Positions 1 through 64,000 of a DNA stretch of 64,000 bases are shown piece after piece; the stretch's first letter is position 1; each line of letters begins with the position of its first letter. The stretch spans positions 81,676 to 145,675 of the forward strand of contig JBHLKM010000012.1 in the NCBI GenBank assembly GCA_048886685.1, in the 5' to 3' direction. The position numbers and the translations under genes were made by a program. The notes under the pieces were generated by a model. That model worked only from the letters and a program-made list of their open reading frames with translations. It did not search any database and was not told where the DNA came from. Source of the DNA: Candidatus Hodarchaeota archaeon. GTDB taxonomy: Archaea; Asgardarchaeota; Lokiarchaeia; Sigyniarchaeales; SOKP01.

Positions 1-2
1 AC

Positions 3-350
3 TTCGCAAACGACAACCACTATGGGATATATTTAGAGTATCGTGATAATAACAATATTACGGGAAACATCGCAAATAGCAACAAGGATGATGGTATAAA
101 TATTTATAGAAGTAATTATAACATTATTACTAAAAATAACGTAAATCGTAATAGCGACGGAATCTATTTGAATCGTTGCAGTAAAAACATCATTACTAAA
201 AATATCGTAAATAATAATACAGTAGGAATATCGTTTTATTCTAGCAGTTATAACACTATTTCAAATAATATTTTAATCGGAAATAATGATTGTTTCACTG
301 AAAATGAGAATTGTTTTGAAAATATTTTTGAAAATAATAATTGTGGGTGA
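3..350 (+). CDS. C-terminal part of a NosD/CASH-type parallel beta-helix repeat protein (5' end lies before the window)
   Basis: Frame 3 is open from the window start: FANDNHYGIYLEYRDNNNITGNIANSNKDDGINIYRSNYNIITKNNVNRNSDGIYLNRCSKNIITKN. Shows the ~22-aa GIyL..s.nN.ItgN repeat. TGA stop at 348-350. Confidence 0.8.
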   Translation, partial: FANDNHYGIYLEYRDNNNITGNIANSNKDDGINIYRSNYNIITKNNVNRNSDGIYLNRCSKNIITKNIVNNNTVGISFYSSSYNTISNNILIGNNDCFTENENCFENIFENNNCG

Positions 351-868
351 ACCTGCCAATATTTTTAAATAGAATGACTGAATTATCAAAGTTTGTTAGA
401 GAGAATGGTGAATTAATAAAAATAAAGAACAAGCAGGTTTTTGGATTCTTCGCTTTATTGATTATTATCCCTTTATGTCTTGTATTGAGTTGTAAATTCA
501 TGTGGGGAGAGGGTACAATTAGGTATTCACAATGGGGATATTTCATAGATTTGGATGATACTGGTAATTTTGATTGTTGTGCGACAAAAATCACATATAG
601 ATATCATATAATTAATCATGAAGATTATCCTGAATATATGCAAGATGGTTTAGAAGTTCATTTTATTGGAGTGCTAAAACCCGATATGTATGGTGATGGC
701 ATGTATTTACTTTACGTTATAGGACCTAATGAGTTTCCCCCTATCTTTTTGGTTTTTTTAGGGTGGGCAGCAATATTCTTAGGGCTTTTCGGAATTCTAT
801 TTTTACTGTATAAAGTGTTGATGATTAAAGATAAAAGAATTTATCTAAAAAGCTCTAAAAGTTCTTAA
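341..868 (+). CDS. hypothetical membrane protein with two TM helices (likely start ATG 374)
   Basis: Hydrophobic stretches VFGFFALLIIIPLCLVL and IFLVFLGWAAIFLGLFGILFLLY flank a soluble loop. Confidence 0.55.
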   Translation: MWVNLPIFLNRMTELSKFVRENGELIKIKNKQVFGFFALLIIIPLCLVLSCKFMWGEGTIRYSQWGYFIDLDDTGNFDCCATKITYRYHIINHEDYPEYMQDGLEVHFIGVLKPDMYGDGMYLLYVIGPNEFPPIFLVFLGWAAIFLGLFGILFLLYKVLMIKDKRIYLKSSKSS

Positions 869-887
869 TGAGTTCTTTCTAATTAAA

Positions 888-1694
888 CTAGGAATCCTTC
901 TTAAAGCTTGAAAGGAATGACAATATTTCTTCAGCCACCTTTTCTGGTTGCTCATAAATCATAAAATGTCCAGCATTTTCAATGTTTACCAATTTTACTC
1001 GTTCTTTATTTTCTCTTTCTAGAATCTGACCATTCTCTGGAACCGCGGTTTGATCATCAAGACCTTGTATAACCAATATTGGTGCTTTTCCACCATTCCA
1101 CCAGTCCATAAGAGGAGTAGCTTGGTTTGCTTTTTGATGAGCCCGAGTTGTTTTTTCTTGCTCTTTCCAATTCTGATTCCTCTTTAATGCTTTAATTATA
1201 ATTTCCTCATTTGTTGAGGGGGAAAAAAACAGAAATTTTAATGCTTCTATTCTCTCCTCTTTACTGCTATTGGGTGATCCTAAAATCCTATAGCGTTTTA
1301 AACATTCAGAATTTGGGGGAACTCGACCACCTGCAGCTAATAAAATCAGGCTTTTGACTAAATCCGGATGATCTTCAGCGAGACATCGAGCTACACGATT
1401 TCCCCATGCCCACCCCAATATATGAACTGGGTTGTTACCAAGTAATTTGATCACTCCTGCTATATCATCAGCTAAATCATGTAATGTAATTTCTTCAAGT
1501 GGACCTTTACTTCCACCAAAACCCCTTCTGTTTATCGCAATTGTTTGATAACCAGCTTTGTTAAGAAATGGAGTAAAATCATTAAATTTTGATGCATCTT
1601 GTCCACCTGCTGCTAATAAAATAATAATATTGCCTGTTCCATTTATAATTGCTTCAATTTGAACATCTCCTAAATCAAATATTTCAGTACTCAT
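888..1694 (-). CDS. alpha/beta-hydrolase fold protein (nucleophile elbow GWAWG)
   Basis: INRRGFGGS, G-W-A-W-G elbow, LVIQGLDD, AGHFMIYEQP. Confidence 0.85.
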   Translation of the reverse strand: MSTEIFDLGDVQIEAIINGTGNIIILLAAGGQDASKFNDFTPFLNKAGYQTIAINRRGFGGSKGPLEEITLHDLADDIAGVIKLLGNNPVHILGWAWGNRVARCLAEDHPDLVKSLILLAAGGRVPPNSECLKRYRILGSPNSSKEERIEALKFLFFSPSTNEEIIIKALKRNQNWKEQEKTTRAHQKANQATPLMDWWNGGKAPILVIQGLDDQTAVPENGQILERENKERVKLVNIENAGHFMIYEQPEKVAEEILSFLSSFKKDS

Positions 1695-1700
1695 ATAAAC

Positions 1701-2465
1701 TCATCTTTTATCCAAATCTAAAAGTATAAATTTACCCGTATCCCATTCCCTTTTTATAAACCTATATGTTTCATTCTCATTACAAAACATTACATACTCT
1801 TTCTGATTCCAGAAGACTTTACCTGTGGGCCCGCCTTTTGGTAAAGTCGCCATCCACCGAGCAGAAGGATAAACAACTGACGGATCTTGCCCAAAGGGAT
1901 TCATCCCTGTTTTAGTGACCCCAGGAATCATACCATTGATTAAAATATCATAATCTATATTTTCAACGGCTGCACTTCTTGTCACTGACCACAGGGCTGC
2001 TTTAGAGGAATTATAGGGGGCCATAGCATTATTTCCAGATTCAGCAGCTCTCGATACAACATTAATTATACGACCAAAATTCTGGGCTCTCATAACCGGA
2101 ATAGCTGCGCGTATACCATAAACAGGACCAAAAAGATTAACACGAATCACTTTTTCATATTCATCATCCTCAAATTCATGAATATTTTTTATTCGTGCAA
2201 TCCCTGCATTGTTAAAAAGGACATCAAGGCGACCAGTTTCATCTACAGCAGTTTTAACCATTGATTTTACTTGAGTAAAGTCAGTTACGTCGATAATTTT
2301 AGTAATTGCACCTTTATCTTCAAGTGGTTTTAATCCTTTATCTTTAATGTCTACAGCTACAACCTTAGCCCCATCTTCAAGAAATCCTAAACTAATAGTG
2401 TGGCCAATGCCACTTGCTGCGCCAGTTATACAAATAGTCATAGAACTTAATTCCAATTGAACCAA
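1701..2465 (-). CDS. short-chain dehydrogenase/reductase (SDR)
   Basis: TGAASGIG, NNAG and YNSSK catalytic motif. Confidence 0.92.
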   Translation of the reverse strand: MVQLELSSMTICITGAASGIGHTISLGFLEDGAKVVAVDIKDKGLKPLEDKGAITKIIDVTDFTQVKSMVKTAVDETGRLDVLFNNAGIARIKNIHEFEDDEYEKVIRVNLFGPVYGIRAAIPVMRAQNFGRIINVVSRAAESGNNAMAPYNSSKAALWSVTRSAAVENIDYDILINGMIPGVTKTGMNPFGQDPSVVYPSARWMATLPKGGPTGKVFWNQKEYVMFCNENETYRFIKREWDTGKFILLDLDKR

Positions 2466-2566
2466 CTCACTCTTAAAAATTATTTTTTGATATAAGATTA
2501 ATAATTTAATAATTTAAGATTAAGAATTATTTAAAAAGTACCTTAATTCTCATATATTTACTCGGT

Positions 2567-3991
2567 TTAAGTCATTTTCCACCGTGGACCATCTTCTGCA
2601 TCTTCAATCTGAATGCCTACGGTTCGTAATTTTTCTCTTATCTCATCGCTTAACTCGTAATTCTTTTCCTTTCTTGCATTTTCTCTTATATTGATTATGA
2701 GTTCCATTAATTCATTTACTTTTGCATCATCAATTCCTTTCTTTTTAGTGAAATCAAGTCCTAAAACCCCAAGTAATTCAAGAAGTGTCTCACTTGCTCT
2801 GTTGAGTATATCCTTTTTATTATCGAGTGATGAGTTAATTTGTCTTATGAATTCATGAATAGCGGCTAATGCTTTTGGTGTATTGAAATCATCATCCATA
2901 GCTTCTTCAAAAGATTGTTTTACCTCTTCTATAGCTTGATTTAGGTTAGTTTTATCTCCACCAGCAGAATCTTTTAGTAAACTTAGACTGTTTTGAATCC
3001 TTTCCACATTCTTCTTTGCATTTTCAATTACATCAGGATTCCAATCAACAGCAGATCTATAATGACCAGATACTAAACCCATACGTACGACTAAACCTCC
3101 ATGCTCATCAATTAATTCTCGAGCAGTTACATAATTTCCTAGGCTTTTGCTCATTTTTTTACCATTTAAAGTTATAAACTCAGCGTGCATCCAATTGCGA
3201 ACAAATTGTTTACCTGTTGCGGCTTCGGCTTGAGCGATTTCATTTGGATGATGGGTTGGAATATGATCAATTCCCCCACCGTGAATATCTATCGTCTCTC
3301 CTAAATATTTCATGGCCATAATAGAACATTCAAGATGCCATCCAGGATATCCTTCACCCCAGGGAGAGTCCCATCTCATTACATGTATTTGATCTCCTTT
3401 TTGTGCATTTAACCACAGTGCAAAGTCAAACGGACTCCTTTTTAATGGATCTTCGTCAACTCTAGCTTTTGCTAATTCTTCATCAAGTTTTAACCTTGAA
3501 AGTTTGGTGTAATCTTTGAATTTAGAAACATCGTAATAAACATTTCCTTCCACTTCATAGGCGTAACCTTTTTCCAAAAGTATCTTAATAAGGTCGATCA
3601 TTTCAGGAATGAGTGAAGTCGCTCGAGGGGAAATATTAGGTCTATTTATATTTAGATCATCAATCACCCGCCAATATTCTTCGATTTGCCTATCTACAAG
3701 TTCCCAAGGATTGATTTTTTCTTCACGTGCTCTTTTTTCAATTTTATCTTCTCCCTGATCTGCATCATCTGTTAAGTGTCCGACATCAGTAAAGTTTTGT
3801 ACGTGAAACACTTTATATCCTTTATAACGTAAATAACGGATAATTACATCCCATGAACTATAGGTCCTAGCATTCCCAATGTGAACGTCATCGTATACGG
3901 TTTGCCCACATGTGTAGATCTTCACATGACCCTCTTCGAGAGGTGTAAAAACTTCTTTCTCTCTTGTCATTGTATTATAGATTTTGAGCAT
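2567..3991 (-). CDS. cysS: cysteinyl-tRNA synthetase
   Basis: YTCGQTVYD, HIGN, PGWHLEC, DIHGGG, KMSKS. Start taken at MLKIYNT (3991). Confidence 0.97.
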   Translation of the reverse strand: MLKIYNTMTREKEVFTPLEEGHVKIYTCGQTVYDDVHIGNARTYSSWDVIIRYLRYKGYKVFHVQNFTDVGHLTDDADQGEDKIEKRAREEKINPWELVDRQIEEYWRVIDDLNINRPNISPRATSLIPEMIDLIKILLEKGYAYEVEGNVYYDVSKFKDYTKLSRLKLDEELAKARVDEDPLKRSPFDFALWLNAQKGDQIHVMRWDSPWGEGYPGWHLECSIMAMKYLGETIDIHGGGIDHIPTHHPNEIAQAEAATGKQFVRNWMHAEFITLNGKKMSKSLGNYVTARELIDEHGGLVVRMGLVSGHYRSAVDWNPDVIENAKKNVERIQNSLSLLKDSAGGDKTNLNQAIEEVKQSFEEAMDDDFNTPKALAAIHEFIRQINSSLDNKKDILNRASETLLELLGVLGLDFTKKKGIDDAKVNELMELIINIRENARKEKNYELSDEIREKLRTVGIQIEDAEDGPRWKMT

Positions 3992-4065
3992 AAGAAAGAA
4001 AAGCATAAAGAAATATAATAATTTTACGGAGATTTAATATAATATTGGTACTGAAAAAAGGGAAT

Positions 4066-6921
4066 TTAGTTTTTTACCTCAATATACACTTCGACCAAAT
4101 TATTATCTATTTTAAATTGCTTAGAATCTACATTGCTTTCAACCTTTTTAAAAATATTATCTGCTTGTATCAGATTTTTAATTTTTTCTTCGTGTGTGTC
4201 AAGTGCTTCCAAGATCTCTTTATCTTTTGTTGTCAGATAAAGATTAATTCTATTTTTTGGTGATAATTTCAATTTTTTTCTATAGTTGTTCAAATGCCTA
4301 ATCAGGTTTCTAGCAATACCTTCTAACCTTAATTTTGATGTGATTTCTGTGTCTAAATCAACTAAAAGTTCCTTTTCTTCTTCGTTTTCAATTATTACAT
4401 TTCTCACATTTATAACTCTGGCGATGACATCTAAATATTCCTTTTTAAGACTTACTCCCTTTAAAATTACTTTTTGTAATATCTGCCTTACAGGAATTTT
4501 AGAATTTTCTCTTAGTTCTAATGATCTCTTTACTATTTCTCTTGCTAGATCCATTTTTTCATGTATCTTAAGATTAATTAATTTTTCATCAAATGAGGGC
4601 CAAGACTCCAAATGGACAGATATTAAATCAACAAGACCTCTTTCTCTTAGTTTTTTGTAGATCATCTCAGAAATAAATGGAGTAAGAGGGGCTAGGAGTT
4701 TTGATAAATTAGAGAGAATATACGAAAGCGTATTCATCGCAGTAAGTTTCTCATTTATGTTTTCACTTTTAAACCGTTCCCTACTGTTTTTAAGGTACCA
4801 TGTAGAGAGATCTTCAACAAAACTAAAGAACAACCTACTTACTTCTGCAGTATCATAATCATCCAAACGTTGAGTAATATCACGGATTAGGACATTGAGT
4901 AAACTAATAATCCACTTATCTAAGATATTCTCTGAAATGGTAAGATCTACGGTTAGATCGTTGATTTCAATCATTGAATAAAATCTTAAAACATTAATTA
5001 ATAGTAAATTAAATCTTCGATAAACTTGCTTGACTATCTCTTCTTTAAAGTTTAAATCCTGTGCTCTCATTAATTGTGAAGATAAAAGATAAATCCTTAA
5101 AGCGTCTGCTCCGTACTTTTCCACGATGAGATTCGGATCGGGGAAGTTTCTCTTTGACTTTGACATTTTAGTTCCGTCCTCTGCGAGGATATTACCATTT
5201 ACAACAACATTTTTAAATGGAATTTCGTCAAATAAAAGTGTTGAAATTACATGCATATAGTAAAACCATGCTCTAACCTGTCCAATATATTCTGAAACAA
5301 AGTCACTAGGAAAATTACTTTTAAACCATTCCACATTTTCAAATGGATAATGTTTTGCAGCATATGGCATCGATCCTGATTCTAACCAACAATCAAATAC
5401 TTCAGGGATTCGATTCATGACTCTTTTACAAGTTGGGCATGTTAGATGTATCTCATCAACTATATGTCTGTGTAAATCCAAATCATTAGGAACCTCTTCA
5501 ACCGCATTCTCTTGTAATTCTTTAACCGAACCAATGACTTTAATTTCGTGACATTCCTCACACACCCAAATTGGCATAGCTGTAGCCCAAAACCGATTTC
5601 TAGAAATACACCAGTCAGGAGCAGTTTCAATTATGCTTTGAAATCTTTTGGAAATTTCTTTGGGATACCAATTAATTTTTTGATTATTTTCCAAGAGTCG
5701 TGGTTTTATTCGCTGAATATCTATAAACCATGCGTCAAGAGCATTATACATTAATGGAGTATCACATCTATAACAAAACGGATAAGAATGTGTGTAAGTT
5801 TCTGAATTGAATAGAAGATTCCTCTGTTTTAAGTCCTCCAAAACTTCTTCATCCAGATTCTTGAACCACATCCCAATCCAATCCTTCGGACCACTTTTTA
5901 ACTCCCCATGTTCATCAATATGTTGAATTAAAGGCAAATTGTACTTTTTTATCATATCATAATCAAATTCACCATAAAGTGCAAGATGGATAATTCCTGT
6001 TCCTTCTTCAGAAAGTACATCATCACCACCATCTATAACAGTATGACCATTTCCATTGGAATCAGTAGCAACTTGATATAAAGGTTCGTATTTTTTATCT
6101 AATAGTTTTTTTCCCTTAAATTCTTCAATTATTTCATATTTATCTTTGATAAGATCTAATTGATTTTTAATTAAAATTAAAAAATCACTGTCAATTTTTA
6201 TTTTAACATAGACTTGTTCACTATTTACAGCTAACGCAACATTTCCTATTAAAGTCCAGGGTGTTGTAGTCCATGCTAGTAGAAATGTGTTTGGTTCTTC
6301 TTTCAACTTAAATTTAGCTGTTACAGATTCTTCAGTAACATCTTTATAGCTGTTATCCATAGAAATTTCGAAATTAGAAAGTGGAGTTTCACACCGTGGA
6401 CAATAGTATAAAACTTTCTTACCCTTATATACAAATCCTTCCATATAGATTTTCTTAAAAATATACCACACAGTTTCCATATATGTATTATCCATAGTCT
6501 TATAGGAATTTTCAAATTCAATCCATTTACCCATTCGGTCAACAGTATTCTTCCATTCATTTGTATACCAGAGTACTTTCGAACGGCAAAATTCATTGAA
6601 TTCTGAGATTCCCATTTCATATATTTCATTCTTCTGTCTTAAATTAAGAGCTTCTTCACATATGCTTTCTATTGGAAGACCATGACAATCCCAACCCCAC
6701 TTTCTCTCACAATGGTACCCTTTCATTGTCCAGTATCTTGGAAATACGTCCTTGGTAACAAAACTTAAGATGTGGCCATAATGAGGTAACCCTGTTGCAA
6801 ATGGGGGACCATCATAAAATATATACGGGTTATTTTCCGGTCTTTGTTCAACACTTTTTTCAAAGATTTTGTTATCCTTCCAAAATTGGATGAGTTCTAT
6901 TTCTTTTTCATTATAAGACAT
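4066..6921 (-). CDS. ileS: isoleucyl-tRNA synthetase (IleRS2, archaeal/eukaryote-like type)
   Basis: DGPPFATGLPHYGH, GWDCHGLPIE, WTTTPWTL, DWCISRNRFW, KMSKS. Start likely ATG 6921 (MSYNEK), preceded by GGAG. The ORF extends to 6954. Confidence 0.97.
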   Translation of the reverse strand: MSYNEKEIELIQFWKDNKIFEKSVEQRPENNPYIFYDGPPFATGLPHYGHILSFVTKDVFPRYWTMKGYHCERKWGWDCHGLPIESICEEALNLRQKNEIYEMGISEFNEFCRSKVLWYTNEWKNTVDRMGKWIEFENSYKTMDNTYMETVWYIFKKIYMEGFVYKGKKVLYYCPRCETPLSNFEISMDNSYKDVTEESVTAKFKLKEEPNTFLLAWTTTPWTLIGNVALAVNSEQVYVKIKIDSDFLILIKNQLDLIKDKYEIIEEFKGKKLLDKKYEPLYQVATDSNGNGHTVIDGGDDVLSEEGTGIIHLALYGEFDYDMIKKYNLPLIQHIDEHGELKSGPKDWIGMWFKNLDEEVLEDLKQRNLLFNSETYTHSYPFCYRCDTPLMYNALDAWFIDIQRIKPRLLENNQKINWYPKEISKRFQSIIETAPDWCISRNRFWATAMPIWVCEECHEIKVIGSVKELQENAVEEVPNDLDLHRHIVDEIHLTCPTCKRVMNRIPEVFDCWLESGSMPYAAKHYPFENVEWFKSNFPSDFVSEYIGQVRAWFYYMHVISTLLFDEIPFKNVVVNGNILAEDGTKMSKSKRNFPDPNLIVEKYGADALRIYLLSSQLMRAQDLNFKEEIVKQVYRRFNLLLINVLRFYSMIEINDLTVDLTISENILDKWIISLLNVLIRDITQRLDDYDTAEVSRLFFSFVEDLSTWYLKNSRERFKSENINEKLTAMNTLSYILSNLSKLLAPLTPFISEMIYKKLRERGLVDLISVHLESWPSFDEKLINLKIHEKMDLAREIVKRSLELRENSKIPVRQILQKVILKGVSLKKEYLDVIARVINVRNVIIENEEEKELLVDLDTEITSKLRLEGIARNLIRHLNNYRKKLKLSPKNRINLYLTTKDKEILEALDTHEEKIKNLIQADNIFKKVESNVDSKQFKIDNNLVEVYIEVKN

Positions 6922-6970
6922 ATTTCTCTCCATATATGTAGTTTTTTGGTGCATTTAACTAATTGGTTTC

Positions 6971-7080
6971 AAAAAAATTAATTATAATATTTGATATTTT
7001 AGGATTTTATTCAAAATTCTCGATTTTCTCTATTTATGAAGCAGGATGTGGAGTAGGAGTCATAAAATTCGCTTCATAAA
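6971..7080 (-). promoter_or_regulatory. putative attenuator region: stem-loop plus downstream oligo-U tract in the ileS leader
   Basis: Perfect 10-bp inverted repeat tttatgaagc (7033-7042) / gcttcataaa (7071-7080), beginning 9 nt after the leader stop. A7 at 6971-6977 gives U7 on the ileS mRNA. Confidence 0.5.
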
Positions 7081-7089
7081 GAAAGGAAT

Positions 7090-7164
7090 TTACCTAATAA
7101 TAATAGCGGATGCGATAGTAATCATATTTAGATTCGATTTCAAGAAATTAGTATTTTTATCCAT
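7090..7164 (-). CDS. putative Ile-rich leader peptide of ileS (MDKNTNFLKSNLNMITIASAIIIR; shorter form from ATG 7125, MITIASAIIIR)
   Basis: Hand translation of the minus strand: ATG GAT AAA AAT ACT AAT TTC TTG AAA TCG AAT CTA AAT ATG ATT ACT ATC GCA TCC GCT ATT ATT ATT AGG TAA. Five Ile in the last 10 sense codons, same strand and directly upstream of ileS. Confidence 0.6.
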   Translation of the reverse strand: MDKNTNFLKSNLNMITIASAIIIR

Positions 7165-7180
7165 TCTTTCCACATCCACG

Positions 7181-7194
7181 TTTATATTATAAAT
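7181..7194 (-). promoter_or_regulatory. candidate TATA box for the leader-ileS transcript
   Basis: TTTATAATATAAA on the minus strand about 20-30 nt upstream of ATG 7164, consistent with a leaderless uORF. AT-rich background limits confidence. Confidence 0.3.
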
Positions 7195-7338
7195 AAGGAA
7201 AATTAATGTTAAAAATGTGATGGTATTTCAATTATGCTTGTTGTAGACCAAAGAATAACATTTATCTTTTTAGCTCAAATATAAAAAATCTGAATTTATC
7301 AAATAGATATTATTGATTTATAATGGAACCGTTAAAAA

Positions 7339-7899
7339 ATGACAGAAAAACCGGAAAAACCACTGAAAAATCTAGTTTTGAAATTAGCTTTATTGGGAGA
7401 TCCTGCTGTCGGTAAGACGTCTCTCATTCATCAATACATCCAACATCATTTTAGGGAAGATTATCAACCAACTTTAGGTGTGAATATTGTTGTTAAGGAA
7501 CTATTAATTGAAGAGGTAAATGTATTTGGTCGATTAGTTTTATGGGATATTGCTGGACAAGACAAATATGATCTTTCTCGAAGAATGTTTTTTCAAGGTT
7601 GTCGGGGTGCTTTACTAGTTTATGACACGACGAGACAATCAACCTACAAAAATATTGAAAAAAAATGGTTGGAAGATTTTCAAAAATATACTGAAAGAGA
7701 ACCCGTTTATGTTCTTATTGGAAACAAAACTGATTTAAAAGACTCTAAAGTGGTGTCCACAGAGGACGGGAGAATTTTAGCTGAGAAAATAAAGGCAAGT
7801 GCTTTTGTTGAAACAAGTGCAAAATATGGGGATAATGTAGAAAATGCTTTTAAAAAATTAGTTAATCAAATTTTAATAAATACAGGAGTAGATATTTAA
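7339..7899 (+). CDS. Rab/Ras-like small GTPase
   Basis: GDPAVGKTS, PTLG, WDIAGQ, NKTD, ETSAK. Confidence 0.95.
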   Translation: MTEKPEKPLKNLVLKLALLGDPAVGKTSLIHQYIQHHFREDYQPTLGVNIVVKELLIEEVNVFGRLVLWDIAGQDKYDLSRRMFFQGCRGALLVYDTTRQSTYKNIEKKWLEDFQKYTEREPVYVLIGNKTDLKDSKVVSTEDGRILAEKIKASAFVETSAKYGDNVENAFKKLVNQILINTGVDI

Positions 7900-7953
7900 A
7901 TTCAAATGAAACTTGATAATTCTTATAATATAATTATCTGATTAGGTTAAAAA

Positions 7954-8382
7954 ATGAAGAGTATTGAATCCAAAATTAAACGTGTGATAATTGGCAAAAT
8001 TGAACCTGATGAAGATCTTATAGAATCAATAATCCAAATGATAAAACTTCACGATATCAAATCGGGTTTAGTTAATTGCATAGGAGCTTTGAAAAAATAC
8101 ACAATAGGATATTTTGATGTCGATTCAAAAAAATATTTGCAGAAGACTTTTGATGAATATATAGAACTAGTTTCATGTATGGGTAATATCTCATTTAAAG
8201 ATGGAGAACCAGTAGTTCACCTTCATATCTCCATTGGAACCAAAGATTATAATATATTTGGGGGTCATCTATTTCAACCAAGTATCATCTCAATTACAGG
8301 GGAGGTATACATTTTCGAAATTGATAAAAAGTTAAATCGAGTTAATGATCCTCAATTAAACTTATCTCTTTTAAATATTTAA
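7954..8382 (+). CDS. PPC/DUF296 domain protein
   Basis: IGAL, ELVSCMGNIS, HLHISIG, GGHL. Confidence 0.9.
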   Translation: MKSIESKIKRVIIGKIEPDEDLIESIIQMIKLHDIKSGLVNCIGALKKYTIGYFDVDSKKYLQKTFDEYIELVSCMGNISFKDGEPVVHLHISIGTKDYNIFGGHLFQPSIISITGEVYIFEIDKKLNRVNDPQLNLSLLNI

Positions 8383-8399
8383 TAAGTGGAGAATATAAA

Positions 8400-8945
8400 A
8401 TGGTAGCAAAAAAGATAAACTTGAAGTTAGCCTTGCTCGGAGATGGTGCAGTAGGTAAGACTTCCTTGATTAACCGTTATACAGAAGAAAGTTTTAAAGA
8501 AAACTATCAGCCAACTTTAGGAGTTAACATAGTGATGAAGAAGTTGAAAATCGAAGAATATGAAATCCAACTTGCAATTTGGGACATTGCTGGTCAAGAT
8601 AAATATGATTTAACCCGAAAGATGTTTTTTGAGGGTTGCGCTGGAAGCCTTCTTGTATACGATATTACTAGAGCTGCTACCTTTGATCGAATTCAATCAA
8701 AATGGCTCAAGGATTTCAAAAATTTTGCACGCCCTGATGGAGTTTATATTTTGCTTGGAAACAAAGTTGATTTAAAAGAATCATGTGCCGTATCTTCAGA
8801 AAAAGGTCATGATTTAGCAGAAGAAATTCAAGCAAGCGATTTTATTGAAACGAGTGCCAAAATTGGTAACAATGTTGAAACCGCCTTTAGGAGATTAGTT
8901 GTTCAAGCGTTAAGCAACATCGGGATTAATATTAAACTCAACTAA
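8400..8945 (+). CDS. Rab/Ras-like small GTPase
   Basis: GDGAVGKTS, WDIAGQ, NKVD, ETSAK. Confidence 0.95.
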   Translation: MVAKKINLKLALLGDGAVGKTSLINRYTEESFKENYQPTLGVNIVMKKLKIEEYEIQLAIWDIAGQDKYDLTRKMFFEGCAGSLLVYDITRAATFDRIQSKWLKDFKNFARPDGVYILLGNKVDLKESCAVSSEKGHDLAEEIQASDFIETSAKIGNNVETAFRRLVVQALSNIGINIKLN

Positions 8946-9007
8946 AATTATGTAGTTTATGGCTATTATTAGAGTTTTAAATAAAATTTTATATAATAAA
9001 AAAACAT

Positions 9008-9571
9008 ATGATTGGAGATTATAAAGGAGAAGTAAAATTTAAAGTTGTTACTGCACTGCTTCAAGCGTATCAAGATATACTTGATTATGATGGAATGAAA
9101 TCCGTTTTGAAAGAAGCAGGAATGCTCCATTTAAAGAATATAAGAGATGAAGATCAAAATCAATTTTTAGATTTTTTCTCATTTAAAAAAATAATAGCTG
9201 CTCAAAATTGTTTATTATATGATTCTTCTATGCTCCTTTTTGAAATTGGGAAGAAATTTTCATTTTATTTATTTCCCTATGGAAAAAAATTCGAGGAAAT
9301 TATCTCAGAAATAAATACAATTATTATTACCGATTGGAAAGTAGAAATTGTAGAAAATTCTCCAGATAATATTGTTATATCGGTTCAAAAGTGTATTTTT
9401 TGCTCTGAAATTGGAGTACCCTGTGATCTCTTTAAAGGATTTCTAGTACATTCCTTAGAAAAGTCATTTCCCTCAGAATATGGAATAACTCATTTTGGAG
9501 AGAAAGAAGACTTAAAGGATCCCAATCATAATACTTTTCTTTTAAAATTAAAAATCGAAAAGAAGTATTAA
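9008..9571 (+). CDS. V4R / Bet3-fold-like domain protein
   Basis: LLFEIGKKF helix and KCIFCSEIGVPCDLFKGFL (CxxC...C..xxG pattern typical of V4R). Confidence 0.6.
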   Translation: MIGDYKGEVKFKVVTALLQAYQDILDYDGMKSVLKEAGMLHLKNIRDEDQNQFLDFFSFKKIIAAQNCLLYDSSMLLFEIGKKFSFYLFPYGKKFEEIISEINTIIITDWKVEIVENSPDNIVISVQKCIFCSEIGVPCDLFKGFLVHSLEKSFPSEYGITHFGEKEDLKDPNHNTFLLKLKIEKKY

Positions 9572-9649
9572 ATATACAAACAACAATATGTGAATTACTT
9601 TTGATCGATTGAAGAAATCTCAGTAAGTTTACAGAAATTCTAGTTAAAG

Positions 9650-10210
9650 ATGTTAAAGATGGTTGAATTTATCCCTATTGATCTTAATGTTCATAGATCC
9701 ATATTAGTGGATTTGAACGAGGAATTTTTGTCTTGGATTGCCAATGAAATGAAAAAACATTATGATCTTGATATTTTTAATGTGGAGGGTACTGTTCAGA
9801 ATAATAGAATAGAAATAAGATCCCTCATAAGAGTTTATGCAGAAATTAGTGTAGAAAATATTACCTCATATATACCGATGGAAGGAATTTATTACATCCT
9901 GCAATTAAATGAAAAGATAGCTGGAATGGGTGCTCTTCGAAAGATTAAGACAAATATTGGGGAAATTAAAAGAATGTATATTAGACCAGAGTACAGAGGG
10001 AAGGGTCTTGGAAAGGCATTATTACAAAAACTATTAAGAAAAGCTAAGGAATTTCAATTTTCAATAATTCGACTTGAAACAGGGAAATTTATGACTACAG
10101 CACAGTATATTTATCATAAAGTCGGATTCCGAGAAATAGATGAATATCCCGAAATTGAAACACCTCCCCCTCTTCGACCCTATTGGCTATTTATGGAAAA
10201 AATGATATAA
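9650..10210 (+). CDS. GNAT family N-acetyltransferase
   Basis: EIKRMYIRPEYRGKGLGKALL, A..IY.K.GF. Confidence 0.92.
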   Translation: MLKMVEFIPIDLNVHRSILVDLNEEFLSWIANEMKKHYDLDIFNVEGTVQNNRIEIRSLIRVYAEISVENITSYIPMEGIYYILQLNEKIAGMGALRKIKTNIGEIKRMYIRPEYRGKGLGKALLQKLLRKAKEFQFSIIRLETGKFMTTAQYIYHKVGFREIDEYPEIETPPPLRPYWLFMEKMI

Positions 10211-10453
10211 ATTGTAAATTTTAATTTATTAATTACAAGCTCTGATCAAATGCAAGATCTGAAATATCATCAAGACGTATTCAAATATTTTGTTCTAAAT
10301 AATTGAAGAAAATATTAAATAGTTATAAGTTAAATTACAAATTAATAAAAATAAATCCACTTAAGCGATTCTTTAAGATCAAGTTGTGTTGATAGTCTTA
10401 AATATACTAAAGATAATATATTAAATGCAAAATAATTGTGGAAAAATTTCAGT

Positions 10454-11023
10454 ATGCCAACCGAGGAAATCAAAGAATTAGAAGAATTTCGTGAATTTGT
10501 ATACAAAATAGTAATATTGGGAGAAGCAGCAGTAGGCAAGACTAGCCTTTTAAATAGATTTTGCGAAGGCACATTTACAGAAGATTATAAACCAACATTA
10601 GGTGCGAACATAGTAAGAAAAGACGTAAATTTAGACGAAGCAAATACGAAAATCAGATTAATTATGTGGGATTTAGCAGGACAAGAGAAATATAACGTAA
10701 TTCGATCTATGTACTTTCAGGGATGTGAAGGTGCTTTATTTGTTTACGACGTTACTCGGTACAACACTTTTGATAGTATAAAATCTAAATGGTTGAGAGA
10801 TTTTAAAAAATATATTCGAAAGGAAGGAGTATATGTTTTGATTGGAAACAAAACTGATTTATCAAATGATAGAGTAGTCCCTACCGAAAAAGGAAAGGAT
10901 CTAGCAGAAAAAATAAATGCCAGTCATTTTGTCGAAACTAGTGCGAAATTAGGTGAAAATATTGAAGATGCCTTTTTGCTCTTAGTAAAACAAATTTTAA
11001 GTAATCAGGGGGTAAATGTTTAA
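10454..11023 (+). CDS. Rab/Ras-like small GTPase
   Basis: GEAAVGKTS, WDLAGQ, NKTD, ETSAK. Start taken at ATG 10454. Confidence 0.95.
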   Translation: MPTEEIKELEEFREFVYKIVILGEAAVGKTSLLNRFCEGTFTEDYKPTLGANIVRKDVNLDEANTKIRLIMWDLAGQEKYNVIRSMYFQGCEGALFVYDVTRYNTFDSIKSKWLRDFKKYIRKEGVYVLIGNKTDLSNDRVVPTEKGKDLAEKINASHFVETSAKLGENIEDAFLLLVKQILSNQGVNV

Positions 11024-11111
11024 AAAATTTTAATAATTTGAAAAGACTCTTTTTTGTATTATTATACATAGATCTTAAATATTTCAGATTTATTTATCAA
11101 GAGTATTTGTT

Positions 11112-12263
11112 ATGAAAGAAGTATCTCATAGAGTATCAAAAGCTCCTAAATCTTCTATTCGAGAATTGTTTGATATTGCTTTAGGTCGGTCAGATGTAAT
11201 AAGTTTAGGGATTGGGCAACCAGATTTTCGAACTCCAGAACCAGTCATTCAAGGAAACATTAATGCTTTAAAGAAGAATATCACAATGTATGCTCCTACA
11301 AGAGGAGTACCTGAACTGTTGCAGCTGTTAGAAAATAAATTGATAAGAGTAAATAATATTACATCTAATTGGAAAAAAAACCTCATAGTTTCAAATGGTG
11401 GAAGTCAGGCAATTACTTTAGCATTTGCTTCGATTTTTAATCCTGGCGATGAATTAGTCATTTCTTCACCAAATTTTGTATCTTATTTCTACTGTGCCCT
11501 ATTTTTTGGAGTAAAAGTAATAGAAGTAGAAAGAAATGATAATTTCAGCATTAACATTGAGGGTATTAAAAATTCTATCACAGAAAAAACTAAAGCGATC
11601 CTTATCAGTTCTCCGAATAATCCTACTGGCTACGCTTTTAAATTTAAAGAATTGAAAGAAATTGTTGATATAGTAATAAAACACGATTTATATTTGATAT
11701 CAGATGAAGTGTACGAAAACTATACATATGAAAATTTAAAACATACTAGTCCTGCTTCTTTAAATGAAATGTTTGAACGAACGATAACTGTAAATGCTAT
11801 GTCAAAATTATTCTCAGCTACAGGATTCAGACTAGGTTATGTTCTAGCTTCTAAAAATTTAATTGATTTAATGGAGAGATATCACCAATATACAGTCGCT
11901 GGAACTAATCATGCTGCTCAATACGGTTTTATAGAAGCTTTAAAAATGGATACTAAGTTTTTTGATAAGATTTGGGAAAGTTTTGATAGAAGACGACTTT
12001 TTGTTTATGATAGATTACAAGAAATGGGTTTTGAAACTGTAAAACCTCTTGGAGCATTTTATATCATGCCTTCAACTAAGAGTTTCAGCATAACTGGGGA
12101 TGAATTTTCAAAAGGACTAATTAAGGAACAAGCTGTTGCAGTAGTACCCGGTTCCATCTTTGGATCTTTTTCCGATCATATGATTCGAATTTCATATGCC
12201 ACAGAAATAGAAAAGCTTAAGGAAGCCATGGATAGAATTGAAAAATTCCTAAAATCCTTATAA
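11112..12263 (+). CDS. class I/II PLP-dependent aminotransferase (aspartate aminotransferase-like)
   Basis: GQPDF, SPNNPTG, SDEVY, SKLFSATGFRLG, IRISYA. Confidence 0.93.
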   Translation: MKEVSHRVSKAPKSSIRELFDIALGRSDVISLGIGQPDFRTPEPVIQGNINALKKNITMYAPTRGVPELLQLLENKLIRVNNITSNWKKNLIVSNGGSQAITLAFASIFNPGDELVISSPNFVSYFYCALFFGVKVIEVERNDNFSINIEGIKNSITEKTKAILISSPNNPTGYAFKFKELKEIVDIVIKHDLYLISDEVYENYTYENLKHTSPASLNEMFERTITVNAMSKLFSATGFRLGYVLASKNLIDLMERYHQYTVAGTNHAAQYGFIEALKMDTKFFDKIWESFDRRRLFVYDRLQEMGFETVKPLGAFYIMPSTKSFSITGDEFSKGLIKEQAVAVVPGSIFGSFSDHMIRISYATEIEKLKEAMDRIEKFLKSL

Positions 12264-12332
12264 TCAAAACAAAATTTATAAGGTTCTCCATTTTCTATTT
12301 TTCAATTACAAAATAATAAGGTTGTTTAGACA

Positions 12333-12671
12333 ATGATAAGAATTTTAATTAATGTATGGTATCCCGTCGAAAAAAGTGATGCTGTTGGGAAAAAATATCT
12401 TGAAGTTGAAAAAGTGTTTCCATTCCCTCCTGTAATAAAACCAGCGATAGCATGGGAAACATGGGCAACTAAAAGTGGTTTAAAGGGTTCAGGTATATTT
12501 GAAGTAAAACCAGAACATTTTGAAGAAGCGATTGGTTATTTCATTAAGCGCTTGACTATGTATGCTGAAACTATTGAAGGGTATAGATTTGAGATAGCAG
12601 CTTCAATTACAAGCAAAAAAGGAAGAGATTTAGTAGGTAAAGATTTATCAGAATTTTTATTTTCAGAATAA
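12333..12671 (+). CDS. hypothetical protein
   Basis: 112-aa ORF filling the gap between genes; no recognised motif. Confidence 0.65.
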   Translation: MIRILINVWYPVEKSDAVGKKYLEVEKVFPFPPVIKPAIAWETWATKSGLKGSGIFEVKPEHFEEAIGYFIKRLTMYAETIEGYRFEIAASITSKKGRDLVGKDLSEFLFSE

Positions 12672-12682
12672 AATCTTAAATC

Positions 12683-13825
12683 TTATTTTAAATAAGTTTT
12701 AATTAGAGCTTCATTTAAATATTCCGTTGCTTTATAGACTTGTTCCAAAGAAATTGACTCATTTATTTTATGAACATCATTTGGATTTCCTGGGCCATAG
12801 ATCACAAACGGAATAGGATGTTCCGGAATAATAAATCTAGCAGCATCTGTAGCATAAGGTAACCCAATTATTTTTGATTGACTTATTTTTTGTAATGTCT
12901 TGATAAAAAGGTGATTAGGATCAGTTTCTAATGCTGGTAGATTATTGGTTATTTTAATATCCATTTTACATGGCTCTGGATTAATCTCTTTTAATTTATT
13001 AATCACTGATGAATATTTTTGTTCTGGAATTAATCTAAAATCAACTTCTAATTCTGCATAATCTGGTACTATATTAATTTTTGTACCCCCTTGAATTTTT
13101 CCAACATTTAAGGTTGAATATCCTAAAATTGGATTTATCTTATTATCTAAACATGTATAAAGTTGAGGAAGGATATTTAAACCACCTTCTATAGCATTTA
13201 TTCCTTCTTCTGGTATGGATCCATGGGCAGATTTCCCATAAATCTTTAATGTGGTCCATAAAAAGCCTTTTTCAGCTATTCCAACATTTAAATTAGTTGG
13301 TTCAGTAATGATTAATAGATTTGCATTCTTCATAATTCCCTTTTTTTCCAATGTTAAAGAACCTGACATCCCAGCTTCCTCATCAGCGGTCCCAAGAAAA
13401 ACTAATTCGTTATCTTCTAAAAATTGCTCGTTCTTACTAAATGTTTTTAATACACCAATTAAAGAAGTTAACCCTCCTTTCATGTCGGCAGAACCACGAC
13501 CATATAATCGTCCGTCGATTAACTTTGCAGAAAAAGGAGGATATTTCCAATTTGATGAGTCACCTGTAGGAACTACGTCAAGATGACCCGAAAATATTAT
13601 TTTATTCTTCCCAGCCCCTATACGTGTTATCATATTATGGAGGGTAACATTGCCTTTCATATGGGTAATAACTTCATTTTGAAATCCTTCCTTTTCCTTA
13701 AATACTCTAGAAGTAAGAAAGTTCACAATTTGTTCAGTTTTTCCAGGAGGATTTACCGAAGGTATTTGAACTAATTGAATTAAAATATTTTTTAATTCAT
13801 TTTTTAAAGCATTTGAAATTGACAT
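12683..13825 (-). CDS. M20 family metallopeptidase / ArgE-DapE-like deacylase
   Basis: SGHLDVVP, GRGSADMKGG, DEEAG, EPT, VHKINE. Confidence 0.92.
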   Translation of the reverse strand: MSISNALKNELKNILIQLVQIPSVNPPGKTEQIVNFLTSRVFKEKEGFQNEVITHMKGNVTLHNMITRIGAGKNKIIFSGHLDVVPTGDSSNWKYPPFSAKLIDGRLYGRGSADMKGGLTSLIGVLKTFSKNEQFLEDNELVFLGTADEEAGMSGSLTLEKKGIMKNANLLIITEPTNLNVGIAEKGFLWTTLKIYGKSAHGSIPEEGINAIEGGLNILPQLYTCLDNKINPILGYSTLNVGKIQGGTKINIVPDYAELEVDFRLIPEQKYSSVINKLKEINPEPCKMDIKITNNLPALETDPNHLFIKTLQKISQSKIIGLPYATDAARFIIPEHPIPFVIYGPGNPNDVHKINESISLEQVYKATEYLNEALIKTYLK

Positions 13826-13852
13826 AAGTAAAAAATCAAGGTTATTTTAATT

Positions 13853-15055
13853 TTAAACATAATCCACTTCAAATGGAGTTTTCGGAAGAACTTCTGCTCC
13901 TTTACTAGTTATAAGGGTTGGCGATTCTAACCTCAGTCCTCCCAATCCGGGACGATTGAAGACAATTGCGGCTATTTCAACCATATTTTCTTCAAAAACC
14001 ATAGAACCCCAATCCTTTCCTGGGACAACAACAGGCCACGATTCATTTCCAATTATTCCGATACCATGACCTAATCCGAAAAATAGATCATTAACATAAC
14101 CTTCTTTTTCAGCGACCTTATGAACCTCTTGATAACAATTATCGAATGTATTCCCTGGATTCATATTATCTATGAGCGCATAGCATAACTGTTCATAAAC
14201 ATCATTAAACTTTTTTAGTTCTGGAGGGCATTTTCCAAGGATATAATTGTGACTTAAATCTCCTAAATAACATCCATATTCGCTGTGTAAGTCAACCAAT
14301 AAAGATTCTCCCTCTTTCACTTTTTTATTAGTGGCTGGTGTGCATCCATTAAACGTCCAGCTTGCGCGATGACCAGAACCGATCTCTTGACTTCCTGTAA
14401 AAGTCCACTCATAATTACTTCCCGCCTTTCTCATTGCCAGGGTTCCAATCCCAGCTATTTCATTTTCGCTATATATTTTCCCTTCTGGACGTTCACTTAA
14501 TTCTTTTTTAACTGCTTTTTGTCCAATATCTGTAATTTCACTAGCTTTACGCAACATTGCAACTTCTTCTGGTTCTTTAATTAATTGGATTCTTTCTGTC
14601 TTATCATTGAAATCAACAAGTTCACATCCAGGAAACACCTGTTTGAGTAATCCTGCTTCAGTATATGATAACATTTGACCTGTAACACAGATATCTAATC
14701 CTAGCTCAACACCTATCCTTGGTGGTGTTCCTTTAGCATTATATACTCCTGCTTTCCGAGCAGATTTTTGTAATTTTTTCTCTATATAGAATCCTTTAAG
14801 TGGACCCCAACCACTTATATTTTTCAAATTCCCCTCAGCTTTTATTCTTTCTACATCCAAAAGAACAGTAAATAATTCTGGTTCCCCCATTCCTTCTTTA
14901 GGGAGAAAAAAATAGCTTTTCCAAGGAACGAAACACCCTGTAAGATATGTTATTGATTTGACACGAGTAAGTACGCAAAAGTCTAAATTTAAATCTTCCA
15001 TAGCACTTTGATATTTTCTAATATGACCATCCCAATCAATTTTAATTTGATTCAT
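13853..15055 (-). CDS. M24 family (Xaa-Pro peptidase/creatinase-like) protein
   Basis: IKEPEEVAMLRKA, VDLHSEYGCYLGDLS, GHGIG, GGLRLES. Confidence 0.85.
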   Translation of the reverse strand: MNQIKIDWDGHIRKYQSAMEDLNLDFCVLTRVKSITYLTGCFVPWKSYFFLPKEGMGEPELFTVLLDVERIKAEGNLKNISGWGPLKGFYIEKKLQKSARKAGVYNAKGTPPRIGVELGLDICVTGQMLSYTEAGLLKQVFPGCELVDFNDKTERIQLIKEPEEVAMLRKASEITDIGQKAVKKELSERPEGKIYSENEIAGIGTLAMRKAGSNYEWTFTGSQEIGSGHRASWTFNGCTPATNKKVKEGESLLVDLHSEYGCYLGDLSHNYILGKCPPELKKFNDVYEQLCYALIDNMNPGNTFDNCYQEVHKVAEKEGYVNDLFFGLGHGIGIIGNESWPVVVPGKDWGSMVFEENMVEIAAIVFNRPGLGGLRLESPTLITSKGAEVLPKTPFEVDYV

Positions 15056-15185
15056 TTAAAAATTACCTCTAAACTTAATTGTTAATAATTTAGATAAGAA
15101 CTTATTTAAAATTAAACAATGAGTTATCAAATTTTTAATTACTCAAAATGATTAAAATGGGAAAGGAATCAAAAAATATTCTTAT

Positions 15186-17456
15186 TTATTTGTAGAAATC
15201 AGCTTTGGACTCTGTGATATTTCTAGATTCTGTAATCTGCTTAGCTATGCTTTCATATCTTTCTGTAATTTCTTTGGGTAACGTAGACTTAATTTTTGAT
15301 AGAGCAAATTCGAAATACTTGTTTTCTATTTTTTCAAGTGAAGTCATTTTTTCTCTTATTGCTTGCATACCAGCTTCCCGGCACACATTTTCTAGATCCG
15401 CTCCACTATATCCTACGGTATTTTGTGCAATTTCTTTCAATGATACGTCCTCAGCTAAAGGCATATTTTTTGTATGGACTTCTAAAATTTTAATCCTTGC
15501 TTCAAAGTCAGGCTCCTTTACATATATCAAACGATCAAATCTCCCAGGTCTTAAGAAAGCGGGATCTACAATATCAGGACGATTAGTACTTGCAATGGTA
15601 ACTATTCCCTTTCGATTTTCTATTCCATCCATTTCTACTAAAATTTGATTAACTATTGATGCAAATGTATGAGTAGTTTCATAAGCCCCTCTTCCCGCAG
15701 AAATGGCATCAATTTCATCAAAATAGATTATTGAAGGAGCAGCTTGTCGTGCTTTGCGAAATATTTCTCGAACAGCCCTTTCGCTTTCTCCTACCCATTT
15801 AGAAAAAATTTCAGGACCTTTAATTGCTATAAAGTTTGACTGGCTCTCGTTAGCAATAGCTTTTGCTAGGAGGGTTTTTCCACAACCTGGAGGTCCAAAT
15901 AGAAGGATACCATTTAAAGGGCGTATGCCTGCTTTTTCAAATAGTTTAGGATGTTTTAAAGGCCATTCAACTGCTTCTCTTAGTTCCTGCTTAATTTCTT
16001 CTAATCCACCTATATCCTCCCAGGAAGCATCAGGAATTTCAACCATCACTTCTCGCATAGCAGAAGGTTCGATCATGTTAATTGCTTTGACGAAATCATT
16101 ATCTTGAATCTTTAATTCTTGAATAATTTCGCTAGGAATAGGCTCATCCAGATTTATTTTTGGTAAAATTCTTCTTAGTGAAAACATTGCGGCTTCTCTA
16201 CAAATCGCCATAATATCTGCTCCTACAAAACCATGAGTTATCTCAGAATAGTCATCTAGATTCACATCTTCTTCAAGAGGCATCCCTCTTGTGTGGATCT
16301 GGAAAATCTCCTTTCGCCCTTTAACGTTAGGTACGCCAAATTCGATTTCTCTGTCAAATCTTCCCGGTCTTCGTAATGCTTCATCAAGGGAGTTTATTCT
16401 ATTTGTAGCACCTATACATATGATTTCTCCCCTACCGCGCAAACCATCCATTAATGATAACAGTTGCGATACTACACGCCTTTCAACTTCACCTGAAGTA
16501 TCCATTCTTTTTGGAGCAATAGAATCAATTTCATCAATAAATATTATAGAAGGTGAATTCTCCTCTGCTTCTCTGAATATTTCACGAAGTCTACCCTCAC
16601 TTGCTCCATAAAATTTACTCATAATTTCGGGACCATTTATAGTAATAAAATTAGCATTTGATTCTTGGGATACAGCTTTAGCCATCAATGTTTTTCCTGT
16701 TCCTGAAGGTCCATAGAATAGAACTCCTTTTGGGGGGTCAATATTTAAACGATGAAATAATTCAGGATGTTTTAAAGGCAGTTCGACCATCTCTCGAATT
16801 CTTTGAATTTCATCTGTTAATCCTCCAACATCATCATAAGTTACAACTCCACCTGAAACATTCAAAACTGCAACTCTTTTGTTTACTTTTATTATAGTAT
16901 CACGAGTTATTTTTACGACTTTATCTGAGGGTTTCAAATTTTCAACGATGAGCCTTAATGTTCCTAAAGTTGCCCTTCTTTTTGAACCAAGTTGAAACAT
17001 TTTCATAATATCAGACATTGGATTGTCGTGATCTTCTCTTTGGACAAAAGTCCCTAAAACGTCAACTATATCACCAATTACTACTGGTTTATCAATTAAT
17101 TTACTTTTAATGGCATCTGCTTGTCGTTTTAAATCTATATTTGGTCTTGTGGGAGTTAAAACAATTTCAATTGCAGGGTATACGTCTGCTATTTGTAATG
17201 AAACATACTCGCCAATGGTTGCTCCTGCGTTAAGCCTTTGAAGACCATCTAGTCTAATAATCCCCTTTCCTCTATCAGGGGCACTCGAAACAGCAATACC
17301 CGTCGTTTTTTTCTTTCCTCTAATCTCGACGATATCACCCGTATTTAACCCCAAATCAAACATTATATCCTGATCAATATAACATAAGGATCGACCACTT
17401 CGACTTTTTTCTAACCTTTCAATTCTTAATTTGGTTATCTTTCTTTCTTGTGTCAT
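15186..17456 (-). CDS. cdc48: Cdc48/VCP/VAT AAA+ ATPase
   Basis: N-domain plus two AAA modules ([16 protein letters not shown]; DEID; RPGRFDR). C-terminal FYK fits the HbYX motif. Confidence 0.96.
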
Positions 17457-17560
17457 TTTCAAAAATATTAGTATTAAATTATTCAATTAAAATATCAAAA
17501 CACAAGTAATTAAAGTATTTATGCTTTATTTTTTTTTCCTTTAATTTTTATAATATTGGG

Positions 17561-18385
17561 TTACAAAAGCTCCTCAGAAATTATAATGTTTAATTCTTTT
17601 TCTAAGTATTCTTTGAAACTATTAACAATTTCAGACTCTTTTAAAGATTTATTTTTATAAAACTTAACAAATAATTTCCTTATCTTTATAATATTTTTTT
17701 TCATAGAAGTAAGCTCGGAGTTTTGTAAAAGTTTTCCTACATAGATTCTGGTTACCTTATCTAAATTTTCATTATCCACATTAAAAATTCCTCCCACTTT
17801 TTCTTCTTTCTCTGATATTTCCATTGATATCCTTATCTTATTCTTTATTACTATTAAAAAATCCTCGATCGCCATACTTAAATCTTTTATTTGAGAAAGA
17901 TTATATATTGCTTCGGGGTAATCCCAGCTGTACTTACCAAAATTATCAAATTTCCTATCAATTTTCTTAATAATTTTATTTGGGATTGGTTTTCCTCTCA
18001 AATTATTCCATTTTAAACAAATTTCTAAAGGTGTAGAGATGTGAATTATAAAGAAGTGAATTTTCAATTCATCAGCAAGTTTCTTCATATCATGCCTCAT
18101 ACTAGTGTAATAATTCAAATCATCGCTAATAACGATATTACCATTTTGTAATTCCTTTCTTACTTTTGCTAAATTTTTTTCCCTTACAACAGGCTCAAAT
18201 CTATAATTAAATTTGTTAGGGGTTATCGATTCTCGTATTATATCGGGATCCACAATTTTAACCTTATGAGTATTGAATTTTCTTTCGATATTCTTTTTTA
18301 ATAGAATAGCAAAAGTTGTTTTACCTGATGAGGGTAACCCAGCTAAACAGACTATAAAGTTTTTGTTTACCACCATTAATCTCAA
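17561..18385 (-). CDS. pstK: O-phosphoseryl-tRNA(Sec) kinase (PSTK/KTI12 family)
   Basis: GLPSSGKTT, DIIRES, DDLNYYTSMR, N..R..P, WDYP, helical C-terminal domain. Confidence 0.78.
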   Translation of the reverse strand: MRLMVVNKNFIVCLAGLPSSGKTTFAILLKKNIERKFNTHKVKIVDPDIIRESITPNKFNYRFEPVVREKNLAKVRKELQNGNIVISDDLNYYTSMRHDMKKLADELKIHFFIIHISTPLEICLKWNNLRGKPIPNKIIKKIDRKFDNFGKYSWDYPEAIYNLSQIKDLSMAIEDFLIVIKNKIRISMEISEKEEKVGGIFNVDNENLDKVTRIYVGKLLQNSELTSMKKNIIKIRKLFVKFYKNKSLKESEIVNSFKEYLEKELNIIISEELL

Positions 18386-18392
18386 TTAATTC

Positions 18393-18659
18393 TTAAGTAT
18401 AGATACTATTTATTAACTCTTTCTTTTGTTTTCTTGAAAAAGATTTAATTTCTAATTCTCTTCTCATAGCTTCTTTTCTGGTGGCAAAAGTTTCAAAATA
18501 TTTTAATTCAAGATATTTTTTTCCACGACAAAATTTTGCACCCTTCCCAGTGCGATGCTCATTCAATCTTCTATAAAGATTATTCGTATATCCTGTATAA
18601 TATCTTCTTTTACCAGTTGTTGCAACTGCTTCTAAGATATAAACATAAAAGACATTCAA
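18393..18659 (-). CDS. small GIY-YIG nuclease (UPF0213-like)
   Basis: YVYIL, YTGYTNNL.RRL.EH..GKGAKF, EA.RRE..IK. Confidence 0.9.
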   Translation of the reverse strand: MNVFYVYILEAVATTGKRRYYTGYTNNLYRRLNEHRTGKGAKFCRGKKYLELKYFETFATRKEAMRRELEIKSFSRKQKKELINSIYT

Positions 18660-18896
18660 TTCTTCTCACTAAGTGACAATTTACCATAGTATTATTTATT
18701 TTTTTAGTCATTCTCTGTATAATTAATCTAATTTTGATGATTACCATCATATACAAATACAACAATATTTGGGTTGATTAAGTAGACAAAGAACACCTAA
18801 ATTTTTATTAATAAATGTTATTATTTTAATAATAAGGTTATTTTTTCTGGTTGTATACCCAGACATCTATTAAAAAAAAATAAAAAGCAATCCAAA

Positions 18897-19538
18897 ATGC
18901 CAACGGGTATCTTTTTGATAAAATGGGATGAGGTCATTGGAGGAACTGTTTATATGAGATACCCTGAAGATCTAGAAATTCCAGACCCAATTGTTCAACA
19001 AATAACTATATCACATAATTTTACAGAATCACACATAATTACAGAAGAAAAAGATTGGAACTCGGTGTCTTATTACAATGAAAACAAAGAAATGATTATA
19101 GTTTTAGTATTAAAACCCTCATCTCTTGATGATGGGAATGACTATATAGAACTCCTCGAAGATTTTAATAAAGAATTAGATAAGGAACTTAACGAAGATA
19201 CGCTGAAAATCCGGTTAGAAACGATGTTCAGCGCTAGTTTAGAAGCTTTTCAAACTACAGATGCAGTAATTTATAAATTAAGTAATGAAGTAGCTTTATT
19301 GAGGACTAAAGAGTATGATATTGAGGAACGATTTAAAAAAGTACAAAACTCAGACCATTTACCTGTGAAAAGTAAAATTTTGTTTATATTAGCTGTTAAC
19401 GATGGACTCAGTTTCGAAAAAATTAAAAATTCTGTAAATACTAGTAATAAATGGCTAAAAAGTGTGCTCGAGACACTGGTGAAAACTAAAGTTATCGGGT
19501 ATAATTCCAATCAGGATCTCTATTATATAAAGATATGA
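18897..19538 (+). CDS. hypothetical protein: longin/uDENN-like N-terminus, coiled coil, C-terminal winged helix
   Basis: GIFLIKWDEVIGGTVYMRYP resembles the uDENN/longin start. KILFILAVNDGLSFEKIK...LETLVKTKVIGY resembles a wHTH. Confidence 0.5.
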   Translation: MPTGIFLIKWDEVIGGTVYMRYPEDLEIPDPIVQQITISHNFTESHIITEEKDWNSVSYYNENKEMIIVLVLKPSSLDDGNDYIELLEDFNKELDKELNEDTLKIRLETMFSASLEAFQTTDAVIYKLSNEVALLRTKEYDIEERFKKVQNSDHLPVKSKILFILAVNDGLSFEKIKNSVNTSNKWLKSVLETLVKTKVIGYNSNQDLYYIKI

Positions 19539-19813
19539 AGGAATCAAGGATTATCATTAAAGTTTATGGACTTGTTCAAGGAGTATTCTTTCGCTATACG
19601 ACTCGGAGAGTTGCTCGAAGATTAGATTTATCTGGATATGTTAAAAATATGCCTGATGGCAGTGTTTTTATAGAAGCTGAAGGTCCTGAGGATAAATTAA
19701 AAGAGCTCTTAGAATTCGCAAAAGCCGGACCTAGAAATGCTAGAGTAGATCGAGTAGAACACGAATTTCTCCCCCCTAACTTTAAATTTAAAAGTTTTGA
19801 TTACGCTTTTTAA
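19535..19813 (+). CDS. acyP: acylphosphatase
   Basis: GLVQGVFFR, GYVKNMPDGSV, GPRNARV. Confidence 0.95.
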   Translation: MKESRIIIKVYGLVQGVFFRYTTRRVARRLDLSGYVKNMPDGSVFIEAEGPEDKLKELLEFAKAGPRNARVDRVEHEFLPPNFKFKSFDYAF

Positions 19814-19895
19814 AATGTGTTTTATCTATTCTTTGTTATACAAGTTCAACATTTTTTGTGATATCATCTAAATATTACTTCTTTTCAATAATCCG

Positions 19896-20249
19896 ATGTT
19901 TAATTTATTATTTATGTCGGCTTACTTAAAAAGAATTCAATATCTTAAGGAATTCCAATCATTACAAAATAATACGGTCAAATTTCAGGCTCCTTTGATT
20001 TTACGGATGTACGGTGCTCTAAACAAAGTCAATATGAGGAAAGAAAATAGATATATCCTATGTAATTTTCTTGATCAGCACAGTGATATTCTAAAAATTG
20101 AAGACATTTATGATTCTAATAATGAATTAAGTTTAAATCAATTACTTCTTTTCGCTCTAATTAAAGCACGGGAATTTAATCTGATGAGTGTTTTATATGA
20201 TGAGTATTTAAACTCAATAAATGCCATCAACAGTAAAAAAGTTGTTTAA
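19896..20249 (+). CDS. hypothetical protein
   Basis: 117-aa ORF; no recognised motif. Confidence 0.6.
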   Translation: MFNLLFMSAYLKRIQYLKEFQSLQNNTVKFQAPLILRMYGALNKVNMRKENRYILCNFLDQHSDILKIEDIYDSNNELSLNQLLLFALIKAREFNLMSVLYDEYLNSINAINSKKVV

Positions 20250-20278
20250 AGAGTTAAAATAATAAAAAGAAATTAAAA

Positions 20279-20959
20279 TTATATGAAAGTAATATCTTGA
20301 TACTCAGAGTCTCCTATATCTTTTTTCGCAACTCCTAAATCTCTAACTTGTTGATTTAATTTTAGAACAGCATCTCTAACAATTTCCCTTTTTTTAGCTC
20401 CTGTACACACTATTCTGCCGGTGGAAAATATTAAAAACACCGTTTTAGGATCTTGCATACGATAGATTAATCCTGGAAACACTTCTGGTTCATACATCGC
20501 GTATTCCATAACGATGGCAGCCATATTTAAATCTATATTCGTATGAAGGTCTCCAGAGGCTACTATGTTTTGAATGGTGATTTCTGGATTAGATAATCTA
20601 ATCCCTGCCTTTCTAATATTCTTTACAACCTTATCAACAACTCTTTCTGCTTCTGCTGCCTGTCGCAATCCCGTGACTACCATTTTTCCTGTTGAAAAGA
20701 TTAATATTGTTGCTCGAGGTTTTTCAATTCGCATTACAAGTCCAGGAAAACGTTCTGGATTATATTCAACTTCTGCATGACGTCTTGCTATTTGATTAAG
20801 ATCTATTTTTTCCGTTATTTCTACAGTAACAGTTGCTACTACATTTTCTATCTTGTAATCTAAATCAGTTTCATAGTCATATTCTTCTTCTTCCTCTTCC
20901 TCAAATTCATCTTCTTCTTCCTCAAATTCTTCATCAAATTCGGTATCTTCTTCTGACAT
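20279..20959 (-). CDS. tbp: TATA-box binding protein with acidic N-terminal extension
   Basis: Two TBP repeats: ENVVA/QNIVA, YNPERFPGL/YEPEVFPGL, LIFSTGK/LIFSTGR. Confidence 0.97.
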   Translation of the reverse strand: MSEEDTEFDEEFEEEEDEFEEEEEEEYDYETDLDYKIENVVATVTVEITEKIDLNQIARRHAEVEYNPERFPGLVMRIEKPRATILIFSTGKMVVTGLRQAAEAERVVDKVVKNIRKAGIRLSNPEITIQNIVASGDLHTNIDLNMAAIVMEYAMYEPEVFPGLIYRMQDPKTVFLIFSTGRIVCTGAKKREIVRDAVLKLNQQVRDLGVAKKDIGDSEYQDITFI

Positions 20960-21175
20960 AATAATCTTAATGTGATAATTGGGATTAAAAAATTGAGAAA
21001 TAAAAAACTATTCTGTTTTACATGGTTCTTATGTTATTTGTATTTAAATAAATCTTCCTTTATAAAGGTGGTAGATTTGTTGAATGTATAAGCTTAAATC
21101 ACTAATTTCTAATAGTAATCATGACTAAATTTTTTTTTGTAAAAATTAATGAAGAAAAGAAAAAGTATCATATAG

Positions 21176-21700
21176 TTATCGATTTGTCATGTTATCTAAA
21201 ATTCGTTTCGTTAACTTAATAAAAGCTTCTTCAACATTCTGACCAGTCTTAGCAGAAGTTATAATTAAATCCATATTATTATTATTGGCAAACTGCTCTG
21301 CTTCTTTATCTGTTATTTTAATTTGACTTTTTAAATCAGACTTATTGCCTATTAATAATAGGGGTTGCTCTCCTCTTGCATTTTTAAAAGTTTCAATCCA
21401 CTCATAAAGTTTATCAAAAGTACTCCTATCTGTCAAATCAAAAATTACTAAACCGCCATTAGCACCTTCTAAATATAATCTTCTAAGGGATTTAAAAGAC
21501 TCTTGACCACCTAGATCCCATATTTGAGCAGATACCCCACCATTTATATCCATGTCTTTTTTTAGAAGATTTACACCAAGAGTTGCTTTATAATTTTCTC
21601 GGAATTTATTCTCTATAAAGCGATAGACTAATGATGTTTTACCTACATTCTTTTCGCCCAAAAGAGTTATTTTTATAACCCACTTAGGTTCTTCGTACAT
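21176..21700 (-). CDS. Rab/Ras-like small GTPase
   Basis: GEKNVGKTS, WDLGGQ, NKSD, TSAKTG. Confidence 0.95.
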   Translation of the reverse strand: MYEEPKWVIKITLLGEKNVGKTSLVYRFIENKFRENYKATLGVNLLKKDMDINGGVSAQIWDLGGQESFKSLRRLYLEGANGGLVIFDLTDRSTFDKLYEWIETFKNARGEQPLLLIGNKSDLKSQIKITDKEAEQFANNNNMDLIITSAKTGQNVEEAFIKLTKRILDNMTNR

Positions 21701-21821
21701 AATAGTTCACGTAATTTCGGAAATTAATAATTTTCTTTATATTCACAATATAGTTTATAATTATTAATAATTTTCTTATTCCATTTTAAGAATAAATTAA
21801 AAAAAGTAGAATTTGCGGCAA

Positions 21822-22301
21822 TTAGTCTTTTTGGAAAACAATCATGAAATCACAATGATTCTCACCGGTTTGTAAACTACACCCCGTCTCTTGAGCAAAA
21901 CAATGTCTTTCGGTTAGCTTCTCTACTATTCCTGCTAACACACCAGCTTCAAATGAGCAAAAACCTCCTGTCGATTTTATCCCTTTTTTAATTAAATCCT
22001 TGATAGATGAATGATCCTTCATTTTTAGCTCAATTATTTCATCTGTACTCTCTGTTATTTCAATTTCTCCTAGATTAAATTGAGAAATTATATCTTTTAA
22101 CTCATTAGGAGTTTGACTTATATCCTTTACTTGTTTTACTTTTAACGTACTGCCAAGTTCATGACCTATATAGTAGTGAATCGCTTCTAGTTGATGACCT
22201 AAAGCCAGCAGAGCTCCAACCTTCATATCCCCAATAGGTTTACCCTCTTTCAAGTTTTTTCTCATTTGAGCTAATATTTTCGAGAGCAATTGTCTATCCA
22301 T
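21822..22301 (-). CDS. V4R domain protein
   Basis: FNLGEIEI, FCSFEAGVLAGI, ETGCSLQTGENHCDF. Confidence 0.85.
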   Translation of the reverse strand: MDRQLLSKILAQMRKNLKEGKPIGDMKVGALLALGHQLEAIHYYIGHELGSTLKVKQVKDISQTPNELKDIISQFNLGEIEITESTDEIIELKMKDHSSIKDLIKKGIKSTGGFCSFEAGVLAGIVEKLTERHCFAQETGCSLQTGENHCDFMIVFQKD

Positions 22302-22386
22302 ACATTTTCACTTCTTTCATTTTAATTAATATTCTATATTATTTCTAGATTATTTTACAACTCATTTACATTTTTCATTTTATTTC

Positions 22387-22686
22387 TTATATTTTTACTG
22401 ATGAGATGAATGCGTACAGGATAGCATCAATGATTTCTTCTTCTGTAATATTTACAGATAATTTTTTATCTGCAATGATCAATGTTGGGACTGACGTAAT
22501 CCGATATTCTTGTGTAAATTGACGATTATCTTCAAGATCGATCAAAATTTTTTCAATTCTTAATTTTTTTCCAAATAATGATATATTTATTCTCTTTAAC
22601 ATTTCTTCGACTGGAAGACAAGGTGCGCAGTGATTTGACGAAAAGAACAAAATTTTTGGATAGCCTTGATTAATGTCATCGTACAT
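22387..22686 (-). CDS. thioredoxin-fold protein (CAPC)
   Basis: FFSSNHCAPC and cis-Pro motif ITSVPTLII. Confidence 0.85.
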   Translation of the reverse strand: MYDDINQGYPKILFFSSNHCAPCLPVEEMLKRINISLFGKKLRIEKILIDLEDNRQFTQEYRITSVPTLIIADKKLSVNITEEEIIDAILYAFISSVKI

Positions 22687-22689
22687 TTT

Positions 22690-23241
22690 TTAGGCTTCTT
22701 TGTATTTATGATATAAATTTTTAATTATTGCTTGAAATGCTTGAAACACACCCTGTCCGGTCTTAGCAGATGTCGTATAATATCCAAGAAAGCCTCTTTC
22801 TTCGACTATATTTTTTGCTTTCTCATCATCTAATTCATTTTCATCAATTAAATCGGTTTTATTGCCGAATAAAACAATGGGGAGATCTCCAGTATAGCTT
22901 TTAATATCTTCATGCCAATTGGGAATGTGATTAAAGCTATCGTCGTCAGTATGGCTGAATACTATTATTGCAGCTTTTGATCCTTTGTAAAATGTTGGAC
23001 GCATAAAATCAAATTCTCTTTGACCCGCAATGTCCCAAAAAAATAGTTTGCAATTGTTTCCTTCAATTTCCTCATCATATTTAGAAAATTGCGCCCCTAA
23101 AGTTTTAATATAATCCTTTTGAAAACTTCCCTGAGTATATTTTTTGATTAATGAAGTCTTCCCTACAGCTCCATCTCCGATCACAGTAATCTTAAAAACA
23201 AACCCTTTTGCAGCATCATCATTTTTACCCATTTCATTCAC
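22690..23241 (-). CDS. Rab/Ras-like small GTPase
   Basis: GDGAVGKTS, WDIAGQ, NKTD, TSAKTG. Confidence 0.95.
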   Translation of the reverse strand: MNEMGKNDDAAKGFVFKITVIGDGAVGKTSLIKKYTQGSFQKDYIKTLGAQFSKYDEEIEGNNCKLFFWDIAGQREFDFMRPTFYKGSKAAIIVFSHTDDDSFNHIPNWHEDIKSYTGDLPIVLFGNKTDLIDENELDDEKAKNIVEERGFLGYYTTSAKTGQGVFQAFQAIIKNLYHKYKEA

Positions 23242-23372
23242 TCCGTAGAATTTTAATTAGATTTTTTCCGTTTTTTATGCAATAATTTCAAAATTATTAG
23301 ATATTATTTTTTATTTATTTTTATTTGTTATTAATTTATATTAATAATAATAACTCGTTTTAAATATTTACA

Positions 23373-23825
23373 TTGAGACAGATGGCTCAAGACATAGCTG
23401 ATATGCAATTTTGTGAAAATTGTAAAATGAATGTTTTTCCAACAAGACCCAAATTCAATATCAAAATCTTTGGTATATTTGCTGTCTTGATTTCAGCTAT
23501 AATTATTCCGCCTACAATTGTATATCTTCCGATTCTATCAGGGCTTTTCATTTTTCTCTTTATAATGTGGGGTTTCATGCTTTTAAATCCTTATTTGATC
23601 TATTATGTAGTTAAAAAAAAGGAATTTTGTCCAAGATGTTTTCAAAAAGTTGTTGAAAAAAACTTGGATTATCAACCTTTTGGTGAAAAAGAACCTGAGG
23701 TCTATAAATTTATAGCTCCCCGGAAAACATCTTTTAATTGGTATTGTCCTCATTGTGGTAACTCCTTGATTGAAGGCGCAAAATTTTGCAGCTCATGTGG
23801 GAAGAAATTTGAGATTCAAAGGTGA
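23373..23825 (+). CDS. zinc-ribbon membrane protein
   Basis: CENC, two TM helices, CPRC, then C-terminal CPHCG...FCSSCG. Confidence 0.8.
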   Translation: MRQMAQDIADMQFCENCKMNVFPTRPKFNIKIFGIFAVLISAIIIPPTIVYLPILSGLFIFLFIMWGFMLLNPYLIYYVVKKKEFCPRCFQKVVEKNLDYQPFGEKEPEVYKFIAPRKTSFNWYCPHCGNSLIEGAKFCSSCGKKFEIQR

Positions 23826-24328
23826 TTGCCAATATGGATGGTTTAGAAAGAATTGAAAAAATCATTAGAACCTATTCCGCTAAGAATTTAAAGATTGCCA
23901 TTGCCGAGTCCTGTACAGGAGGATATATCTCACATATGATAACCAACATTTCTGGAGCCTCTAAAGTATTTGAAAGAGGAATTGTTTGTTACAGCAATCA
24001 AGCAAAAATCGATCTACTAAAGGTAAAACCTAATTCTCTTGAAGTACACGGAGCGGTTTCTCAAAATGTTGTAAAACAATTAGCATATAATATAAGAACA
24101 TTATCAAATGTGGATATAGGGATTGGTATTAGTGGTATTGCGGGACCAACGGGTGGTACTCCTGAAAAACCTGTTGGAACAGTCTATATTGGATTCTCAA
24201 CGGAAGAAGAAATTCAAGTTAATAGATTTAATTTTAAAGCAAATAGGATATTGTTTAAAAAATTGGTTTTAGAGAAAATCATTGAACTTTTAGAACAAGA
24301 GGTAAAAATTAATAAAAACAAGATTTAA
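23822..24328 (+). CDS. pncC: nicotinamide-mononucleotide deamidase (CinA C-terminal/PncC family)
   Basis: AESCTGG, SGASKVF, YSNQAK, GIAGPTGGTPEKPVGTV. Confidence 0.9.
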   Translation: MIANMDGLERIEKIIRTYSAKNLKIAIAESCTGGYISHMITNISGASKVFERGIVCYSNQAKIDLLKVKPNSLEVHGAVSQNVVKQLAYNIRTLSNVDIGIGISGIAGPTGGTPEKPVGTVYIGFSTEEEIQVNRFNFKANRILFKKLVLEKIIELLEQEVKINKNKI

Positions 24329-24454
24329 AATTCTAAAATAGGCTCAATGGCAAAGAATTTATTAAAATTAGTTGTTATAATTTAAATATTGAGTATAATA
24401 TTTTTTTTGTTAGAATTAATTACAATTACAACTGGATAACATAAATTATTCAAG

Positions 24455-24919
24455 ATGGTCGTTCGAGAAGCTGGATTAATATTTAGGGGTTTTACGCTAG
24501 TAAAGAAAACCTTTCATAAAACCGATAGAGGAAAAATTGATATAGATCTACGAAGTGGACTACTTGATGCTATTATGTCCTTTGCAGAATCTGCTTTTAT
24601 GGAAAGTTCCCTTGAATACTTTGAGGGTGAGAAATATATTATTGTATTTACCAAAGAAAAGATTATGTCTGATGATAGCATAGAGCCTGAAAGTTTAACT
24701 TCCTATGTTATCTTGGACAGAGAAAAAAAAACAGAGAAATATATCCATAAGATAATTCAACCTTTATTAAAAAACGTAATAAATGAATTTACAACTATAT
24801 ATACAGGAAAGAATTTATCAGAAGTTTCTCAATTTAAGAATTTTAAAAATAATTTAGATAGGATCTATGGGTCAGATACAAAAACAATCGACCAAAAACT
24901 CAAAGGGGTTTTTTCATAA
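24455..24919 (+). CDS. longin-like domain protein
   Basis: DLRSGLLDAIMSFAES helix typical of Asgard longin-like domains. Confidence 0.55.
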   Translation: MVVREAGLIFRGFTLVKKTFHKTDRGKIDIDLRSGLLDAIMSFAESAFMESSLEYFEGEKYIIVFTKEKIMSDDSIEPESLTSYVILDREKKTEKYIHKIIQPLLKNVINEFTTIYTGKNLSEVSQFKNFKNNLDRIYGSDTKTIDQKLKGVFS

Positions 24920-24959
24920 AAACATTCTTAATTAAACAACCTTAAAACTATATCTTCTT

Positions 24960-25907
24960 TTACCTTTGTGATTCCATAAGAAACCATAAAATTATTGGTA
25001 ATGCTATTGTAGCATCTGAAATAACTGTTGAATATTTTGCATTTTCATTCACTTTACCCCAGGATATAGCTTCTTGTAATGTAGCTCCACTTAATCCTCC
25101 GGATTCAGGACGATCCATTGTAATTTGAATCGCATAAGTTGCAGAATTTGGGCAAAATTGCAATGATTGCATTATAAAATTCTTCGGAACCCCACCTCCA
25201 ACAAAACAAACTCCAGCTTTTTTGGCGTCCCAAGCCAAGTTGACCATTTCTAGCATATCCTTAAAATGGTTTAAATTTATCTTTTGATTGTGGATTCCTA
25301 TTTGCATAGCAAGACCTGAATCTGTGAAGGCAGGACAAAAAATTGGCACTTTTTTCTGTTCACAAATTTTTAGGATAGATTGAGACTCTTTTGGAAGTTG
25401 TTCACCGAGAAATCTCAAGAATGAGCTAACGGACATTTGAGAATCAGGAATCTTCAGATTTGAAATAAAATCTTCAATCCCTTTATACACCTTATTTGGC
25501 ATAAGTACATCATAAATTCTATTCATTTCAGCTTTATGCAAATCTGAATCATTTAAATCACTTGGATTAAAAGATCCTCCTTGTAAATGGTGATATCCTA
25601 AAGCTTCTGCTAGGTCATGAGTTAAGTTTGCACCTGTAGTCACTAAAATATCAATAAATCCTTCTTTTATGAAATCATACACTACTTTTTGCATTCCAGC
25701 AGGAACAAGAGCTCCTGCTAAACCGAAGAACTTTATGCATTCCTCATCATTTATCATTTCTCTATAAATTTCACACGCTAGAGCTAATCTCTTGGCATTA
25801 AATCCAGTATTTTTTAATGAATTTATAAGGCTTAAAATATTCGTTTCATTTGTTATTTCCAACTGATTTACTTTTTTTAGAATATCTTCTAAATTTTTCT
25901 CTGGCAT
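24960..25907 (-). CDS. dys: deoxyhypusine synthase
   Basis: TTGANLTHD, NRIYD, PAFTDS, GGGVPKNF, GGLSGATLQEAISWGK. Confidence 0.95.
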   Translation of the reverse strand: MPEKNLEDILKKVNQLEITNETNILSLINSLKNTGFNAKRLALACEIYREMINDEECIKFFGLAGALVPAGMQKVVYDFIKEGFIDILVTTGANLTHDLAEALGYHHLQGGSFNPSDLNDSDLHKAEMNRIYDVLMPNKVYKGIEDFISNLKIPDSQMSVSSFLRFLGEQLPKESQSILKICEQKKVPIFCPAFTDSGLAMQIGIHNQKINLNHFKDMLEMVNLAWDAKKAGVCFVGGGVPKNFIMQSLQFCPNSATYAIQITMDRPESGGLSGATLQEAISWGKVNENAKYSTVISDATIALPIILWFLMESQR

Positions 25908-25912
25908 CTATA

Positions 25913-26818
25913 TCAATGAAAACTTTTACTTCTAATAAAATACATAAATTCAACAATCAATTTTGCTGCCAAAATGCATGTCATTTTATTTTCCAAATCT
26001 AAATTTGGGGCAACTTCAACTAAATCAAACCCTATAACATCAAAATCTTCTGTTATTTCTTTCAAAATTTTCCACATATCGCGATAAGAAAAACCACCAG
26101 GTATTGCATAACCCGTACCAGGAGCAATCGAAGGATCTAAAACATCAATGTCAATTGAAACATATAGACTATTAACATTTGATTTTTTGAAAAAATCCTT
26201 GATACCATTAATGTAATAATCTAATCCATCAATGATATGATAAGCATTAAGGTATTTGATATTTTCCGAATTAGCTAAGTTATATTCCTCAATGTCAATA
26301 TCACGAGTGCCAACAATTAACAAATTATTATTATTAACATAATCTAAGTCATAAATTCTATGAGAAATAGTTGCATGGGAATAGACTCCTTTATCCCATT
26401 CTTGATAAAAATCTAAATGAGAATCGAAAATTAACACGCCAAAATCTTCTCTTTTCTTAGTATGATCACCAACAACTTTTACGATTGGATATGTACAGAA
26501 ATGATCTCCCCCTATCATAATAGGGATAATCTTCTCATTCTTTTCATATAAATTTTTAAGAAAACTTTCAATAGAAATAAGATTTTTTTCTACATCTCTC
26601 GGTTCAATTGTCACATCTCCCACATCAACAGCTTTAAAATCAGGTATATGAAATCCCATTTCTGTTGTATAACCAATATCTTCTGTAATATTCCTTATAT
26701 GTTTAGGAGCGATCGAAGAATTAGGTAAAACTGTAGATGTTAAATAATCCCATGGTATACCAAAAACTACGTATTTTGTATCCTTTTTAATTTGATTCCC
26801 AAAATTAAAAAAATTCAT
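25913..26818 (-). CDS. speB: agmatinase (ureohydrolase)
   Basis: GGDH, DSHLD, SHAT, SIDIDVLDPSIAPGTG, DLVEVAP. Confidence 0.88.
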   Translation of the reverse strand: MNFFNFGNQIKKDTKYVVFGIPWDYLTSTVLPNSSIAPKHIRNITEDIGYTTEMGFHIPDFKAVDVGDVTIEPRDVEKNLISIESFLKNLYEKNEKIIPIMIGGDHFCTYPIVKVVGDHTKKREDFGVLIFDSHLDFYQEWDKGVYSHATISHRIYDLDYVNNNNLLIVGTRDIDIEEYNLANSENIKYLNAYHIIDGLDYYINGIKDFFKKSNVNSLYVSIDIDVLDPSIAPGTGYAIPGGFSYRDMWKILKEITEDFDVIGFDLVEVAPNLDLENKMTCILAAKLIVEFMYFIRSKSFH

Positions 26819-26843
26819 GTGATTTTCCTACTTTCTAATATTG

Positions 26844-28559
26844 TTACATATTTTCTAAAGTCTCAATTCCTAGGATGTTTAATCCTATTTTAATGACAAT
26901 CTGAACACATTTTATCAACAATAACCTAGCTCTTTCCATTTGCTTATCATCAGAAATAACAGGGCATACACTATAAAAAGAATTGAAAGTCTGGCATAAG
27001 TTTAAAAGATATTGAGGAATTAAATGAATATTATAGCTCTGAGCCGCTTCTTCAATAATTTCAGGAAAGTAATTCAAATGCTTTATCAAATTTTGTTCAG
27101 TTTCATGATTAAACAAATCCCAGTTGATATCTAAATCGATGTTTTCCTTTGATTTTGATATTATCGATTCGATTCGTGCAAAACAGTATTGTATATAAGG
27201 ACCTGTTTCTCCTTCGAAAGAGATACTTTCTTTTGGATTAAAAACAAAATCAGATTTAAGATTAAACTTTAAGATGAAAAAGGTTAATGCTCCCATGCCT
27301 ATAACCTTCGCTCTAATCTTTTTTTCTTCTTTACTAAGGTTATGATATCTCTTATCTACTTCGTTATATGCTAGATCGAGCACTTCCTCAATAATATCAT
27401 CTGCATCAACAATATTTCCCTCTCGACTTTTCATTCTCCCTTCTGGGAGATGTATCATGCCATATGATAAATGAAAATTATCTTCTTTGAATCCAATCAT
27501 TTCTAAAACTTTAAACAATTGCTTAAAATAAAGATTCTGTTCATTCGCAACGACATATAAAGATCTATCATAATTAAAATCTTGTTTTTTAAGATATGCA
27601 AGGTAGATATCTTGAGTAATATAAATAGAAGTACCATCACTTCGGAGCAAAATTACATTTGGAATGTTATATTCTTCCTCTAAATCAGCATAAATTGCAC
27701 CATCTTCAGTTTTTTTAAAAATTCCTTTCTCTAAATTTTCAAGTATGATTTTTCTTCCTTTAGTATAAATATCTGATTCATTATATTCCTTGATGAATTT
27801 TAAATCAAAATTTTTAAAGGTTTCTTCGAAGCCTTCTAGAGCCCAATTTCTCATTTTCTCCCAAAGAATTCGAGTTTCTGGATCTTCAGCTTCCCATAAG
27901 CGTAATAATGTATAGGCTTCATTTATTAAATTTTCGTCCTTTTCTGCCATTTCACTGTATTTCAAATAAAAATCTCCTGCAAAATGATCAGACTTTTTTG
28001 TTGGTTCTTGATTATTTCCCCATTTTTTGTAAGCTAGCATAGATTTACAAATATTAATCCCTCTGTCATTTCTTAAGTTAACCTCGAATACTTCTTGCTT
28101 TTTATATCGCAATAAATTTGATATCGAAGTGCCTATCAGTATATTTCGTACGTGCCCTAAATGGAGTGGATGGTTAGTATTAGCAGAAGGATATTCTATC
28201 ACAATTCTTAATGGTTTCTTACTTTTTTCCCCTAAAACTTCATAAATCCTTCCATAATCATTTTTCAATTCAAAAATATTCTCTAAAACAATTGAAGGCT
28301 TAAGTTTAAAATTCAAATATGGTCCTATTGCTTCAATTCGTTCAATAAAATCTGGTGAAGTTAACTCTTTTGCTAACCTTTGAGCAATCTGCTTTGGATT
28401 CTTCTTTTCAATTTTACTTAATCGATACACCGGAAATGCATAAGAAAAACTAATGTCTGGTGGAGGAATTTCTATAGTATCTTCAATTTCCTCTAAAGAT
28501 AGATTAGTAATATGATTTGCAAGAAATTCTGCGATAGTGGATTTGTCGATAATTTTCAT
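26844..28559 (-). CDS. argS: arginyl-tRNA synthetase
   Basis: EYPSANTNHPLHLGHVRN, RSDGTSIY, MKSREG, GETGPYIQY, ending ENM. Confidence 0.97.
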   Translation of the reverse strand: MKIIDKSTIAEFLANHITNLSLEEIEDTIEIPPPDISFSYAFPVYRLSKIEKKNPKQIAQRLAKELTSPDFIERIEAIGPYLNFKLKPSIVLENIFELKNDYGRIYEVLGEKSKKPLRIVIEYPSANTNHPLHLGHVRNILIGTSISNLLRYKKQEVFEVNLRNDRGINICKSMLAYKKWGNNQEPTKKSDHFAGDFYLKYSEMAEKDENLINEAYTLLRLWEAEDPETRILWEKMRNWALEGFEETFKNFDLKFIKEYNESDIYTKGRKIILENLEKGIFKKTEDGAIYADLEEEYNIPNVILLRSDGTSIYITQDIYLAYLKKQDFNYDRSLYVVANEQNLYFKQLFKVLEMIGFKEDNFHLSYGMIHLPEGRMKSREGNIVDADDIIEEVLDLAYNEVDKRYHNLSKEEKKIRAKVIGMGALTFFILKFNLKSDFVFNPKESISFEGETGPYIQYCFARIESIISKSKENIDLDINWDLFNHETEQNLIKHLNYFPEIIEEAAQSYNIHLIPQYLLNLCQTFNSFYSVCPVISDDKQMERARLLLIKCVQIVIKIGLNILGIETLENM

Positions 28560-28741
28560 TATTCTTCTTTCTTGTTCAATTATGGTTCTTATATGATAAA
28601 GATTAAAACTTTTATCCGTTTTGTAAAATAAATTTCTGATACCACATAAAATTTTTCATTGAAGTATTATCATCTTTTAAAGAAAATCTAGATTGGATTG
28701 CGGGATTCATTCGAGTATTAAAATAAATCTTTAGGAGTTAT

Positions 28742-29473
28742 TTATCTAAAAGGAGTAACCTCAATCGTTTTTTCTCTTATATTCTTCCGATTTAAAATTT
28801 TTTCCTTCATTTTTGGTATAATCCTATCAAAAATAATATATAAATACGGAATGCCTTGATTAGTTAAAATTAGAGAATCATATACAAGTAAGTCAATTCC
28901 ACTTGGCCTGATTCCAGTAAAAAGTAAATAAGATTCCATCATAAAGGAAAGCATAACCCCAACCCAAAAAATAAAAATAATTCTTTTATAACTATATCCC
29001 AAAATTAATAGGAGTAAATATCCAATAATTACTGTTGAAATTTCAACAATTCTTAGGTGTTTCATATGCCTAATCGTAATAATTTCAGTGTCATTTAGAG
29101 GTAAGATTTGAGACAACCCAGCAATCACAAGCCAACCCCCATATAAAAAAAAAGTCCATAATAGTACTTCCTTCATATTTTCTTTTTCGAACATAATCAT
29201 AACCCAACTAAAAGCAAGTAATCCATAACTAAAATCCATCATAAAATCTACCGCAATTTTTAGATCAGGGGGACTAATCTCTCGAATGCCGGTATTCCAC
29301 CATACTATTCCATCTATTATTAAAAAAAGTAAACCACATAATAAACCAACAATAAGAGGGATTTCCTTTTTTTGTATTATTAAAATTGAAATAAATAGAA
29401 TAAAAAAAATTAAATCAAAAATAAGATAATCCAAATCAAAAATCCTAACAACATCATAAGTAACTCGCATCAT
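28742..29473 (-). CDS. hypothetical multi-pass membrane protein
   Basis: About 7 hydrophobic segments. Confidence 0.75.
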   Translation of the reverse strand: MMRVTYDVVRIFDLDYLIFDLIFFILFISILIIQKKEIPLIVGLLCGLLFLIIDGIVWWNTGIREISPPDLKIAVDFMMDFSYGLLAFSWVMIMFEKENMKEVLLWTFFLYGGWLVIAGLSQILPLNDTEIITIRHMKHLRIVEISTVIIGYLLLLILGYSYKRIIFIFWVGVMLSFMMESYLLFTGIRPSGIDLLVYDSLILTNQGIPYLYIIFDRIIPKMKEKILNRKNIREKTIEVTPFR

Positions 29474-29722
29474 CTATAACTCCCCAGAATAACCATTTAA
29501 ATGAGCCATAAAATCAATCCCCTCATACTTTCTAATAATTGTTTAAAAAACTGGTGAAATTAAAAATTTACCATTTTATTCTTTTAACTCATGAAATGGT
29601 TTTAACTTAAAAGAACTAGCATGATGTTAAATTTATCCTTAAAAGAAGATTAAAATAGTATTAATTTTATAATTAATATCAAAGAAAATTAGAATCTTAA
29701 GTTATCAGAATAACTCCTTAAT

Positions 29723-30082
29723 TTGGGTGTAAATATGGCTGAAAAAAAAGGTAATTTTATGTTAAAATGGAATGATGAAGCCGGCCAATTTCTTCCCTTA
29801 GAATCTGATTCAGATATGAACGATGGTATATTCTTAGAATTAGTTGAAGAAGAAGATATATGGAAATTTTTCTATATAAAAGGTGCTTCTTTAATCGCTA
29901 GACGCACATCGCTCAGAGTTGCAAATGGAATAGCAAAAACGGGTTATGTTCATCCACAAACTAATTTGCGCTACGGAGTTGAATGTAAATTAGAGGAAGA
30001 GCTTTCGCCCTATGAAGACATGCCCGAGAATCTTAAAAAACCTCAAAGAACGTGGTATAAAGGCGAGTTTAGAGAATATTAA
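29723..30082 (+). CDS. hypothetical protein, possibly a single divergent gelsolin-like domain
   Basis: GIFLELVEEEDIWKFFYIKGASLIARRTSLRVANGI resembles the gelsolin strand-strand-long helix pattern. Confidence 0.4.
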   Translation: MGVNMAEKKGNFMLKWNDEAGQFLPLESDSDMNDGIFLELVEEEDIWKFFYIKGASLIARRTSLRVANGIAKTGYVHPQTNLRYGVECKLEEELSPYEDMPENLKKPQRTWYKGEFREY

Positions 30083-30210
30083 AATTATTCCTTCGAAACT
30101 TTATTATCTACTCTTTTTGTTTTACTTCCCCTCTAAATAGAGATGAATTTCGACTATTTTGTGTATTTTTAATCAAAAATATTTTAAATTTTAAAAATAT
30201 TGCAGAATCA

Positions 30211-32094
30211 ATGAATGACCAAAAAATAGAAACGGATTCTGATAAAACACTGCAAAGCGACGAAAAAACGCAACCATATATTATATCCAAAGAAGAATAT
30301 GATCTCAAAATAAAACCATCTTGGGAAAAGAAAACGCCATTGATTTTACAAGGCGCAGCAACGATGGGTCAATATACACCTGAAACTAAATATTCTATAG
30401 GACTTAGAATAGAAGAACATGCAGCAGAATACCCAGATAAATTAGCTCTATTATATGAAGATGAAAGATATACTCATAAAGAATTTAATGAATGGATTAA
30501 CCGGTATGCTAATTATTTTCTTAAATTTGGTCTCAAGAAAGGGGATATAGCTGTTGTGTTCGTTGAAAATCGGTCCGAGTATATGTTTATAATCGCTGCC
30601 ATGGGCAAATTAGGGGTCATATCTTCATTAATTAATACAAATCTGCGTAAAAAACCACTTATTCATAGTATAACACATACTCCCGGAAAAATATATATAA
30701 TTGGAGAAGAACTTTTCCATGCATTTGAAGATATTAAATCTAAAATAGAACTATCTAATGAACAAAAAGAGGGACTCTTTTTTTTACCGGATAGAGGAGA
30801 ACTAAAGCCACCTGAGGGATATATCAATCTTAAAGAACAAATTATGGATTCTGAAATTACTAATCCACCTACAACTTCAGAAATTATAATGAAAGACCCA
30901 TTTGTCTATATTTTTACCTCGGGAACCACTGGACTTCCGAAGGCGGCGATTCTGCAAAATCGCTCAATTTTGACTGCGATGAGATGGTGGGGAGCTATGG
31001 TAGTGGGAATGGAAACTGATGATGTAATATACATCACAACCCCGTTATTCCATAGTCATGGAATTAAAGTAGCTTTTGCTGCTGCACTTTATAATGGATC
31101 AGCAATGGCAATCGCTAGAAAATTTAGTGCTGGTAAATTTTGGGATGAAGTTAGGAAATTCAATGCTAATTGTTTTAATTATGTAGGAGAAATATGCAGA
31201 TATCTATATAATCAACCTCCAAAACCAGACGATGCATATAATCCCGTTGTTAAGATAGTAGGGAATGGACTTAGACCTGATATCTGGTTAGATTTCAAGA
31301 AAAGATTTGATATCAAAGAAATTAGAGAATTTTACGGAGCTACTGAGGATTTTGTTCCTAATTTTGCAAATATACATAATCTTGATAACACTTGTGGAGT
31401 ATGTTTAACACCTTATGCTATTGTTAAATATGATATTGAAGCAGATCAGCCGTTCAGAAATGAGAGAGATCGAATGAAGAAGGTAAAGAAAGGCGAAATT
31501 GGGTTGTTATTAGGCCAAATCATAGATCCCGATAACTTTTACATGTATATAGATGAAAAAGCTACCGAAAAAAAAGTTTTTCGTGATGTCCTCAGAAAAG
31601 GTGATATGTATATTAACACAGGGGATTTATTGAGAGATATTGGTTACGGACACGTTCAATTTGTTGACCGTTTAGGTGATACATTTAGGTGGAAAGGCGA
31701 AAATGTGTCTACCGAGGAAGTAGAAGCTGTGATCAACGGTTTTGATCTTATTGATATGTGTTGTGTTTATGGTGTTCTAATACCATATACTGAGGGTCGT
31801 GCAGGGATGATGTCAATACATAAAAGCTTTGATGAAGAGATCGATTTCAAGACTTTTTTAAGTTTTTTACAAAAATACCTACCAAATTACGCGATTCCTA
31901 AGTTTATTCGAATTATTGATGAATTCAGCTTTACTGCTACCCATAAGATTCAGAAGATAAAATTAAAAGCAGAGGGATACAACATTAATGAGATAAAGGA
32001 CCCATTATTTGTTCTTTTACCAAACAGTTCTCAATATGTATCCCTCACAAATGAAATTTATCAGGAAATATTAGAAGGAAAACACCCCTTCTAG
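30211..32094 (+). CDS. long-chain acyl-CoA synthetase (FATP/VLACS type)
   Basis: YIFTSGTTGLPKAA, YVGEICRYL, FYGATE, DRLGDTFRWKGENVST. Confidence 0.93.
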   Translation: MNDQKIETDSDKTLQSDEKTQPYIISKEEYDLKIKPSWEKKTPLILQGAATMGQYTPETKYSIGLRIEEHAAEYPDKLALLYEDERYTHKEFNEWINRYANYFLKFGLKKGDIAVVFVENRSEYMFIIAAMGKLGVISSLINTNLRKKPLIHSITHTPGKIYIIGEELFHAFEDIKSKIELSNEQKEGLFFLPDRGELKPPEGYINLKEQIMDSEITNPPTTSEIIMKDPFVYIFTSGTTGLPKAAILQNRSILTAMRWWGAMVVGMETDDVIYITTPLFHSHGIKVAFAAALYNGSAMAIARKFSAGKFWDEVRKFNANCFNYVGEICRYLYNQPPKPDDAYNPVVKIVGNGLRPDIWLDFKKRFDIKEIREFYGATEDFVPNFANIHNLDNTCGVCLTPYAIVKYDIEADQPFRNERDRMKKVKKGEIGLLLGQIIDPDNFYMYIDEKATEKKVFRDVLRKGDMYINTGDLLRDIGYGHVQFVDRLGDTFRWKGENVSTEEVEAVINGFDLIDMCCVYGVLIPYTEGRAGMMSIHKSFDEEIDFKTFLSFLQKYLPNYAIPKFIRIIDEFSFTATHKIQKIKLKAEGYNINEIKDPLFVLLPNSSQYVSLTNEIYQEILEGKHPF

Positions 32095-32133
32095 AAAAAT
32101 TCCTACTTTTATTGTATCCGTCTAAAAATCTTC

Positions 32134-33225
32134 TTATTTATACCAAAATTCAGAAGAAGATATATATTTCTTAATTTTTGAGAAGGGGCAAACAGCGATG
32201 CAATTCCCACAATCACTTGAATTTTCAATCCAAAATTCAAAACACTTTTCAGCATCAATATAGTATTTCTTTACACCTGGATTATTAGAAATATTTACGC
32301 CACTGAAACTAGGTTCTTTCTCTGTTGTTATTGCTTCAGTTTCACAAACTTCAGCACATTTAAGACAATTTGCACAAAATTTTCCGACTTTATTTATAAA
32401 TTTCATATTTGGTTCATCTGAAACTAAGGGTAAATCTGTGAATACTTTGCAGATCCTCACTCGTGGTCCAAATTCAGGTGTGATTAAGAGTCCTAATCTG
32501 CCAATCGCGCCAAGTCCAGCATCAATAGCCAACGGAATGCTTAATGCAGTGTCATTACCACATTGAATCGCTCTATATCCTAAATTCCTAATAAATTCTC
32601 CTAAACAAGATATTACAAAAGCCATCTGCGAATAAGCTAAAGCCACAGCTGCTGCTGCGGGTTGTGCTGGTGCGGTTGAAATCGCACCTTCATCCATTTC
32701 AATTGCCATGACGATTACCTTATTCATTCCCTCTGGTAAATTGATTGGTGTCTCTAATATAGATCCTGAGGTATTACCTCCCCTTACCTTCTTTTTTGAA
32801 TCTGCTTCACTCATTGAAGAGGGTCTCACAAACCCATCCTTATAAATCCACTTTTCATTAACATCTGCAATTCCGACTAAGGAGGCACCATAAAGTTTGG
32901 CTGCTTTTTTTACTTGCTCTGTAAAATTTTTATAATCTTGAATATGATACTTTTGTTTCATCCAATTTATACCATAACCAATATCCATCAATTTTTTTCT
33001 CTCCCAAGTGAACGCATATGGAAATTTCTCATAAACAGTCCAACCTGCAGCAACAAGGGCAAAATCAATCCTAGAATAGCCCTCTTTATGGGAATTTATG
33101 TGTTTTTCTATATTTGCTTCGAACATTTTACCATAAGTAGGTAGAGATTTATCCCATAATCTCCGATATATCATATTATTTTTCTCATGAAAACGCTGGT
33201 ATACAGTTTCATCTATTTCATACAT
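32134..33225 (-). CDS. reductive dehalogenase-like protein (RdhA; cobalamin plus two 4Fe-4S clusters), no TAT signal
   Basis: FIRNLGYRA, SIPLAIDAGLG..GR.GLLITPEFGPRVR, CANCLKCAEVC, CFEFW...CGNCIAVCP. Confidence 0.88.
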   Translation of the reverse strand: MYEIDETVYQRFHEKNNMIYRRLWDKSLPTYGKMFEANIEKHINSHKEGYSRIDFALVAAGWTVYEKFPYAFTWERKKLMDIGYGINWMKQKYHIQDYKNFTEQVKKAAKLYGASLVGIADVNEKWIYKDGFVRPSSMSEADSKKKVRGGNTSGSILETPINLPEGMNKVIVMAIEMDEGAISTAPAQPAAAAVALAYSQMAFVISCLGEFIRNLGYRAIQCGNDTALSIPLAIDAGLGAIGRLGLLITPEFGPRVRICKVFTDLPLVSDEPNMKFINKVGKFCANCLKCAEVCETEAITTEKEPSFSGVNISNNPGVKKYYIDAEKCFEFWIENSSDCGNCIAVCPFSKIKKYISSSEFWYK

Positions 33226-33400
33226 AGCTTAGAACCTAATTCCATCAGTATCGTTATAATAGTATTTCGTCAAAAAAAATAAAAGTTTATGATAATGAAC
33301 AGAAATTTATTGGAAAAATTCGCAATGAAGAGTGATATAAAACATTTGATATATTGAGTATAAGGGATATAAAAAGGAAGGTAGATTATTTACTATAATT

Positions 33401-33784
33401 ATGGTGGAAGCTAGATTTATAAATCAGATAGGTTTTGGCGTGGATCAACACGGACATAATAATGATTGCACTAATGCCGCAATTAAGGCAATTAAGAATG
33501 CAATTTCAAATAATTGTTTATGTGGTCTTTCAGAAATATGTAATTTCAGAGAACCAAAAGACATTAACCGGATGATGGTTCATGTGAAGATTGGAGCCCC
33601 ATATCCAGATAATATTGATGAAGAGAAAGTTTTAGATGCTATTCCTTTTGGGGAAAAGTCTATTGATGTTGTTAAAGGAGGATTAATTACAGAAGGAATA
33701 ATGATCAAGGAATTAGGTGACACTTCAGATGAGATTATAGTATGTAATGCAGCTGTTACAGTTTTAATTAAGACTCTAGATTAA
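33401..33784 (+). CDS. Lin0512 family protein
   Basis: GFGVDQHG..CT.AA.KA..NAI, PFG, VVKGG, NAAVTV. Confidence 0.85.
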   Translation: MVEARFINQIGFGVDQHGHNNDCTNAAIKAIKNAISNNCLCGLSEICNFREPKDINRMMVHVKIGAPYPDNIDEEKVLDAIPFGEKSIDVVKGGLITEGIMIKELGDTSDEIIVCNAAVTVLIKTLD

Positions 33785-33836
33785 GTTCATATACCGTTAA
33801 AGATTTTTTAATGAAAAAAATAGAAAATTATTCTTA

Positions 33837-35093
33837 TTAAATTGCTTTTTTTACAATCTCAGAGAGATCTAAAGCTTGAATTTCATCGTCATTAATGTTA
33901 TTTTTAAACTGATTTAGACAGAACGGGCAACATGAAACAATCATTTCGGCAGATGTCTCTTTTGCTTCTTCTATACGTTCATTTGCAGCAAAAGCAGATA
34001 AGTCTTTGAATGCTGATCTAACACCACCTCCCGAACCGCAGCACCAAGCATTATGTCTATTTCGGGGCATTTCTAATAATTCAAGGCCAGGAATATTTTG
34101 CAGTACCGCTCTTGGTGCTTCATAAATACCCATGTGACGACCGATATGGCATGGATCGTGATAAGTGATTTTCATGTTAATTTCTTTGGTAAAGTTCAAC
34201 TCCCCATCACTTAATTTACCCAATAAAAACTCAGGTAGATGTTTAACTTCAATTCCATGTTCAAGGCCAAATTTATTTGGATAAGTATCTTTCCAGGTTC
34301 TATAACATCCAGCGCAAGATGTTATAATCTTTTCTATTCCAGTATCTTTAAAATTTTTTACATTTGTTTCCGCTAAGGTTTTTGCTTTTTCCAATTGACC
34401 AGTCATAAAAACAGGGGATCCACAACAGCTTTCATTGGTAAGAATTCTGAAATCAACTTGTAAGGAATTGAGTATTTCCGCAGTGGCGGTTGCAACATCC
34501 TGTTCTCTATAACTAGATGTACAACCAACAAAATATGCTAATTTGGCGTCGGGTGTTTGTTTAATATGCGATGGCAACCAGTTTAATCTATCTGCATGTT
34601 TTTCCAAATATGGATTTTTTTCTTCCATAATATGCTCTGTATAAACTTTTTGTTCAGGCATTGGACCATAACCTTGGTTAACAGCTTCTTCTCTCATAGC
34701 CATTAACCATTCTCCAGCGTAATTATGAAGTTCTGGTATTTGACATTGCTGTACGCATGCCATACAAACAGAACATTGATAAAATATATTAGCTAGATTT
34801 TCCGTCCATTTGAGCTTGCCTGATGTCACTGCCCAAGTTAACAGGTTTTTACCTCCAAGATAATATGATTCAAACTTTCTAAATTCTCCTGATGGACACA
34901 CTGTTGCCCAATCAGCATCCTGATATACAGTTCTACAAGTACCACATTTCCCGCATTGGTATATAATGTCCTTATAATGATCTATGCTCTGGTGTCTATC
35001 AATCTTATGAATCTCTTGTCTAGTATCAATTTGTATAACACCCATTCCTTTAACATATTTAACTTTTTTTGCCGTATTAATCACCCCAACCAT
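33837..35093 (-). CDS. Fe-S oxidoreductase with CCG domains (GlcF/HdrD-like), copy 1
   Basis: CGKCGTC...CP, CSVCMACVQQC, CCGSP, YHDPCHIGR, CCGSGGG, CPFC. Confidence 0.9.
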   Translation of the reverse strand: MVGVINTAKKVKYVKGMGVIQIDTRQEIHKIDRHQSIDHYKDIIYQCGKCGTCRTVYQDADWATVCPSGEFRKFESYYLGGKNLLTWAVTSGKLKWTENLANIFYQCSVCMACVQQCQIPELHNYAGEWLMAMREEAVNQGYGPMPEQKVYTEHIMEEKNPYLEKHADRLNWLPSHIKQTPDAKLAYFVGCTSSYREQDVATATAEILNSLQVDFRILTNESCCGSPVFMTGQLEKAKTLAETNVKNFKDTGIEKIITSCAGCYRTWKDTYPNKFGLEHGIEVKHLPEFLLGKLSDGELNFTKEINMKITYHDPCHIGRHMGIYEAPRAVLQNIPGLELLEMPRNRHNAWCCGSGGGVRSAFKDLSAFAANERIEEAKETSAEMIVSCCPFCLNQFKNNINDDEIQALDLSEIVKKAI

Positions 35094-36498
35094 GTCCAGG
35101 GTTCATTATCTTATTAGGATCTAAGAGATTCTTGACTTTTTTTATTAATTCTTTTGTAGCAGGGAGAGTCTTCTCTTCGTAAATTTTATGAGCCCATTCT
35201 GGGGCTTTATACATTACAACCCCGTCTAAAGAAGAGACCTCTTCATGAATTTCTTTCAGAATTTCTCGAGCTGATTCAATTTCGTTAGTATTATATTTAT
35301 TAAAATTAATATTAGTACGAGCAACGCAATAATGACCTCCAAATAAAAGTCTAGAATAAAACTGAGGTGTATGACCGTGTTTGAGAGAAATTTCTCTTGC
35401 TAATTCGTAATATTTTACAATGTCTCGAGTTGAACAATAACTCCCAATCCATTGACCACCACCCCCTCTAGAGAAATTCCAAGCACCCCAAGCTTGCATA
35501 GGCAGTACTAGGTTATAGGCATCCGCTCCCCCTGGCAGTTCCATGATGCCCGCTTCTTTATATATTTGTTCAATTGCTTCACACTGGGCCTCATGTTGTT
35601 TCTCAGTATAAGCCTGTGTAGTGACCGCTCCGATGAAATCTGGCAAATTAGCTTTTAATGGATCTAACGGTACCTTTTTTTCATAAGCACCCACACCGGC
35701 TTGAACCCAACCATAATTAAATACAAATATATCACATATTCCTAATCCTGCTTTTGAGAGCTTTAACAATACTGGGATTCCTATATCAAATGTCTTTCCC
35801 ATAAGGGTAAAAGTTTTTCGAAAAGGTAATTTAGGCCATAATTTGATAGCAGCTTTCGTTACAATTCCAGTGGATCCCTCCCATCCAATGAATAATCCTG
35901 CTAAATCAGGTAATGGTTGTCTACCATACCAACAATCAGATAAACTACACGATCCTACCCTTACTAATTCACCTGAACCTAAGACTACTTCTAATCCATT
36001 TATAAACTCCGCACCCGTGCCACCAAGCATTCCTAAGTTAAACATACCATAACACAAACAAGATGCTACAACACCCGTTCCTGGAGGTGAAAAAGTGATA
36101 CCTGCCATAAGATTGGGATGATTCTTTTCGATATATCTTTGTAAATCTGCCCATGTTGTACCTCCTTCTATTAATGCATACATATCATCTTCATTTACTT
36201 CAATTACTCGATTTAAACGTCTTAAATCAATAACAATCCCTCCTTTTAGAGGTGTAGCAGTCGATCCAAAATTTATACCAGATACCCAAGGGATAACAGG
36301 AATTTTATATTTGTTTGCTAATTTTACAATTTCTTGTACCTCTTCTGCCGTATTTGGCATAATTACGATATCACATTTGCCCTCAGGTTCAGCAGTAACA
36401 AAATCATAATGATATAGAAATAATTCTTCTGGTTTATCTGATACAAAGTGCTGTCCTACAATATTTTCTAATTCAGAAATAACTTCATTATTATTCAT
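35077..36498 (-). CDS. FAD-binding oxidoreductase (VAO/GlcD family), copy 1
   Basis: P..AEEVQEIVK.AN, IDLRRLNRVIEV, PDLAGLFIGWEG.TGIVTK, LDPNKIMNPG. Start at ATG 36498 after GGTGA, matching the paralog. Confidence 0.9.
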   Translation of the reverse strand: MNNNEVISELENIVGQHFVSDKPEELFLYHYDFVTAEPEGKCDIVIMPNTAEEVQEIVKLANKYKIPVIPWVSGINFGSTATPLKGGIVIDLRRLNRVIEVNEDDMYALIEGGTTWADLQRYIEKNHPNLMAGITFSPPGTGVVASCLCYGMFNLGMLGGTGAEFINGLEVVLGSGELVRVGSCSLSDCWYGRQPLPDLAGLFIGWEGSTGIVTKAAIKLWPKLPFRKTFTLMGKTFDIGIPVLLKLSKAGLGICDIFVFNYGWVQAGVGAYEKKVPLDPLKANLPDFIGAVTTQAYTEKQHEAQCEAIEQIYKEAGIMELPGGADAYNLVLPMQAWGAWNFSRGGGGQWIGSYCSTRDIVKYYELAREISLKHGHTPQFYSRLLFGGHYCVARTNINFNKYNTNEIESAREILKEIHEEVSSLDGVVMYKAPEWAHKIYEEKTLPATKELIKKVKNLLDPNKIMNPGHGWGD

Positions 36499-36899
36499 TT
36501 TATATTCACCCTTAATTATAAGTATAAGTGAGTCCCTTATATAAAAATTATCAATCCAAAAACCATTTGAAGTTTTAAAAGGAGATGTAAGTACGGGAGA
36601 AAAAAAGATTAATGATTTAGGTTTCAAGCCAAGTTAAATTCTTATATTTATTGTGGTTGTTAAAAATTCAGATGAAATTTAGCTTTTCTTATTGCATACC
36701 TAATATCCAATTGTAATAACTACATTTGTATAAAAACAATATAAATTTAAATTTAAAGGAGAATAATAAAAAATGATTTTTATATGGTGTGGGTAAGGAT
36801 TTTTAACTAATATTGCTTTTATTTTAACAGCTAGAAGTAAAATATCAGGTAGTATCATCCCAAAAATCCCCAAACTTTTACATTAATTAGAGAAATAAT

Positions 36900-38225
36900 G
36901 TGAGAAAATTGGATACTGAAACATATCTAAAATATAAAAAACTAAGTAGAGGAAATTGGGGAAAAGACCTCTCTATGTTGAAAATGATGTATGTAGGATT
37001 ATTAAATCAAATGAAAGATGAGGTACTAACCCCAATTAACGAAATGTTATTAAATTATTTCCTTGCTATCCCTAAAGCAAGAAAGGAAGGAAAAACATTC
37101 ATTATGCACCCATTTAATTACGGACCAGAAATATTTTATTCAATGAATTTAGTACCTCTAATGCAAGAAACTTATAGTGTTGGATTGGCACCTTTACATC
37201 TTAATGAACCCTATATTGATCTCGCTAACAAAATAGGCTACGGAGATAACCCAACGTTATGTAATGCTCAAAGACCATTAATTGGTTCTTATATGCAAGG
37301 AGTAGCTCCAATTCCTGATCTATTGTTCTTTCTATCAACTCCGTGTAATTCCCTTGCCATGACTTATCAAGTTTTTGAACAGTTAGCGAACATCCCTACG
37401 TTTAAAATTGATATTCCGTATTGGACTTATGGGAAAGTTGGAGAATTTAATGATGATAAAGTTATTGATTATACTATTAATCAAACTAAAGATTTAATAT
37501 TGTGGTTAGAACAAAAAACAAAGCAGAAATTAAATTTAAAGAACTTGCAGGAAACAATGATTAAAGTAAATCAGGCTAGGCAATATATTTTAGAATTTAA
37601 CGAACTCTTAAAAGCTGTTCCTTGTCCAGTTAATAGTCAAGCTAGTACAGGGAACTTTCTTTCAATGGTAGGTTGTGGCGGAACGGATGAGGCTGTTAAA
37701 TCTACTAAATGGTTAAGAGACAATGCAGCAGAAAATGTTAAAAATGGTGTTGGAGGCATACCTGATGAGAAAATAAGGATTGCTTGGCCTTATACTCATA
37801 TTTTTTTTGATGGAAATTTATTAACGTGGTTAGAAAAAACATTCCAAGCAGTGGTCATTATGGATATACTAGGATTTTATCAAGTCTTACCTCATGATGT
37901 CTCAACAATTGAAAAATGTTATGAGAGTTTAGCAAAAGGAACTTTGGATTTTTCGATGATCGGAACATGTAGAGGTCCGATCGAGTACTATATTGATTTT
38001 TTAATAAATTATGTTAAGGATTATAAAATAGATTGCGTGATAATGCCAATGCAGTTTGCCTGTAAGCATGCTTATTCAATGGCGAGAGTTAGCATAGAAG
38101 CAGTGCGAGAAGAAACCGAAGTTCCAATTTATGTCTTCGGTTGCGATCCTTACGATTCACGTGAAGTAACCTCAGAATCTATAAGGGGAGGTATTTCAAA
38201 TTTTATAACTCAAGTTGTAATTTAA
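36900..38225 (+). CDS. 2-hydroxyacyl-CoA dehydratase / benzoyl-CoA reductase family subunit (alpha-like, copy 1)
   Basis: LCNAQR, STPCNS, EKIRIAW, DYKIDCVI..QFACK. Confidence 0.85.
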   Translation: MRKLDTETYLKYKKLSRGNWGKDLSMLKMMYVGLLNQMKDEVLTPINEMLLNYFLAIPKARKEGKTFIMHPFNYGPEIFYSMNLVPLMQETYSVGLAPLHLNEPYIDLANKIGYGDNPTLCNAQRPLIGSYMQGVAPIPDLLFFLSTPCNSLAMTYQVFEQLANIPTFKIDIPYWTYGKVGEFNDDKVIDYTINQTKDLILWLEQKTKQKLNLKNLQETMIKVNQARQYILEFNELLKAVPCPVNSQASTGNFLSMVGCGGTDEAVKSTKWLRDNAAENVKNGVGGIPDEKIRIAWPYTHIFFDGNLLTWLEKTFQAVVIMDILGFYQVLPHDVSTIEKCYESLAKGTLDFSMIGTCRGPIEYYIDFLINYVKDYKIDCVIMPMQFACKHAYSMARVSIEAVREETEVPIYVFGCDPYDSREVTSESIRGGISNFITQVVI

Positions 38226-38427
38226 AGAAAGTTAATTCGTATTGTTCGTTCTTTAACTTTTCAATACCATATATATAAAGCAATTGAAAAAGAAAGCGTA
38301 TCCTTATACCGACTAATTTTCAAAAAAAAAACATTACTTTTTTAAATTTAAGCAGCATAATTAATAATTAAAAATTAATGTAAAATCCAAGTATTATCTT
38401 AACATTAATTAAATTTGCGATTAGATC

Positions 38428-39549
38428 ATGACTGTAATGGAAAAATTTACCCAAACGATTCCACTCGTGAATCCTTGGATTAATGATTGGAAAGATGAGG
38501 GTAAAAAGGTTTTAGGATATTTTTGCTCATATATACCTGAAGAAATTATCTATGCAGCTGATATTTTGCCAATCAGAGTGAAGGCAAGAGACTGTACTGA
38601 TACACCAATGGGGGATGCATATATGACTCCAACTGCATGTAGTTTCACAAGATGCTGTCTTGAATTAGCAAATAGGAATGAATACAATTTCCTAGATGGA
38701 ATTGTTTCTTGTAATTGCTGTGATCAGATTAGACGTCTTTATGATAACATAAGATATAAAGCTCCACTCCCGTTTCATTATATCATGGGAATTCCTGGTT
38801 ATGTAAGTAATACCACATTAGAATGGTTTAAACATGAAATAGTTAGGTTTAAAGAAAGCTTAGAAAAGCATTTTGACATAGTAATTTCTGATGAAAAACT
38901 AAGGAAAGCTATCGAAATCTATAATAAATCTAGGACACTTCTTAAAGAGTTGTACATGCTCAGAAAGCAAGATAAACCACCTATTTCTGGCACCGAAATG
39001 AATACTATTATTTCAGGAGGAGTTTCGATTCCAAGGGAACAATTTAATGAACTTTTAACCCAAAAACTTAAAGAAAGCGAAGGAAAGGAGGGTATTTCTG
39101 ACTATAAAGCACGAATAATGGTAATTGGAAGCATGCTTGATGAGCCAGAATATATGAAAACAATCGAAGATCTAGGAGGATTAGTTGTAACAGATTCTCT
39201 ATGTCTCGGGACTAGATATTTTTGGGATTTAGTTGATGAGACAAAAGACCCAATTGATGGACTTACAGAACGTTATTTATCAAAAATCTCATGTCCACGT
39301 ATGACTGACGGACAACCTAAGAGAGAAGAATTTATGATGGATCTCATTAAACAATTCAATGTGGATGGAGTCATCTTTCAAAGAATAAAGTTTTGTGCAA
39401 TCTGGTGGTCAGAGATATTTATGCTACGTAATAAATTAGAGAAAGAAAGTATCCCCTTTCTCGAATTGGAAAGAGAATATGTGTTGAGCGGTGCTGGAGC
39501 CATGAAGACTAGAGTTCAAACATTTATGGAAATATTAGAAGGAAGGTGA
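38428..39549 (+). CDS. 2-hydroxyacyl-CoA dehydratase / benzoyl-CoA reductase family subunit (beta-like)
   Basis: GYFCSYIPEEII.AA, CSFTR, CCDQIRR, VDGVIFQRIKFC, TRVQTFME. Confidence 0.9.
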   Translation: MTVMEKFTQTIPLVNPWINDWKDEGKKVLGYFCSYIPEEIIYAADILPIRVKARDCTDTPMGDAYMTPTACSFTRCCLELANRNEYNFLDGIVSCNCCDQIRRLYDNIRYKAPLPFHYIMGIPGYVSNTTLEWFKHEIVRFKESLEKHFDIVISDEKLRKAIEIYNKSRTLLKELYMLRKQDKPPISGTEMNTIISGGVSIPREQFNELLTQKLKESEGKEGISDYKARIMVIGSMLDEPEYMKTIEDLGGLVVTDSLCLGTRYFWDLVDETKDPIDGLTERYLSKISCPRMTDGQPKREEFMMDLIKQFNVDGVIFQRIKFCAIWWSEIFMLRNKLEKESIPFLELEREYVLSGAGAMKTRVQTFMEILEGR

Positions 39550-40871
39550 GGAAAATGGATGAAGAAACATTTAACAAATATAAAAAACTTGGAAGAGGTA
39601 GTTGGGGAAAAGATTTAGGTCTTTGGAAAACAATGTATACCGGTTTTGTTAATCAAAATAAAAATTTAGAACTTACCCCAATTACAGAATTATTATTTGA
39701 TGTATTTCTAAGTATTCCTAGAGCACGAAAGGAAGGAAATCCAATTATTATGCATCCTTTCAATTGCGAACCTCCGATATTTCATGCAATGAATATAGCC
39801 CCTTTAATGCAAGAAATGTTTAGTGTAGGATTAGCTCCCTCCCATCTAAACGAATTTTATATTGATCTAACTAGTAAAATGGGATATGGAGATAATCCAA
39901 CTCTTTGTAATGCCCAGAGACCAATAATAGGATCTTATATGCAAGGAGCCGCACCTATACCTGATCTCCTTTTTTACGTATCTACACCGTGTAACTCTCT
40001 TGCGATGAATTATCAAGTCTTCCAAAAGTTAACAGGAGTCCCATCATTCAATATGGATATCCCATATTGGGCTTATGAACAATCCGATGAGTTTTATGAT
40101 GAAAAAACGTTAGATTATATGATTTCTCAAATGAAAGATCTTATAAATTGGTTGGAAAAAGAGACTAAACAAAAACTTAATCTTGAAAAACTTCAACAGG
40201 CTATGATTTGGATTAATGAAGCAAGAAAAAACGTGTTAGAATTTAATGAACTACTAAAAACGGTTCCCTGTCCTGTACCAAGTATCTCTGGTTTTGGAAA
40301 TTTTTTTGCAATGATAACTCGCGGTGGTACTCAAGATGCTGTAAAAGCCACTAAATGGCTTCGTGATACAGCAGCAGAAAATGTCAAAAAGGGGATTGCA
40401 GGAGTCCCTGGCGAGAAACTAAGAATTGCTTGGCCCTATACCCACGTATTTTTCGATCAAGAGCTCTTACCATGGATAGAAAAGACTTTTCAATCCGTAG
40501 TAATCATGGACTTGCTAGGATATTATCCAGTTTTGCCTCATGATGTCTCAACAATAGAAAAATGTTATGAAAGCCTCGCGACAGGAACTTTAGATTTCTC
40601 CATGATTGGTTCTTGTAGAGGTCCCGCAGAATATTATGTAGATTTTGTCTTAAATTATGTAAAAGAATATAAAATAGATTGCGTTATAATCCCTATGCAG
40701 TTTGCTTGTAAACATGCATATCTTATAACTAGGATAGCTGCTGAAGCAGTGCGTGAACAACTAGGAATTCCTACATTGATTTTTGGGTGTGACCCATATG
40801 ATTCAAGAGAGGTTACCTCTGAAACAATAAGAAGTAGGATTTCAGATTTTTTAACTCAAGTCGTTTTGTAA
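39546..40871 (+). CDS. 2-hydroxyacyl-CoA dehydratase family subunit (alpha-like, copy 2)
   Basis: Same 441-aa length and shared motifs with 36900..38225. Start overlaps the upstream stop (GTGA). Confidence 0.85.
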   Translation: MRKMDEETFNKYKKLGRGSWGKDLGLWKTMYTGFVNQNKNLELTPITELLFDVFLSIPRARKEGNPIIMHPFNCEPPIFHAMNIAPLMQEMFSVGLAPSHLNEFYIDLTSKMGYGDNPTLCNAQRPIIGSYMQGAAPIPDLLFYVSTPCNSLAMNYQVFQKLTGVPSFNMDIPYWAYEQSDEFYDEKTLDYMISQMKDLINWLEKETKQKLNLEKLQQAMIWINEARKNVLEFNELLKTVPCPVPSISGFGNFFAMITRGGTQDAVKATKWLRDTAAENVKKGIAGVPGEKLRIAWPYTHVFFDQELLPWIEKTFQSVVIMDLLGYYPVLPHDVSTIEKCYESLATGTLDFSMIGSCRGPAEYYVDFVLNYVKEYKIDCVIIPMQFACKHAYLITRIAAEAVREQLGIPTLIFGCDPYDSREVTSETIRSRISDFLTQVVL

Positions 40872-40887
40872 AGGGGATATATATAAT

Positions 40888-41670
40888 ATGATTGTGGCTG
40901 GATGTGATGTTGGTTCTTTAACTGGTAAAAGCGTTATCTTAAGTGATGGTGAAATTTTGTCTTATAGTATCGTCCCAACAACACCAAAACCGGAAAAAAC
41001 TGCTTTAAATGCTATGAATGAGGCTCTTGAGAAGGGTAGTCTAACATTAGATGATATTGATTATATTGTTGGAACGGGTTATGGGAGAGTGAAAATACCT
41101 TTTGCAAATTTTGAAATATCTGAATTAACGTGCCATGGTAAAGGAGCTCATTCCTTTATTCCGTCAATTAGAACAATAATAGATGTTGGTGGACAAGATT
41201 GCAAAGTAATAAAAGTAGATCCAAAGGGAAAAATCCTTGATTTTGCAATGAATGATAAATGTGCAGCTGGAACAGGGAGATTTTTAGAAGTTATGGCTAA
41301 AACTCTTGAATTAAGCCTTGATGATTTAGGATATATATCACTAGAATCAAAAAAACAGGCTAAAATTACAGCTCAATGTAGTGTGTTTGCTGAAACAGAA
41401 GTAGTAAGTCTGATGGCAGATGGAGTAGAAGTTGCTGATATAGTGGCTGGAATACATGATGCTATCGCTTCTAGAATTATGTCTCTTGTATACAGAGTTG
41501 GTCTCGAAGAAGAGTTAACAATTACTGGAGGAGTAGCAAAAAATATTGGTGTAGTTACTTATCTTGAGAAAAGATTGGGTGTAAAAGCTAAAAAGTTGCC
41601 AGTCGATCCACAAATAATTGGAGCCTTAGGAGCTGCTCTAATAGCAAAAGAAAAACTAAAATCCCAATAA
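40888..41670 (+). CDS. ATP-dependent dehydratase activator (HgdC/BadF-BadG/BcrA-BcrD ASKHA ATPase)
   Basis: GCDVGSLTGK, TGYGR, DVGGQD, MNDKCAAGTGRFLE, CSVFAETE, GGVAKN, GALGAA. Confidence 0.93.
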   Translation: MIVAGCDVGSLTGKSVILSDGEILSYSIVPTTPKPEKTALNAMNEALEKGSLTLDDIDYIVGTGYGRVKIPFANFEISELTCHGKGAHSFIPSIRTIIDVGGQDCKVIKVDPKGKILDFAMNDKCAAGTGRFLEVMAKTLELSLDDLGYISLESKKQAKITAQCSVFAETEVVSLMADGVEVADIVAGIHDAIASRIMSLVYRVGLEEELTITGGVAKNIGVVTYLEKRLGVKAKKLPVDPQIIGALGAALIAKEKLKSQ

Positions 41671-41673
41671 TTC

Positions 41674-41724
41674 TTTTTTTTATATTTTTATTTTACTCTA
41701 TAAAAAATAAAATAATAAAAAAAA
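41674..41724. terminator. bidirectional oligo-T terminator region between convergent genes
   Basis: T8 at 41674-41681 after the + gene, and A8 at 41717-41724 (T8 on the - strand) after the - gene. Confidence 0.5.
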
Positions 41725-41737
41725 TTGTTTAAACTTA

Positions 41738-42979
41738 TTACATAGCTTTCTTTATCAATTCTGAGAGATCAAGCGCTTGAATTTCGTTATTTTCAATATT
41801 ATTTTTAAATTGATTTAGACAGAAAGGGCAACAAGAAACGATAGCTTCAGCTGTTGTTTCTTTTGCTTCCTCTATTCTTTCTTTTGCAGCAAAAGCCGAT
41901 AAATCCTTAAATGATGATCTCACACCACCACCCGAACCGCAACACCAAGCATTATGTCTATTTCGTGTCATCTCTATCAATTCAATACCAGGAATTCCTT
42001 GTAAAACGTCTCTGGGTGCTTTATAGACCCCCATATGGCGTCCAATATGACAAGGATCATGATATGTTATTTTCATATTTATTTCTTTATTAAAATTGAT
42101 TTCGCTATTTTTTAATTTGCTCCTTATAAATTCGGGTAAATGTTTAACCTCAATTCCATGAGTCAATCTAAATTTATTTGGATAAGTATCTTTCAATGTT
42201 CGATAACAGCCTGCGCATGATGTAATTATTTGTTCAATTCCAGCTTCTCTAAAATTAGTAATATTCTGTTCAGCTAATTCTTTAGCTTTTTCTACCTGAC
42301 CTGTCATATAAACAGGAGAACCACAACATCCTTCCTTATCTAGGATTCTAAAATCAATATTGAGAGAGTTCAATATTTCTGCAGTAGATATAGCAACATT
42401 TTGTTCTCTGTAGCTTGATGTACAACCAACAAAATATGCTAATTTCGCATCTGATGATTGTTTAATATGTGATGGTAGCCAATTTAATCGATCTTCATGC
42501 TTTTCCATATAAGGATTTTTCTCATTCATTATATGTTCAGTATATTGAGTTTGCTCAAGCATTGGTCCATATCCCGCCTTAACAGCTTCCTCTCTCATTG
42601 CCATTAACCATTCACCGGCATAAGTGTGGATTTCAGGTATCTGACATTGTTGTACGCATGCCATACATACAGAACATTGATAAAAAATCTTGGCTAAATC
42701 TTCATTCCATTTGAGTTTATCTGTAGTTATTGCCCAAGTTAATAGATTTTTTCCACCAAGGTAATATGCCTCAAATCCTCCGAATTCTCCAGAGGGGCAA
42801 ACTCGAGACCAGTAAGCGTCTTTATAAACTGTCCTACAGGTTCCACACTTACCACACTGAAAAAAAGTGTCTTTATAATGTGTTAAATCTTGATATCTTT
42901 CAAGCTTCTGATTTTCATGAGCTAAAGTTATTTTAGAAATACCCTTTCCTGGTAAATATCTTACTCTTCTCTTAGACAT
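41738..42979 (-). CDS. Fe-S oxidoreductase with CCG domains (GlcF/HdrD-like), copy 2
   Basis: Close paralog of 33837..35093 with the same Cys motifs. Confidence 0.9.
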   Translation of the reverse strand: MSKRRVRYLPGKGISKITLAHENQKLERYQDLTHYKDTFFQCGKCGTCRTVYKDAYWSRVCPSGEFGGFEAYYLGGKNLLTWAITTDKLKWNEDLAKIFYQCSVCMACVQQCQIPEIHTYAGEWLMAMREEAVKAGYGPMLEQTQYTEHIMNEKNPYMEKHEDRLNWLPSHIKQSSDAKLAYFVGCTSSYREQNVAISTAEILNSLNIDFRILDKEGCCGSPVYMTGQVEKAKELAEQNITNFREAGIEQIITSCAGCYRTLKDTYPNKFRLTHGIEVKHLPEFIRSKLKNSEINFNKEINMKITYHDPCHIGRHMGVYKAPRDVLQGIPGIELIEMTRNRHNAWCCGSGGGVRSSFKDLSAFAAKERIEEAKETTAEAIVSCCPFCLNQFKNNIENNEIQALDLSELIKKAM

Positions 42980-42980
42980 T

Positions 42981-44414
42981 TTAATCTTCTCCTCTTCCTT
43001 GTCCTGGATTCATTATCCCATTCGGATCAAGGAGCCGTCTAATTTTTTCAATCAATTCACTTGTTGCGGGAAAAATTTTTTCTTTATGCGTTTTATACGC
43101 CCATTTTGGTGATTTATACATTATAGCGCCATCTACTTGCTGAACTTCATCGTGAATTTCTTTTAAAAGATTTCGTGCTATCTCAATATCATTAGGGTCA
43201 TTCTTATTGAAATTAATATTTGTACGTGCAACACAATAATGCCCACCAAACATTATTCTGCTATAAAATTGTGGAGGTTTATTATGTTTTAAACAGATTT
43301 CCCTTGCTAAATTATAATAATTCACAATATCTCTTGTTGAGCAGTAAGAACCAATCCATTCACCGCCACCTCCTCTTGAAAAATTCCAACAACCCCAAAC
43401 CTGAGTCGGAGGTGCATCTATAGCTTCTACACCTTGTTCTCTCGACATAAGCTGTATATTTCCTTTTTTACAAATATCTATAATCGCTTCACACTGAGCT
43501 TCATGTTGTTTAGCAGTATATGCCTGGGTTGCAATGATACATACAAAATCAGGCATACCCCCTTTTATGGCATCTTTAGGTACATTTTTCTCATTTAAAT
43601 TTTGAACTGATTGGCTCCATCCAAGATTAACTACAACTATATCAGTAATTCCAAGGCCAGCTTTCGCAAGTTTAAGCATTACAGGAATTCCAACATCCAT
43701 CCTAAGAGTTGCTCCCGTAAAAACCTCATTGAACGGTAATCTTGGCCATAATTTAATAGCAGCTTTAGTTACGATCCCGGTTGTACCTTCCCAACCTATA
43801 AATAATCCTGCTAGATCTGGTAATGGTTGCCTACCATACCATTTATTAGAAATGCTACAAGAACCTATTTTCACAAGTTCTCCCGATCCTAGTACTGCTT
43901 CTAAGCCGTTTAGAAACTCAGCACCAGACCCACCAATCATACCTAAATCAAACATCCCATAACATAGGCATGATGGAACGACTCCTGTACCTGGAGGTGA
44001 CCATGTAACTCCCGCTCTTAGATCAGGATGTTTTTTTTCGAGATAACCGATTAGATCTGCCCAGGTTATTCCTCCTTCAACCACTGCATACATATCATCT
44101 TCGTTTACTTCCAATACCCGGTTTAATCTTCTTAAATCTACAACAATTCCTCCTTTTCTAGGAGTAGCAAGAGAGCCAAAATTTATACCAGAGACCCATG
44201 GCACTATAGGAATTTTATATTTATTCGCAGTTTTGACAATTTCCTGGACTTCCTCTGCAGAATTTGGCATAATTACTATGTCGCATTTTCCTTCTGGCTC
44301 AGCTGTTATAAAATCGTAATGATATAGAAATTGCATTTCAGGTTTATCCGAAACATACTTTTCCCCAACAATTCCTGCTAATTCTATAATAATTTCGTTA
44401 TCTATCATTTTCAT
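42981..44414 (-). CDS. FAD-binding oxidoreductase (VAO/GlcD family), copy 2
   Basis: Close paralog of 35077..36498. Confidence 0.9.
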   Translation of the reverse strand: MKMIDNEIIIELAGIVGEKYVSDKPEMQFLYHYDFITAEPEGKCDIVIMPNSAEEVQEIVKTANKYKIPIVPWVSGINFGSLATPRKGGIVVDLRRLNRVLEVNEDDMYAVVEGGITWADLIGYLEKKHPDLRAGVTWSPPGTGVVPSCLCYGMFDLGMIGGSGAEFLNGLEAVLGSGELVKIGSCSISNKWYGRQPLPDLAGLFIGWEGTTGIVTKAAIKLWPRLPFNEVFTGATLRMDVGIPVMLKLAKAGLGITDIVVVNLGWSQSVQNLNEKNVPKDAIKGGMPDFVCIIATQAYTAKQHEAQCEAIIDICKKGNIQLMSREQGVEAIDAPPTQVWGCWNFSRGGGGEWIGSYCSTRDIVNYYNLAREICLKHNKPPQFYSRIMFGGHYCVARTNINFNKNDPNDIEIARNLLKEIHDEVQQVDGAIMYKSPKWAYKTHKEKIFPATSELIEKIRRLLDPNGIMNPGQGRGED

Positions 44415-44449
44415 CGACCTTATAAATTATAGTAAATCTTTAATACTAT

Positions 44450-45541
44450 TTATAGATTAATTGGAAATTTTCCAAACTTTTTACATGTATGAATAAAAGT
44501 ATTGATATTTTTTTCTGGAGTACCAGGTGCGAGGTCACATGCAGGGCTAGCAATATATTTTCCATTCTCTCCTACTTCTGAAAGGCAATCTTTAGTGATT
44601 TTTTCAACTTCTTGGGGTGTTCCTCTTAATAAACTAGTAGTAGACACATTACCTGCTACAACTATGAATTTTTTTCCAATGGTCTCAAATGTTTTCTTTA
44701 GATCTACATCATCTACACTTATAATCAGAGTTTTTGGAATTTTAATCCATTGTTCTATTATCGGTTGAGTGTAACCACATATATGGATAAAAATTCCCAT
44801 AGTATTTAATTTGAGGTTAATCTTCTTTAAATAAGGAACACAAAACTCTTTAAAAAATTCTGGAGAAATAACCGTTGAAGATGCCGTAGGTTCCGCGATG
44901 CCAATAGAATCCAAACCATTTTCAATTTGGGCATTACCAAATTCAATACAAATTTCAGATACTTTTTTCAATAATTTATGTACTAGGCTAGGTGACTTTT
45001 TCATCCCTCTCATCAAATTTTCAATTCCTACTACATTCGATGCAGCTGTGAGAGGACCCTCGATAACACCACTATAAATGAAACCCTTATTACTATATTT
45101 TTTCTGATATAATTTTGCACAATCTAAAATAACGGGCATTCGACCATCTTTTTTAGGATCTGGGATTTCTAATTCATCAACAGCACTCAAGGAATTTATT
45201 GCAGGTTCGTTAGGCATAGGTAAGACTTCCTTTTCATAATATAGCTTAGCTCCAAAAGATTCTGAAATAATATTCAAATCTACTAAACATGATAACAATT
45301 CCACCTTAAAGCGATAATGAATATCAACTTGCGATTTAATTAAATGATTTGCATTTGACACTATTTCCTTAGCAAAAATCCCCGTTTTCTTAAAATATTC
45401 ATTTACACTATATCCACCTGCTAATAATAATATAGGAACTGTAGATCCAGGAGTTCCAATTAACCCTTTTGCGTATTCCTCTGATACCCCATACTTTTTT
45501 AACCCTTCTACAATTAAACTCATTTGATATCCTCTTTTCAA
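44450..45541 (-). CDS. UroD-family methylcobalamin:acceptor methyltransferase (MtaA/CmuA-like MT2)
   Basis: PDPKKDGRMP, GPLTAA, AEPTAS, Zn ligands HICG and PACD. Confidence 0.88.
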   Translation of the reverse strand: MKRGYQMSLIVEGLKKYGVSEEYAKGLIGTPGSTVPILLLAGGYSVNEYFKKTGIFAKEIVSNANHLIKSQVDIHYRFKVELLSCLVDLNIISESFGAKLYYEKEVLPMPNEPAINSLSAVDELEIPDPKKDGRMPVILDCAKLYQKKYSNKGFIYSGVIEGPLTAASNVVGIENLMRGMKKSPSLVHKLLKKVSEICIEFGNAQIENGLDSIGIAEPTASSTVISPEFFKEFCVPYLKKINLKLNTMGIFIHICGYTQPIIEQWIKIPKTLIISVDDVDLKKTFETIGKKFIVVAGNVSTTSLLRGTPQEVEKITKDCLSEVGENGKYIASPACDLAPGTPEKNINTFIHTCKKFGKFPINL

Positions 45542-45546
45542 ATATT

Positions 45547-46185
45547 TTATTGTTTTGAAAAATCTTCATTTAAAGTATTAACTGCTTCAACTGCATCTTT
45601 ACAATAGAAATCAGCCCCAATTTCTTCCTTGAATTCAGGGTTGGTGGTTGCGCCCCCAATCATTACCTTTACTTTATCCTTAATTCCTTTTTCTTTAAGC
45701 TTTTCTACTATTAAACGCATTTCATCTAAAGTTGGAGACATCAATGTTGATAAACATAAAATTTGTGCTTTAGACTCTTCAATCGTTTCTATAAATTTAT
45801 TGGAATGGACATTTCTCCCAAGGTCAATCACATTATATCCAGAAATAGAAAGAAATGTAGATACAATATTTTTACCAATTTCGTGAATATCACCTTTTAC
45901 AACCCCAATTACGACTGTTGGTTTAATTTTTTCTTTAGTTTCTTTTAAATGAGGAGTGAAAATTTGGAATGCTACATTAAGAGCATCAGCAGATAAGATT
46001 ATTTCTGGAATGAAATATTCATGATTTTCATATAATTTTCCAACTTTTTTCATCCCACTTAAAAGAGCAGAAAAGATCGCATCTTGAATATTCAAATTCT
46101 TTTTAACAATTTCTTGAGCAATTTGCTTAGCATTTTCTTCATTTCCCTCTATAACTGAATCTTCTAATTCTTTTAATAAATCCAT
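45547..46185 (-). CDS. corrinoid (B12-binding) protein, MtaC/MttC-like
   Basis: GDIHEIGKNIV (DxHxxG), DLGRNV, STLM, MIGGA. Confidence 0.92.
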   Translation of the reverse strand: MDLLKELEDSVIEGNEENAKQIAQEIVKKNLNIQDAIFSALLSGMKKVGKLYENHEYFIPEIILSADALNVAFQIFTPHLKETKEKIKPTVVIGVVKGDIHEIGKNIVSTFLSISGYNVIDLGRNVHSNKFIETIEESKAQILCLSTLMSPTLDEMRLIVEKLKEKGIKDKVKVMIGGATTNPEFKEEIGADFYCKDAVEAVNTLNEDFSKQ

Positions 46186-46287
46186 TTTGCTAATGCTAAA
46201 CTTCTATTATTTTTATTGACCTTATAAATTATATTACATCTTTTATATTATTTATAGACCAATTATATTTTCAAAATAATTAATAGA

Positions 46288-47397
46288 ATGCCTGAAAACT
46301 TGGTAAAACTAATAAAAGTATTTGGAGCAGCTCTAGATGCAACAGATTTCCCACTTAGTCTTCAGATTAAACAAAAATATCTAAATCAATTGGCTCAAAA
46401 TCTCATAATAAATCCTAATTTTTTAGATCCCTACGAAGGATTACTTATGTTTAGTACTGTGTTGTCAAAAGATAAATATGTTAAAATGGGAAAATTTCAT
46501 ATTGAATCCTGGTTGACTCCTAAACCAAATCTTGAAGATTTACCTTCAATAAATCAACTAGAATTTCAAAAATTTACCAGTAAAGGGGCTATTAGAACAT
46601 ATTCAGAGAAACTCGAGAATTACTTGAAAAATAATATATTACCAGATTTTCCTTTAATGATCGGAGTAGATCATTCTCTAACTGGGGGAGTCTTAAAGGC
46701 GTTATCTAACGAATTTGGACCAGAAGATTTACTAATCCTTATTTTTGATGCCCATTTTGACGGATTACCTGCTAACATTTCATTGAACATAGCAAAATAT
46801 ATGAATGAACACCCTGAAGAGACAAATCCATTGATTTCAGAACATATTAATACTGTTAATGAAAATTTAAATATTGTAGATACATATACATGTGCTTCTT
46901 TTTTATTTTATTTATTGAAAGAAAAGGTTATAATACCTGAAAACCTGATAATTTTTGGGTGTCAGGATTATCCAAACGAAAAATTTCGATCATTAGATGA
47001 CCCAAGAATTATAGAATTCGTCGAATTTTATAATGAAATGGAGCAGAACGGTGTAAAATTTATACCAGTATCTGGCACGTCAACAATGATCAGAAATTTG
47101 TCAACAATCTTAAAAGAGACTGAAAAATCAAAATTGTATATTTCTTTTGATACAGATGTAGGTGCGTTAAGAGAAATAATTGCAACTCGGTTTAGAAATG
47201 CTATTGGAATCGATCAAATGACTATAATAAATACAGCTAAGACTATAAAGAATTTATTAAACTCAAAAAAGATTGACTTAATAGGGTTAGATATAATGGA
47301 GATTGAAACCCATTTACTTAATCGAGTTTTTCCTAAATCAGGGAGAACAGATCAAACCATTAAGGTTATTGATAGCTTTTTAGACGTTTTTATATAA
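46288..47397 (+). CDS. divergent arginase/ureohydrolase family protein
   Basis: GVDHSLT, FDAHFD, SFDTDV, GLDIMEI. Confidence 0.8.
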   Translation: MPENLVKLIKVFGAALDATDFPLSLQIKQKYLNQLAQNLIINPNFLDPYEGLLMFSTVLSKDKYVKMGKFHIESWLTPKPNLEDLPSINQLEFQKFTSKGAIRTYSEKLENYLKNNILPDFPLMIGVDHSLTGGVLKALSNEFGPEDLLILIFDAHFDGLPANISLNIAKYMNEHPEETNPLISEHINTVNENLNIVDTYTCASFLFYLLKEKVIIPENLIIFGCQDYPNEKFRSLDDPRIIEFVEFYNEMEQNGVKFIPVSGTSTMIRNLSTILKETEKSKLYISFDTDVGALREIIATRFRNAIGIDQMTIINTAKTIKNLLNSKKIDLIGLDIMEIETHLLNRVFPKSGRTDQTIKVIDSFLDVFI

Positions 47398-47403
47398 ATT
47401 ATT

Positions 47404-48147
47404 TTATGGCAGGATATCTCTGTTTTCCCCAATTGGGCATGATTCAATACAAATATTACACTCTACTACAGTATAATCAGAAAGATTCATTTTATGAGTT
47501 TCCAAATAAATATAGCATTTCTCCTTAATATATTTACCATTAATAAACGCATTTGCTGGACATGCTTCTATGCAGATATTGCATCCCTCACAATACTTAC
47601 TTTCTCTTATGGGTTCCCCACAAATAAGTGGAGCTGTTGTAGCTAAGGCTCTTAATCTTATTTGAGAACCAAACCGATCTGTAATCAATAGGTTGTTTTT
47701 TCCAATTGGTCCTACTCCTGCTAATGCAGCTGCTTCCTTTAGAAATAAACCTGGACTATAAGGGATAACACGAGAATTAAAATTTTTCTTTAAAAGATAT
47801 CTGCGAATTCGATGACAAAATTGTTCAACAACAGCGTCTGCAAATTGATAACTCCATACAGATTCTCCCTCTTTATGACTCCAGGCATCAAGTATAATAT
47901 CATATAAGTGAAAACCAATAATGATTACTGTTTTTGGGTTATCAATAAAGCTATCAGGACGATTTTTTTCTGGATAATGCTCAAATAATAGCGGATTGGC
48001 AAATCCTACAATATCCACACCTATCTTATTACAATATTCTTTAACTTCTCTGGTTAGTTGGTGATCTCTCTCCATAGTAATAATGATTTTCTCAAATTTA
48101 TTATCTGAAAACAAGAATTTATGACAAAAAAAGTCTAGTATCAGCAT
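47404..48147 (-). CDS. epoxyqueuosine reductase (QueG)-like cobalamin/4Fe-4S protein
   Basis: GVDIVGFA, KEAAALAGVG.IGKNNL, GSQIRL, CEGCNICIEACP, CNICIESCP. Confidence 0.8.
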   Translation of the reverse strand: MLILDFFCHKFLFSDNKFEKIIITMERDHQLTREVKEYCNKIGVDIVGFANPLLFEHYPEKNRPDSFIDNPKTVIIIGFHLYDIILDAWSHKEGESVWSYQFADAVVEQFCHRIRRYLLKKNFNSRVIPYSPGLFLKEAAALAGVGPIGKNNLLITDRFGSQIRLRALATTAPLICGEPIRESKYCEGCNICIEACPANAFINGKYIKEKCYIYLETHKMNLSDYTVVECNICIESCPIGENRDILP

Positions 48148-48438
48148 CTAAAGTAAATAAAATGTATTCACTTCTTTGATAATCCAATCTAAATATTAAA
48201 AAAGTGAAGAAAATGGTAAAATTAGACAAAAACAGTTAATCCGCATTCTTTATTTGAATATCCATATATTTATTTTGGAATCCAAATTTTATAGTTTAAT
48301 ATTATTATAAAATATTATTAAGGTTGATTTATACAAGATTTGTAATAGATATCAATCATCATAATAATGAAATATTAATTGTTAAAATCCAAAAATCTAG
48401 CTTTAGCTTTAAATTAGGATAATAAAAATAAAAAAAGG

Positions 48439-48987
48439 TTGAGGAGATTAAAGATTTACGATGCTACTTATAAAGTGGTTATATTCGGAGATGCTGGATG
48501 CGGTAAAACCACCTTGACTCAAAGATTCCTTACTAATTTATTTAGATCGGATACAAAAATGACTATCGGAGTAGATTTTGAAGTAAAGAGTTTGGAAATT
48601 AACGGAAAGAAAGTAAAGCTTCAGATTTGGGATTTTGGCGGCGAAGAACGGTTCAGGTTTCTGTTACCTACATATGTAAGAGGAGCTAATGGTGCTCTCT
48701 TTATGTATGACGTAACAAATTATTCATCTTTAGCCCATATTGATGATTGGTTACTTGTCGTTCGAAAGGAGATTAAATCGGAACAAGACACGTTTCCAAT
48801 TATAGTCGTTGGTGGTAAAGCAGATCTTTTAGATGACAGGGAAGTGACTGGTGAGGAGGGTATCAATATTGCAAAATCAAGAGGAGTAGATGGATTCATC
48901 GAATGTAGTTCAAAATCAGGTGAAAATGTCGAAGAAACTTTCGATGCTTTGACTCGATTAATGATGCAAAGATCAAAATTGCTTTAA
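48439..48987 (+). CDS. Rab/Ras-like small GTPase (switch II DFGGE)
   Basis: GDAGCGKTT, TIGVDF, KLQIWDFGGEERFR, GKAD, CSSKSG. Confidence 0.95.
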   Translation: MRRLKIYDATYKVVIFGDAGCGKTTLTQRFLTNLFRSDTKMTIGVDFEVKSLEINGKKVKLQIWDFGGEERFRFLLPTYVRGANGALFMYDVTNYSSLAHIDDWLLVVRKEIKSEQDTFPIIVVGGKADLLDDREVTGEEGINIAKSRGVDGFIECSSKSGENVEETFDALTRLMMQRSKLL

Positions 48988-49014
48988 GAAAAATAAATTA
49001 AAAAGTAAAAAAGT

Positions 49015-49953
49015 TTACAAATCTAGCTTTTCACTTTCTAAAGCTTCTTTTTGCTTAAGTCTTAAAGTTTTTCTTCGGTTGGATACCATTATCTGAAAAT
49101 CTAAATCCTTCTTATAATCACTAGCGTATTTTAAAATATTTTCAATGGTATTTTCTTCCCTCATTTCACCCATAATGTAGATCCCATTAAACATAGGTAT
49201 CTCAGAATACTTTCCCACCAATATTTCTATCATATCTTCAGGTAAAACATCAGATCTGTCTTTAATTGCTACAATCATCAATTCTTCAAGTTTACCATAC
49301 ATTTGTCGTTTACTAAATTGGCAAAGTACACATTTCGAGCTCCGGTTTTTGAATATATTCAAAATAATTAACCCTACTAAAAATTTGAAATTTCTTATCA
49401 GAATCTCTTTGTCGCTACTATGAAATTTTGCGCTATATTGTTCAACAAACACTTCAGCCTTGAAATACAAATCAGCAAAGTATAATGCTCTTTCAAAATA
49501 AGCGGGAACAATACAAAATATTCTAGTGAACCAGAACGGTTTGATCCCTTTTGGGGGGTCTTCGTAGAAAATATAATAAACTATTCTACCATCTCTTTCC
49601 TTATAGAGAGTAGATTCTTTTTTTAACATATTTAAATAGGTCGAAATGGTTGATCGAGCGATTTCTTTAAAATATTTTTTATATTCTTGTTCAACTTCTC
49701 CAGTTGTTATCTTTTTTTTCCCTTCTAAATAGAACTTTAAAATTATTCCTAAAATTCTATTTTCATGAAGCCTTCCCGTTTTAATTTGCTGTTCTTCCGA
49801 TTCATCTTCCCTAATTTGATACAAATATGCTATTTCGGGGGCAAACTCTTGGATTACTTTATCAATTATTAAAAGCTCAGAATCCTCGATCTGAATACTT
49901 TCGAGTTTATCTATTTTAATATCAAAATCTTCTATTTTAGAATTTTCTGACAA
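49015..49953 (-). CDS. winged-helix domain protein, possible regulator
   Basis: ITTGEVE...IARSTISTYLNMLKKE..L.KERDGRIVYY; also a CVLC motif. Confidence 0.65.
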   Translation of the reverse strand: MSENSKIEDFDIKIDKLESIQIEDSELLIIDKVIQEFAPEIAYLYQIREDESEEQQIKTGRLHENRILGIILKFYLEGKKKITTGEVEQEYKKYFKEIARSTISTYLNMLKKESTLYKERDGRIVYYIFYEDPPKGIKPFWFTRIFCIVPAYFERALYFADLYFKAEVFVEQYSAKFHSSDKEILIRNFKFLVGLIILNIFKNRSSKCVLCQFSKRQMYGKLEELMIVAIKDRSDVLPEDMIEILVGKYSEIPMFNGIYIMGEMREENTIENILKYASDYKKDLDFQIMVSNRRKTLRLKQKEALESEKLDL

Positions 49954-50193
49954 GTTGAGATTACTCTTTTTTGTTATTATATTTTTATCTATTAATCATT
50001 ATTAAAAAAAATAATACTTCTTAATAATAATTTATGTTCGTCTAAATTAGAACATCGGTTATTTATTTATATTTCGATGATAATCATCTATATTTTGATA
50101 TATAATGAAAGATATATTTTATACATCTCCTTATAACGACTTAATATTTCTCTTACATTTCAATTAATAATATATTAACCCACCAATATTTCA

Positions 50194-51966
50194 CTATTTC
50201 TTGTACATCGGATCTGCTTCTTGTAATGCTCGTCTCTGTACTTTTCCTATGAAATTTTTAGGGAGATCACCCATTATTGAAATTGAATATGGACATTTAT
50301 ATGGAGCCATATTGTTTTTTGCCCATTCTTTTATAGATTGAGGTGATAAATCGCAATCTTCACGAATAGAAACCCATGCTTTAACAATTTCACCAAATTC
50401 CTCGTTAGGTAAACCTGCAACAGCAGCTTCAGTAATATCAGGATGTTTCATGAGAAGTTCCTCAACTTCTTTAGGGAAAACGGAATATCCTTTGCATTTT
50501 ATGACCTGCTTTTTCCGATCCCTGATTTCTATTGTACCATCTTCATTTATAAACCCAATATCTCCTGTTAAAAGCCAAATCTTATCATTATATTTTTTAA
50601 GTGTTTCTTTTGTTTCATCTGGTATATCTAGATATCCAGACATTACTTGTGGACCAGTAATACATATCTCACCACTATTTTCTATCCCAAAATTCGTATC
50701 TTCTGGATTCCCGAGACATATAGGTCCCTCAGAAAAATCATCAACAGGCCATATTCCCCATTCTGTACCTGGAAAAGGCATCCCTATGCTTCCAATAGGA
50801 CTTTCGCCAAACAAATTGCCTGCACTTACGGCTGGACTCGCTTCTGATAGTCCATATCCTTCAACTATTCTCCCACCTGTATTCTCAACAAATTTATCAC
50901 GAACTGGTCTGTGTAGTGGACCTGCACTAGAGATACATAAAATCAGTTTTCCCATGACTTTAGGATATCTTCTTCTAAGATTTTTGAGCTCTGATAATCT
51001 TTTAAACAACATTTCTGTCCCGGCATATATCAATCCTTCTTCACATGGTAACCGCTCAATAACCTCACATAATTCGCTTTGAGCAGGAGGTGTTGGAAAG
51101 AGCATTATCCATCCCCCTATTGCTAAGGTAGTATTCATAACTACAGTATGGGCAAAACTATGAAATAAAGGAAGTATTCCTATGTTCCCGATTCCTGGTT
51201 TTTCCCCTCCTAACCAGAGTTTACATTGTTTTGCATTAGAGACTACATTAAAATGAGTCAAAACTGCTGCTTTGGGTAAACCGGTAGTACCTCCTGTCAT
51301 AATATATGTAGCAGGATGAGTTCTAACATCAATTTTTATATCATCGAATTTTGGTTCTGTCTTTAAAAGATCATTAAACTTTATAGCATTTGGAAAATCT
51401 ACCTTACCAGAGGGAATCCTTTTTACAAATTTTCCTATTGCTTTTTTTACCCCTTTAATGTTCGTAACATCAGCAAGATTAGTATATACAATGGTCTCTA
51501 TTTTGGTATCAGCTATTATTGGTTTTATAAATTGCCCATAAAGTGAATCTAATACAATTAGCATTTTAGGCTTTGTAATATCAAGTTGATGCAAAATTTC
51601 AATTGGTTGATAAGTAGGGTTAATCCCACTTGCGATTGCTCCTATTCTCGTAATAGCATAATATGCAATTATATATTGGACACAATTAGGTAGATGCAGT
51701 GCCACTATATCACCTTTTTTTATACCTAATTTATCTAATGATCTAGCCAAAGATTTAACATAATCTTGAAATTTTTTGTAGGTGATCCACGTATCTAAGA
51801 ACCAAATAAAATTACTATCAGCATATTTCTTTACTTGTTCATCTAAAAGTTCATTTATTGTCTTTTCTTCAAAAATAGCATTATAAGGAACGCCATCAGG
51901 CCACCATTTCTTAAACCAACGTTTATCTTCATTCACATAGAATGGATCTGAAATATCTAACTCCAT
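50194..51966 (-). CDS. long-chain fatty-acid-CoA ligase (FadD-like)
   Basis: TGGTTGLPKAA, EGYGLSEASP, TGDIG, DRKK, GKVQRR. Confidence 0.92.
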   Translation of the reverse strand: MELDISDPFYVNEDKRWFKKWWPDGVPYNAIFEEKTINELLDEQVKKYADSNFIWFLDTWITYKKFQDYVKSLARSLDKLGIKKGDIVALHLPNCVQYIIAYYAITRIGAIASGINPTYQPIEILHQLDITKPKMLIVLDSLYGQFIKPIIADTKIETIVYTNLADVTNIKGVKKAIGKFVKRIPSGKVDFPNAIKFNDLLKTEPKFDDIKIDVRTHPATYIMTGGTTGLPKAAVLTHFNVVSNAKQCKLWLGGEKPGIGNIGILPLFHSFAHTVVMNTTLAIGGWIMLFPTPPAQSELCEVIERLPCEEGLIYAGTEMLFKRLSELKNLRRRYPKVMGKLILCISSAGPLHRPVRDKFVENTGGRIVEGYGLSEASPAVSAGNLFGESPIGSIGMPFPGTEWGIWPVDDFSEGPICLGNPEDTNFGIENSGEICITGPQVMSGYLDIPDETKETLKKYNDKIWLLTGDIGFINEDGTIEIRDRKKQVIKCKGYSVFPKEVEELLMKHPDITEAAVAGLPNEEFGEIVKAWVSIREDCDLSPQSIKEWAKNNMAPYKCPYSISIMGDLPKNFIGKVQRRALQEADPMYKK

Positions 51967-52098
51967 AAATTATTCACATATATCAATATATAATTTGTGT
52001 CTCTATGTGACTTAGGTTTCTCATAATTTAAAATTTTTTAAGTGTAAAAAACAAAAATTAAAAAAAAAAGAATTTGATAAAAAAACTTTTATTAGATT

Positions 52099-54159
52099 TT
52101 AAAACCTACTATCCTTTCTTCTCTTTACTAGAACTGTGGCTACGCCCACTAATCCAACACCAGCTATAAGTACAATCAGTGCCCAGAAGGTTTTGGACTC
52201 GAAAACCATATACACTGAGAAAGTTGGATCGTGCCAGATTCCAGTACCATCCTCAAACTTAGGATAGCACACAGCATAAGCTAATACAGTAAAATTAGCA
52301 CTAACTCTGATATCAGAAGAAAAGGATTCGACATTAGATTCGCTTGGTGGTGTGAAGGTGTCATGTCTTTCCATTTCACCTGTCCATAGGGCAAGAGGGA
52401 TAATAGCGGTACTCGCATTAGCTCTCTGTGTAATTGTTTCATTACCATAATCATAATATGGTCCGGCAATGTCAACAAAATCCAGTGGTTCTGTACCTCC
52501 AAGATAATTTCCAATTCTCAGTTCATGTGATTCTTCTACATAATCATCATCATTTGCATTGCCATCATAGTAATTGTCTAGTTGTGCCACAGGATCAGTT
52601 TGTTCACTATAAGTTGCTACATTTAAATGAAAATGTAAAACAGTTGATACATAAATAATTGCCATATCTAAATCATCGATTACAGCGTTTGGATAAGGAT
52701 TATTTGGATCATTCCAAGGAGCGAAAAATTGATCTAGTTTAATTTTTCCTAATAAATCAGCTCCTTTGACACTCTTTATTGGATCAAATGTAAACCCAAA
52801 ATGCATATAGTCGAGATTTTCCTGTGGTGCTGCGAGATATGAGTCTAAATCAATTCCAACTGGAACTGCAGAGATATTAACATTCTCGAGATCCAATCCC
52901 CATGAAATAGTGCCTTCTGGATTTTTTTGTGGAAGCATGAAATTAAAGTTTTCTACAGAATTTAGAATTAATCGATGAGTGATTTCAGAACTCTGAGGAT
53001 AAGAAATGTCTGTAGGTGTACCATCAATATCTACAGTAGTGTCAACATAATTCACAGAAATTTTATCATCCATATTCAAATCATTATAGAGGAACGCCCC
53101 AGCTAGATGATGAGTAAATAGATAAAACTCAATGTCGCACCCTCCAAAAGCTTTCGCGAAATCACCTCCTTCTCCACTTCCAAGATTAATGACTTCACTT
53201 AAATCAATATGAATTTGAAAGTTTTTAATCCATAATTCAATTAAGTCGAAGGTAAATTGCGTCCAGATAGCGGTAACTAAAGGTATATCTTCAGTTGGCC
53301 TTAATAGCCACTGCATATAACTATCTTTTCTAGCTATTGCTGTAGCATTCCAATTACCCATCTCTGTATCATATGTGCCAGCAAGAGGAGCATCACCCGA
53401 AGGTGCGATTATATCTTGTGTATTAGAATATTTCCATGTTTTTGTGATTGTGAAATCAGGATTTGGTGTAATTTCTAATTTTTGCCATGTAATAGGGTTT
53501 AAAATAAATAGTTCATCACCAGTGAAAATATCATTTATATGGATTAAAAACCAAGTAACTAATTCTATTCCCTCCCTAACCAGGCTTTCAGACATTTCTC
53601 CTCCACTCTCTTCTAGAGTTTTGAAGAAGTTAATTAGTTTCTTAGCTGCATTTATGAATGAATGATCATTGTCCCAAATGATAAGTGTTACACCAACTCC
53701 AATAGTTAATGCGTAATTATATGAACCTGTTTTTAGAACTTCACAATATACTGGTCCTGTTCCAGGAATGCCAGTACGATCATAATCTTCTGGTAATATA
53801 TGATATTCACTGACTCCAGAAACTCCATAATTATTGCTTCCCGTAAGCGTAGTTTCGTTGAATGCGCTTAAAACATAGACTCCTGACAACATCTCTCGAG
53901 CCTCGAAATCATCATATGCTTGAACAAATAGCATATTAAAAACTTTTCCTAAAAGGGCTCCAGCGTAACCTAATCCCCCTAACATAGTTCCAAAGCCTCC
54001 TTGAAAGTTATTAATTAGATCGCGACCAACTCCTTCTTGATTAAAGTCAATTTTATTATCCTCTTCTGCATTTACCATAATTGGCATTGCTGCTATCGAT
54101 GCGATGAACATAGTAAGAATCATTAAAGATTTGGTATTTATACCTCTCATATTCAACAC
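52099..54159 (-). CDS. secreted, C-terminally membrane-anchored acidic surface protein
   Basis: Signal peptide ending ...PIMVNA, acidic ectodomain with NxT/S sequons, WHDPTF motif, TM helix, KRRK tail. Confidence 0.75.
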   Translation of the reverse strand: MLNMRGINTKSLMILTMFIASIAAMPIMVNAEEDNKIDFNQEGVGRDLINNFQGGFGTMLGGLGYAGALLGKVFNMLFVQAYDDFEAREMLSGVYVLSAFNETTLTGSNNYGVSGVSEYHILPEDYDRTGIPGTGPVYCEVLKTGSYNYALTIGVGVTLIIWDNDHSFINAAKKLINFFKTLEESGGEMSESLVREGIELVTWFLIHINDIFTGDELFILNPITWQKLEITPNPDFTITKTWKYSNTQDIIAPSGDAPLAGTYDTEMGNWNATAIARKDSYMQWLLRPTEDIPLVTAIWTQFTFDLIELWIKNFQIHIDLSEVINLGSGEGGDFAKAFGGCDIEFYLFTHHLAGAFLYNDLNMDDKISVNYVDTTVDIDGTPTDISYPQSSEITHRLILNSVENFNFMLPQKNPEGTISWGLDLENVNISAVPVGIDLDSYLAAPQENLDYMHFGFTFDPIKSVKGADLLGKIKLDQFFAPWNDPNNPYPNAVIDDLDMAIIYVSTVLHFHLNVATYSEQTDPVAQLDNYYDGNANDDDYVEESHELRIGNYLGGTEPLDFVDIAGPYYDYGNETITQRANASTAIIPLALWTGEMERHDTFTPPSESNVESFSSDIRVSANFTVLAYAVCYPKFEDGTGIWHDPTFSVYMVFESKTFWALIVLIAGVGLVGVATVLVKRRKDSRF

Positions 54160-54295
54160 AAATTTTTTTTAAAAAGTGGTTTGTTTTATTAAGATTATAA
54201 ATAAATTTCAGCTTTTTAATAATTTATGTTCTAATATAATAGAATCTTTAAGATTTGGAACTCTATTTCGTATATAATAAAAATAATCTGCCATA

Positions 54296-55300
54296 TCAGT
54301 CTAAGCGCAAGAAAGTATAAAAAAATACAAAAATATACAATACTGCTGAAATTATTAGACTAAAGACTCTTAATAGTTGAGATATTTCAGATGTAGTAAA
54401 AAGGACGTTAGAACCTATAAATACCGCAGCAATAAAATATCCAAAGAAATGACTTTTAAAACTTTTAATTTTAGTTTTTCCTTGGAGAAAATTAACAATT
54501 GAAATAAAAATTATAATTATAAAACCTGCTATGTAGAATAAATTGATTACTTCAAATTTTCCTAAATCTAAAAATAAAAAAAATCCAAATAAAACTACTT
54601 CGAGTATCCTAACGTTCCAGAAACTTTGCTTTTTTGATGGCTCTACAAACAATTGTTCATATTCAGATACTCCTGAGTTCATAAAAAGAATAATAAGAGA
54701 TCCGATCGCCAATGCTGTGAATAATGAATATGAGACAATATAAAGAGAAGGAAGTATAGGAATCCAAATTATGTTCCATAAGAAATCTGCTAAGACTATA
54801 TATTCAGGTAATACAATAATAGAGCAGAAAAGTGGAATAATAGCAGCAATAACCATCATTATCCATGTAGTAGTCGATATCTTTGTATCTTCTTCCCATC
54901 TCTTTTTCCTAAAAGTGGTCAATCTCCATGCAAAAGATGCAAAACTTAGTATAGATATTAAAGGTGTAATTAAGGGGAAAATAAATATAAAAAGAATGTA
55001 TAGAGCATTAATTCCATAGAAAAATTTTAATCTTGAAGGAACTACACTTATAGTTCTATCGATATCATCTAGAGTGTCAGCAAAACGCGCTGCAAATAAA
55101 ATTAAAAAAAATAACCATGATACACTAAACACTGTAGGGCAGAGTAATTTTATTAGTATTAATTTAAGTCCAGCATCATTTGAAAACCATAAATTAAAAT
55201 CAGTAATATTAAAAATTAAAAAAATTGCAAGTGGTACAAGGATTATCGATATTAAGACTATCAATCGGCTTAATATCAGACCTTTAATCTCTTTTGGCAT
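54296..55300 (-). CDS. hypothetical multi-pass membrane protein
   Basis: About 9-10 hydrophobic segments. Confidence 0.75.
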   Translation of the reverse strand: MPKEIKGLILSRLIVLISIILVPLAIFLIFNITDFNLWFSNDAGLKLILIKLLCPTVFSVSWLFFLILFAARFADTLDDIDRTISVVPSRLKFFYGINALYILFIFIFPLITPLISILSFASFAWRLTTFRKKRWEEDTKISTTTWIMMVIAAIIPLFCSIIVLPEYIVLADFLWNIIWIPILPSLYIVSYSLFTALAIGSLIILFMNSGVSEYEQLFVEPSKKQSFWNVRILEVVLFGFFLFLDLGKFEVINLFYIAGFIIIIFISIVNFLQGKTKIKSFKSHFFGYFIAAVFIGSNVLFTTSEISQLLRVFSLIISAVLYIFVFFYTFLRLD

Positions 55301-55446
55301 TATTTCTCTTAGAACATCGAATTTTTTAATTAAAATTTCAAAGTTTAATAGTTATTCTTATTTTTTTAGAAATAAAATATTATCTTTGATTATTAACTTT
55401 TTAAAGGATTTCATTAATAAATAAAACAATTTAATTAAAACATTAA

Positions 55447-56175
55447 TTATGACCTTTTTGCACCACAATTAGTGCAAAACAAATCATCTGACGTTATTGT
55501 AGCACCACAATTAGTACATGTTGTTTTTTCCATCATAACCGAACGTTCAATTGCGACATTTACATCTGACAATTCTTTAATTTCTTCTTTTCTTTTTGAT
55601 TTAGCTTTCATTCCTGCCGGTTTATATTTTAAACTCCCAATAAAACCCCCAAAAATTGCTCCTATTAAGCATCCTTCTAAGATAGCTGTAGACACTGCAA
55701 CAAGATAAGGTAAATTTGTTAAACCTTCTAATAATCCATCTAATGCTGCAGATCCAAATGGAATAATCAACGATATGATCAAATAACCGATTGATAAAAT
55801 AATAAGATATCCGATCCCTATGGCAAAACTAGAATGCATCCCTCCTCTGGGTGTATGAGCAAAGATGGCGCTAGTAATAACGCAGCATAAAATCCATGGA
55901 AATGTAACAGCAATAATTAACCCTACATCCTCTGGACGATAAAATATGCACCAATGAATAGGAAATAAGAAAATGAGACCTAGTCCAATAAATGCTCCAG
56001 CTAAAATCTCCACAAAAAGACCAAAATCACCAAGCGCACCTGTTATGAGTGCTAAGGCTTCGTCAATATTCTCAATCAAACCACCCGTCAATCCTTCAGT
56101 CAGATTCAAGAATCTAAAAGAAATCCACGCCATTGGGATTAGACATAACATACCCGCACAACCACTGCCTATCAC
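55447..56175 (-). CDS. membrane protein with C-terminal double zinc ribbon (possible start CTG 56190)
   Basis: Gly-rich TM helices and CTNCG...FCTNCG. Confidence 0.75.
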   Translation of the reverse strand: MIGSGCAGMLCLIPMAWISFRFLNLTEGLTGGLIENIDEALALITGALGDFGLFVEILAGAFIGLGLIFLFPIHWCIFYRPEDVGLIIAVTFPWILCCVITSAIFAHTPRGGMHSSFAIGIGYLIILSIGYLIISLIIPFGSAALDGLLEGLTNLPYLVAVSTAILEGCLIGAIFGGFIGSLKYKPAGMKAKSKRKEEIKELSDVNVAIERSVMMEKTTCTNCGATITSDDLFCTNCGAKRS

Positions 56176-56471
56176 TCTTTTCCATCCCAGACTGATCCCC
56201 TCATGTTTCCATATTTACATACAATTATTTTATTTCTTATAAGAATTCCAAAAAGTTAATGAATATATATATTTTTGTGTTTAATTTGAATTTTAAAAAT
56301 CAAAATAATTAAGACCTTTGAAACAAAAGGAGATGCAGTGGATCATATGAAATGTTAATTTTATTATGAGTAACGTATGTTTCAAGATAACATATTCAAA
56401 TATAATTAAATATGTTAATGTAAACTGTCATTAAAAAAATTATAAAAAATAGTTAAAAAATTGAACTTGAT

Positions 56472-57182
56472 TTATTGAATTTTAATGATTCTCCCGTTAT
56501 CCATCCGAATAGTTTTGGTTCCGTACTGAGATAAATCTCTATGTGTAACAAAAATAATGGTTGTTTCCATTTCCTTATTGATTTTCTTTAAAAGCTCCAT
56601 TACTTGTTTTTCTGATTCAGGGTCTAAATTTCCGGTGGCTTCATCTGCTAAGATGACCCTTGGTCTATGGATAATTGCTCGGGCAATACCACATCTTTGT
56701 TTTTCACCACCTGACATTTGGACAGGATAGTGATCTTTACGGTCAAGTAAATCAACGTCTCTTAGGGCAGAAATTGCTCTATTTTCAATTTCTTTTTGGC
56801 GTAATACTGTTGGCCATAAAACTGCTTCTACATTTTCAATGGCGGTTAAGGTGTTCACTAGATTAAAATCTTGAAACACAAAGCCTATTTTTTGACGTCT
56901 TAATCTGCTTAATCTATCTTCTGTTGCTCTTGCGATATTTTCCCCGTCGAATATTATTCTTCCAGAATCAGGCAAATCTAAACCTGATAGAACATTGAGA
57001 AGTGTGGATTTTCCACACCCTGTTGGACCTTGAATAACCGCGAATTCACCAGCTCTAATCTTTAAATTAACATCTGCTAAAGCTCGAATAATAGCACCTG
57101 CTCTTCTATATTCTTTATTAATATCGACCGCTTCAATCATAATATCTTTATCTGCCGACATATCTTTTTTCTCCTCACTCAC
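56472..57182 (-). CDS. ABC transporter ATP-binding protein (LolD/MacB/FtsE type)
   Basis: GPTGCGKST, IGFVFQDFNL, MSGGEKQR, LADEATGNLD, VTH. Confidence 0.95.
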   Translation of the reverse strand: MSEEKKDMSADKDIMIEAVDINKEYRRAGAIIRALADVNLKIRAGEFAVIQGPTGCGKSTLLNVLSGLDLPDSGRIIFDGENIARATEDRLSRLRRQKIGFVFQDFNLVNTLTAIENVEAVLWPTVLRQKEIENRAISALRDVDLLDRKDHYPVQMSGGEKQRCGIARAIIHRPRVILADEATGNLDPESEKQVMELLKKINKEMETTIIFVTHRDLSQYGTKTIRMDNGRIIKIQ

Positions 57183-57720
57183 CTACTTTTTTTAATGCAA
57201 TAATTGGTCTTACTTTCAATACTTTTCTATAGGCTAAAAAGAAAGCAATTAATTGAACTATAATAAATAAAGCACTAGTTATTATAACCGGAACTAATCC
57301 AATTAAGATTCTACTGATATCTTCAAAAAAACCCTCTGAATGTAAATATGCTAAGGCAGCAGTATAATGAAATAAAACTTCAATAACAATAAAGAAACCG
57401 ACAATCGTCGTAAAAAAGATCATCCCTGAAACTAAGACTAATATATTCTTGTTAGTATACCCAATACATTTGAATGTTGCCCATACACGTCTTTTTCTTG
57501 ACACTAAGATCCAAGCATAAAGCAATGAAAGAAATAAGCTCGTTGCAAAAAAGATAGCTAGAAGATAGTTAGCTGCACCACCGATTTCTTCTTTGATTGC
57601 TAAATCCCAGAAAAGGCTAGTTAAAAATATTAAAATCGTATATATTAACGTGAAAACTGTAAATATCTTTTTTTCGCGTAGAGATAATAAAATAGCTTTT
57701 CTCCACATTCTAAAAGCCAA
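57175..57720 (-). CDS. minimal FtsX-like ABC permease
   Basis: RKRRVWATFKCIGYT (R.REia.lka.G motif), four TM helices, C-terminal KV.PIIALK. Overlaps the ATPase start. Confidence 0.75.
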   Translation of the reverse strand: MAFRMWRKAILLSLREKKIFTVFTLIYTILIFLTSLFWDLAIKEEIGGAANYLLAIFFATSLFLSLLYAWILVSRKRRVWATFKCIGYTNKNILVLVSGMIFFTTIVGFFIVIEVLFHYTAALAYLHSEGFFEDISRILIGLVPVIITSALFIIVQLIAFFLAYRKVLKVRPIIALKKVGE

Positions 57721-57825
57721 TTGATTTCACCATTTTTTTTTTATTTGTTTTTAAAGTATATTTAAATTTATAATTGATTTTATTTATTTTATTTATAACA
57801 ATTTAATAATAAATATTTGGTTATA

Positions 57826-58227
57826 ATGTCAGAAATTGAAGGTATTATAGATAGTTTATTAGACGAAGAACAAAATGTTTTTGGAGTGGCAATTATCGGT
57901 AAAGATGGAAAATTAATCACCCAAACTGAAAACTGGGATCTTATAAGTGATATAAGTTTAATAAATGAGATACTTAACCAGAAATTAGAGCTAGGTGAGA
58001 AGGGAATTACTAGTTTGACGATACAAGGGATAAAATATATGATTGTTGAAAATACAGAAGAAAGAAAAATTGGTACAAATATAACGGGAAAAGGGCATAT
58101 TATTATCTGCCCAATCCCTATAGGGGGTACAGGAGCGTTAGTTACTTATATTAATCCTCAAGCCGGTCCAAGAGATGCCCTCTTTAATGTTCAAGAATAC
58201 GCGAAAAAACTTGAAAATTTGGTTTAA
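57826..58227 (+). CDS. Asgard (Loki-type) profilin
   Basis: NVFGVAIIGKDGKLITQTENWD, TSLTIQGIKYMIVENTEERKIGTNITGKGHIII. Confidence 0.88.
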   Translation: MSEIEGIIDSLLDEEQNVFGVAIIGKDGKLITQTENWDLISDISLINEILNQKLELGEKGITSLTIQGIKYMIVENTEERKIGTNITGKGHIIICPIPIGGTGALVTYINPQAGPRDALFNVQEYAKKLENLV

Positions 58228-58244
58228 CTCAATTTACTTTTTTA

Positions 58245-59342
58245 TTATTGAAGTGAAATCCAATAATTTGCAAGCAATTTTCTCAAAGAACTTTTAATCT
58301 TGCTTATATCTTCATTTTTAACTTCAGTTGAAAGTTGGATCTTTTCAAAGATAGGAGTTTTATATTGTTCTCCTAAAAGTGCCTTTATAACAGCATAAAC
58401 ACACTGTGGAAGGCCAATAAGACTATAACCACCTTCAAGGATGAAAGCCAATTTACCTTCACATATCCTTTCAGACAATTTCAATAATTTTTCAGTAAAA
58501 TTATAGTATGAAATTGAGGTTAACAGCCCATTTCCAATAGGATCAGCAAAATACATATCAAAACCAGCAGCAACTATAATTAAATCAGGATTGAATTCAT
58601 TTAATATAGGTTCTAATAAATCCATAAATTCTAGGAACTCTTTATCGGAAATATTCATTGGTATTGGAAAGTTAATGCTCTTACCGATACCCTCCCCCTC
58701 TCCCAATTCATCTATAAATCCAATATCTCCTTCTACAAAATCAAATTCATGAACAGAAAAATATAGTACATTTGGATCTTCATAAAAATATTGAACTAAA
58801 CCATCTCCAAAATGAGCATCAATATCAATAATTGCAATCTTTTTCTTGTAGTGTAGTTGTTTTTTTAAGTATAATATAGAATTTGCGATATTATTAAATA
58901 TGCAGAGTCCTGATGCTTTTTCTTGTAATGCATGATGACCAGGAGGTCTCACAAGCGCAAAAGATTGATTAACATCAGAATTCAATACACTTTTTATTGC
59001 TTGTATTGTTCCTCCAACTGCCTTTCTTGCTAACTCAAAAGTATCCTCTGTAATGAATGTCTCATCGCCTAATAATCCATAACCCCTTTTTGAAAAATTT
59101 CTAACAGAATCTATATGGTACTTTGTATGTGCTAAACCTAATACTGACTCAATTATGGGAATGAATCCAATTCTAATAATTCTCTCATTTAAAAAGACCT
59201 CCTTCATTTCCAGAAAATCTAAAACTGATCTAATTCGCAAAGGTGATTCATATGAAAGAAATATGGGATGTGGATATGGTGGTACATTTTTTATGGCAAA
59301 ATCGTCATCAGTTATTATTCCAATTTTACTAGTTCTTGTCAT
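58245..59342 (-). CDS. histone deacetylase family protein
   Basis: RPPGHHA, GLCIFNN, DIDAHFGDG, AGFD, LEGGY. Confidence 0.93.
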   Translation of the reverse strand: MTRTSKIGIITDDDFAIKNVPPYPHPIFLSYESPLRIRSVLDFLEMKEVFLNERIIRIGFIPIIESVLGLAHTKYHIDSVRNFSKRGYGLLGDETFITEDTFELARKAVGGTIQAIKSVLNSDVNQSFALVRPPGHHALQEKASGLCIFNNIANSILYLKKQLHYKKKIAIIDIDAHFGDGLVQYFYEDPNVLYFSVHEFDFVEGDIGFIDELGEGEGIGKSINFPIPMNISDKEFLEFMDLLEPILNEFNPDLIIVAAGFDMYFADPIGNGLLTSISYYNFTEKLLKLSERICEGKLAFILEGGYSLIGLPQCVYAVIKALLGEQYKTPIFEKIQLSTEVKNEDISKIKSSLRKLLANYWISLQ

Positions 59343-59450
59343 TTTAAAAATTAAAAATATTCTTTAATAGCTAAATTATTATAATTAAATTTACATACAT
59401 TTATTTTAAATAAATTTCAATTTTCAAAATAAAATAGAATTGTTCAAATT

Positions 59451-61661
59451 ATGACAGCAATAGAAATTTTTTATACTATTTTACTAAATACTCTCCCAAT
59501 AATCATTTTGATTATACCATTGTTTTTTATTTGGAAGAAAACTATAGGAAAATTATATTTTAGAATTGTTGGAGGAATCATTATATTTTTTCTAATATAT
59601 TGGATCCTTCCAATAATATTTCAAATAGGAGAGACTCCTGATGAGTTAACTGTGCCGTCGGCAGATGTAGGAAATGTCGCTTATGGGATTGGGTATATTT
59701 TTGCACATTTCGGTTCACTAATTTCGCTATTCTTTTCTTATCCTCTAATAACACTTCCTTTTATATTTTTTACTGCCCCATTTATTTCTTTACTAATTTC
59801 ATGGAATAAATTGAGAAAAGAAGAAGGCTCAACAAAAACTAAATTGGAGGAATTAAGTTACCAATTCAATGAAAGCCCAATAGAACGAACAAAAAAAGAG
59901 TTGTTAAGAAATAATTGGAGAAGAGAGAAACAAATCCTTAAATTAATGATTGTACTTTTACCGATATCGCTCTACCTTTTACAAGTAATATTAGAAATTT
60001 CCAACTTACAAGATGAATCTGTAACGACTGGCGAAACAGCCTTAGGATGGTTTCTTGAAATCTTATTTGTTTACTTAGCAACTTTTATCTTTAGCATAGA
60101 AATCTTATCTTCTAGCCAGATAGCATTGAAAGGTCAATACTTTGGTGAAAAAATTAGAGAACAAACTTATAAAAGCTTGTATACAATTGGGGCTCCGATG
60201 TCGATATTTTCAATTATCTTATTTATATTACAATATGAAACATCAATTGGGATTATAATTTACTTCTTTGCTTATTTTATAATGGCTTCAGTAATTTTCA
60301 TCTTATTTATTGATATCTTTGAACCAATTTCTATTTTTCTATTTGTTAAATTAATAAATTGGTGGAAAAATAGAAAAAAGCAGAAAGCTGATCGTACAAA
60401 TTTCTATTATATGCTAATTTTTGGAGCTCTTGCAGTAGTTATTTATTTAATATTAAATTTGATTCTAACTAATTTTGGATACTCCTCTCTTTTTGGAGAA
60501 CCAGGTTCAATTGAAGAGGATTTAATATATGAAGCTGGGGAGTATATAACATCAGATCCTACATTTTATCGCGCTTTACAATATGATTTAATTATTATTT
60601 ATGGGATTTTAACAACAGAGATTGTTTCAACAATAATTTTGACATTATTTCTGGTATACGGATTAAAATATTTACAAAGTATTGGATTAGGCATTATCGC
60701 CTATCTACCATTTATAATAGTGCTTTCTCTTTTACTTGGGAGCACTGTAAACTATTGGTTAACAGGGAAAGTTAGTTATACTGAAATTTTCGGAACTGGT
60801 TTTTATACATTAAGAACAGCAAGTTTAACGGCAAAATTACCCGGGTTTTTAAATGGATTAGCGGCACCTTATCTGTATACTCGTTATATCTTCAATGTTA
60901 TCATATGGGGATTATTCGTTTTTTATTTTAAAAAATCTTTCAAAACTAAGAATATACCAATTGGCGAAGAATTAATCAAGAAAATTGTCTTTTCTAACAT
61001 CTCTGATTTCTTATCATTTAATACTTATGCCAAAGGAGATGTATCTTATTTAATTTCCAAAGAAAAGCAGATTGAAATTAAGCAAATAGAACAAGAGCGC
61101 GAAGAAATAAAAAATCTCTTAAATAACTTAGAAAATGATAAATTATTGGAAGAATTGAAACCAGAAAATGAAAATGAGAAACGTAGATTCTATTTTACTT
61201 TAAGATATCTTTATCAAAACAACTTGATCAATATATGGAAGCCAGAATTGAGTTATCTTTATGAAAAAGCAGAAAAACAGGGTCTTTACGTTATTTATGA
61301 TGATGGGCGGGGAGTCTTTAATTATGCTTTTCGAAGTGATGAAATACAAGACCCAGGTTTAGTATCTGGTATGTTTTCTGCAATTACCTCATTTGTAAAA
61401 GAAATGACTAAATCTACAGAGGCCTTGAAAAAAATTGACCATGGAGATATCACCATTCTTTTAGAGTATGGTAATAAAATATTCGGAGCACTTTTTATAA
61501 AAGGAACTCAGAGTTCTGAAGTAAGAATACCCCTGAAAGAATTTGTTCAAAAATTTGAGCAGAAATACGGAGATGTATTAAAAGATTGGACTGGATCACT
61601 TACTCCTTTTAAAGCCGATGAAAACAACAAACTTGTAGAAGATATTTTTAAAGAAGACTAA
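59451..61661 (+). CDS. polytopic membrane protein with C-terminal longin-like domain
   Basis: About 11-12 TM segments followed by GLYVIYDDGRGVF...DPGLVSGMFSAITSFVKEM...IDHGDITILLEYG...FVQKFEQKY. Confidence 0.75.
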   Translation: MTAIEIFYTILLNTLPIIILIIPLFFIWKKTIGKLYFRIVGGIIIFFLIYWILPIIFQIGETPDELTVPSADVGNVAYGIGYIFAHFGSLISLFFSYPLITLPFIFFTAPFISLLISWNKLRKEEGSTKTKLEELSYQFNESPIERTKKELLRNNWRREKQILKLMIVLLPISLYLLQVILEISNLQDESVTTGETALGWFLEILFVYLATFIFSIEILSSSQIALKGQYFGEKIREQTYKSLYTIGAPMSIFSIILFILQYETSIGIIIYFFAYFIMASVIFILFIDIFEPISIFLFVKLINWWKNRKKQKADRTNFYYMLIFGALAVVIYLILNLILTNFGYSSLFGEPGSIEEDLIYEAGEYITSDPTFYRALQYDLIIIYGILTTEIVSTIILTLFLVYGLKYLQSIGLGIIAYLPFIIVLSLLLGSTVNYWLTGKVSYTEIFGTGFYTLRTASLTAKLPGFLNGLAAPYLYTRYIFNVIIWGLFVFYFKKSFKTKNIPIGEELIKKIVFSNISDFLSFNTYAKGDVSYLISKEKQIEIKQIEQEREEIKNLLNNLENDKLLEELKPENENEKRRFYFTLRYLYQNNLINIWKPELSYLYEKAEKQGLYVIYDDGRGVFNYAFRSDEIQDPGLVSGMFSAITSFVKEMTKSTEALKKIDHGDITILLEYGNKIFGALFIKGTQSSEVRIPLKEFVQKFEQKYGDVLKDWTGSLTPFKADENNKLVEDIFKED

Positions 61662-61663
61662 TC

Positions 61664-61671
61664 TTTTTTTT
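61664..61671 (+). terminator. oligo-T terminator
   Basis: T8 directly after the stop of 59451..61661, between convergent genes. Confidence 0.45.
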
Positions 61672-61675
61672 AATT

Positions 61676-62500
61676 TTATTCTGGGATAGTTGCAACAGCG
61701 CGAACCCACCCTGCGCTAGCTCTTGCTATTTTTATTGGAAAACAATAAATTGTTGCACCAACCGGAGGAACTTTATCTAAGTTAGAAAGTTTTTCTATTT
61801 GAAAGTATCCTAGTTCAATGCCAGCGAAATGACCTTCCCAAATAATAGAAGGATTTGGATTTTTAGCTTTAACTGATTCTGTCCATTTCTGAGCAGTAAT
61901 ACTAAAAGGGGCATCCCAACTCCATGCATCAGTCCCTACAACATGGACACCCTGTCTAATGATATGTAAGGTCGCATCTCTTCCTACTCCGGCTCCTCGA
62001 TTGATATATTCTTTCGTCCCAGCATATTTAGATGCATTTGTGTAAATGCATAAGATATCTCCTTCTTGTAATTTGTGGTGAATGCCTTCTAATTTCTTAT
62101 CGATATCTTCAGCTGTCATTACGTGACCATCCTCAAAATCAGTACAATCCAAAACAATAAGTGGGCCAATACCCCATTCTAAAGGAAATTCATCAATTGT
62201 CATTGCTTTTCTCTGCTCTGTTTCTCTGTCCTGGATCGGGGAAAAGTGCCATGGAGCATCCATATGAGTCCCGTTATGAGTGGTTATTGTTATTATTTCA
62301 CTTGCCCATCCCTTTCCATCTGGTAGGTGTTCTTCTGGATTCAATTCAGGAAAAACTAAAGCCATCTGTTTCCCACCCGATTCGTGATCACTATATACGA
62401 TTTTAAGACGACTATAAGGTGGATCAAAAATTAATTCCTTAGGATTAATTAATGGAATTGATAAATCTATAAACTTCATATTAAATTTTAATGATATCAT
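61676..62500 (-). CDS. cyclase family metallohydrolase (kynurenine formamidase-like)
   Basis: IDLSIPL, HNGTHMDAPWH, VGTDAWSWD, IEKL.NL, VRAVA. Confidence 0.9.
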   Translation of the reverse strand: MISLKFNMKFIDLSIPLINPKELIFDPPYSRLKIVYSDHESGGKQMALVFPELNPEEHLPDGKGWASEIITITTHNGTHMDAPWHFSPIQDRETEQRKAMTIDEFPLEWGIGPLIVLDCTDFEDGHVMTAEDIDKKLEGIHHKLQEGDILCIYTNASKYAGTKEYINRGAGVGRDATLHIIRQGVHVVGTDAWSWDAPFSITAQKWTESVKAKNPNPSIIWEGHFAGIELGYFQIEKLSNLDKVPPVGATIYCFPIKIARASAGWVRAVATIPE

Positions 62501-62555
62501 TTAATTTAAATTTAAATAATAATCATATTCTAAGAACATAAGACTTCGGTATCAT

Positions 62556-63416
62556 TCATAGATTTAATAAATTAACTGCATTCAATCCCAAAATTTTATC
62601 AATTTCCTCTCTTGTTAAAAAATCAATATTTTCATAATAATTCACAGCTATTTCTATCATTTCAGGGCTATTACCATCTGAACCATATAGGATTTTATTT
62701 ACTCCAATAATTTCTTTTGCTTGAATTAGTAAATCTTTTAAACGAGAAGGCATCATATAAGTTAAATTGCTTAAATCTAAATAGACATTAGGATATTGAG
62801 CTGCTAATGCAATAGCGATGTCAGTGAAAGGATATCCCATATGAGTGATTATTATATTGACTTTTGTAAATGAACCAGCAAATTCGTCAATATAAATTGG
62901 ATTTGAGTAAGTCAATACATTTTTTGTCGTTCCAGGAGGAGGATAGCCACAATGCATAACAATGGGGACCTTAAATTGTTGAGCTGCCTCCAATACGGGA
63001 TAAATTAATTGATCATTAAGCCTTTTTTTTCTAAATGTAAGCATTATTTTAAATCCTTTATATCCTTCCTCGGTAATTGCTTTTCTTATTTCTTCTTTAA
63101 CATCAATAGTGCTATAAGATTTTTCTGGAGGATTATAGAAAGGGATGAAAAAATCAGGAGAATATTCAACCCATTTTTTTACGTCTTGATTCTCCTTCAT
63201 ATTTACTGGTAATAATACAGCTTTGTCAATTTTTGCGTTCCTAAAATGGAACATTGCTTTTTCCATTATATTGGAAGTATTGATGGTTTTTACCTTTTCA
63301 AGCTTCTTCACCATTCTTTCATAAAATCCGTATCCTTTAAAATTTATTGAGCCGGTTTCTACTACTTTTCTTGTATTCATTGATTGAAAAAGATGACAAT
63401 GAAAATCAATTTTCAA
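62556..63416 (-). CDS. amidohydrolase_2 family metallohydrolase
   Basis: IDFHCH, MHCG, THMG, LYGSD, ILGLNA. Confidence 0.9.
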   Translation of the reverse strand: MKIDFHCHLFQSMNTRKVVETGSINFKGYGFYERMVKKLEKVKTINTSNIMEKAMFHFRNAKIDKAVLLPVNMKENQDVKKWVEYSPDFFIPFYNPPEKSYSTIDVKEEIRKAITEEGYKGFKIMLTFRKKRLNDQLIYPVLEAAQQFKVPIVMHCGYPPPGTTKNVLTYSNPIYIDEFAGSFTKVNIIITHMGYPFTDIAIALAAQYPNVYLDLSNLTYMMPSRLKDLLIQAKEIIGVNKILYGSDGNSPEMIEIAVNYYENIDFLTREEIDKILGLNAVNLLNL

Positions 63417-63518
63417 ATTCTCTCACTAAATCAGCTATTATACAATGATTAAACTCATGATTAATTCAATTAGAATTTTATGAAAAACGAATTAGAGTAT
63501 AGATATCTTAATTAATAG

Positions 63519-63980
63519 TTAATCCTTGAAAATAGTACTAATACGATCTTCCATACTAAATCTTAGATCACCGAGGATCTCATCAATTACTGGTTCAAAT
63601 ACTTTAAAGTGTTTAGAGGTTTTCATAGAAACGTCATTAAGATTAAAATGTTTGAGAAAACGAGTTGTTATTTCCTGTAAATGCTTTTTTACAAAATTAT
63701 GATTTGTTCCTTTTTCGATAATGGCAAAAGTTAATAATGGGAGAGATTCATCAGTTTTCTTACTTGCTATGTGAACCATTTCATAATAACATATAATTTC
63801 AAAATTCGAAAGTGATATTACGTTAATCTCATCACCAAATACCTCACTTATGAATTCTTCTATTCCAACTAAAAGTCGGGCACGGATTTCTGGATTTAAT
63901 ATATTATCTGAAGATGAATAATATTTATTTTCAACTAAAGATTTCATGCCTAAGTTAATACCGAGTTCTAAAATAGCCAT
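63519..63980 (-). CDS. longin-like domain protein
   Basis: PEIRARLLVGIEEFISEVFGDEI helix and overall layout similar to 24455..24919. Confidence 0.5.
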   Translation of the reverse strand: MAILELGINLGMKSLVENKYYSSSDNILNPEIRARLLVGIEEFISEVFGDEINVISLSNFEIICYYEMVHIASKKTDESLPLLTFAIIEKGTNHNFVKKHLQEITTRFLKHFNLNDVSMKTSKHFKVFEPVIDEILGDLRFSMEDRISTIFKD

Positions 63981-64000
63981 ATCTCAAGATATAAACTACA

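Follow-up and report, generated by a model that had tools for sequence, protein, structure and literature searches.

Leader-peptide attenuators are well known in bacteria, with ilvL, thrL, trpL and hisL of E. coli as examples and with pheM standing before the synthetase genes pheST. The tnaC leader is Rho-dependent and does without an intrinsic terminator. Vecchione and Sello reportedly described in 2010 an attenuator that controls the auxiliary, antibiotic-resistant TrpRS of Streptomyces. Archaea, to our knowledge, have no Rho; aCPSF1/FttA is the archaeal homologue of eukaryotic CPSF73. Attenuators have further been predicted before leuS and trpS of Streptomyces (PMC1262725), and small ORFs in the 5'-UTRs of Haloferax have been called 'reminiscent' of leader peptides (PMC10117724). 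In the literature that was searched, whose coverage missed most subscription papers, we found no archaeal leader-peptide attenuator described, and the means by which archaea adjust synthetase and amino-acid biosynthesis genes to the charging of tRNA are largely an open question.

The locus analysed here lies on the minus strand of a 64,000-nt stretch (the window) of contig JBHLKM010000012.1 from a Candidatus Hodarchaeota archaeon. A preliminary description of this DNA had pointed to an Ile-rich reading frame before an isoleucyl-tRNA synthetase gene, and the sequence indeed reads so: the ATG lies at 7164, the TAA ends at 7090, and the five Ile codons (ATT 7122-7120, ATC 7116-7114 and three ATT at 7104-7096) all fall within the last 10 sense codons. 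The perfect 10-bp stem described with it (7080-7071 / 7042-7033) is likewise present, 9 nt after the stop. The features of the locus and of similar leaders elsewhere in the genome are collected in Table 1. Judged by sequence comparison, the element is a conserved regulatory leader, hereafter the ileS2 leader. It very probably acts as a sensor in which the ribosome, by reading the leader Ile codons, gauges charged tRNA-Ile.

Table 1. Coordinates of the ileS2 leader region in the window and of other cognate leaders in the genome (G000)
Feature	Position	Strand	Remarks
Predicted promoter, BRE-like ACC and TATA-like box	7207..7224	-	conserved motif
Segment A (GTGGATGTGGA)	7169..7179	-	SD-like site for the leader ATG; strand common to helices A:B and A:D
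Leader ORF	7090..7164	-	24 codons; 20-25 in relatives
Segment B	7106..7114	-	within the leader ORF, just 5' of the Ile run; forms helix P1 with A
Regulatory codons ATT ATT ATT	7096..7104	-	flanked by one free codon on either side, the second followed by the stop
Segment C	7070..7080	-	5' arm of the 10-bp stem, helix P2
Segment D (TCCACATCC)	7044..7052	-	in the P2 loop; complementary to A, helix Palt
Segment E	7033..7043	-	3' arm of helix P2
U7 tract in the AU-rich spacer	6971..6977	-	candidate premature-termination signal
ileS2, accessory IleRS	4066..6921	-	951 aa when counted from 6921, the conserved start; longest ORF begins at 6954
cysS	2567-4006	-	59 nt after ileS2
Leader L102	L102:316-372; G000:C1, before trpB2 at 369421	+	18 codons, five Trp
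Leader L104	G000:C9, 234 nt before archaeal leuS	-	27 codons, Leu codons at the end
Leader L103	G000:C3, 197 nt before leuA	-	36 codons, four TTA at the end
Leader L106	G000:C14, 180 nt before a cysteine synthase-like gene at 115113	+	22 codons, Cys-rich, two Cys last
Leader L105	G000:C2, 188 nt before a cysM-like gene at 109257	+	27 codons, five Cys, SD

The ileS2 leader shares with bacterial attenuators a short ORF before a synthetase gene, tandem cognate codons near the end of that ORF, an overlap of the ORF with one arm of competing helices, and a strong preference for one synonymous codon (PMC1183508). It departs from them in its archaeal host and promoter type, and a scan found no bacterial-type terminator, that is, no GC-rich hairpin followed by a U run. 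Whereas pairing of segments 2:3 competes with 3:4 in bacteria, the competing strand is here the SD-like 5' end of the leader itself (A:B versus A:D); the leader also has a stem with a large loop, maybe a pseudoknot, and has no sequence relationship to the bacterial elements. In our analysis it most closely resembles the attenuators before synthetase genes (pheM-pheST, Streptomyces leuS and trpS). As with the auxiliary TrpRS of Streptomyces, a spare synthetase rather than the housekeeping copy lies under a cognate-codon leader, but the amino acid and the domain of life differ, and this IleRS scores far below the MupA/MupB cut-offs (687-706 bits, against 1900).

A run of cognate codons, a possible pseudoknot and the lack of an intrinsic terminator are features that the ileS2 leader has in common with the actinobacterial LEU element and cys leaders (PMC1262725). 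The codon run of LEU, though, base-pairs with the main gene's SD, and no counterpart of that pairing was found in the ileS2 leader. By analogy with terminator-less leaders a factor-dependent output is plausible, the candidate termination factor being aCPSF1/FttA instead of the Rho of tnaC-type leaders. The ileS T-boxes of Firmicutes and Actinobacteria place ileS under the control of tRNA-Ile charging, as we propose here; unlike the ileS2 leader, they bind the tRNA directly and have no translated leader. A T-box or known riboswitch was rejected for the window's element, since no Rfam family reached its gathering score and the three sub-threshold matches, at E values up to 10, were unrelated. 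Because neither an intrinsic terminator nor an Rfam match was found, we do not class the ileS2 leader as a classical attenuator, though it probably works like one.

The leader was present in 36/36 distinct Promethearchaeota regions upstream of ileS2, copies that are related, so that this and the following counts are not independent trials. The conserved ORF with a terminal Ile run, for which the preliminary description proposed to test relatives, is present. The start codon is ATG in 35 of the 36 copies and GTG in one. A GTG at 7179 is in frame with the window's leader, and some relatives have ACG, CTG or TTA there; it was ruled out as the true start, as it is not conserved while the start at 7164 is. 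Between the ATG and the Ile run, 32 aligned copies contained no in-frame stop, against 84 and 62 stops in the other two frames, and every indel was a multiple of 3. Mean identity in the middle of the leader was 64% (minimum 38%) and the peptide is poorly conserved except at its Ile end; a shuffled leader copy stayed open just 16% of the time.

The three ATT codons were found in 36/36 copies with no synonymous change in the run, contrary to the ATT/ATC/ATA variation that had been anticipated. They stand in the layout TCY-NNN-ATT-ATT-ATT-NNN-stop in 33/36 copies (ATT ATT ATT AGG TAA at the 3' end of the window's leader), and the two free positions flanking them were occupied by 14 and 12 different codons. 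Spacing is thus kept while codon identity around the run is free, as expected if the ribosome measures distance. In the ileS2 coding sequences of the same genomes, a single codon was kept in 0/18 conserved Ile columns and in 8/312 amino-acid-invariant columns. The invariance of the leader ATT against the variation of these Ile columns indicates selection on the codon or the nucleotides and not on Ile alone; sequence-level selection on the ATT codons is possible, since selection for Ile only does not explain their invariance. ATA is decoded by a different tRNA, and the codon preference of an attenuator would account for the exclusion of ATA, but only partly for that of ATC. One particular synonymous codon of an isoacceptor family is expected and preferred in attenuators (PMC1183508). 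The AUU run had no consistent pairing partner across the copies (mean unpaired 0.54).

A covariance model of the leader gave matches in 29/119 genomes of the family, belonging to two genera, with one match each, and all 28 new loci precede ileS2. The native ileS genes of the family are without this leader, and no homologous copies of the leader RNA were found before other genes. In the genome that holds the window, which has 31% GC and whose proteins are 10% Ile, 15/2094 intergenic uORFs had at least five Ile in the last 10 codons and 37/2621 had III near the end. Compared with the other intergenic uORFs, as the preliminary description had suggested, the leader came no higher than about 80th among 3352 when ordered by Ile enrichment, yet among 79 SD-preceded uORFs it was the sole one ending in an Ile triplet. 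The signal in a single genome is modest, and it is the presence of the leader in all 36 orthologous upstream regions on which chance is dismissed. In two genomes from another family of the order (L027, L028), the native ileS is preceded at about 330-430 nt by an Ile-rich leader of another kind, some 29 codons long. A short KIIS-like stretch is common to it and the ileS2 leader, which makes recruitment from an older native leader possible.

The leader RNA contains two alternative helices that share segment A. This segment, with 99% mean identity across copies, was predicted to pair with the 16S 3' tail at -7.4 kcal/mol and at SD distance from the leader ATG; the mean for ileS SDs was -6.5. Segment B ends one codon ahead of the Ile run. 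In the A:B helix (P1) 95% of the cells were paired, three pairs showed double-sided changes and G-U/G-C exchanges also occurred; none of 500 shuffles was as good, and slid controls gave 15-54%. The A:D helix (Palt) was 99% paired, with two compensated pairs and a mean duplex energy of -16.0 kcal/mol. In L049, the most divergent copy, a G-to-A change in A is matched by C-to-U changes in both B and D; this three-way change, a single event, ties segments A, B and D together. A further A:D pair is compensated in L051. The covarying stem pairs that had been sought were found in the C:E stem (P2) as well, which was 95% paired with compensatory changes in four pairs (22 cells), neither figure being matched by any of 500 shuffles, although the covarying pairs of A:B, A:D and C:E come from few independent lineages. 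The C:E stem closes a loop of about 26 nt and is followed by an A-rich tail. Conservation was 0.99 for A and 0.95 for D, as against 0.80 for C and 0.78 for E. The C:E loop of five copies from the second genus (L045, L046, L047, L063 and L131) has an extra short hairpin with a GAAA tetraloop, absent from the window's genus.

A:B and A:D are mutually exclusive, as they share A, and B lies within reach of a ribosome on the Ile codons. Folding of the free RNA at equilibrium gave probabilities of 0.31 for A:B and 0.67 for A:D. In constrained folding with a ribosome footprint on any Ile codon, A:B fell to about 0 and A:D rose to about 0.97, whichever footprint was tried; with a ribosome at the stop, the probability of A:B ranged from 0.35 to 0.0 depending on the footprint assumed. 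Since A:D is already favoured at equilibrium without a ribosome, the switch must be kinetic. The folding used was pseudoknot-free, and in it C:E was lost, not gained, during the stall; A:D and C:E have no bases in common and could coexist as a pseudoknot. The folding z-score of the leader RNA was -1.27, that is, no better than shuffles. The geometry proposed earlier, in which the 5' arm of the 10-bp stem is covered while the ribosome stands at the stop, is not the best reading: A:B and A:D, which that proposal did not use, are the most conserved pairings, and in constrained folding the ribosome alters access to B. The broader idea that Ile-tRNA charging could set ileS expression through a conserved leader ORF coupled to RNA structure is well supported by the comparative evidence.

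The motif made of a BRE-like ACC and a TATA-like box is nearly fixed in position in 34/36 copies, lying at -34/-35 from A in 31/36 and at -32/-36 in 3/36. From archaeal TATA-to-start spacing, transcription can be inferred to start near 7184 (+/-3), about 5 nt ahead of segment A. Similar ACC..TATA layouts were seen upstream of Trp- and Cys-codon leaders in this genome. A TATA-like box about 25 nt before the ATG had earlier been taken for the promoter, probably in error. This A/T-rich box (7193-7181) is disfavoured as the main promoter, because the start would then coincide with the ATG and leave out A, a segment that covaries as RNA, and because the conserved BRE and TATA lie further upstream, at 7224-7207. 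It is probably a melting or initiator region, and a second, leaderless start from it is possible.

The gene downstream of the leader encodes an isoleucyl-tRNA synthetase, with a TIGR00392 score above cut-off, as first described. It is however a second, horizontally acquired copy: the native IleRS, also above the TIGR00392 cut-off, lies at G000:C13:126717-129863, has 1048 aa and is about 32% identical to the ileS2 product. The 1048-aa copy is the widespread IleRS of the genus, whereas the short ileS2 was found in 14 of the 24 genus genomes searched; the window's ileS is an accessory IleRS and not the main one of the cell. The next closest proteins to the IleRS2 of Promethearchaeota (Lokiarchaeia), at 54-61% identity, come mostly from Woesearchaeota, Micrarchaeota, Iainarchaeota and Nanoarchaeota. 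A quick ML tree unites the Promethearchaeota IleRS2 in one clade (SH-aLRT 100) within a strongly supported, mostly DPANN group, far from the native copies, and we read ileS2 from these sequences as one horizontal acquisition from a DPANN-like donor. Inheritance of the leader from the donor group was rejected, since the DPANN/CPR homologue loci examined were without segments A and D or a comparable ORF. The cysS gene was present in 22/36 loci, within the limited flanks available, and may share a regulated transcript with ileS2.

The position of the ileS2 start ATG is occupied by ATT or ATA in 18/36 copies (L003, L005, L009, L012, L127 and others). Most of these have a GTG in frame three codons earlier, and ATT/ATA is enriched 3-4-fold genome-wide 6-7 nt behind SD motifs; on both grounds a special role for this start was rejected. 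L009 and L127 have no canonical in-frame start upstream, which makes AUU initiation likely in them. Divergent from the leader, an array of small ORFs extends over 7339-10210 (+) of the window, with Rab-like small GTPases at 7339 and 8400; those of the remaining ORFs that were searched gave no NCBIfam match. A link between the leader and the divergent Rab-like gene was rejected, as the gene is nearby in just 10/36 loci.

We propose that the ileS2 leader exerts co-transcriptional control over the spare ileS2, probably together with cysS. Transcription would start just before A, and a ribosome would load at A and the ATG before B is made. When Ile-tRNA is plentiful, the ribosome would pass the ATT run and leave, and A:B and C:E, the helices that covariation supports, would form. 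The ribosome-free, U-rich spacer would then be the site of cutting or termination ahead of ileS2, with aCPSF1/FttA, acting at U-tracts, as the most likely agent. When Ile-tRNA is scarce, whether through starvation or because the native IleRS is inhibited or overloaded, the ribosome would dwell on the ATT codons and cover B, and A:D would form, as the folding models predict. We infer that the A:D fold lets transcription proceed into ileS2. The kinetic variable would be how long the ribosome holds B, a quick release allowing A:B to form before D exists and a stall leaving A free for D. With A locked into a helix in either fold, each transcript would probably have its leader read a single time, as would suit a one-off transcriptional decision.

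U-tracts of at least four U occur in 33/36 spacers, tens of nt beyond P2, and number 57 against about 39 expected from shuffles (only about 1.5-fold); three copies have none. These tracts are unpaired in either modelled fold, and the models do not explain an effect of A:D on termination. An aCPSF1/FttA orthologue is encoded in the genome (TIGR03675, above cut-off), and a lokiarchaeal aCPSF1 expressed in M. maripaludis reads U4-tracts (PMC8716108). That a coupled ribosome sterically excludes FttA has been put forward as a hypothesis (PMC11616081). The whole proposal, a ribosome-read tRNA-Ile gauge with a transcription-level output on ileS2, stands about midway between likely and unlikely.

Similar cognate leaders were found elsewhere in the genome, in agreement with the suggestion that other synthetase and biosynthesis genes be scanned for them. 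When uORFs were ranked without bias by their amino-acid runs, cognate leaders came out within the first three places for Trp (trpB2), Leu (leuA and the archaeal leuS) and Cys (two cysteine synthases). The Trp-rich leader precedes trpB2 in 10/10 genus genomes with a match, the Leu-ended leader precedes leuS in 13/13 relatives, with synonymous variation, and leaders with Cys runs precede cysteine synthase in 3/3 genomes. The Cys-rich leader L106 is reminiscent of mycobacterial polycysteine leaders; L105 could be either a Cys leader or a small zinc-binding protein. The RNAs of these sister leaders are unrelated in sequence to the ileS2 leader.

Of the other explanations, it is an unlikely but serious one that the same Ile-tRNA sensor acts on the translation or stability of the ileS2 mRNA, with D or the free fold occluding the ribosome-binding site or exposing a nuclease site unless A captures D. 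Segment D is anti-SD-like and is freed when A:B forms, a number of the ribosome sites of ileS2 look like A, a clear terminator is missing, and SD-sequestering T-boxes control the translation of ileS in Actinobacteria (PMC1262725). Occlusion of the ileS2 SD by D was nevertheless rejected as no better than the null, since D binds the ileS2 ribosome-binding site no better than those of other SD-bearing genes, an average of 41% of which bind as well or better. An equilibrium model predicted D to pair with the ribosome-binding site at 0.01-0.04, with the same accessibility of the site across states. Termination-reinitiation works over roughly 30 nt (PMC12548453), whereas the gap here is 126-174 nt, and the blocking of A in both folds argues against repeated loading. 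Binding of a protein or another ligand to the fold and to the invariant AUU repeat, with the ORF simply translated or tolerated, is improbable; a mechanism of this kind has been proposed for the actinobacterial LEU element. Such binding would fit the contrast between ATT x3 in every copy and the variable codons of ileS2, the want of a conserved pairing partner for the AUU run, and the LEU element itself, where a Leu-run leader with a pseudoknot reportedly regulates unaffected by Leu-codon mutation (PMC1262725). However, the same triplet repeat reads as Ile codons ahead of ileS2 but as Leu codons (TTA) ahead of leuA and leuS, the frame being the cognate one each time, and this speaks for decoding rather than for binding of the repeat. 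Synonymous variation occurs in the Leu and Cys runs of the sister leaders, the frame, start codon and codon spacing of the ileS2 leader are all conserved, and single-codon selection is expected in attenuators (PMC1183508).

The geometry first suggested, with the 5' arm of the 10-bp stem masked by a ribosome at the stop and free in the stall, could also be decisive and A:B and A:D secondary, but this is quite improbable. The C:E stem is real and covarying, C lies 7-10 nt from the stop in 35/36 copies, at the edge of the ribosome footprint, and a U-rich stretch would be hidden once C is paired; against this, conservation is higher in A and D than in C and E, and the stall abolishes C:E in pseudoknot-free folding. 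Moreover, transcription reaches E about 45 nt later than C, which lets C:E form after release in either condition. TATA-like runs in the spacer, and its length of 70-114 nt from E to the start, would allow ileS2 a promoter of its own there, the leader then being a separate small RNA or peptide gene. We consider this highly improbable: the element was never found away from ileS2, the peptide is conserved at little but its Ile end, and the aligned spacers hold no conserved BRE and TATA like those upstream of A. A chance ORF and stem in AT-rich DNA is barely conceivable, even though about 1% of the uORFs in one genome look alike and the folding z-score is unremarkable, for conservation in every copy, preservation of the frame and compensatory pairs occur while the neighbouring spacer diverges.

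The transcriptional form of the ileS2 switch can be extended to Asgard archaea in general, though only tentatively: a ribosome stalled on cognate codons would refold the leader and thereby block cleavage and termination by aCPSF1/FttA, the ileS2 switch having been built after the horizontal arrival of a DPANN-type gene, among a genome-wide set of unrelated Ile, Leu, Trp and Cys leaders. If this is true, transcription-translation coupling serves archaea as a regulatory sensor. The hypothesis of a coupled ribosome that excludes FttA/aCPSF1 (PMC11616081) would then be testable on the leader, which at about 170 nt, and being mutable, would be a compact substrate for it. The arrangement would also suggest that a second IleRS is kept as a back-up, switched on when the charging of Ile-tRNA fails. 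A second LeuRS of 929 aa, which matches the bacterial leuS model best, is encoded in the genome at G000:C1:296332-299121 (-), and no Leu-rich leader was seen before it. On the same contig, ARAGORN called a tRNA-SeC at G000:C1:221073-221165 (-).
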